DNA of 63,722 nt, filler included, from Collodictyon triciliatum (taxonomy: Eukaryota): assembly GCA_043381765.1 (NCBI GenBank). It is 32 parts of 32 records of this genome, joined end to end, with 100 filler letters (N's around TTAATTAATTAA, not from the genome) between each part and the next. Parts side by side here need not be neighbours in the genome. Positions count along the whole stretch, not along the records: positions 17,503 to 19,345 come from JBHJMP010010083.1; 31 more parts are not named here. One strand, written 5' to 3'. Every line of letters begins with the position of its first letter. The stretch's first letter is position 1. Below, piece after piece: positions 1-63,722 of the stretch. A model generated the notes under the pieces. The model saw only the letters and a list, made by a program, of their open reading frames with translations. It made no database searches and was not told the origin of the DNA. The position numbers and the translations under genes are program-made.

Positions 1-171
1 TTGTTTGTTTCTTTGTTTGTTTCTTTGTTTGTTTCTTTGTTTGTTTCTTTGTTTGTTTCTTTGTTTGTTTCTTTGTTTGTTTCTTTGTTTGTTTCTTTGT
101 TTGTTTGTTTGATGGTTTTGGAAGAAAAGAATGTAAAATTTTTGAACAGTATCCGTGTATGTAGTCTCAAC

Positions 172-1694
172 CTTCTTGACTTCCGTGGCGGTCCCCTCTC
201 TTTCCGTCTTTCTTGAAGGCATATGAGACCTTAATAACCTTTCCGGCGAAATGCTGGTTATCCATCTGGCTGATAGCCAGGTCAGATGCTTGAAACGTCT
301 CATACGAGACAAAGCCAAAGCCCTTGGATGTTCCTGTTTCTGGGTCGTACATTATCTAAATGGTGTGTAAAGAGTTGGTGCGATGCATCATAGAGAAAAG
401 GGTTTATTCAGCTGCACAAACATATATGTAAAATGATACTATAGTAATTTACACCATAAGTAACGGATGTGCATAAAACATAAATATGCCCGAATAACTA
501 TAACATCTATTTGGTTATGAACTTTCTATAATGAAACTTATATATAATCTATCTTTATGCGATGAAAATGAGAGATAGTTACCTTTGGAGTTGTAGCGAG
601 TGTACCAAAGGCACTAAATGTGTCAGAAAGCATCTTCTCGTCAACTTCAGAGGCCAATCCTCCGATAAAGAGGACAGCACGCGGATCTTCACGCTTATCT
701 TTCGAAGATTGGAACTAATTGTAGTTTGAGTGTGCGTGACATAAGTTCAAATTTTGCATTTATATGTTTCTTCTGAATTTCCCTCTAGGATTTCAGTTAA
801 CCTTCTTTAATTGAAAAAAAAAATAAGGAGATTAAGGAATAGATATACATGCATGTGTATTTTTGTGAGGTAAGATTTCTTGCAATATCATATGTATTAT
901 TAAAAGAAAAGTAGTAAAAAAAAAAAAAAAAAGCCATCGATTAGCGCCATACCTTATTAACCTTCAATGGGCGATTGTAGATACGAATCATACGCATAAT
1001 ATTTATAGCATATTCTGCATCTTCTTCTGTTTTGAACTCAACAAACTATGATTTTGATATGTATATTGTTCAACCATAATCGAGAGAAGAATTAAATTGA
1101 AAATATAATTCCATGAAAGATGTCAAGTTTGCCTCTAGAAGATCATAGTATTAACTAAATATAATATGGGACGCTTAAACAAAAATGTCACCATTGAAAT
1201 TATTTGCCATAAGGCAGAGGATAAATCGACATTATAATGTGATAATCTCTGCTACCAAGAGAAACTCACCCCATAACCAGAATGAAGCTGTGATAACTTA
1301 TCTCTTGGGATGTGGACGCTCACTAGATTGGTTTTGTGAGAATAAATTTACTCAACTGTTTATGAATACGTGAATACACACCAGTACATCCTTGGGTTAA
1401 AATATGTTTTAAACGAATACAACTTTGTTGTCTTTGTTTTCTTATCCATATATATGTATTTGTCTTATGTTTTGCTGACTGTAATCTAATCTCTATATAT
1501 GGTTTATCACCTATGTTTTGTTATCTATGTTCTCAAAAAAAAAAAAAAGGCGTGTCTTAAGTAAGATAAAGCAGACCAACTGGGCCGGCCTGAAGCATGA
1601 GCTCCCATAAGAGAGACTCGTCCACCTGAGGGTCCAAATCACCACACCAGATTGTGGCTTCCGGGTTACGTTGATCAGGAAGTGGAGTGGCCAT
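172..1694 (-). CDS. SF3B4: Splicing factor 3B subunit 4 (SAP49/Hsh49), two RRMs, 5 exons visible, 3' end off-fragment
   Basis: GT-AG spliced exons read [39 protein letters not shown] / [18 protein letters not shown] / [31 protein letters not shown] / ...[23 protein letters not shown]... / [59 protein letters not shown]. These are diagnostic SF3B4 motifs. Confidence 0.95.
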
Positions 1695-1847
1695 CGTCCT
1701 TGCCTTTTACTCGCCGATCTTGAAGGTTTAGTGGCTCGCTGAGTTGTTTTTCTCTTTTTCTTTTTTCTTTTTTCTTTTTTCTTTTTTCTTTTTTCTTTTT
1801 TCTTTTTTCTTTTTTCTTTTTTCTTTTTTCTTTTTTCTTTTTTCTTT

Positions 1848-1947
1848 NNNNNNNNNNNNNNNNNNNNNNNNNNNNNNNNNNNNNNNNNNNNTTAATTAAT
1901 TAANNNNNNNNNNNNNNNNNNNNNNNNNNNNNNNNNNNNNNNNNNNN
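1848..1947. other. Artificial contig-joining linker (N44-TTAATTAATTAA-N44); the same linker recurs 31 times, about every 1.94 kb
   Basis: Identical 100-nt spacer at 1848, 3794, 5740, 7686, 9631, 11576, 13519, 15462, 17403, 19346 and onward. It has stop codons in all six frames and explains the XXX/LIN tails in the ORF track. Composition and gene content change abruptly across each linker. Confidence 0.99.
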
Positions 1948-2837
1948 AAATTACACGGCCAAAACATCGATGGCGGCCACGGCAACCACACCACCTAGAC
2001 ACTGAAGACAAAACTGTTGGATAAAATAATAGTCATAATGAAGGAAAAATGTAAAGAATATATAATAAAAGAAAAGAAAAAGAAAAAGAAGCAAAAGAAA
2101 AAGAAATGAACAAACAAAGAGAGGGAAGGAAAAATAGATAGGACAAGGGACTCTATAATTTTTTCTTTTTCAACGCAACTTTTGTCTTTCCTTATCCTTC
2201 ATACAACCCAACCGCCAACCAACCTCAACTGACTTACTCTTCCTTCCCTGCTCCCATCGCAGCTGTCCCCTCTGTTCGATTCCACAAATCCATTATTTTC
2301 GTGTGTACCAAAGAGAAGTATCCTGTCACAACCAGCTTTTGTCTCTATGGTGCTTTCTTGTTGAGTGCGAAAAAAAACTATATGTCTCATCCTGTCACCC
2401 ATCCATTTATTATTGTTTTTTTTTTCCACCGCTCTACTCAACTCGACCGAGGCCGCTTGAGCCTGCTTTACAATCCCTTTCTTTCTCCCTTTTTCTCCCT
2501 TTTTCAAGTGGTGGTTCTCACAAAATATGACTGAAGTCAAGCACAAAGAAAAAAAGGTAGACAAAAAAGAAGAAAAAAGAGAAGGCAACAAGAACAAATC
2601 ATAAACACAAGTCAAGAGCCCTTCCAGACAAAGTGGCACCCCGCTAGCCTTAAGCAAAATAATAAGAGGGCTCTGTGCTTTACCATCCTCTTATCTCCAA
2701 GGAACGCAGTGGGAACTGGCGCGATCCTTTCACCAACGATCTGAGCGCATGATTTTTCAATCCAATATATTAACTCTGTTTTATCTGGTGTTCCGGTTCT
2801 TTCTTTCACCTGTCGATAGATCGAGCTTAGCAACTTG

Positions 2838-3793
2838 ATGGAGCGCCCAGACGAGAAGCCGCCCGCGAGTGGAGGAGGAGGCTCACAAAGTCACAACTCG
2901 GATCGGCCAGCCAAAGGATCACAAGCGCCGCCCCTGTCATCATCGCCACCGATAACATTAAAACCGTCTTGGCTGCTTCGGCGCTTGGCCCAAACGTCTG
3001 GCCAGAGCGGGGCGCAGCCGCAGTCTTCTCTTGGTTCGGCCACGGGGACATCACCGACTCCTCCACACTTATCACCAAAGTCTCAGTCCCCTCGCACCCC
3101 GCTATCCCAATCGCCATCACAATCACACTCCCAATCACCGCCATCATCCCCGTCGCCATCGCAATTGAAGATTCAATCGCCATCCCACTCACAATCACCC
3201 TCACAATCACGATCTCAATCAAAATCTCAATCACTCTCACAACCACAATCTCAATCATGGTCTCGGTTACGGTCACAATCACAAGCTTGCCCGCCTGGAC
3301 ATGTAGAATTCGGGGCTTTGCATCATTCATTCTACCCAACATCACAAACAACTCCACTTGAGCCCGATGGCCGTGTCCATTTACAAATCAATCAACATCA
3401 GCACCAGCCTCTTAAACCACACTCAAATCATGGAATACCACCCTTTGATACCGACACACGCAGCCTCCTGATGCCTCCGCCTCAATCGATATTACACGGG
3501 CCCGTGCCTTCTCACCCACCATATCACCAACATCATCCTACATCTCCAAAAAAATCGCAGTTGAACACAAACACAAACATACATCCATTACAATCATTTC
3601 AGAGAAGAAACACAGCTTTTGCTGAACCCCGCGCTAATGAGCAACGCTCTCAGAGGAGTATATCTTATGAATCTCCAGTAAGGCGTGACTCTTCTTGGCT
3701 GGTTCCCACTGAATCCCGCGCCCACATATCCTCTCCAAAAGATATGGTTAATCCGAAGCGGAAAACATGGGCTCACTTTGGAGATGATTATTT
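2838..3793 (+). CDS. N-terminal Ser/Pro/Gln/His-rich disordered region of an unidentified protein (partial)
   Basis: Open frame of about 320 codons from ATG running off the fragment, with SQSP/SQSH micro-repeats and no recognisable domain. Confidence 0.55.
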
Positions 3794-5907
3794 NNNNNNN
3801 NNNNNNNNNNNNNNNNNNNNNNNNNNNNNNNNNNNNNTTAATTAATTAANNNNNNNNNNNNNNNNNNNNNNNNNNNNNNNNNNNNNNNNNNNNACAGGCC
3901 AAACCGCAGGATGCAATTCCTGATTACCGACTACTTCTCCGCCACCCGGCCAACAAGTAGCGTCCATGTAAACGATGGCTAGCGAACCAAAGCCAACACC
4001 CCCCCTCGGTCCTGCACAAAAGTTGAAAGGAAGAATAAAAAAAAAAATAAATCCCTGCTGAAAAATTATAAAAAATAGATTTTTGCCTATAATAATGCGC
4101 ATATTTAAATAATAAAATTTACTAACTCTAGTCTTTTTATTTTTAATATAATTTTTCAAACAATCAGATTTGTCAAAACGGTTTGTAAGTAACTTATACT
4201 CGATTAAATGAAAGAAGAAATCTTATTTACTTAAATTACCTAATGATAATCATAGAAAAAGTGTTTATACTTTCTTTAGAACATAAATTTAGATATATTC
4301 TATTTCGAATTAAAAATAATGATTTAATATAATTAAGTAGATTTTCTTTCAGTCTAATGTATTATTGATTCTTTCATATATACTAACTCATCAAGTACAA
4401 TCATCTATAAACAGAATAGGGCCCAGGCGATGAATTAAAAATCCTAATATTCTGTAGAATTTTATTGACGACTGATTGATATAGTGGAAGATGTTGTGTG
4501 AGTATTTGATATCATTTCTAATAGGTTTAATGACTCTCAACCCATTTCAGTTTTATTATGCATTTATTTATCTGATTAATATAAATTATTATCAAATTCT
4601 CCTCAGTGATACTCCAAAAAAGTGGTTTATAATCAACCTCTCTTTAAATGACGTATTTTTCACAGTAACCTTATTAAAATTTTTCATTGAACTAAAACCA
4701 GCTATACTAATCAAGACCAAATCTTAATTATAAAATAGTATTTATTTTTTTTTGACTTTTAATCTTGATTTTTGTTTTATAAAAATTATATTCTATTGAG
4801 AATTTCTAAACTGCGTGAAATAAAATTTTGTTTGGAAATCTGTAAATAATAAATCTTTCATACTAAAATGATACTAAAATGACACTAAAATTGTGATATA
4901 AAATAGTTATTAATGAATCAAAAGACAGAAAAGTTTGAATATTAATTTATTTACAAGCACAATTATTTCATTTATTATTCAAAATTTAGTCATTCAAGTG
5001 TTTTACATGCGCATCAATACAGATATAATGGATATTACTGGTTGAAAATTGAAAATTTAGTTGAAAATTGATTAATAGTATAGAAATTAATTTGTAACAT
5101 ATTTAGTAATTGCACTCGGCCATATTTCGACGAAACAGTAATGAAATATACCATATCAAAGATTAATAACATGATAGAATCATCAATATGAAACGACGAT
5201 AGAGTTCATACTGAGTGTATGGAAATGCATGTGATGAATGAAATTCATAGATCATTATTCAAATCTAATGGAATGTACGAAATTTTTTTGGATATATTAA
5301 AAAAGTATTTATTTATATATTTGTGTGATGTTTTCAAAAAATAAAAAGAGCGTGAACCGTCCACCAATTCCTTGGCTAGTCAGGCTACGCAAATTACATA
5401 TCAGGTATAGTCCTTTTCATCCCCTCTGATTGATTTGGAATTGGGAGGGGAGGGGTGGGTTTGTTGGATTTGATAAATCGACATCTATATAGGCAAGGGA
5501 GAAAATTGAACTAATTTAGATGATATAAAAACGGTTGATAATTATATAGGTTTCTTTATTGAGCGATAAACCTACAGATCATTTCACTTGGAGAAACGAA
5601 CAAGGTCTAGTAAGGTGAGGGGTATGGGCGTGAAGCTGTGGACAAATGATTGCAGGACGGTCAAGGGGAGGGGTGGTGTATCATTCAGCGGCAAACTGGT
5701 TTTTAGCGGGGATATGGTATGTGTTTTTCGATTTGGATANNNNNNNNNNNNNNNNNNNNNNNNNNNNNNNNNNNNNNNNNNNNTTAATTAATTAANNNNN
5801 NNNNNNNNNNNNNNNNNNNNNNNNNNNNNNNNNNNNNNNAGCTTTTGCCGCGCGTGTGCCTATCCATAGCTCCCTATTGGTGATATTAAGCATTAGAGAG
5901 CGGTGAT

Positions 5908-6870
5908 TTGGAAGGACTTGCGGGATTCGTGCTTGTCTCCAGCTTGAAAGCTAACAAACTTTGGGAGGAGTCCATCCAACTGCACTTACCAGACAGTAAA
6001 GGCCTTTGCCTTATCGCCTTCCGCACTGCGGAAAACGCCCGAAAGCTTCTGGAGCTGAAGCAAGTAAGTTTGAGCGACATTACGATCAGCTTCAGCAGAA
6101 GTAAACCAACAGATACCTCGGTGATGCTCTACCAACTACCGCCGGACGTGTGGCCGCAACTTATTCGTGAGGAGCTGAAGCCGTTCAGACCGACCCACGT
6201 GGATATAAAAAAGGACAAAGGCTTCTTCACAGACACGTCCGTGGTGAAGCTTCTTTGTCACAAGAACCAGCTCCCTGCAAAGTTTACGGTCACGGGAAAA
6301 AGGTGTCCAAAGCGCATCCTCAAAGAGCGTCCGCCGGCCGCGAACAACGAACGACAAGTAAAAGCCCCGCAAAAGAATACACCTACAAAGCAGACAAGCA
6401 ACAACGGGGTTAAGGAAGCCAAGGTCAGGCAACATCAGAGTCCACATGACTCACAGCAGATACGCGCATACAGCGACAGCGACGACGACATGGAAGGAAA
6501 TCTCGGTTCCTCTTCAGAATCCTCGCACTCGAGCCCTCCACTGCCAACGCCGGACAAGCCCGCACATCGCAAGACCCAAGAGCAGCGCATCTCCAAACCC
6601 CGAGAGAAATCCCCTCATAAACTACCCATTCAGACTGACGTGAATATGGTTAGCATAGGAGGCCTCAAGGCAGTCTTCGTTACTTATCCGAAAGGATACG
6701 CCAAAGCAAAGGCAACGCAAGAACAAGCACCAACCAAAGATAGTCCGTTTACCCTGCCCCAGCCCGTCGCACCGAGAACCAAGGAGCAAGAGCAAACAGC
6801 ACAAGTCGAATCCAAGCTGGAACTTCACACACCAAAGACAGTCCGAGCAAGCAGGAGCGTATGGTTCTAA
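5908..6870 (+). mobile_element. Probable non-LTR retrotransposon ORF1 (L1/Tx1-type RRM plus disordered tail), partial/degenerate
   Basis: Intronless, GC-elevated ORF. LIAFRTAENARKLLELKQVSLSDITISFS...TSVMLYQLPPDVWPQLIREELKPF resembles the RRM region of L1/Tx1-clade ORF1p, followed by an S/P/K-rich tail. No ORF2 follows. Confidence 0.5.
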
Positions 6871-7793
6871 AACCACAAACGCGTATCCATACTCCGGTTA
6901 AGCAAAGTCCACTGCCAGCTACGCATGATTCCGAAACCAGAGGAAGGTCAAGCGCCACTTCCAATAATACCAGACAAACAAAGATATATCGCTTTTTGAC
7001 AGAGTTGCCCAGCAAGAATTGCAAGGAAAGTGACCTGTTGTCCTTCAAAAGACTCATCCTGTGGAATGAAATAATATATGTAAATCTTGTCTGAGATAGA
7101 TGGTTGAAAGGACTCGTCGGAGTCGATTTGAGAAGTAACCGCCATGTGCGTACTTTCATCGACCCACAACTTTGTCCGCTCTTCTGTCAGTCTCTAATAC
7201 AACCAGAAATCGTGTTGGAGTTGATTCACCTCAGGTAGAATAGTCTGCGTGTGAGAACACTTTCTCTCCTTTGTGTTTTCTTTTTCTTTCCTTCCAAAAC
7301 ACAAAAACTCCAACCACACAATCCAGGGGTTTTCACTGTCTCGTCCAAAGCTCATTTTTATCCTAGAAGCGAAGGCGGTTTTTTTTGGCATTGTTTCAAT
7401 GAATAATGTAGGAAGCGATTTTTATTTGATTGTATATTGAATAGTATAATAATGATTTCATCAAGGTTATTTTATTCTTTTTTGGTAAGACTCTTTGCAT
7501 CTCCTCATAAAATATAATCACAGTCTCATCCCTGTTTGCTAAAAAGCGAAAATGGCGGATGGATGGTTATTTTAGAGATTGAGGGAGTGAGAGAGTGAGA
7601 GAGTGAGAGAGTGAGAGAGTGAGAGAGTGAGAGAGTGAGAGAGTGAGAGAGTGAGAGAGTGAGAGAGTGAGAGAGTGAGAGAGTGNNNNNNNNNNNNNNN
7701 NNNNNNNNNNNNNNNNNNNNNNNNNNNNNTTAATTAATTAANNNNNNNNNNNNNNNNNNNNNNNNNNNNNNNNNNNNNNNNNNNNATTATTAA

Positions 7794-7827
<34 letters not shown>

Positions 7828-7953
7828 CAATCCAACATAATTGTTTATATAAAAGGAAGTAAATTTGATTAATTAATTATTCAAATGAATTAAAATCCAG
7901 AGAAACCATTTTGATACATCACATTTAAGAGTATGCAATATTAGAATACTCAC

Positions 7954-9307
7954 GCAACTACATAGTTCATAGACTGACAATACCCAACCTCTGGTCTGAT
8001 ACATGCAAATGTACAAAGAACCCGCCTCAATGAATTAATGAAAGTGGCTGTGCTTAGTAATTCATGCCCTGGAAAAGTTCTCTGCAAATCCTTCTCGATT
8101 TGTGCATCGTAAACTTTATTTGAAGCAGGGAGCTTCTCCTAAAATATGATGTTGTAAATACTGTATAGAAGACATATGTGAAAAAAAAAATGAGCATTAT
8201 CTTTTACATTTGCGAACCTCTTACAATTATTTCGTTGTAGTCTATCGAGTACTTCAGTCGATACTCTCGGACTCCAGATAGAATTTGCCAAAGCTGCATG
8301 ATACCAGAGTTTATGTGTTTTAAAAAAATTACAAGATTTGCAGGTATCGTTTTTATCCGACGAACAATATTGGGAGGAAAAAAATATATCTAAAATCGGC
8401 ATCTACTTGTCCTCGGAGTTCTGGAGGAATGCCGTGTCGAACCATGATTTTGACATAGGCATCCTTCCTAACTCGAGTCGCTTTGTAGCCAACATGTTGG
8501 AGATATTGTTGCCATGCAACTCTTTGCTTCTGGATTCTTGGTTTTGATATCTCCTGAGCCTTCTTGAGCAATACCGCATTTATGGAATCCACAGCAAACC
8601 CATAGAAGTCTCGGTTCTGTTCTTCGTCTACAGCTCTGTATTATGAAATATAAAAAAAATATAGATAAAAATTAAAAGAAAATAGTATTTAATATGCAAT
8701 CCATTATGAATCCCATCTTTACATAGAGGATTGATAGCAAATTAATCTTTATTTTTTTTGGCAATATACCCAGCTTATCTTGGTCTCAAAGAACACCTCT
8801 TGCGGGAAAAAATGAGTCCTACCTTGTCATATTTATTGAGTTTTCTTCTTGCTTGTACACAATTTCTGCGATAACCTCATGTCTTGCTCTTTCCTGCCAT
8901 ATTTCAAGTGAAATTATTTTTGTAAGAGACAAAAAAAACTGTAATAGTTGCTAAAATACTGAATTTTCACCACATCAGTCACAAATAAACATTAAAAGAA
9001 GTCTTTAAATTATAAAGGAAAAAAAAAGAAGTCTTTAAATTAATTGCATACTTTAAATATTATCCTGTCACGGTTGCCCAACTCGGTAATTGATTGCACT
9101 GGTGTCCCTGCAGAATATGTCTAATTTTTTTGGATTTTAATATAGCAATGTCATCAATTTTGTTGGTATTATTGCTGTTCTTTGGTCAGAATTTAATATA
9201 ATCCTCTTACTAGATTTGCAATTAATACCAACCCTATCCAATTCAATCTCTTCTTGAATTTCCCCATCGTCATACTGATCATCCGTTGTTGTAGAAAATA
9301 GGGACAT
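7954..9307 (-). CDS. TBC-domain Rab GTPase-activating protein (5' part, multi-exon)
   Basis: Exons encode RDFYGF, KIMVRHGIPPELRGQ, QIEKDLQRTFPGH (IxxDxxRT arginine finger) and LRRVLCTFACIRPEVGYCQSMNYV (GYCQ glutamine finger). Confidence 0.92.
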
Positions 9308-9535
9308 GACTTTCTTTGCAGGGAAAGTCAAAACATCGATCTTTTTGTGAAACAGGATAAAGTAATCGTGTTAAATTCGAGCACTAGTGGTATCCTTTTT
9401 GTCTTTGTGAACACAAAAATAAAGTTCTAAACAAACCACGGCCCATAAATCATCAATAGCGAACATACGGGAAAGAATAGATAAGGAGGGAAGTTTTGTA
9501 TAAGTTCTCACTTAGAAGTAAAGTAAAAGCTAAAA

Positions 9536-9630
<95 letters not shown>

Positions 9631-9730
9631 NNNNNNNNNNNNNNNNNNNNNNNNNNNNNNNNNNNNNNNNNNNNTTAATTAATTAANNNNNNNNNNNNNN
9701 NNNNNNNNNNNNNNNNNNNNNNNNNNNNNN

Positions 9731-9826
<96 letters not shown>

Positions 9827-9863
9827 TCGATTTAAATTTTGCTTCTTTTTTGTTTTTTGACAG

Positions 9864-10520
9864 CTCACCGCGATTATCAGGGCCCTTGAAATTGCGCCAA
9901 AGGATGACCCATTAGAGATAAGAAGCGACTCTGAGTACTCTATCAACGGTATGGCTACCCTTTAGGCTCATACAAATGTGATGAATTGAGTGATAAAAAA
10001 AAACTATACAGTATGATTGAAATACGTTAGTCGATATGTACTGTATGATTGTGAACTATGAATGATTTTGGATAGCCGTCACGAGATGGCTTAAGGCATG
10101 GAAGCAAACTGACCTTGACAAACTGAAAAATATTGACCTTATCCTGCGCATACATTCCCTTATGATGGCTAGAAGTCGAAAGGCCGAAGTCAAACTGGTA
10201 TTCGTCACCATTTATATTATCCTTGACAAACACAGAGCCTGATATTATTTATTACTATCATTATTATCATTATTAGTATCATTATTATTATCATCATTGT
10301 TGTTATTATCATCATCGTTGTTATTATTGTTATTATTGTTATTATTGTTATTATTGTTATTATTGTTATTATATACTTCCATTTATTTTCTTGGTTGGAA
10401 TAGGACTTCAAAAAAAAAAGCTAACATCTACTTCGATAGACACACGTGAAAGGTCACAGTGGAGAGGAAGGGAACGAAGCGGCTGACAAGCTCGCTGTAG
10501 CCGGGGCGAGCTTACCATGA
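9864..10520 (+). CDS. RNH1: Ribonuclease H1, C-terminal three exons
   Basis: LTAIIRALEIAPKDDPLEIRSDSEYSIN / VTRWLKAWKQTDLDKLKNIDLILRIH... / THVKGHSGEEGNEAADKLAVAGASLP*. Catalytic DS and HxG...NExAD motifs are present. Introns are GT-AG, with a GCTAAC branch point before the last exon. Confidence 0.93.
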
Positions 10521-11481
10521 TATGCAGCACGTTTGATACCTATCGAAAATAGCAAGAAATATTTTCAAAGCATCATCATTATAAAATAAGATACACGAGC
10601 AATAGTTCTTCAGTTTGAGCGCCCTATAAACTAAAAGCATAGCCCAGCCAATAATCCAATTTTTTTTACAGTCATTATCACGCTTCTTTTATTGTTTTTC
10701 TTTCTTTTTTTTTTTTACATAAAAGAACGGCATGTGATGTCTCAAATCCTGAATTCCTATGCGGTTGAGGCCATATAGTACCTTCTATTCGACAAATGTA
10801 ATGGAGTGTACGATTTCCAGGTCTCGCGCGTTGTAGGAAGAAGAGGAAAACAATGGCGCTAGAGAATGTGCGTATATGATTACCAATTAATACAATGGCG
10901 TAGAATAAAGTTAGTGTTCACAAGACGGCAAAAGGAATCAAAATCGTGTCGGAAATGCCCTTACGGTCTTCAGGCATTAACTTCTTACGCCCCGGGTTGG
11001 AAAAAGAAAAGGAAGGGCTGAAATCAAAATCTTCAACAACAAACACAACTCTCCAATCACCATAGCTCAACACCAACCCGATGCTCACTCAAAATTATAT
11101 ACTCATCAATGAACCCTACGATTAATTTTTTTTAAAAAAAAAAAATAATCATAATAATTTAGGGGTTACAATTAGTATTAATGTCTTCACCCTACGCATT
11201 CGCAGATATCCACTCGTATGAGACTAGGTGACATTTTTTTTTTTAATATGCGTGAATATATATCTCGTTGAGTTTGTATTATGTCGCGGGTGTGATTGGT
11301 CAGTACATAGTTACAATTAGGACACCCTTAAGTTTCATTACCATGGCGTGGGAACTCGCACAATTTAACGGTTTATTTATTCCTCTTTTATTTTGTGTTT
11401 TTTGTTTTTTTTATCATTTTTCTTTTACGAACAAAGTGTGAATCTCGCTCGACATCAGAACCTTCCACATCAGCAGGCTTT

Positions 11482-11574
11482 TTATGCATCCAGGAAGTTT
11501 GCCGCCATCAGGAGCTCCAGAGCTATCTCGGGATCCATCTCAAAGTCTGGGAAATCCCCGGAGCTGTTTGTGTA
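11482..11574 (-). CDS. ELOC: Elongin C, C-terminal end
   Basis: [30 protein letters not shown] matches the conserved Elongin C terminus ([15 protein letters not shown]). Confidence 0.93.
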
Positions 11575-11954
11575 GNNNNNNNNNNNNNNNNNNNNNNNNN
11601 NNNNNNNNNNNNNNNNNNNTTAATTAATTAANNNNNNNNNNNNNNNNNNNNNNNNNNNNNNNNNNNNNNNNNNNNACAAAAAACAAAAAACAAAAAACAA
11701 AAAACAAAAAACAAAAAACAAAAAACAAAAAACAAAAAACAAAAAACAAAAAACAAAAAACAAAAATGAGTACCAGAAAATGAAAGCAAAAAAATTCAGT
11801 CATAATCATAATGTAAAATGTACTGGTTCAAATGATTAAAAAATGATTAAATAAATAGTTTGCGACATATATATGGAAGTGTAAGTCCATTCCATGATCC
11901 AAATGGCTTATACCAGAATCATGTATCAAATTTCTGATGGTATAAAAATATCAC

Positions 11955-12999
11955 CTGAAAATTTGTCTCAGAACCGTGATCCCCAACACCTTTTTGTACA
12001 AGTTCGTCCATATAATCGATAAGTCTAAGGCCCCAGGAATTCTTCATCGTTACTTTCTATGCATGATGAAAAGTTAACCCACGCAGCAGAGTATGCACCA
12101 AGATTTATTACAGGTGAATATGTGTTGGAGGGCATTGTCAGTTTTGTAGAATCATGTAAAATATGAGAGCGAAGTCAAAATATATAGAACTCTAGAGGCA
12201 GATATAAATCCTCACATTTTCTGCACAAAGCTTCATGCAGTTTGAATACAAATCCGTTAATTGTGCATTTGAGAGTTGAATTGTCTCTGTGTTTTTCCTC
12301 CTAAATAAATAAAATGTTGTTTTAATATGAATCTTAAAAAAAAATATGAGACACCACGTGGTAAAGTGATGGCATCAAGTGCAGGTATTCGCTTTTTATC
12401 TTTTTCGTCACAAGATGAGTGGAAAATATTATTTCAAATTACTAATGTACTATTGTAATAGTAATAGTAATAGTAATAGTAATAGTAATAGTAATAGTAA
12501 TAAAATAATTAAGACAATAAAATTATTAAAAAAAAAGACAATAAGATTATTAAGTATAAATGTTAATCGTAAAATCTAAAAAGTGAAATGTAATATGTAA
12601 TATGTAATATGTAATATGTAATATGTAATATGTAATATGTCATATGTAAAAAAAAGTAAAATAGTAAAATAGTAAAATAGTAAATAGTAAAAATATAAAA
12701 ATGTGAAAGGTAAAATATATATTTTTTAAAAAATAAAGGGAAGAAAGACTAATTATTTACGCTTCGGCATTTGCTACAGCTTCGTCCACCGTTGTGGAGC
12801 GCGCAAATGCGGCTGATCTTCTTCGAGACTCCTTCTTCTTTGCGATCAAAGTTGCCAGCTTTTCGGCGTGGTCATCATTTTCAGGGACCGAACCAGACGA
12901 CTCAACGCTTGTTCGCCGACTCAGTCCTGGAGACGCGAGAGACGATGTGAGGCTCATTGTGTAGCTCAGCCGCCGCTTGTCGATGCTTTCAGGGAACAT
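11955..12999 (-). CDS. NCAPH: Condensin I kleisin subunit CAP-H / Barren / Brn1, 5' exons
   Basis: Exon 1 contains PENDDHAEK...RRRS. Following exons read LSNAQLTDLYSNCMKLCAEN / KVTMKNSWGLRLIDYMDEL...ETNFQ, the conserved CAP-H N-terminal motif. Confidence 0.9.
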
Positions 13000-13618
13000 G
13001 AGGCAGTGCTTCCGGGGCTGTGATCTTTGCTGGCTGAGGGAGACTTCCTGTTATGTTGAAGCTGATGAAAACCTGAGTCTTGAATCCGACGAAAAAAGGG
13101 ACGAAAAAAGCTGCGTTTTTTTTCAAGAGATGTGATTTTTTTTTCTCCTCCTTTTTCGATTCAAGGGAAGGGTTAGTGTTCGAATATTGATTAATTATTT
13201 AGTGATTCATCTGGAGATTTATATTTAATATCGTTCTTTCGTTCTTTCTTTTACAGTCCAATGCAGTCCTTATGCTTTCGATTTTTGTTAAGATATTTCA
13301 CTTCAGCCCTCTGTTTCAACTACTTTTAATCTTACATGCATCACCTTAAAGGGAAGGGTGCATTCTCGAATACTTCTGTACGCCCAAGTTTGTTTGAACA
13401 GGAATTTTTGTGTGTTTTTATGTGTTTTTTATGTGTTTTTTATGTGTTTTTTATGTGTTTTTTATGTGTTTTTTATGTGTTTTTTATGTGTTTTTTATGT
13501 GTTTTTTATGTGTTTTTTNNNNNNNNNNNNNNNNNNNNNNNNNNNNNNNNNNNNNNNNNNNNTTAATTAATTAANNNNNNNNNNNNNNNNNNNNNNNNNN
13601 NNNNNNNNNNNNNNNNNN

Positions 13619-14660
13619 GAATAGTGAAGATCCTTTGTGGGTCTTGTGTGAAGCAGACTTCGTCGCAGCCCGGCAAAGTGGAGATCCTTCGTGGGTCTTG
13701 TGTGAAGCAGACTGCGTCATATTCCGGCATAGTGGAGCCTTTGCGTGTCTTGTGTGAAGCAGACTTCGTCGTATTCCGGCATAACGTACAGCCTTCGTGG
13801 GTCTTGTGTGAAGCAGACTTCGTCAACGTTCGGCATAGCGGAGATCCTTTGCGGGTCTTGTGTGAAGCAGACTGCGTCGTATTCCGGCATAGCACACAAC
13901 CTTTGCGGGTCTTGTGTGAAGCAGACTGCGTCGTATTCCGGCATAGCACACAACCTTTGCGGGTCTTGTGTGAAGCAGACTGCGTCGACGTTCGGCATAG
14001 CGGAGATCCTTTGCGGGTCTTGTGTGAAGCAGACTTCGTCGTATTCCGCACAGTGGAGAGCCTTTGCGGGTCTTGGGCGAGGCAGACTGCGTCGTATTCC
14101 GGCATAGCACACAACCTTTGCGGGTCTTGTGTGAAGCAGACTGCGTCGTATTCCGGCATAACGCACAGCCTTTGTGGGTCTTGTGTGAAGCAGACTTCGT
14201 CACATTCCGGCATAGCGAAGAGCCTTTGCGGGTCTTGGGCGAGGCAGACTTCGTCGACGTTCCGGCATAGTGAAGAGCCTTTGCGGGTCTTGTGTGAAGC
14301 AGACTTCGTCGACGTCCGGCACAGTGGAGAGCCTTTGTGGGTCTTGCGTGGAGCAGACTTCGTCGACGTTCGGCATAGCGGAGATCCTTTGCGAGTCTTG
14401 TGTGGAACAGACTTCGTCGCAGTCTGGCATAGCGGAGATCCTTTGCGGGTCTTGTGTGAAGCAGACTTAGTCGCAGTCCGGCGTAGTGCAGATCCTTTGC
14501 GGGTCTTGTGTGGAGCAGACTGCGTCGACGTTCGGCATAGTGGAGAGCCTTTGTGAGTCTTGTGTGGAACAGACTTCGTCGCAGTCTGGCATAGCGGAGA
14601 TCCTTTGCGGTTCTTGTGTGAAGCAGACTTCGTCGACGTTCGGCATAGTGGAGAGCCTTT
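13619..14660. repeat. ~54-bp tandem repeat, about 19 diverged copies; minus-strand ORF from ATG 14678 reads an 18-aa basic repeat (HKTRKGSPLCRTSTKSAS)
   Basis: Unit approximates GCGGGTCTTGTGTGAAGCAGACTTCGTCGACGTTCGGCATAGCGGAGATCCTTT. Some units carry small indels that shift the frame. Confidence 0.95.
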
Positions 14661-15561
14661 ACGTTTATCGGCCCTCATGTGTGTACGTGTGTGAGCATGC
14701 TCGTGGGTGCAGGTGTACTCGTGGGTCCACGTTGTGTTGCTTGTGCGAGTGGTTGCGTGTTACAGACGACGGTTGCAGGTCGACTCGACTCGATACTCGA
14801 CACTGCTTGGCGACCGACCGGCTGCGGCAAAAAAATTGTGTCGTGCATGCGAGGCGAGCGGTTGTCGAAGCCGCCCGCCTTTAATAAGGACGGAAAGAAA
14901 GGGTACGAAACTTAAATAAACAGATAACCCTGATCACCCAGGCTTAGCGTTACCGAAGTTTGCATAAAGCCTTGTCCCGGCACATAATGTACAAAGGCAT
15001 TGCCCGAATGAGGGACAGTTTGACCGTGGGCCCAGCAAGGGTTGCCTGGAAGCAGCGCCTAGATGAGGGATGGAAAAGGGATTCGGGTCAGATTGGTTTC
15101 GATGCATAGATTCGAAGTGAATAATAGATGATTCATCATTGATGTGAAAAAAATTGGATCATAGATTGCATCTGGTGATGAAATAAAGAAAAAAATGTTC
15201 TATTTTCCACATATATGAATTCGATGTGGATTATTGCCTTATCGTATAAGGAAGAAATGAGAGAAACAAATTATGTTCACATTAATACTTGATTCATTTA
15301 TTGCATGTTTATTTTGCAGCAGAATGCCAAAGAAAAATTCCACAAAGAGAGCGAAGATTGATGCGGACAAGATATTTGAGGGCAGAGTATGCATATGAGG
15401 GCATGCCTGTTGGGTGCGTTGTATCCCACATTAGGTTCTACTGTCAGGAGCCGCGCTGAAGNNNNNNNNNNNNNNNNNNNNNNNNNNNNNNNNNNNNNNN
15501 NNNNNTTAATTAATTAANNNNNNNNNNNNNNNNNNNNNNNNNNNNNNNNNNNNNNNNNNNN

Positions 15562-16320
15562 AAGATAAAAGATAAAAAAGATAAAAAAAAGATAAAAAAA
15601 GATAAAAAAAAGATAAAAAAAGATAAAAAAAGATAAAAAAAGATAAAAAAAGATAAAAAAGATAAAAAAGATAAAAAAGATAAAAAAGATAAAAAAGATA
15701 AAAAAAAAGAAAAAAAAAAGATAAAAAAAGATAAAAAAAGATAAAAAAAGATAAAAAAGATAAAAAAGATAAAAAAGATAAAAAAGATAAAAAAGATAAA
15801 AAAAAAGATAAAAAAAAGATAAAAAAAGATAAAAAAAGATAAAAAAAGATAAAAAAAGATAAAAAAAGATAAAAAAAAAAGAAAGGTGTATTTGGGTCAA
15901 TCTAAAGGGAAAGTATGCAGCAAGGTATTGCAGCTGCTATGAAAGCTTTGTGTGCTCTCGATCTTACCTCTTCTTCGCTGCTGAGGCTGCCCTCCTCCAT
16001 CTCTCGGATGAAAAAAAGTTGAAGTTCGAGGCAGTCCTAAAAATCGCTCAATATATTTTGTACCGAGTTGTTTTACCCCATATAACAAGAAATAAGAAAA
16101 AAAGATAAAAAAAGATAAAAAAAGATAAAAAAAGATAAAAAAAAGATAAAAAAAAAGATAAAAAAAGATAAAAAAAGATAAAAAAAGATAAAAAAAAGAT
16201 AAAAAAAGATAAAAAAAGATAAAAAAGGTAAAAAAAGAAAAAAAAGATAAAAAAAGATAAAAAAAAGATAAAAAAAAGATAAAAAAAGATAAAAAAGATA
16301 AAAAAGTTTAAAAAAAGGAA
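15562..16320. repeat. (GATAAAAAA)n-type low-complexity tracts, probably intronic, interrupted by about 200 nt of unique sequence
   Basis: Direct observation. On the minus strand a small AG/GT-bounded candidate exon DCLELQLFFIREMEEGSLSSEEE lies between the tracts. Confidence 0.85.
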
Positions 16321-16942
16321 AAACGAAAGAGGAAAGAGGAAAAAGGAAAGATAAAGATGAAAAACGCAAAAGCTACAAGCAGAAACAGGAAAGAGATTGA
16401 GTGAGGAAGGTGAGCAAAAAGCAAAGTGTTCTGCCGATCCATCGGCTATGTAGTTGTGCCTTTTTTCTTATTCTCGCTGCCGATCTTTGGTGCTGCAGTC
16501 TGAAACACCATCACTTTGAGCCGTGGGATAAAAAGGATTTATTCCTGTTCTTTCAAAGACCTCATTCAATACAATATTTACAAATTTGGCGATTGATTTG
16601 ATAGATGAAAACTGTTGTTGGGGCAACCAAAGAGCCACATTGTGCTCGTTATCGTAGTGGTTATATGTTATGGATATCAATTATTATAATTATTGTCATC
16701 ATCATAATAAAGGTTATATTCATAAATAAGCAATGACTATCTGCATCCTGAGAAGCAGCCGAGAGGTTCACAACAAGGTAAAATAAGCTAAAGCCTGTAC
16801 TATTGAACACTCCGCTACCTTCAAAAAAAATCATAGGAAACGAAAGCTTCTTTGTTGCGCGAGATATACCAAATTATTTCTAGTATGGATTTTCGGCGGG
16901 GTGTTTGTCAGTAACTTTCGGCTGGACTACGTGCTCTTGTTT

Positions 16943-17198
16943 TTATTCGGACTCAACGATGGGAGAGGCAGTATTATCATCCTCTTTTGTCCTGAGGCCA
17001 TCCACATTCCGAACAACAACAGAATCTTCTCCAAGGAGCTGACAAAGTTCTTTTAGCCGCTCTTGTTTTTGCTTGACATTTGCTAGGTCACCTTCCAATC
17101 GTGTCTTCTCATCTTTCAGAGATAAACGAACATCTGCGCTTAATGGAGAGAAAGCCCAGCCACCTTGACCATCGAATTGAAGGAGGTGTGTATGATAT
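16943..17198 (-). CDS. Peroxisomal ABC transporter (ABCD1/2-like), last exon
   Basis: [57 protein letters not shown] matches the ABCD1/2 C-terminus ([14 protein letters not shown]...RLSLxEEK). Confidence 0.92.
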
Positions 17199-17302
17199 CT
17201 GATAAGCATTAGATGAGTACGCATAAAATTGATGCTAAAAACAAAGAAAAAAAACAAAAAAACAAAAAAACAAAAAAACAAAAAAACAAAAAAAAAAAAA
17301 AA

Positions 17303-17402
<100 letters not shown>

Positions 17403-17529
17403 NNNNNNNNNNNNNNNNNNNNNNNNNNNNNNNNNNNNNNNNNNNNTTAATTAATTAANNNNNNNNNNNNNNNNNNNNNNNNNNNNNNNNNNNNNNNNNN
17501 NNCTTTTCTATCTCCCACACATCACCACC

Positions 17530-17824
17530 TACTTTGGAACTACTTGCCTGATGGCTGAATGAAAGATTGTTGAGACGGGCTCAACAGCTAAGACTTTTAG
17601 AATAAAAAAAAAATGTAGCCTGTCACCCGATTGTTTGTGCAGCAGACACTTCTATATCTGGCATATTCCGACAAAGGCAAGTTACTGCACAAACAAGGAT
17701 AACTTTCAAAGAATAGAGAATAGTAAGGTAATAATTCGTCAAAATTACTCCTTTGGAATTTTAAAAGTCTAAGGGCCGAAGCTGTAAAAGGTGGCATGGG
17801 TGTTTGTGGGCGAGGGCTGTCCAT
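17530..17824 (-). CDS. 5' exons of an unidentified host gene
   Basis: ATG-initiated MDSPRPQTPMPPFTASALRLLKFQRSNFDELLPYYSLFFESYPCLCSNLPLSEYARYRSVCCTNNR followed by a short intron-like T-rich stretch ending in AG. Confidence 0.45.
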
Positions 17825-18252
17825 CTGGCACTCTGTTCCCCCGCAAAACAAAACAACCAGCGGCTCCAGCAGACTCTGGCAGTCATAAGAAGACAAATAT
17901 TGTGCTCATTATTGTGTGCGTCGATACCTCCTCTTGTAAAAATACTCTAAACGAACTAGAGATTAATCTGGCCGTACCGGTAAGCCTCGTCTGATGCAGA
18001 TTCTCGGGTATCCTATTAAAACGCGCCCGTATTCTTACTTTCTTTGACCGAAAGCAACGACAGATGCAAATGTATCTGAGGACATGTGCCAACACACAAT
18101 CAATCAATCAATCAATCAATCATTCAAAAAAATATCAATAAATAACCAGAGTCACTCGTCGTCAAATCGCCACTAATAATTTCATTCCAGTTGAGCATGC
18201 ACTGTCATTCGCGCTTATTATTTGCCTTTTGATTGGCTATACCCAAACTTGA

Positions 18253-18608
18253 AATCGAACCAAAACAAAAAGTGAACAATCGCTTATGGATCGAATTGAA
18301 AAGACATTGGCAAGGATCTTGTACTGGTGTATGGAGACTGGAGCAGAAAATCTCAGATGAAACATTTTATGCCAACAATCGGAAGAGGGTTACGAAAAAT
18401 ACTATCCAACCGTTTTGAACCAGTTAGTGTAGATGGATTTAGAACCTCTAAGATGTGCCGCAACTGCGAAAAAGAACTGGAATATATGGCACCGAAAGGG
18501 AAAACAAAAAAAAAGGTGTATAGATGTCTCATATGTAAATAATTCAATCGCTCAGAAAGCAAACAAAGTGTATTCTTGACAAGGGACTTTAACAGCGCCA
18601 ATAAATAA
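18253..18608 (+). pseudogene. Fanzor1 (eukaryotic TnpB-family RNA-guided nuclease), C-terminal RuvC/zinc-finger remnant
   Basis: After repairing a 1-nt frameshift near 18307 it reads KSEQSLMDRIEKT(F)GKDLVLVYGDWSRKSQMKHFMPTIGRGLRKILSNRFEPVSVDGFRTSKMCRNCEKELEY...KVYRCLICK*FNRSESKQSVFLTRDFNSAINN. The GDWS, VD(E>G)FRTSKxCxxC, second Cys pair and RDxNxAxN (RuvC-III) motifs have Fanzor1 spacing. Confidence 0.88.
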
Positions 18609-18668
18609 TATACTCAACAAAGTTCTTTTAATCCTTCAAAATATGCCTACACCTTCCTTTAAAAAACA

Positions 18669-18828
18669 GGCTGTTGGGTCTTTCCTAGCAGCCATCACCA
18701 CTACACAACCTCTGTGAAAAAAAGTGGTGAGACCTTGGATACTAGTGCACCAAGTTTATCAATCGAAAGATGGTATACTCCTTCTAGTAAAATAAAAGCG
18801 AGCGATGTAAAATTTATTTCGTATGCTT
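18669..18828 (+). ncRNA. Candidate Fanzor omegaRNA (fRNA) scaffold
   Basis: Five adjacent hairpins starting about 60 nt downstream of the RuvC-III motif: 18669-18693, 18695-18730, 18734-18754, 18757-18775 (GAAA tetraloop) and 18796-18828. Confidence 0.55.
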
Positions 18829-18899
18829 CTGACTCAACACTTGATTCGTTGGAGGCGATTCGAGGCGTTTGTGTGGACGTGGTTTTTGAAACAAACAAA

Positions 18900-18970
<71 letters not shown>

Positions 18971-19033
18971 AGCATTAAAAATAGATAAAAACAACTGACT
19001 CTGCCCTCGTAAACGACCGATCGGCAAAGGGGA

Positions 19034-19213
19034 ATGCGACGCACTCCTGTCTCTTTGCGAGCAGGTTCTCCAGCTCGGCCGGCTTCCCAGTCTGACTCTG
19101 TCACGTATTACCAGCGCCATCTGGAGTCGGTTACGCAAATGGAGGAAAGGCTTAGTTCAGTTGCACGCAGGCACGAGAACAGAACAAAAGAAACACGCGA
19201 CTATGGACCCAAA
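19034..19213 (+). CDS. First exon of an unidentified host gene
   Basis: MRRTPVSLRAGSPARPASQSDSVTYYQRHLESVTQMEERLSSVARRHENRTKETRDYGPK followed by GT and a (TATTC/TATTT)n intron-like tract. Confidence 0.5.
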
Positions 19214-19479
19214 GTATCTAATTTCACATCTCTTCTATTTTATTCTATTCTATTCTATTTTATTCTATTTTATTCTATTTTATTCTATTTTATTCTATTT
19301 TATTCTATTTTATTCTATTTTATTCTATTTTATTCTATTTTATTCNNNNNNNNNNNNNNNNNNNNNNNNNNNNNNNNNNNNNNNNNNNNTTAATTAATTA
19401 ANNNNNNNNNNNNNNNNNNNNNNNNNNNNNNNNNNNNNNNNNNNNGGAGAAAGTAACACGACTGCAAGGATGCCTTTCC

Positions 19480-20937
19480 ATGCGTCACGTGCCTATCAAC
19501 GCTCTCCTAAGCGCGACAGCGGCTTATGCAAATAATTCCTCGGGCAAATCGAATCATCTTAAAGAGTCCCCACGGGGTCCTGGACTTGCTCTTGGGGTGA
19601 AATCTGGGGAACGACCTCATAGACATTTGCACGGATTGAAGGCGATCGATTCAAAATCTCATTCATCTACTCTGTCCCCAAACCACGGAAAATCAGTGAT
19701 GAAACGTCCTCTACATGGACGCAAGAAAATCACAGGGTTCAACAGCACTGACTTTGATGATGTTGGGCAGAACGAAGAAAAAGACTTAAATCGAACACCA
19801 TCAAAAATCACGTCAGCAAATCTCACGGGTGCAAAGTCGCTAACATCCACCCCTTTGAACGCACGGGCAAGGAAACTTACGTATGATGTGGTTTGTGCGA
19901 ATCCCTCTAAAAACTACCTCTTCGTACAACTTCGTTTCTTCAAAACACATTCCCATTTATTCTTGTTCCTTTCTTTTATTAGAATAATAATGATAATAAT
20001 AATAATAATCACCATTACTTTTTCTTTTTTTAAAAAAAGGTGTTTGTTTAATCCAAACTCTGAATTATATACCTCCTCTTACTTACATCAGTCGCCCATG
20101 CGCTCTTCGTTGGACTCAAATGGAACAAAAGTTCGCAAGCCAGTCCTCGATGATGGCAGGCACATCAACAGCAATAGCAATCATCTGCCAAAGAATGGAA
20201 AAGCCGTATCCCTCTTGGCGCACGAGAATTCAGGACCAGATTATGCACCATCATCATCCCACCAAGCAGCCAGACTTCCCCAAACATCACATACACATCA
20301 CAACCGTGCCCAAAGCCACAGTTCACCCCGGACAGCCCCACGCTCTCAAGATTCAATTTCTCTCCCTCCTCTGCGGCCGGACGGACTGGTAACACGAACT
20401 CGGGCGCAAACCGGAGGTGTGAACCAATTGTCCTCCGCGTATGGCACGCACCCAAGCCACACCCTATTCAGCGAATCGGGTGCAGTTCCCGGCTCGGCCG
20501 CTTCGTACGCGTCGTCATCCATACAACGCCTTCCTGCACTCGAAGGGGAGTGGTCGTACTCCGAATCCGACCATGCAGATGGTGTCTGGACCGCTTCCAC
20601 AGACTCCCAAGTGCCGGTTCTGCCCAGCGCCTTCGCAAATGCACCACCAAATTCGTCTTCAAAGCACGCAACAGTAACATCTCCGGCTTCGGCTTCGGCT
20701 GCAATGGCAACATCGTTTCCTCCTCCAGCGCAGAATCTGGCGAGGCCGGCTCTGGCTCCGCGCGGGCATCGTTCTGGGCATAGCCCGTCTCATACATCTG
20801 CGGGTGCCTCGTTGCCACACGCGGGCAGAACAAGCAGCCCAGCGCGCCGAATCCAAACGCGCGCACAGTTGAGGGTGCAGCAAAGAATGCATGATGTAGC
20901 CATGTGCTACCTTGGGCGGGCGCCTATGTTTGATTAG
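19480..20937 (+). CDS. C-terminal S/H/A/P-rich disordered region of an unidentified protein, with a probable intron at about 19881-20039
   Basis: Long open frame ending in TAG. An internal AT-rich segment starting GTATGA, with an (ATA)n tract, looks intronic. Confidence 0.55.
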   Translation: MRHVPINALLSATAAYANNSSGKSNHLKESPRGPGLALGVKSGERPHRHLHGLKAIDSKSHSSTLSPNHGKSVMKRPLHGRKKITGFNSTDFDDVGQNEEKDLNRTPSKITSANLTGAKSLTSTPLNARARKLTYDVVCANPSKNYLFVQLRFFKTHSHLFLFLSFIRIIMIIIIIITITFSFFKKRCLFNPNSELYTSSYLHQSPMRSSLDSNGTKVRKPVLDDGRHINSNSNHLPKNGKAVSLLAHENSGPDYAPSSSHQAARLPQTSHTHHNRAQSHSSPRTAPRSQDSISLPPLRPDGLVTRTRAQTGGVNQLSSAYGTHPSHTLFSESGAVPGSAASYASSSIQRLPALEGEWSYSESDHADGVWTASTDSQVPVLPSAFANAPPNSSSKHATVTSPASASAAMATSFPPPAQNLARPALAPRGHRSGHSPSHTSAGASLPHAGRTSSPARRIQTRAQLRVQQRMHDVAMCYLGRAPMFD

Positions 20938-21214
20938 GATGACTCTCTTATAACAAGCTTTGTAATAGACATCATATGTACAAAATCTAAACATAAATGA
21001 CATAATAGTTCACAATTCGAAATCATGCATTTCAAAAGCTTTCTCCCTTCCAATTGCTTTTTTTTTCTTCCCCCAAATCTCATCGAATATTACATGAAAT
21101 ATCTACTTTTTTAACTTGAATATTCAGGATAAAAATAATGACTATACGCCATGTCTGAATCCATTAAAGTACCCTGTCGGAACTCGTTGCTTGTCCTAGT
21201 ATGTCCATCTTGTA

Positions 21215-21293
<79 letters not shown>

Positions 21294-21393
21294 NNNNNNN
21301 NNNNNNNNNNNNNNNNNNNNNNNNNNNNNNNNNNNNNTTAATTAATTAANNNNNNNNNNNNNNNNNNNNNNNNNNNNNNNNNNNNNNNNNNNN

Positions 21394-23235
21394 TGGACAT
21401 ACTGATACCCAGCAGAAGACATCAATGCATTCCGAATCCAACCAGTACGGACATACTGATACCCAGCAGAAGACACCAGTGAATTCTGAATCCAACAAAT
21501 ATGGACATACTGATACCCAGCAGAAGACATCAATGCATTCCGAATCCAACCAGTACGGACATACTGATACCCAACAAAAGACACCAGTGAATTCCGAATC
21601 TAACCAATATGGCAATACTGATACTCAACAAAAGACACCAGTGTATTCCGAATCCAACCAATATGGTCATACTGACACTCAGCAGAAGACATCAATGCAT
21701 TCTGAATCCAACAAATATGGTCATACTAATACTCAACAAAAGACATCAATGCATTCTGAATCCATCAAATATGGACATACTGATACCCAACAGAAGACAT
21801 CAATGCATTCCGAATCCAACCAGTATGGTCATACTGACACTCAGCAGAAGACACCAGTGAATTCCGAATCCAACCAATATGGTCATACTGACACTCAGCA
21901 GAAGACATCAATGCATTCTGAATCCAACCAATATGGTCATACTGATACTCAACAAAAGACACCAGTTTATTCCGAATCCATCAAATATGGACAAACTGAT
22001 AGCCAACAAAAGACACGAGTGCATTCTGAATCCAACCAATATGGTCATACTGATACACAGGAAAAGACACTAGTGTATTCCGAATCCAACCAGTACGGAC
22101 ATACTGATACCCAACAGAAGACATCGGTTTATTCTGAATCCAACAAATATGGTCATACTGATACCCTGCAAAAGACACCAGCTTTTTCAGAATCCAACAA
22201 TTATGGTCATACTGATACCCAGCAGAAGACACCATTGTATTCCGAATCCTACAATTATGGTCATACCGATACCCAACAAAAGACACCGATGTATTCCGAA
22301 TCACACAAATATGGACATACTGATACTCAACAAAATACATCAGTATATTCCAAATCCAATAAATATGGTCATACTGATACTCAGCAAAAAACACCATTGT
22401 ATTCCGAATCCTACCAATATAGTGAAACTGATACCCTGCAAAAGACACCAGTTTATTCCGAATCCAACCAGTATGGCAATACTGATACTCAACAAAAGAC
22501 ACCAGTGCATTCCGAATCCAACCAATATGGCCATACTGATACCCTGCAAAAGACACTAGTGAATTCCGAATCCAACCAATATGGATACACTGACACTCAA
22601 CAGAAGACATCAATGAATTCCGAATCCAACAAATATGGACATACTGATACCCAACAAAAAACATCAGTGTATTCCGAATCCAACCAATATGGACAAACTG
22701 ATTCCCAACAGAAGACATCAATGAATTCCGAATCCAACCAATATGGTCATACTGATACCCAGCAAAAGACACCGTTATATTCCGAATCCAACCAATATGG
22801 ATACACTGATACCCAACAAAAGACACCAGTGAATTCTGAATCCAACCAGTACGGACATACTGATACCCTGCAGAAGACACCAGTGAATTCTGAATCCAAC
22901 AAATATGGACATACTGATACCCAACAAAAAACATCAGTGTATTCCGAATCCAACCAATATGGACAAACTGATACCCAACAGAAGACATCAATGAATTCCG
23001 AATCCAACCAGTATGGCAATACTGATACTCAACAAAAGACACCGGTATATTCCGAATCTAACCAATATGGTCATACCGATACTCAGCAAAAGACATCAAT
23101 GCATTCCGAATCAAACCAATACAGACATACTGACACTCAACAAAAGACACCCTTGTATTCCGAATCTAACAAGTACGGACATACTGATACCCAACAAAGG
23201 ACACCAGTGAATTCTGAATCCAAAAAATATGGACA
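21394..23235 (+). CDS. Tandem 18-aa repeat protein (SESNQYGHTDTQQKTPV[N/Y/H]), about 34 copies of a 54-bp unit, both ends off-fragment
   Basis: The frame is open across the whole fragment with no indels. Variation is enriched at synonymous positions (tcc/tct, tac/tat, gga/ggt/ggc, gat/gac, caa/cag). Confidence 0.85.
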
Positions 23236-23335
23236 NNNNNNNNNNNNNNNNNNNNNNNNNNNNNNNNNNNNNNNNNNNNTTAATTAATTAANNNNNNNNN
23301 NNNNNNNNNNNNNNNNNNNNNNNNNNNNNNNNNNN

Positions 23336-23389
<54 letters not shown>

Positions 23390-23547
23390 CTCTTTTTTTT
23401 ACTCTTTTTTTTACTCTTTTTTTTACTCTTTTGTTTTACTCTTTTTTTTTACTCTTTTTTTTTACTCTTTTTTTTACTCTTTTTCCTTTTTCCTTTTCGT
23501 CTGTCTATCTCCGTTTCCATTCTGCGACTCACGAGCCTGTGTTACAG

Positions 23548-24377
<830 letters not shown>

Positions 24378-24610
24378 GGCTGTCTTGCGCGCACGGGAGA
24401 GTGGCGTGTGGCCCTTGCTCACCATCTCTTATTGTTGTTGCTGTTGTTTCCCTCCTCCTTTCTCAGATTGATATTACCCCGCGTTCATTCCACCCTTCTC
24501 TTTCTCTGTCATATTCTTGTTTTCTTCTTCGTCTTTCTTCTGTGCTGTCGTTGTCCATCAACAGGCTGGCCAGGCCCGATGAATAAAGCCTCTAGACTAC
24601 GCCGCCGGCT

Positions 24611-25043
24611 TCAGAGGACGTAGGAAAGCATCACGTCCGGTTCTTCGTCCCCGCGGGCGATTTTCCAGATGTCGCTGACCACGGCCTTGTAGCGGGGCAG
24701 AGGCAGCGTGTGGATTCCCTGCAGGATGAAAGTCCGCGCCTGCTGGTCGAACGGCAGCGGCGGTGCGCCCCGAATCTCAAAGCACTGGATGGCCCACGAC
24801 GGGAACGACTCTGGGTAGATGCGCGCTGTGGGAAACGGGGCTTCTTTTAGCCTTTTGTTCTTGTTCTTATTTTCTTTTCCTCACGGCTTCTGCGTAAGAC
24901 TTCTTTGCCACCAAGATGCCTAGCTGTTTGGGAGATGGAAGCTGCGGGGAGGGGAAAAGGAAAGATGGTGGGAACGTGCCTGTCAGGAAGAGTATTTCGC
25001 CGAGCCGAGCAACGCTGTGCGAGTGGCACTCCCCCGCAACACC
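24611..25043 (-). CDS. Importin-13/transportin-SR-like karyopherin, last two exons
   Basis: GVAGECHSHSVARLGEILFLT-A-RIYPESFPSWAIQCF...RYKAVVSDIWKIARGDEEPDVMLSYVL* resembles importin-13-family C-termini. Confidence 0.6.
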
Positions 25044-25520
25044 CTGTTTGTTTGTTTGTTTGTTTGTTTGTTTGTTTGTTTGTTTGTTTGTTTGTTTGTT
25101 TGTTTGTTTGTTTGTTTGTTTGTTTGTTTGTTTGTTTGTTTGTTTGTTTGTTTTTGTGTACGAAAAGAAAGACCATGNNNNNNNNNNNNNNNNNNNNNNN
25201 NNNNNNNNNNNNNNNNNNNNNTTAATTAATTAANNNNNNNNNNNNNNNNNNNNNNNNNNNNNNNNNNNNNNNNNNNNAAGAAAAAAAGAAAAAAGAAAAA
25301 AGAAAAAAGAAAAAAGAAAAAAGAAAAAAGAAAAAAGAAAAAAGAAAAAAGAAAAAAGAAAAGAAAAAAGAAAAAAGAAAGAAAAGAAGAAAAAAGAAAG
25401 AAAAAAGAAAGGAAAAAGTAAGGAAAAAAGAAAGAGAATGCAAGCATGTTAACCATAAAGGACAAATACCATTCCGTTTTTTTTTATATTCAATTAATTG
25501 CTAATAAATCAATTACTCAC

Positions 25521-26810
25521 GGGATTATTTCCAATCTCAAAAGCTGTTAATTTGCTTAGGGAACTAATAGTGCCACTTAAACGAGATATCTCATTAGAAT
25601 TTACATCCAAAAGAAAAAGGTTACTCATCAACATTATTCCATGAGGCAGTGATGAAAGCTTGTTTTTACTGACATCAAGCTCTGTTATATTTGTGAGAAA
25701 TGAAATTTCAATAGGAATGTGACTAATTTTGTTATGGTGTATCTGGAGATTTTGTATTTGAACCAAAGATGATATTTCCACAGGAATGCTCTTTATATAA
25801 TTGAATCCAAGCTTTAATGTATGTAAACTAGAAAACACAGATAGCCTTAAAGGGATTGATGTTAAGGAGTTGTGTTCAAGAAATAGTTCTTTCAATAGCC
25901 CCATTTCACCGATTTCATCTGGGAAAGTTGTCAAAGAATTGTGGGAGCATACAAGCTTGCAAAGTCTTGACATGCTATGAATTCCAGAGGGGAGTGTCTC
26001 AAGCATATTGTATGACAGACAAATCTCTGACAAAAAGACAAGATTTGAAATACTTTCAGGCACTTTCTTCATGTTATTTCTGCTTAAATATAAAGCCTCC
26101 AGGTTATTTGATAATGGTATAGTGTCCACAAGAGAATGTATGTCGTTTTGGTTGAGATAGAGATGCTTCAGGCTTTGAGACGAGAATATACCCCTTGATA
26201 GATCCGTGAGCTTATTATCATCTGCGTAGAGGAGTCTCAAATTTTCAAGCGCGGATATTTGGGTGGGAATATACATCAGCTGATTTTGATTCAGCCAAAG
26301 AGCAGTGAGAGAGTGCATATGCGATATTTGCTTCGGCAGATAACTGAGTCGGTTTTGATTTAATGACAGAATTTCAAGGCTGGATAGAAGCGATATTTTA
26401 TCTGGTACTCTGTCTAGGGAGTTCTGATCCAAGTACAGTTCCCTTAGGAGAGGAAGCTTGAACATTCCAGAGGGCAACTCCCAGAGGCGGTTTTGGGCCA
26501 CGTCAAGGAAAGCAAGGTAGTGCAAGCGACTAACACCAGAAGGGATTGATGTTAGAGAGTTTTCTCGGAGACTAAGCCTGGTAAGATTCGAAACGCCGTT
26601 GATATGTTCAGGATATCCCGCCAAATGGGCTTCATTGCAGTTGACTTCCAAGAGGTTTGTCAGTAAGCTGATTTCTGGTGGGATGCTGCTTATGTAGTAG
26701 AATGATAATGATGTAGACTCGGGAAAACTTGAAGGAGACCTCCAAGCCGGACGAGACAGAAGAATACTATCGTAACTTGAGCTCTGAGGAGCAGAGTGCT
26801 GGTTCCCCAT
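25521..26810 (-). CDS. Leucine-rich repeat protein (about 17 LRRs of 23 aa) with N-terminal MGxxxS motif; continues past a GTGAGT donor
   Basis: Regular LxxLxLxxNxLxxLPxxI repeats. Starts MGNQHS at ATG 26810. Confidence 0.92.
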
Positions 26811-27970
26811 GTCGCCCCAATCCCTTTGCTGAGGTGGTGGTGTGGAGATGTGAGTATGCAATCGGTAAAGAAACAAAGAAACAAAGAAACAAAGAAACAA
26901 AGAAACAAAGAAACAAAGAAACAAAGAAACAAAGAAACAAAGAAACAAAGAAATATAGATAAAAGATAAAAAGATAAAAAGATAAAAAGATAAAAAGATA
27001 AAAAGAAGAAAAGGAGGAAAGAAGAAAAGAAGAAAAGAAGAAAAGAAGAAAAGAAGAAAAGAAGAAAAGAAGAAAAGAAGAAAAGAAGAAAAGAAAAAAG
27101 AAAAAAGAAAAAAGAAAANNNNNNNNNNNNNNNNNNNNNNNNNNNNNNNNNNNNNNNNNNNNTTAATTAATTAANNNNNNNNNNNNNNNNNNNNNNNNNN
27201 NNNNNNNNNNNNNNNNNNAAAAGAGAAAAGAGAAAAGAGAAAAGAGAGAAAAAAAAGAGAGAAAAAAAAGAGAGAAAAAAAAGAGAGAAAAAAAAGAGAG
27301 AAAAAAAAGAGAAAAAAAAGAGAGAAAAAAAAGAGAGAAAAAAAAGAGAGAAAAAAAAGAGAGAAAAAAAAGAGAGAAAAAAGAGAGAAAAAAAGAAAGG
27401 AAAAAAAAAAGAAAGGAAAAAAGAGAATGAAAGAAAGGAGATCAAAAACGTGACTGCAAGTTATTGTCAACACAGTGAGGAGCCCAGATTCTCTACAACG
27501 CGGAAACAGACGCGCTGCATCGGGCTGTGGCGGCCTCTTCCCTTCTTCGTCACCATCTTTGTAACGAACGCCTGATGACCTTCCCATTTGCGTTTGTTGA
27601 TCCATTCCAAACAAGCACATATTTTCAAACCACAATTCTTACTTTTTTTCTCTCCCTTTTTTTTTAACTTTTTTATTTTATTTTTTCCTATCTTGTCCTT
27701 TTCTTTCATCTCCATTTCTCATTTTCCTTTGGCCTAACCAGAGTACGATAAGGACTGACTCAGGGCGGCCCGTTTCTCATGCTTGTCAGTCGAGTGGTCG
27801 ACAACCCTATGAACACCATCGCATAGATGGTTTGGGGCTCACCATAATGGCGAACTATTTCTTTCTTTTCTCTTTATTTCTCTTTTTTTCTGCTTTCTTC
27901 TCCCAATTTGCTCTCGTGAGCTTTGGAGGTCAGCTAAAAAAAAAAAAAAAATACAGCCCAGGTTGTGTTC

Positions 27971-28879
27971 ATGGGAGGGCTCGTTAGCAAAAGACCTGCA
28001 GTTGCACCAGTCCAAATATCTTCGGTTAAAGTTGAAGAGGAACGCCTTCAAGACCCTTTGGCAAAATCAGAAGCAACTCTACGCGTTTGTTAATTGCAAT
28101 TACCACAATAATTATTACTACCAAATACACCCCTAAGCTATACTCTACTTATTCTCAACATACCTTTGTCCTTCTTATTCTTTGAACTAGAGCATTTTCA
28201 ATCGCGAATAACTTTAATTAAACAATAGTCTATAAAAGAGAGGGTATAAATATGTGAGAAAAAAAGAAGTGATATGTGCATATGTGCGATGTATTTCTCA
28301 TCGCCTTATGATCCATCATCGTTCGTAGTTGGATGCAGATTCGATGGGGCTGAGAGACTTGCCTGTGGACTTTTTTTCAAATTCTGAAGTGAAAACAGCA
28401 TCTTTTTCAAGGAATCAGTTATCGAATCTTTCTGAAGATATCACTAGGCTAACCTTGCTCTTCGAATTGACTGTAATACATTTTTACGATAATAATGTCT
28501 AATTCTCGTTCCATTTATTCTTTGCCCATTTGTCGACCAAAACATATACAGTAAATCCGTATGTTGATAATGAAATGAAGGCATCTCATAAGATAACCAC
28601 AAACGATTAATTAAGCTCGACAGAAATCGACTTTCAAGATTGCCTGCGACCTTTGGAGTTTTGTCACACCTACAACAACTGAATCTAAAACATAATATTT
28701 TAATGGAGCTCCCAAAATCCTTTTCCAGACTGAGGCAGCTCAAATCAATTAACTTGTATAGTAATCGGCTCTCATATTTGCCTGATGAAATAACCTGTTT
28801 GTCGCAATTAACTTTTATGGATATATCATATAATAATTTATCTAGCCTACCAAAACTCGGATCATTTCGAGGTTTAGAG
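27971..28879 (+). CDS. Leucine-rich repeat protein, 5' three exons, N-terminal MGGLVS motif
   Basis: MGGLVSKRPAVAPVQ...ATLR / LDADSMGLRDLPVDFFSNSEVKTASFSRNQLSNLSEDITRLTLLFELT / LDRNRLSRLPATFGVLSHLQQLNLKHNILMELPKSFSRLRQLKSINLYSNRLSYLP... Confidence 0.85.
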
Positions 28880-28951
28880 GTTTTTTTAAATACTAATATT
28901 AATAAATAATAAGAATAAATAATAAAAATAAATAATAAAAATAAATAATAT

Positions 28952-29059
<108 letters not shown>

Positions 29060-29159
29060 NNNNNNNNNNNNNNNNNNNNNNNNNNNNNNNNNNNNNNNNN
29101 NNNTTAATTAATTAANNNNNNNNNNNNNNNNNNNNNNNNNNNNNNNNNNNNNNNNNNNN

Positions 29160-29243
<84 letters not shown>

Positions 29244-29753
29244 TCAGATTAAATGGATACAATCATTAGATGTAAATATTTAAATTCCACTGACCATGAA
29301 AATAAATACTATATGCATCGGCGAACCAGAAGGAGTAATAAGGAAATTGCGTCTGTCAAATATATATAAAGTCTCAAAGACCAGGAATGATGCAGGGTGG
29401 ATAAAATGATAGACTCTAAACGTATTTATTGCATTATTATCTAAATTGTGAGTCGTTACAATTGAAGTTTATGCATAGGAAAATAATTGTGAAATAGAAT
29501 ATTCAATAAAAAAAAAAAACCGATGACACTTGCCTCTTGAAATTATTCGGGCAAAACGATGAAAATGATAATATTAAACACATAAGTAATGTTATCAGGC
29601 TTGGTAGGTAGTCGGGTCGAAAACTATAATCCTTCCTATTGAATAATCAGATCTGAATTACGATAAGACACTGGTAATAAAAAAAAAAGTTGAAATTTCA
29701 AAAGGACGGAATGTTAGTATCTCAAAAAGAAAACAGTACATAGTATAATCTTA

Positions 29754-30645
<892 letters not shown>

Positions 30646-31307
30646 GGCTGGGAAGCAAAAGCTGGTTGGGGCACGGCTTGCGGCAGGGGCGAACGACGCT
30701 TTGTTGCTACCCTTTCTAGTTGTGTGGTTTCCTTAATTTCTGTCTTTTCTTTTTTTTTTCTTCTTCTTTTTTTCTTCTTTTCTTTCCTCTTTTTTTTCTT
30801 CTTTTTTTCTTCTTTTTTCTTCTTTTTTTCTTCTTTTTTTTCTTCTTTTTTTTCTTCTTTTTTTTCTTCTTTTTTTTCTTTTTTTTCTTCTTTTTTTTCT
30901 TCTTTTTTTTCTTCTTTTTTTTCTTCTTTTTTTTCTTCTTTTTTTTCTTCTTTTTTTTCTTCTTTTTTTTCTTCTTTTTTTCTTCTTTTTTTTCTTCTTT
31001 NNNNNNNNNNNNNNNNNNNNNNNNNNNNNNNNNNNNNNNNNNNNTTAATTAATTAANNNNNNNNNNNNNNNNNNNNNNNNNNNNNNNNNNNNNNNNNNNN
31101 AAAAAAGAAAAAAAAGAAAAAAAAGAAAAAAAAGAAAAAAAAAAGGAAAAAAGGAAAAAAGGAAAAAAGGAAAAAAGGAAAAAAAGGAAAAGGAAAAAGG
31201 AAAAAAAAGGAAAAAGGAAAAAAAGGATAAAAAAAAGGAAAAAAGAACAAGCAAGCTACGAAAGAACCGATAGCGACAACAGCAACAACACCGCTTCGCT
31301 AATCTCA

Positions 31308-32718
31308 CCTTTTAATACTAAGGATAAGTCACAATAATCCTGGATACGATAGCGGTGTTGATTCTTATTATCCCAAATGACAGAGCACCAACCTTCCAAT
31401 CCAGATAATTTATAAATAACACCTTCCATTCCGATACCACCATCCTGGTCCTTCCATGAACGAGAGTCGTACCCCATTCCCCTGGCTACTCTCAAACCTG
31501 GTATTGCTAAACTTGAAGAAATATCCCGGTTGAAGGTCTCAAGCATCAGAGGTGCTAAATATGGTTGTTTTTTTTTTTAAAAAAAAAAGAAGTTAATTAT
31601 AAACACCAGTATAACTATCAGAGGATTGGCAACACTCACTCACTCACTCACTCATCCATTCAATAAATAAAATAAAGGGTGATATGCATACCTTTGGAGG
31701 AAAATATCAGTTCATATTTGTTTTCTCTGCCAATGCTGTGAGTATTTTTCGTTGTGTTCATCCACTCAACTTCGCATGTTTTGCTAGTTTCATCGATAGA
31801 CAAGATCACGCCTTCGTGGAAAACAGCTGGAAAATTTCCAGACATCCAATGCAAACCAGGCATAACCTTTGCTCCAACGTATGAGTTGGAAGTGTTGACA
31901 ATTGGGTAAAATTCTGTGCATTTGTTGATAAATAAGCGGAACCTTGATAAATATTTATTCGAAAATTTCTGAAAGCATGAAACATACATATGTGGTATTT
32001 CAGATGAATGAATGCATCCTCTCCCTCTCGATATTGTGTTAATGAATTCTTCTGAGCTTCTTTTTTCTCTCGAAGATAAATGAAATATTACTAAAGTCTT
32101 GGATTGGTTCAGAGTTGGCCGAGTACTGTTCGTGAGGATGTGATGTGGGGTAAAACACTAGTTCATATCCACTTCTGTGACTCACACAGCTCGTTGTGAC
32201 CTCCTCAGTGTTTACCCAGAATATCTTCCAAATATCCTTATCTATTTTTTCAAGCAAGAATCCCTGACAGTCATTTCCCTCATCTTTTCCTGCATCTTTC
32301 CAATCAGGGCCCCTGAATACAGGTAACCCAGCTCTCGCATGGAATTGTCCCAAACGCTGTGGTCCCTTAGGATCTGGTTTATATTTAAATTGAGCCATTT
32401 GGATGGGTGATTTTTTCTTGCTTTCAATTTGTGTAAAACGAGGTATATTCTTTCCGGTCAACACATGTCACTGAGATTAACCAACTTACCTGGTAAAGAG
32501 CAAACAGCGAGGTCATACCTCCCTTCATTCCCACAGCGGTAATAGTTAAATTCGTTTGAATGAAGCCAATATACACACGCCCTTGCATCACCTCCAGACT
32601 CAATAATAACTCCGTAGGGAACTTCTCCTCCTTGATCACCCCATATCCAATGAGGACCTCTTGTTACGATAACACCAGGAAGTATCAAGTTTGGGACAAC
32701 AACTATTCTGTTTCTTAC
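31308..32718 (-). CDS. Protein with four tandem MIB/HERC2 domains (internal exons)
   Basis: PGVIVTRGPHWIWGDQGG...VYW...NYYRCGNEGRYDL; AGLPVFRGPDWKDAGKDEG...IFW...GYEL; VGAKVMPGLHW...VEW...IGRENKYEL; PGLRVARG...WKDQDGGIGMEGVI...WCSVIWDNKNQHRYR. These fit the GxRVxRGPDWxWGDQDGG...VxW...YRxG...YDL consensus. Confidence 0.88.
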
Positions 32719-32851
32719 TAGGGAGAGAAATTTTCGTAAATAGTTTATGCTATTAGATGAGCTTTGTATAGTTGAAATTATAGATACCATTAACGCAAAT
32801 GGAAATCAAAGCATTCATGGATTTAGCTTCTTTTTTTAAATGATGATGATG

Positions 32852-32940
<89 letters not shown>

Positions 32941-33541
32941 NNNNNNNNNNNNNNNNNNNNNNNNNNNNNNNNNNNNNNNNNNNNTTAATTAATTAANNNN
33001 NNNNNNNNNNNNNNNNNNNNNNNNNNNNNNNNNNNNNNNNCCTGCTGAAACACGCCCGCATTCTTCGCTACTCTGACCGCAAGCGAAGAGAGATGTGGGA
33101 ATGTGTCGTGCGATATCTCCCACAGCATATCCAACCCCTGCTACCCACGCAATCAATCAACCAGTTGGGACGCCCACCTGACCAACTCGCTATACTGATT
33201 TCTTTCCAGTCCTACCCTCTCCACGGTAGTGTCTTCTCCTACTCGCGTTTGCTCTCTACTGTGCGCACCTATCTCGCCCCTTATGAGACATAAGCTTTTG
33301 TGGTAAAAAAATCTAATAAAGAAAACAGGCCAACACGAAGATGAAAAGATGCTGGAGGGGTAGGAAAATGGTACATACAATTAATTATTTTTTTTAACTT
33401 TCATGGTGCTACATCTTGATTTTAAGAGCTTCACCAAATTAGTTTCCATTTTATTTATTTCCTCTTGGAGAACCCCGTGGCTAAGTGATGTGGTAGTTAA
33501 CTCAGATTCGAGTGCCTTAGAAAGGAGAAAGGGTTCTTGAA

Positions 33542-34099
<558 letters not shown>

Positions 34100-34980
34100 T
34101 TACTTCAGGCTGTTGTTGCGGTTGGTATCCCGATTCCTTATTAATTGCCACGCCGCACTCAACTGGCTCGGATGAAAGTTTATATGGGCGCTCAGGATGG
34201 CATCTATGTACTTCGAACCTGCAATTTGTCTCATTTTGGTTGTGGTAAGGAAGAGCGGCTAACAGTGCAAATATTACCACATGTATTTTACCGTAATAAT
34301 TTTCTGGTAATCCGTTTCGGCAAGGTTCGTTATGGACGGCCCCAAAATCAAGAAACGGATATCGAAATGATGGACGAAACACCAGACGATTTGCCCGAAA
34401 GTGCTTCATCAAGTTCGCCAATGAACACAGAGGAAGCAGTATCAATCGTGGAATGGCTCCAAAGTGGAGGAAACATCACTAGCCTCAAAGATTTCCAACC
34501 TCCTCATGCCGATGATATCTCACCAAGCTCACCTTTAAACTATGGAGAGGACGCGAGGAAAGTGAAATCCAAGCCAACTCGGTAACAGAATCGGGAAACA
34601 GCATAATGGCACCCAGCAAACCACACCCACCTGCCTCCTTAGAGGGCATGACTCCTGGGACCACTCAAGAGACTCTTTCTTCAGCAAGTACTGCGCAATC
34701 CATAAGAAGCGACGTCCCAGACTCGGGATTGGAAGAACAACAGTCCATCCAACCTGTCGTCATCATATAAGGTTCTGCTGAAGGAGAAAGTGAGCACCTT
34801 GAAGCTTCGGGAGCGACAAATTACTCCTCAAGTACTGTTTATGGGACCAGACCTGCTGTCGAAACTCTTGCGACTCCCCANNNNNNNNNNNNNNNNNNNN
34901 NNNNNNNNNNNNNNNNNNNNNNNNTTAATTAATTAANNNNNNNNNNNNNNNNNNNNNNNNNNNNNNNNNNNNNNNNNNNN

Positions 34981-37595
34981 ACTTTGTTGCTTCTCTCTTC
35001 ACGGAAGCCAATCTGTCTGCCATCTTTGCCAGAACGTTCAATCCTGAGGTACTGTCGTTCTTATTCTCCAATAATTTGAAACATCTCTCCTAAATTGGTC
35101 GTAAATTTCATAATTCTGAAGCGAGAGCTGAATAACCTTCATTGAATCCATAAAGGATTCATCTGCTTCGCGATACGGAGTGAACATCTTGAACGAATTT
35201 ATCAACGTCTTTGCTGGAAATCAACTCTCTATCCAACCAAATCCTTTCTCCGTGTACGCTGCTGTCTTCAAACATCACGCACCAAACGTCTCGTCATTCT
35301 TGGCCCGTGACTCTGTATGGCATCATCCATTCACATATAACTTCTTAACCCCCTTTTCAAAAAGGACTTATTTCCTTGGTTCCCCGGAGAACTATCTGCC
35401 ATCAGGGCATACATTATGATCTAATAATTTTCATGCGGTGTAAATAACCATCATTCCATCTGAAGACACAAGAGATTGGATTCACATTTGGTCGCATCAG
35501 CCCACTTGGAACCAGTCGTATTATCCTTGCCGAATTAATTCTGAAGACTATCCGGTCCTTTCCCAATGACCTTCAAACAACTTTTGTAGAACAAGGCTTG
35601 GTTAAATCTCTTATCGTAAGTCCTTTTAATTTTCATTTTCATTTCATTCTGTTGCAGGAAAAAGAAGTCATACATACTCACACATCTGGATTGCCTGATT
35701 TGATTACAGGAACTTTTCTTCAAATTCCCATTCAACAGCCTTCTCCATGGTATTGTATATGAAGTTGTCCTTGTTATCGTGAAAGGAGGATTAACTGAGT
35801 TTTATCCCCAGGTATGCGGGGCTATATTTATGCCACTTTTATCCTGCACACCTCAAATCAGACTGAATGGGTAACCTTGCTTGCATTTTAATTTACTTTT
35901 ATTCATAGCTGTTCACGGAATCCGGCCTCATCAGGAAAACAATTGAAGTTTACCCTGAGACTCACATACAGTAGGCCTTCTACACTTTTTGATATGTAGC
36001 GAACACCGACTATAGTTCAGAAACTTAAATGGTGTATTATACGATTATATTTATATATGTGTGATTAATTTAATTTACCATTTTTAAGCGAAATCGGTGC
36101 ATCATCCCACCGTCCTGGATATTGCGGTTTCCTCACCAAAATTTCTAATTTGATTGAAGAATCAAAAGGTTCACTGCAAGCATACCTGGGTGAGTAAGAA
36201 CATTTATTGTTTTATGCATTCCATATATTCTGCAGGGTTGAGTGGTCTCATTCCTATGTTGTCCTATTTAAAGAAATAGGTTGGATTGGTGTTTGATTTC
36301 TTTTTCTTTTTTGTAAGACTCTGAGTGGGATGTGTTTGTCTCCACCAAGCTTCAGAAGCAAAACAATGTGGAAAAACCGCCTTCCCATGACGAGTCGGTA
36401 AGTGAAAAAAAAAAACCCTCCTGATGTATATGTTTAATAATTATGCCCCAGAGCGAATATATTACCATTGCATACTTTTGAATCGAATAAAGGGGGGGGG
36501 NNNNNNNNNNNNNNNNNNNNNNNNNNNNNNNNNNNNNNNNNNNNNNNNNNNNNNNNNNNNNNNNNNNNNNNNNNNNNNNNNNNNNNNNNNNNNNNNNNNN
36601 NNNNNNNNNNNNNNNNNNNNNNNNNNNNNNNNNNNNNNNNNNNNNNNNNNNNNNNNNNNNNNNNNNNNNNNNNNNNNNNNNNNNNNNNNNNNNNNNNNNN
36701 NNNNTTTATGCAAAATCTAAATGCCCTCTATTTTTTTTTTTTTTTTAGTGATAAAGGTACAATTCCAGAAATACCCAAAGCTCTGCATCATAAATCACGT
36801 ATCCGATTGCCGCACAAACTTTAGTTTATATGTCTTTTTCAGACACTTTCATCGGATTCTAGTCTGTTTCATTTACTCATCACATCACATTTTAATTTAA
36901 TTCATTTTCAACCTAACTCATACCCCAAACGGAAACTGACCACAGACGACCTGGATGAAGAGTCTGCTCAGTAATACCATTGTCTTCTTTTCCTTTTTTT
37001 CTTAAAAATACAGAAAATGAAGTATACACTGAAAGAAATAAACGACAGCAAGCCGATTCAATAGAATCATCATATCCTATTGCTGTTTTCTTTGAATCGA
37101 ATAAAGGAAAAAAAATCCTATTGCTGTTTTTTTTTTTTTTTTTTAAAGAACCAGCAGTTTTGTTGCTTGGACATATTCATCTTTTATACATGTAAATACA
37201 GACTTTATCACTCATCCACAAACTCGATTCACAGAGAAGGACTCCCCGAAGGAGACGAAATGGCGATTGGGACGGAAGACACCGAAGACCCCTTCGACTA
37301 CGAAGGTGAAGGCGGAGAAGAGCACCAGAGCCAACCTGCAGCCACCCGCTTCGAAGAAACAGATGAGAATGAGGACGAAGCTGTCAACACAGAGGAGCCA
37401 ATGCTCTCACAAGAACAACAGCAGGCACCTACCGAGGAAGCCGTTAACTCTGCCTCTGCTGAGGCGACAGAGTCCGCAGAGAGCAGCAGTGAAGCAGTCA
37501 GCTCCGAGGCCATGGCAGAAGACACCCAACCAGAACAGCAGCCGCAGCCGCAACAACCGGAGTCTTTGGAGGAGGCCGCAGCGTCGTCCTCGTAA
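34981..37595 (+). CDS. SAPS-domain protein (PP6/Sit4 phosphatase regulatory subunit), 3' exons, spanning the 204-N gap
   Basis: Exons FTFGRISPLGTSRIILAELI, ELFFKFPFNSLLHGIVYEVV, LFTESGLIRK and RPGYCGFLTKISNLI match SAPS motifs (PLGxxR, LFFxYxxNxxLH, RxGYxGxLTxI). An acidic tail follows after the gap. Confidence 0.88.
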
Positions 37596-38264
37596 TCTCC
37601 GCCCTGGTGACCAACTAGCGCGAGTGGGCAAAACCAACCAGGTGTGGTTGTTGTCGTATATCACTCCTTTCTTTTCTTTATAGGCACAGCCGAACTTGAA
37701 AAAAAGAAAAGAGACCATGTCGCTTTCATTTGTGTGAATTGGGTTTCAGTTTTTGGATTTTGTTATAAGAGTTTGATGGAACAACCGTTGCCTGCGTCAA
37801 TGAATCGAATCGTGTAAGACTGCAGAGAATATCAAGATAACATAGATTGTGTGTTGTAGGAGTCACCCATCTGCATCCGTGTCATTCTTGCAGCAACCAT
37901 CCCGCAAACGCCGACACAGGAACGACTTAATGACGCACATTCACCTCCCTCGTCTTTGTTTTTCCTCCTTTCTTTAAACACACACGCACGCATGTTTTTC
38001 TCGTCATTCCCATCGTCTTTCTTTTATTCCTTGCACTTCGAATAAAACAAATCATACAATAATCACACATGATGTTGGTACAGTCTGTGTGCTCTCGAAT
38101 TCTGTTCACGATCTCTCGTCATTTCGATTACGCTTTGCTGAAGAAGAAAGAAAACAAATGACACAATGGCAAGAATGATTCGATGGTATGATGACTTTAT
38201 CTTGCAAGGCACTTTGATTAGCAGCCGTTCCTATTCTTTTCCGAGTACATATCGCATTTGCGCC

Positions 38265-38444
38265 TCATTGGCAGCCCCACTGCTTCACAGCGACCGGGCA
38301 ATCACGGAACTTCATCAGCGCCTCGACAATCTGTGATGGCTCAATCAGAAGACTGACTTCCTGGAATTCCTTCAGGTGGTGGTTTGTGGAGTCCAAGCGG
38401 ATGAGCTCCAGCTTCGCAAGGTGCTCAAATGCCTTTACATGTAT

Positions 38445-38483
<39 letters not shown>

Positions 38484-38544
38484 CTATTGGATGCTGCTGG
38501 GAAAAATTCGGCGATAGAAATACTACAGGGCAATACCTTAAATG
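38265..38544 (-). CDS. ORC4: Origin recognition complex subunit 4, C-terminal end
   Basis: K/AFEHLAKLELIRLDSTNHHLKEFQEVSLLIEPSQIVEALMKFRDCPVAVKQWGCQ* matches the ORC4 terminus (KAFEHLxxLELI...CPxxVxQW). Confidence 0.85.
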
Positions 38545-40583
38545 NNNNNNNNNNNNNNNNNNNNNNNNNNNNNNNNNNNNNNNNNNNNTTAATTAATTAA
38601 NNNNNNNNNNNNNNNNNNNNNNNNNNNNNNNNNNNNNNNNNNNNCTCTGTTAGGAGTTTCCCTTGGCAGTAAAGCAACTTCAAATGACGCTTCTAGATTC
38701 ACATACATTTTATGAAAAGTATAAATATTACAATAGAGATCAGAAAAAGCCTAACTTGTGCCTCCGTCACGCCGTCCGAATTCGTATCAGGTATTATATT
38801 TAATTATGTATATAATTGTAAATATTAGCGGAAATTGTTAAGAGAGCAGGCTAACGGTATTGTAAAAGTCATGAACCCGCACCAAAAAGAGATACGTCAG
38901 ACACCACCCCTCCCCCAGGACATGTGAGACTACAAACAACGCACTAGCACTACCTATATACACCCACCGTTCGAGGCCTTTTTACCAACATAAGAAGGTT
39001 TACTATATGGTGAGCTTTGTACTCATGTTTATATACCGCTTCTTTATGCGATTCAAGGAAAAGAGGTTTCCATTCTCATTCTACTCATCTTAATACAATT
39101 TTTTTGCAGGATTTGTAGGCTTGAAGATTTCCAAATAATCCACACACCCCTCCCCTCCAACTCAACATGCAAGATTAAAAGCGTTTATTTTCACACCTGA
39201 AATTGATGACCGAACCGCCTTTTTTGCAGACAGATCACGCCATTTTTTTTCTGTGAGTAATTTTTATATGTACTCAGACATTACTCATATTTCAACAACA
39301 ATATGTACAATAAAATGATTTTTTTAAGAAAAATTATCTATAGGTTGCCAGTGCGCTCAGCGTTCACCTCCTATGCTTCAAACTCTGACAATACGATTCA
39401 TCTTCTCGAAATGTGCCTGATTTGAAAGTTAGACTGTTCTATGGGTCATGAAGTCACCCATTCTCTATCATGTGTTAAACATTTAAAATGCCAACGTTAT
39501 ATTTTCTTTTTATTTTTTGCTTGAGCCGCATTCATACAAGGCAAATATTGTATATCATATTGATCTATATCTGATATATACAAGAAATGTGCAGATTCGT
39601 CGAACCATTTCCGAAATCTACTAAATTATGATGGACAAAATCTCATGATAATTGCAAACGACATTATCATTTGTAGGTATTCATAATATACGTAAAATAT
39701 GTGCTTGTTTCCTTTCGACTCAGATTATGGCTTCCAATTATCTACGATTCGAAATTACCTTAATGTTATCACTAAAAAGGCTGTTCCATATACAGTTTCA
39801 TGTCATTCCATGGAGGCTAAGCAAATAAGTAAGGGAATGTACAGGCCTATCGCATCGGCTGCTGGTTTATTTGAGATGCATTTGTGTATTAATGTTTTGT
39901 TTAACTTAATGAGAATAATTTTTTTCATGAACTTTCAAGCACGATTTGGCTAATGGGTCAGAATGATCTAAACTAACTAATTCTTTGTTCTCAGATAAAA
40001 ATTTTAAATATAGTATAATACATAGTCTAAAAGTAACCACTTTGTTTCAAAAGGCCTCATCTTTCATGATTCACACATTATTTTACCTTTATTTTTACTT
40101 TTAAATATGGGCTTAGTTAAAGATTCATCATTATATAGTAGAAAAATAAGATTGTAATCAAGGGTGGAGTTTTAACCCTCACTATTATACAAATATATAT
40201 ATATATCCGAGAGATTTGTATGAATAATATTCCTTTATAGTGGAGTTATCATGAAAATCAAAAGTGAGAGGAAATATGACGAGCCGATTAATAGTATTGA
40301 ATCAACCGAGGCGGTCAAACAGAGAGAATAGCATAAGATTATAGTATATCACTAGACAATTATTAATCCTATATATTATTCGCATTTAATCAACAGGAAG
40401 ATGTCCGAGCCATCACCAAGCAGACAATCTGACGCCGCCAACCAGCAAGAATCTGGAGACCAGAAACAGACGGAACCAATACGNNNNNNNNNNNNNNNNN
40501 NNNNNNNNNNNNNNNNNNNNNNNNNNNTTAATTAATTAANNNNNNNNNNNNNNNNNNNNNNNNNNNNNNNNNNNNNNNNNNNN

Positions 40584-54414: not shown

Positions 54415-55774
54415 TCGAAGAGGACGAAGATTTCAACAAATGGTCCACCCCTCTTTTGCCACGTCGAAACTATGGAACTGCTGGACATGAAAGTCCTAGC
54501 CGCAACAGTGGACTGAAGCGGCCGCCCAGAATCGATATCGTTTGGAAAGGAATTTCATATAAAGTTCGAGAAGGAAAGAATGGTCCATTCAAGACGGTTA
54601 TCAACGTAATCTTCATAGCAAGCGGAGAATTCTCACTGTGTGGCCTTAAAAAAAACTATTTCTATACTCGTTCATTGTCGCAACCAAGGCGGAGCCAACC
54701 CATATTGATGAGAGTAACGATAATTGATGTAAAAAGAATCATATATACAATACCGTGCTCTTTCTCCTTCTCTTTCCATCGATAGAATGTTTCAGGCGAG
54801 GCACGATGCGGTCAACTCTGCGCTTTCATGGGCAGCTCGGGCGCTGGGAAGACAACGCTACTAGATGTACTTGCTAGCCGCGTAGGCCATCCAGAGAATG
54901 TTGATGGGGTGATTGAACTCAACAACATTCCTCTGAATCGCGCAGTTCTTCGAAAGGTATGCAATCACCAAATATTTTTTTCTGCATCAAACTATCATTC
55001 CTGATTCTGCAGCTGTGCGAAGATGAGACCATAAGTTACAACATCAAGGTATCGAGCTATGTGATTCAAGAAGAGAAACTTCCGGAGGCATTCACAGTCC
55101 TTGAGGCATTCACATTCTATGCATCTCTCAGGCTTCCAAAGGTAACAATTTAAGTATCACTTAGACCGCCATTAATTTTCCTCCAATAATAGCAATGACG
55201 CCTTTTTAAAATAGACCGACTTCAACATTTGTACCTCATCAATCACATGCGCATCTCTTTATCGTTTTTTAAATGGTTCTCCTCCTTTCTCCTAGTGCCT
55301 CCTTCCTCATTTTAATTGCTTACTACATTTTTATACAAAATTTTTTTAGTCAATGACAACGTACGAGAAGTCGCAAATTGTTGATGAATTGATTGACCAA
55401 CTTAGTCTCGCTAAGGTTAGGATGTAACCCAGTCCATATATATGCGAATATAGTACAAATACATACCACTTTTGAAGATTGACTTGTTATATTTACTTCA
55501 ACATATAGCTTCATATAATGACCAGTCCTTTTGTTGGTGACAATTCTCATTAGGCCAGAGATACACCAATTGGTGGCTCTTTCTTTCGTGGTGTTTCTGG
55601 AGGAGAGAAGCGTAGGGTCAGTATAGGAATTGAGCTCGTTACGAGACCTGGGTTGATTTTCCTGGATGAGCCAACAACTGGGCTTGATAGCAACTCATCG
55701 TACACCATCATTAACATTCTGAAGAGGCTCGCAAACGGGGGGCGAACAATAATAGCATCTATTCACCAACCAAG
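54415..55774 (+). CDS. ABCG (White-family) transporter nucleotide-binding domain, multi-exon
   Basis: Walker [18 protein letters not shown]-loop SYVIQEE, signature [14 protein letters not shown], Walker [13 protein letters not shown] and H-loop SIHQPR. Confidence 0.96.
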
Positions 55775-56194
55775 GCAACAACAACCCCCCCTTTTTTTTT
55801 CTCTCTCTCTCTTTCTTAATCATAGCTTATCAAAACCGTACTATTTTTCTCATAGTTGCTTAGTTATCTCTTGTATGTATGTATGTATGTATGTATGTAT
55901 GTATGTATGTATGTATGTATGTATGTATGTATGTATGTATGTATGTATGTATGTATGTATGTATGTATGTATGTATGTATGNNNNNNNNNNNNNNNNNNN
56001 NNNNNNNNNNNNNNNNNNNNNNNNNTTAATTAATTAANNNNNNNNNNNNNNNNNNNNNNNNNNNNNNNNNNNNNNNNNNNNATCAAAAATATATAAATGG
56101 CAGGGAGTCGGCAGTGGCGCGGAAGACAAGAATCAATCTAAATGAAGCGGATTCTTTTGCCCAGTGTCTTGAGCTATAAAAAAAAAATAGTCAC

Positions 56195-56266
56195 TGAGCC
56201 CTACGTGAATCGAACACGCAACCTTATGATCTGGAGTCACACGCTCTACCATTGAGCTAAGGGCCC
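56195..56266 (-). tRNA. trnW: tRNA-Trp (CCA), intronless, eukaryotic
   Basis: GGGCCCTTAGCTCAATGGTAGAGCGTGTGACTCCAGATCATAAGGTTGCGTGTTCGATTCACGTAGGGCTCA forms a full cloverleaf with CCA anticodon. There is no encoded 3' CCA, and a downstream oligo-T Pol III terminator is present. Confidence 0.96.
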
Positions 56267-56702
56267 ATTTCTTACTGTCATTTGTTCAATAATAGATCAA
56301 ATACATTATTTCTTTGCTATATATTTTTTCATTCACACGATTCCACGCTTTCGCCCTTTTTTCATTACAGAGACCCAGCGTGTTTAGAAATGCCCGGCGG
56401 TAGTGAAAAGCCATTAGTTATTTTTTGTTTCGTTTTATTATTTACTCTTCACATTATCTGTTCCCTTTTTTTTCACAGGTCAGTTTGCCGAGACCTCTAT
56501 TGTTCTTCGTATTCCTCGTATTCTTCCTCGATCTCGTCTGCTTCTAAAGGTAAGATTAAGAAAATTATTACATGATTTTTGCACTTTTACAGCGGTTGAC
56601 AGGTAAAGTAAATGATTTCCAGTTGTAGCCATCACTTCGAAAAGTAAGGATAAGATGTTGGAGTGGCCAAGGTTTTGGGCTTCTGCCTTCGAGCTTCAGG
56701 CT

Positions 56703-57420
56703 TCAGGCTGACAAAATGATATCCTCAAGTATGAAAGGCGTACGATTAAGAGCTGCTACGGGTTCGTGGGGGCGCACAGAGGAGTCTATGTGATTAAAAT
56801 CAGTATACGGGCCACCAAATATATGATTAATACGATTCAATAATGTGAACATACGTGTTTTGCTAACTATTATGATATATCAAAAAGTCTAACTTAGTTT
56901 GAACCACTGGCTGTTTACAAAGTCAAGGGTTGTATCTCTTTGCAGGGCTTTCTGTGCATACATAGGGACTCGATATCCATAATCAAGGATGTCCTCGACG
57001 GTGGTCGCTTCTACGAAAGAAGGTGTGCTTTTTTTAACGAGTATCATAGCGAGAGAAAAAACGAGTGGCTTTGGACTCATAGGCATTAAAGCAATAGGAC
57101 CGCCGAAAGATTTTTGAACATGCAAGAGCGAATATATGTGTGGTGGTTGAGAAAAGAGCAACTTTGCTGATGTCAGAGAGGATTGAAATGGATAATTCTC
57201 AAATATTTGTGCACAGAAAATCTGTTAAGAGGGGTGAGCGCTTACTATCCCTTGCTCGTTGGATAGACACAAGGCGTTTCTGCGAGCGATGCAGTGTATT
57301 TGTGAGCGACTCTGCAATCCCATGCAGAACCTGCGAAATCCTTCGAATGGATTCATCAATCTTACCGGCGTGGGCCTCAAGTTCCATATTCTTTTCACGG
57401 GAGAGCGTTTGCAGCTGAAC
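56703..57420 (-). CDS. MED4: Mediator subunit 4-like, 3' exons
   Basis: IDESIRRISQVLHGIAESLTNTLHRSQKRLVSIQRARD-K-ATTVEDILDYGYRV parallels the MED4 coiled coil followed by the xxEEIIxYAHRI motif. Confidence 0.6.
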
Positions 57421-58587
57421 TACGAATATTCATCAAGTTTATTGTGCAAAGGAGGGACGTGACTATTAACATAATTGTAGAGTCACATAGTAAAATGAAT
57501 GTATGCCAAATGATTCCTATTCTATAGATTTGATTCGCTTCTAGGTAAGGTCACATATACATTGGCAGATGATTTCACATAAATCGACATCATATCGCAT
57601 CATATCATATAACATTGCCTCTTTTCTCAAGGTGTGCCAGGCTCAAATCGTAGAAATTTTTTATGATAATGATAATGATAATGATAATGATAATGATAAT
57701 GATAATGATAATGATAATGATAATGATAATGATAATGATAATGATAATGATAATGATAATGAGTATGATAATGATAATGATAATGATAATGAGAATGAGA
57801 ATGAGAATGAGAATGAGAATGAGAATGAGAATGAGAATGAGAATGAGAATGAGAATGAGAATGAGAATGATAATGAGAATGAGAATGATAATGAGAATGA
57901 TAATGAGAATGATAATGNNNNNNNNNNNNNNNNNNNNNNNNNNNNNNNNNNNNNNNNNNNNTTAATTAATTAANNNNNNNNNNNNNNNNNNNNNNNNNNN
58001 NNNNNNNNNNNNNNNNNTTCATTTACTCGAAACTCGTTTAGGCCGAAGTGCTCGATTATGGAGAAAAGTTTGATCGACTTGAAATGAATCGCATCATAGA
58101 AGAAGACCCGGACAGTGCCGCTTTTTATCAAGCCCGCAAAAGCGTGAAGACTCTGCAAAAGGTTTTCTCATCTCATTTTATCTCATCTCATCTCATCTCA
58201 TCTCATCTCATCTCATCTCATCTCATCTCATCTCATCTCATCTCATCTCATCTCATCTCATCTCATCTCATCTCATATCACCTCATCTAATCTCATCTAA
58301 TCTCATATCACCTCATATCACCATATAATCATATCTCACAGGCTCGCAAGACAATCGGTCGGCCAGTCGCTACAAAGTGACATCACACGCCCGACTCTGT
58401 CTTCCATGCTGTCTTCCTTCGCCACCGTCTTCCCAAACGCCGAAGCTCTCGTTCCTCCCCTTTACTATACGAATCCGCCAAACCGCCATAAAAACCTGGA
58501 ATTAATGACATCAGCTGCTGTCAAGGAAGTAAAGTAATAAAAAAAAGAAGACAAAAAGAGACAAGGAGAGAGAGCAGCAGGTACGCA

Positions 58588-59664
58588 ATGTCGGGCGAAG
58601 GAGGAGGAAAGGCACCGAGCCTCGCAGATCAAAAGACACACCCACACGAAAGCCGCAAACTTCTTCGCTGGGGAATCGCACCGGTTCTGCAGCGCCTTCG
58701 CGAGGAGGAGACGGTCTCGGCCGAAAAGGCAGATGCGCGCGTGGAACCGAAAAGCACAGAGAAAAAGGAGTTGCGAGTGAAAACAGACCAGCACAAAGCG
58801 AAGGAAGCAAAGTGTATTCTTTTTTTTTTTTATTCGTTTTGTTGTTTGGTTTGGTTTGGTTTGGTTTGTTAATTTGTTTGTTTGTTTGTTTGTTTGTTTG
58901 TTTGTTTGTTTGTTTGTTTGTTTGTTTGTTTGTTTGTTTGTTTGTTTGTTTGTTTGTTTGTTTGTTTGTTTTATTTCTCATCACCATATGATTATATGCA
59001 AACATATCTACGGACACGTGGCAGGGAATCCACACGAAAACCCCTTTGCGACGGAGAAGGCACACAAGACTGTCTTTGTTGGGCGCATCGTACGCATCCA
59101 TCTCCATGATTCCATCTGCTGCAACTGAGCGCACTTTCACTCATCGATGGCGGATTTGCAGGGATTCCAAACCACCGAGGAGACGCTCATGCATGTGTTT
59201 TCAGAGTTTGGGAAAGTTCGGCGTGTGCGGCTTGTGAGACACGCAATTACAAAGCAATCGCGTGGCTACGCTTTTGTTGAGGTTGTATTTTCGTACGGTT
59301 GTTTTTGTTTTTTGTTTTTGTTTTTGTTTTTGTTTTTGTTGGTTTTTGTTTTTGGTTTTGTTTTTGTTTTTGTTTTTGTTTTTGTTTTTGTTTTGTTTTG
59401 AAGTGATTATGCAGATACTTGCGGCTGCTTCCTTTGGCTCGTTGGTGATTTCATGAGCGCCATGTTTGTTAACACAGAGACGTGCAGTATAAACACGCAG
59501 ATGACTATGGCCGGGCGCTTCGGCGGAGTCGAAACGTCGTGATTGACGGGCGTCGGGTTTTGCTCGACAAGGAGCGCGGTCGGACGCAGAAAGGTTGGCG
59601 GCCACGCAGATTGGGCGGGGGATTGGGAGGATACGCGAGAGGCTCACAGCGCTTTGCCCATAAG
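58588..59664 (+). CDS. SNRNP70: U1 snRNP 70K-like RRM protein, four exons, 3' end off-fragment
   Basis: GIAP..., WNPHENP...KTVFVGRI / GFQTTEETL...RGYAFVE / YKH...[30 protein letters not shown]. Confidence 0.85.
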
Positions 59665-60156
59665 GTTTTGCTCCTATTAAAAAAAATATTTATGGGGGTT
59701 TTTATTTGGTTTTTTATGGTGTTTATTTGGTTTTTTATGGTGTTTTTATGGTGTTTTTATTGGTTTTTTTATTGGTTTTTTTATTGGTTTTTTTATTGGT
59801 TTTTTTATTGGTTTTTTTATTGGTTTTTTTATTGGTTTTTTTATTGGTTTTTTNNNNNNNNNNNNNNNNNNNNNNNNNNNNNNNNNNNNNNNNNNNNTTA
59901 ATTAATTAANNNNNNNNNNNNNNNNNNNNNNNNNNNNNNNNNNNNNNNNNNNNAAAAGAAAAAAGAAAAAGAAAAAAGAAAAAAGAAAAAAGAAAAAAGA
60001 AAAAAGAAAAAAGAAAAAAGAAAAAAGAAAAAGAAAAAAGAAAAAGAAAAAAGAAAAAAGAAAAAAGAAAAAGAAAAAAGAAAAAGAAAAAAGAAAAAAG
60101 AAAAAAGAAAAAGAAAAACTTGACGTGACGCGAGTTGTGTGTGACTGTGTCCATAC

Positions 60157-61703
60157 TCCCAAATCTCGGTAAATTCATGCCCAACTCTGAGAATTATATA
60201 TTCAAGAAAACATAAGAATTAATAAATCAATAATACCACTCAAACGTAGGAAACCTAATAGATAGAAAAGATGAGATATACACCTCTCATATGTTAATCG
60301 ACCAATTTTAGCATTATCTTGTGCATTTTTTTCCCTAGCCTCCTTCATATCACGGAGGTTAACTTTCTCCAACAGTTGTCGCAAAGCCAGCGTAAACTGT
60401 TCCGATGCCAAATCAAATTAGATCAAAGATACGAAAATATGGTAATTTTTTTTCGTAATAAGGTGCCATTAAAGATTCTCAGCTCCATTATGTAACAGTA
60501 GCAGTGTGGAAACAGTCAAGCTTTTATGACAAAAATGAACTTTGTCATCTTGTTTTATTTTTCTTTTACACGAAAAACTTACCTTTTTTTCTTTGGAGTC
60601 GAATCCTTGAGAATACTAAAACAAAAATACAATTTGGGAATCATGAATTCATCATCAAGCTCATTAAGACTATATTCGTGATAAATCACCACATTTACGA
60701 CAATATAAATATAGGGAATAACCTGTGATACCCTGGATTCGGCTTCCACCAAAGCCTTTTCTTTCTCTTCCATTAACTTTTTACATTCGTTCATTTTATC
60801 TTCATATTGTTTAACCTTCTTTTGCAACTCCAGGATTTCTGTATTATGTTGCTATTTTTTCCCTTATTTAAATTCTTACCATCCTTCTCTATATAATTTT
60901 CTCTCTTTTCTCGAACAATATACTGAAATTCAAAGAACTACGAATAAGTTTAGTTAAATTATCCACATAAAACTCTTTTTCAATTCATCAACCAAATGTA
61001 TGCATTAATGACTATTTACGGAAGAGACAGCAGTCAAAGAGGATTGGGGAGCCAGTCCTTGTGTTTGTACTTGAGCGTGATACATAATTGTTGCCTGTGG
61101 TTGGACCTGAGATGATGAAGTGTTCTGGGATGTCGTTTGAACATTCACTTGGGACAGAGTAGTATTTTGAGCTGGAGTCTGCGGCGGAATATTGGTAGAT
61201 GTTTGTGCGGACGGTTTTGCAGGGACGGGTTCTTTTGCTGTAGTTGGCGCATTGGGTATAACTGTAGGCGTTTGTGCAGGCTGATTTGACGGAGGTAAAC
61301 TGGTCTCTAACGGCTTCACTGAATTGCGAGTCAACTTATGGACTCTTGCCCGAAGTTGTCGACCTGAGCGCTGAACGCCGGTTGCTTTGCATATCTCTTC
61401 CCAGCTGGGTCCATATGCTTTGTACATCTACAAGTGTTTTTTTTTTTTCCCCTTATTTTATCAGACTATATGATATGGTCAAGATGCCTTTTTTTAGTTA
61501 TTATTATATTCTTATTCTTATTATTTATTTTTAGAAAAATATACTGCATGATGTTGTTGATAATCCAATTTTGAAAATAAAAATGTGATTTTCAATTGTG
61601 TATAGGATTTGAAAACCTTTAGTATTGTTTCATCTTCCTGGTTCGTAAAAAGTTTTCTCTTCTTTGGTGGTCCACCAGACGAGTTGGATGTTTGCTGAGG
61701 TGC
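60157..61703 (-). CDS. Myb/SANT repeat followed by Tousled-like kinase N-terminal coiled-coil region (kinase domain off-fragment)
   Basis: In-phase exons: KKRKLFTNQEDETILK / MYKAYGPSWEEICKATGVQRSGRQLRARVHKL (Myb), a P/Q/T linker, a coiled coil, then ALRQLLEKVNLRDMKEAREKNAQDNAKIGRLTYER / VGHEFTEIWE. The last part is the TLK/TOUSLED motif R-x4-D-x2-[RK][LI]G...GxxFxExW. Confidence 0.7.
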
Positions 61704-61715
61704 CTTGAATAAGAA

Positions 61716-61786
<71 letters not shown>

Positions 61787-61888
61787 ATNNNNNNNNNNNN
61801 NNNNNNNNNNNNNNNNNNNNNNNNNNNNNNNNTTAATTAATTAANNNNNNNNNNNNNNNNNNNNNNNNNNNNNNNNNNNNNNNNNNNN

Positions 61889-63714
61889 ACAACTATCACA
61901 AATCGCTTTCGACTCCCAATTACGCTCTCGTCGAATGTAAATTCCGATTCTTTCATGCTGTGCTGTTGTACCTCAAGAGGAACCGTAATAGATTGACTTG
62001 GACGTCTCATTCTATTTCTAATTTCTACAGAAGAAAGCTCCTGGTGGGATGAAACAAAACTTCCAGTCCCCCAGTCGTTCATCACAAAAGCACCGTTAGA
62101 GTCTTCTCTAAAAGAGGATGAGAATCTTCTATGACCCATTTCTGAGGGCACAAAACTACCCCGCCTACTCGAACTTGGTCGAAAAGACATATTGTATGCA
62201 AGAAAATTGTTTGATGGACTCTGCAACATACCATCTGATACATATCGAATCTGCCCTTGACCACCATCATACTTAAGATTGACAGTTGATGCCCTTCTCG
62301 ATGCAGCGATTGATGCTCTTCTGGACATCGCTAATGAGGGTTTCCTAGATATTGATATCGATGCTGATGTCCTTCGAGATGAGGCCGGTGAAGGGGTTTC
62401 ATGAGATGTCGCTTGCTCATCAGGATTTTCTTTCGAGCTGCTTAATCCAGATGCATTATTCTCAAGTGCCTTATTATTCGCATTAGTTGCCATAGCCACG
62501 TCTGTACCATCCTCGTCATTCACCTCATTTATATTGCAATCAAAACTGATGTTAGTATTTCGTCGCATATTTATCACTGGACTCTGCTTTGGTGACCCGG
62601 CCTGCTCTTCTGACTCTAAAAAGTCATAGAAATCTCTACTGTTCCTCGCTTCGAATTCATATTCTGAGCTTTCATCATATTCTCTCCCACCCGAGTCGCC
62701 TATAAGTAAACGCCTTTGCACAGTAGGATCCACAGAGAATCTGCGTAAATCGATATTTCCATCTGTTTTCATGTATCGTTCCCAGCTTCTTGTTAATGGG
62801 ATGCGCAAAAGGTGTCTTTGAATACAATGAACCTTGAGAGGAGATAATATGGACATGATGAGCCTGCGAAGGCTGAACATAAATACATTTATACAACAAG
62901 AACGACAGACAATGTCTGAAGTGACAAGAACTTGAAAAAACCGTAAGCTTCGAACTCTGAGATTTGGTATTAATTTGAGCTGTACTGCGAAATACAAAAT
63001 GATGGGAGCTGCAATTGCAAATAATAGACTAAAGAAAATGTTGAAGCTATACAGATGAAGCGCTTTTGCCTGTAAAACAAATTTCTTGAGAGGGTTGGAC
63101 TTGAACTGACGATGATAAACAATCATCTGATAGAACCTTTTGCAGTTATGTAAGCAAGTCAGTAGCATTTGTTGCCCATAGATTGCGTTTTGATTTCCGT
63201 TCATTTGCCTAGCTGATGGGAGGGCTGGTCCAAGACCAGGGCCATGTAGAACATATTCGGATTGGACTCGAGGAATTAAGAGTGGCACCATTTTCGGTCT
63301 AGCGTCTGGTGATAAAAATGATGTTTTTGAAGTATGAAACTTACTTTCATTCGAAATATTTTGGTGGTTTACACCAGCACTAGCCGACTGCTGCCGGTGG
63401 CCTGTAATTTTGTCTGTACTTCCAACACGACTTTCAACGGGATCTTCTCTGCTAGCGCGATTTTTTTGCATTCTTTCCACTCTATCGCTGCGGGAAAACC
63501 CCAAATCACAAATACTAGCAAAAAACTGCTTCGTCTTGTTTTTCGTAACAGGTCCTCTTTCTGTTGAGCTGTTTGCATTAGGAGATCGTTGTCCAAATGT
63601 ATGCTGACGACCCCATAGCTTGTTTATCTTTTGATCAAACACAGAGAAACTCACAGGAAGAGCGTCCATGAACAAGACATTCACGTAACAGAGAGAGTAC
63701 AACGGAATCCCCAC
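61889..63714 (-). CDS. Long intronless ORF: membrane protein fragment with a Ser/Arg-rich cytoplasmic region, family unknown
   Basis: About 600 open codons with hydrophobic helices (FNIFFSLLFAIAAPIILYFAV) and repeated RRxS motifs (SRRAS, RRGS, RRFS). Confidence 0.65.
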
Positions 63715-63722
63715 TATGGAGA

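Follow-up and report, generated by a model that had tools for sequence, protein, structure and literature searches.

A probable inactive, 5'-truncated remnant of a Fanzor1-carrying DNA transposon in intergenic DNA of Collodictyon triciliatum

Knowledge of decayed Fanzor1 copies dates back to 2013, and members of the Fanzor family have since been shown to be RNA-guided nucleases. Mariner-Fanzor1 elements were described by Bao and Jurka (2013, PMC3627910), and section 8 of that paper reports that some Fanzor1 families are often 5'-truncated with intact 3' ends. The abstract of the same paper gives [TS][TS]-x-x-C4 zinc finger-x(5,50)-RD as the Fanzor1 motif. According to PMC10530073, the RuvC-II site of these proteins is rearranged: an inert Gly or Pro occupies the canonical position and an alternative conserved Glu lies downstream. 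This relocated Glu is essential in ApmFNuc, where the substitution E467A abolishes cleavage (PMC10530073).

We analysed a stretch of 63,722 nt (63.7 kb, hereafter the window) from C. triciliatum. The window has the character of eukaryotic DNA, with 37.5% G+C and many microsatellites, and encodes ubiquitin, an ABC transporter and DGAT (3 of the 14 ORFs scanned) as well as diacylglycerol kinase. These genes lie in exon-like pieces, which makes plausible the eukaryotic intergenic setting that an earlier note on this DNA had claimed for the locus studied here. Two unbroken ORFs of about 600 aa (46397-48172 and 61888-63720, both on the minus strand) have no Pfam match and may originate from mobile or viral DNA; the recognisable genes of this genome come in short exon-like pieces. 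Two 44-N blocks separated by 12 bases occur every ~1940 bases throughout the window, and one 204-N block occupies 36501-36704. They are masks, not natural sequence, and interrupt some ORFs.

Positions 18253-18789 very likely represent what is left of a DNA transposon carrying Fanzor1 in eukaryotic intergenic DNA, now inactive and truncated at the 5' end. Of the gene, the remnant retains only the latter half of the split RuvC domain together with the zinc ribbon and the C-terminal tail; ~70 nt of 3' non-coding end follow. Homology searches identify this broken fragment of ~540 bases on the plus strand, situated between two candidate host genes, as the 3' quarter of a gene for Fanzor1, a eukaryotic RNA-guided nuclease, to which it is related by common descent. 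It is colinear with residues ~495-643 of an intact relative of 648 aa (P0002), with 72% identity and a joint tblastn E of 5e-41 over two frames. Residues 513-609 of P0002 aligned with 18309-18602 (71/98 identical) and residues 609-643 with 18604-18708 in a different frame (19/35 identical). Another relative, P0003, matched the C-terminal tail at 18604-18720 with 17/25 identical residues. A profile built from ten relatives hit the fragment with E 1.3e-48 in the reading frame of 17503-19345, and gave a single significant domain, with E 1.8e-46, when the six frames of the whole window were searched.

The similarity extends to experimentally characterised Fanzor1 proteins. The read-through peptide of the fragment (P0001, with X at the stop) was used as a phmmer query against PDB sequences, and the top three of 11 matches at E <= 10 were all Fanzor1: Parasitella parasitica 9cf0 (2.4e-8), Spizellomyces punctatus 8gkh (0.034) and Guillardia theta 9cer (0.25). 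For P0002, the solved Fanzor1 proteins of Guillardia (2.1e-28), Parasitella (2.7e-24) and Spizellomyces (3.7e-23) were the sole matches at E <= 0.01, in the range of 1e-23 to 1e-28, and the alignments cover most of P0002 and most of the Fanzor portions of these chains. Pfam gave PF07282 below threshold in one of three peptides of the fragment (E 0.0089, 16.6 bits against a cut-off of 26.3) and weakly in two of six relatives, none of which reached the cut-off. The fragment is assigned to Fanzor1 because the PDB, relative and profile matches are strong, though Pfam alone is weak. Descent from Fanzor1 had been claimed before and is borne out by the profile, tblastn and Parasitella matches; the claimed motif order likewise agrees with the alignment with relatives and the PDB matches.

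Relatives are numerous. A search for longer proteins yielded six relatives among 40 candidates, the best being P0002 (72% identity over 95% of the query, E 7e-39), and intact 648-aa proteins at this identity occur in metagenome assemblies. A cluster look-up for seven relatives returned neither an organism nor an informative name. When 1.84 billion representatives were searched exhaustively, 543 matches were obtained at E <= 1e-3 and 88 at E <= 1e-10, many of them 590-700 aa long. Scanning metagenome contigs revealed relatives in at least 545 of 600 candidate stretches, from which we retained 80 loci. With the alignment as query, relatives were found encoded in 411 of 488 candidate stretches of the viral_contigs collection. 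On viral contigs, 31 of 80 kept loci lie, by our own count, on records tagged GVMAG (giant-virus metagenome-assembled genome). The alignment was required to detect them, as P0002 alone returned 36 stretches of that collection and no relative in them. The nearest Atlas clusters consist of 92-100% viruses, with Nucleocytoviricota the commonest phylum. The Pfam domain DUF8286 (PF26935) is precomputed on P0002, P0004 and P0005 and is carried by 74-95% of the members of these clusters. The flanks of five sampled loci are dense, low-G+C ORF arrays with ribonucleotide reductase small chain, HSP70, MutS domain V and XRN.

It is unlikely that the fragment stems from an endogenised giant virus, as a piece left after an element-bearing virus integrated and everything else was deleted. 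The mostly viral make-up of the wider family in the collections and of the nearest clusters, together with the neighbours just listed, would suit such an origin; however, no other virus-like sequence flanks the fragment, and the earlier note's candidate start codons of host genes lie on both sides of it, at 17824 on the minus strand (~430 bp upstream) and at 19034 on the plus strand (245 bp downstream). The relatives on giant-virus contigs are also just 38-47% identical to P0002, which by itself detected none of them, and the many variants seen in single-organism runs fit a repeat family of a cellular genome better. A transposon remnant in host intergenic DNA remains the preferred reading. The guess that the host or one of its viruses carries intact relatives holds in so far as there are intact 648-aa metagenome proteins, unbroken codons in four sequencing runs and distant giant-virus relatives; the accompanying suggestion of a new, uncharacterised family does not, as the fragment falls within Fanzor1 / Pfam DUF8286.

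In a quick tree computed from the last 190 residues of 95 rows, the window copy, P0002 and P0003 form one clade (SH-aLRT 100), with an end branch of 0.56 for the window copy versus 0.06-0.08 for P0002 and P0003. Among rows whose context is known, the DDE_3-linked loci L004 and L001 lie nearest; the deeper forks gave the trio no supported sister group. P0009 and P0078, two short proteins in the databases, result from gene calling over other family copies with frameshifts. They start with the wrong-frame string …QKEV.NCLWTES…, which the window too gives at 18233-18418, and then enter the Fanzor frame. The source of the fragment would be a multicopy family with less damaged members.

The layout of the fragment is given in Table 1. 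Its 5' truncation point lies at or just before 18253, at ~18235-18253. A TTTT stretch occupies 18227-18230, immediately before this zone. Local alignment of 18253-18306 scored weakly above shuffles, and loose ends of related contigs before 18307 give identical codons. Upstream of 18253, the local score of 42 was at chance level (shuffles 25.3 +/- 4.8, maximum 58). Elsewhere in the window, tblastn with six relatives gave nothing below E 0.4, and blastn detected no second copy, only microsatellite matches. Since no further profile or tblastn piece was found in the whole window, only the last quarter of the gene is present, and the single profile domain agrees with the earlier statement that the N-terminal portion is missing. 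The GxDPGK region, which holds the RuvC-I aspartate in the family and is present in the full-length relatives of the alignment, is absent from the whole window.

Table 1. Features of the Fanzor1 fragment and of complete relatives. Positions count along the window unless a locus is named.
Feature	Position	Strand	Details
First recognisable piece, frame 1	18253..18306	+	NRTKTKSEQSLMDRIEKT; about P0002 residues 495-511, by-eye comparison
ORF, 80 aa	18300-18542	+	Reads KDIGKDLVLVYGDWS...PTIGRGLRKIL...VDGFRTSKMCRNC...RCLICK; ends at TAA 18540-18542
Frameshift 1	18307-18308	+	TT where the family has TTT (one T lost); loose contig ends in X1, X3, X6
Core, frame 3	18309..18602	+	YGDWS, DGFRTS, zinc ribbon, RuvC-III RD; P0002 tblastn, profile, Parasitella match
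GGA (Gly) for the relocated catalytic Glu	18435-18437	+	Glu in 10/11 rows of alignment A1, the window being the exception
Zinc ribbon, C..NC / CLIC	18456-18467 / 18525-18536	+	Within core
Stop TAA instead of GAA, then TTC (Phe) instead of TGC (Cys)	18540-18545	+	Related contigs, relatives
In-frame continuation after TAA 18540	to stop 18606	+	Reads FNRSESKQSVFLTRDFNSANK; ends ...TRDFNSANK
RuvC-III RD	18582-18587	+	Within core
Frameshift 2, net +1	~18599-18609	+	Extra base(s) in AAT/AAA run; related contigs omit 1, 3 or 4 letters
Protein C-terminal tail, frame 1	18604..18720	+	NNILNKVLLILQNMPTPSFKKQAVG...; equals P0002 residues 609-643; TGA 18718-18720
3' non-coding tail of element to probable right end	18721..18789	+	Ends ...CTTCTAG then TA; contig likeness
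Complete elements, transposase + Fanzor1	L001:4637-7952, L002:174-3503, L003:4626-7950	opposite strands	On long, dense, low-G+C contigs

To compare the window with sister copies, we used contigs at least 85% alike from four public runs (X1, X2, X3 and X6), comprising two freshwater metagenomes and two coded organisms. Part of the window is contained in 12 of 16 sequencing runs, the best share being 0.14. The region 18307-18789 is covered by up to 14 distinct contigs per position in X3 and X6, mostly 85-99% alike, and by fewer in X1 and X2. Deep multi-contig cover in X3 and X6 was also seen at 17503-17626, where loose ends behind ~17613 begin with an A run; the cause may be a further repeat, or an abundant transcript whose 3' end lies here.

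The three lesions named in the earlier note, a 1-nt deletion near 18307, GGA in place of the catalytic Glu codon and the TAA at 18540, are all confirmed by the comparison. Loose ends of related contigs before 18307 read ...GAAAAGACAT, implying the missing T, and the reading frame of the window switches between 18253-18306 and 18309-18602. At 18436, related contigs have A (GAA, Glu) in most of the depth in all four runs; judged by these copies, the relocated Glu is lost in the window copy and retained by the family. YGDWS keeps the Gly at the canonical RuvC-II position, so that the rearranged site has Gly there and Gly again in place of the downstream Glu. At 18540 and 18544, all or nearly all of the depth of the related contigs has G (GAA, Glu, and TGC, Cys, respectively), and the relatives read CLICKEC or CLVCKGC here, with a conserved Cys just past the second Cys pair. 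The zinc finger-RD motif remains readable (the TS of FRTSK, C..NC, CLIC and RD) and is interrupted by the stop, next to which the conserved Cys has become Phe. The second frameshift coincides with the tblastn frame switch at 18602/18604. By this comparison, the three lesions noted before are private to the window copy, and two further ones are added, the Cys-to-Phe change at 18544 and frameshift 2.

Taken together, the frame contains one stop and two frameshifts, and ~495 residues are missing. As read from its sequence, the remnant cannot encode a nuclease, since it has no RuvC-I region, no catalytic Glu and a broken frame. That the copy is decayed, as had been claimed, is supported by the stop, the two frameshifts, the lost Glu and Cys, and the long end branch.

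The related contigs remain alike to 18788/18789, ~70 nt past the TGA at 18718, and then diverge from the window. The right end of the element is probably at 18788/18789, because the likeness among sister copies stops there. Two details of the earlier description required correction: the element had been ended at 18608, while the family likeness continues to ~18789, and the protein had been ended with ...NSAIN, where the in-frame reading is ...NSANK followed by a stop.

By analogy with its nearest relatives of known context, the original element was probably a cut-and-paste transposon with an IS630/Tc1-mariner-type transposase. In L001 and L003, a DDE_3 (IS630/Tc1-mariner-type) transposase gene lies directly upstream of Fanzor1 on the opposite strand (Pfam 1.3e-13 and 5.7e-15), and a DDE_3 transposase homologue accompanies 23 of the 80 metagenome loci. 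Inverted repeats of 32-38 nt bracket transposase and Fanzor1 in L001, L002 and L003, that is, in all three loci examined, forming a unit of ~3.3 kb. The right inverted repeat begins ~18 nt past the Fanzor stop in L001-type elements. A small hairpin (CGCCGA/TCGGCG) is found between the Fanzor stop and the right repeat of the complete elements L001-L003. The L001-type relatives are only 57-58% identical in this region, and the 3' tail of the window is, by eye, unlike their inverted repeats. Of the Tc1/mariner features (transposase, inverted repeats and TA duplication), which are seen in relatives L001-L003, the window has only a fitting TA at 18788-18789. The last 21 nt of the element have no inverted partner in the window at up to three mismatches, and a DDE query found no match in the six frames of the whole window. 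As for a target duplication, the longest shared word was 6 nt, equalled in 313 of 500 shuffles; other repeats around the element were at chance level only. The description of the locus as a non-autonomous copy finds no support, as the window yielded neither element ends nor a target duplication nor a second arm.

According to PMC10432273, the guide RNAs of Fanzor/TnpB are encoded at the transposon right end, the very part that is retained here, and by analogy a guide-RNA scaffold would be expected in 18721-18789. It is nevertheless highly unlikely that the remnant is a working non-coding module, either a guide-RNA scaffold acting in trans for intact copies or a promoter or leader of the downstream host gene. 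The element is directed towards the candidate ATG at 19034, and the predicted fold of 18560-18795 is slightly more stable than shuffled sequence (z = -2.46; 3 of 200 shuffles equally stable). A z of about -2.5 is weak, however; Rfam gave no match, the coding part has decayed freely in a way not suggestive of selection on the locus, and an (AAAT)n microsatellite intervenes between element and gene. It seems very doubtful, too, that the remnant owes its retention to a 3' end still giving rise to a guide-RNA scaffold, or to a promoter or leader into the flank, served in trans by active P0002-type copies. If true, this freshwater eukaryote would offer a parallel to the guide-only TnpB relics of bacteria.

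The microsatellite occupies ~18897-18970; the candidate start codon beyond it, 245 nt from the 3' end of the element, is on the element's strand. The sequence at 18805-18866 is uncovered by contigs of the compared runs. Chance similarity or an assembly chimera is extremely improbable: although none of these contigs spans the 3' junction at 18789 and the Pfam match alone is sub-threshold, E-values of 1e-41 to 1e-48 leave chance practically refuted, and a 151-nt contig of run X1, 100% identical over 18139-18289, spans the 5' junction, though contig and assembly may derive from one and the same sample.

The remnant of a Fanzor1-carrying transposon most likely arose in three steps. A Fanzor1-bearing DNA transposon of a multicopy family would have inserted; its 5' three quarters would have been lost, either at insertion or through later deletion; and the remaining piece would have decayed neutrally. 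By itself, the fragment is of little consequence, being an ordinary relic of a known family. It is a pointer to a compact (~650 aa) Fanzor1 lineage with intact metagenome members and many variants in single-organism runs, a lineage akin to the Fanzor1 elements of mariner type, which abound in giant viruses. Surveying the host genome could reveal whether this lineage shows activity and passes between virus and host.

Compared with the solved Fanzor1 proteins (9cf0, 8gkh and 9cer), the fragment has the C-terminal order of RuvC and zinc-ribbon motifs in common and differs in comprising the last quarter only, with a stop, two frameshifts, no catalytic Glu and no RuvC-I. Intact relatives of the fragment are ~620-660 aa long; the solved chains are MBP fusions. 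The relatives share the DUF8286 domain with Nucleocytoviricota proteins that are often annotated 'transposase', an assignment made via the relatives and not via the fragment. The architecture of the Mariner/Tc1-type Fanzor1 elements, as given for PGv-1 and its relatives in PMC3627910, is shared by L001-L004; the window's element has no transposase, inverted-repeat partner or duplicated TA, and ends ~70 nt past the stop, beside a TA. For CRe-1, 2 and 3 of Chlamydomonas reinhardtii (Helitron2-type), section 8 of PMC3627910 gives genes of 5-10 exons and target duplications of 7-19 bp, whereas the window fragment is colinear with an intron-free relative and has no such duplication. The fragment resembles these elements in its 5' truncation, most copies of them likewise having lost the 5' part and kept the 3' end.
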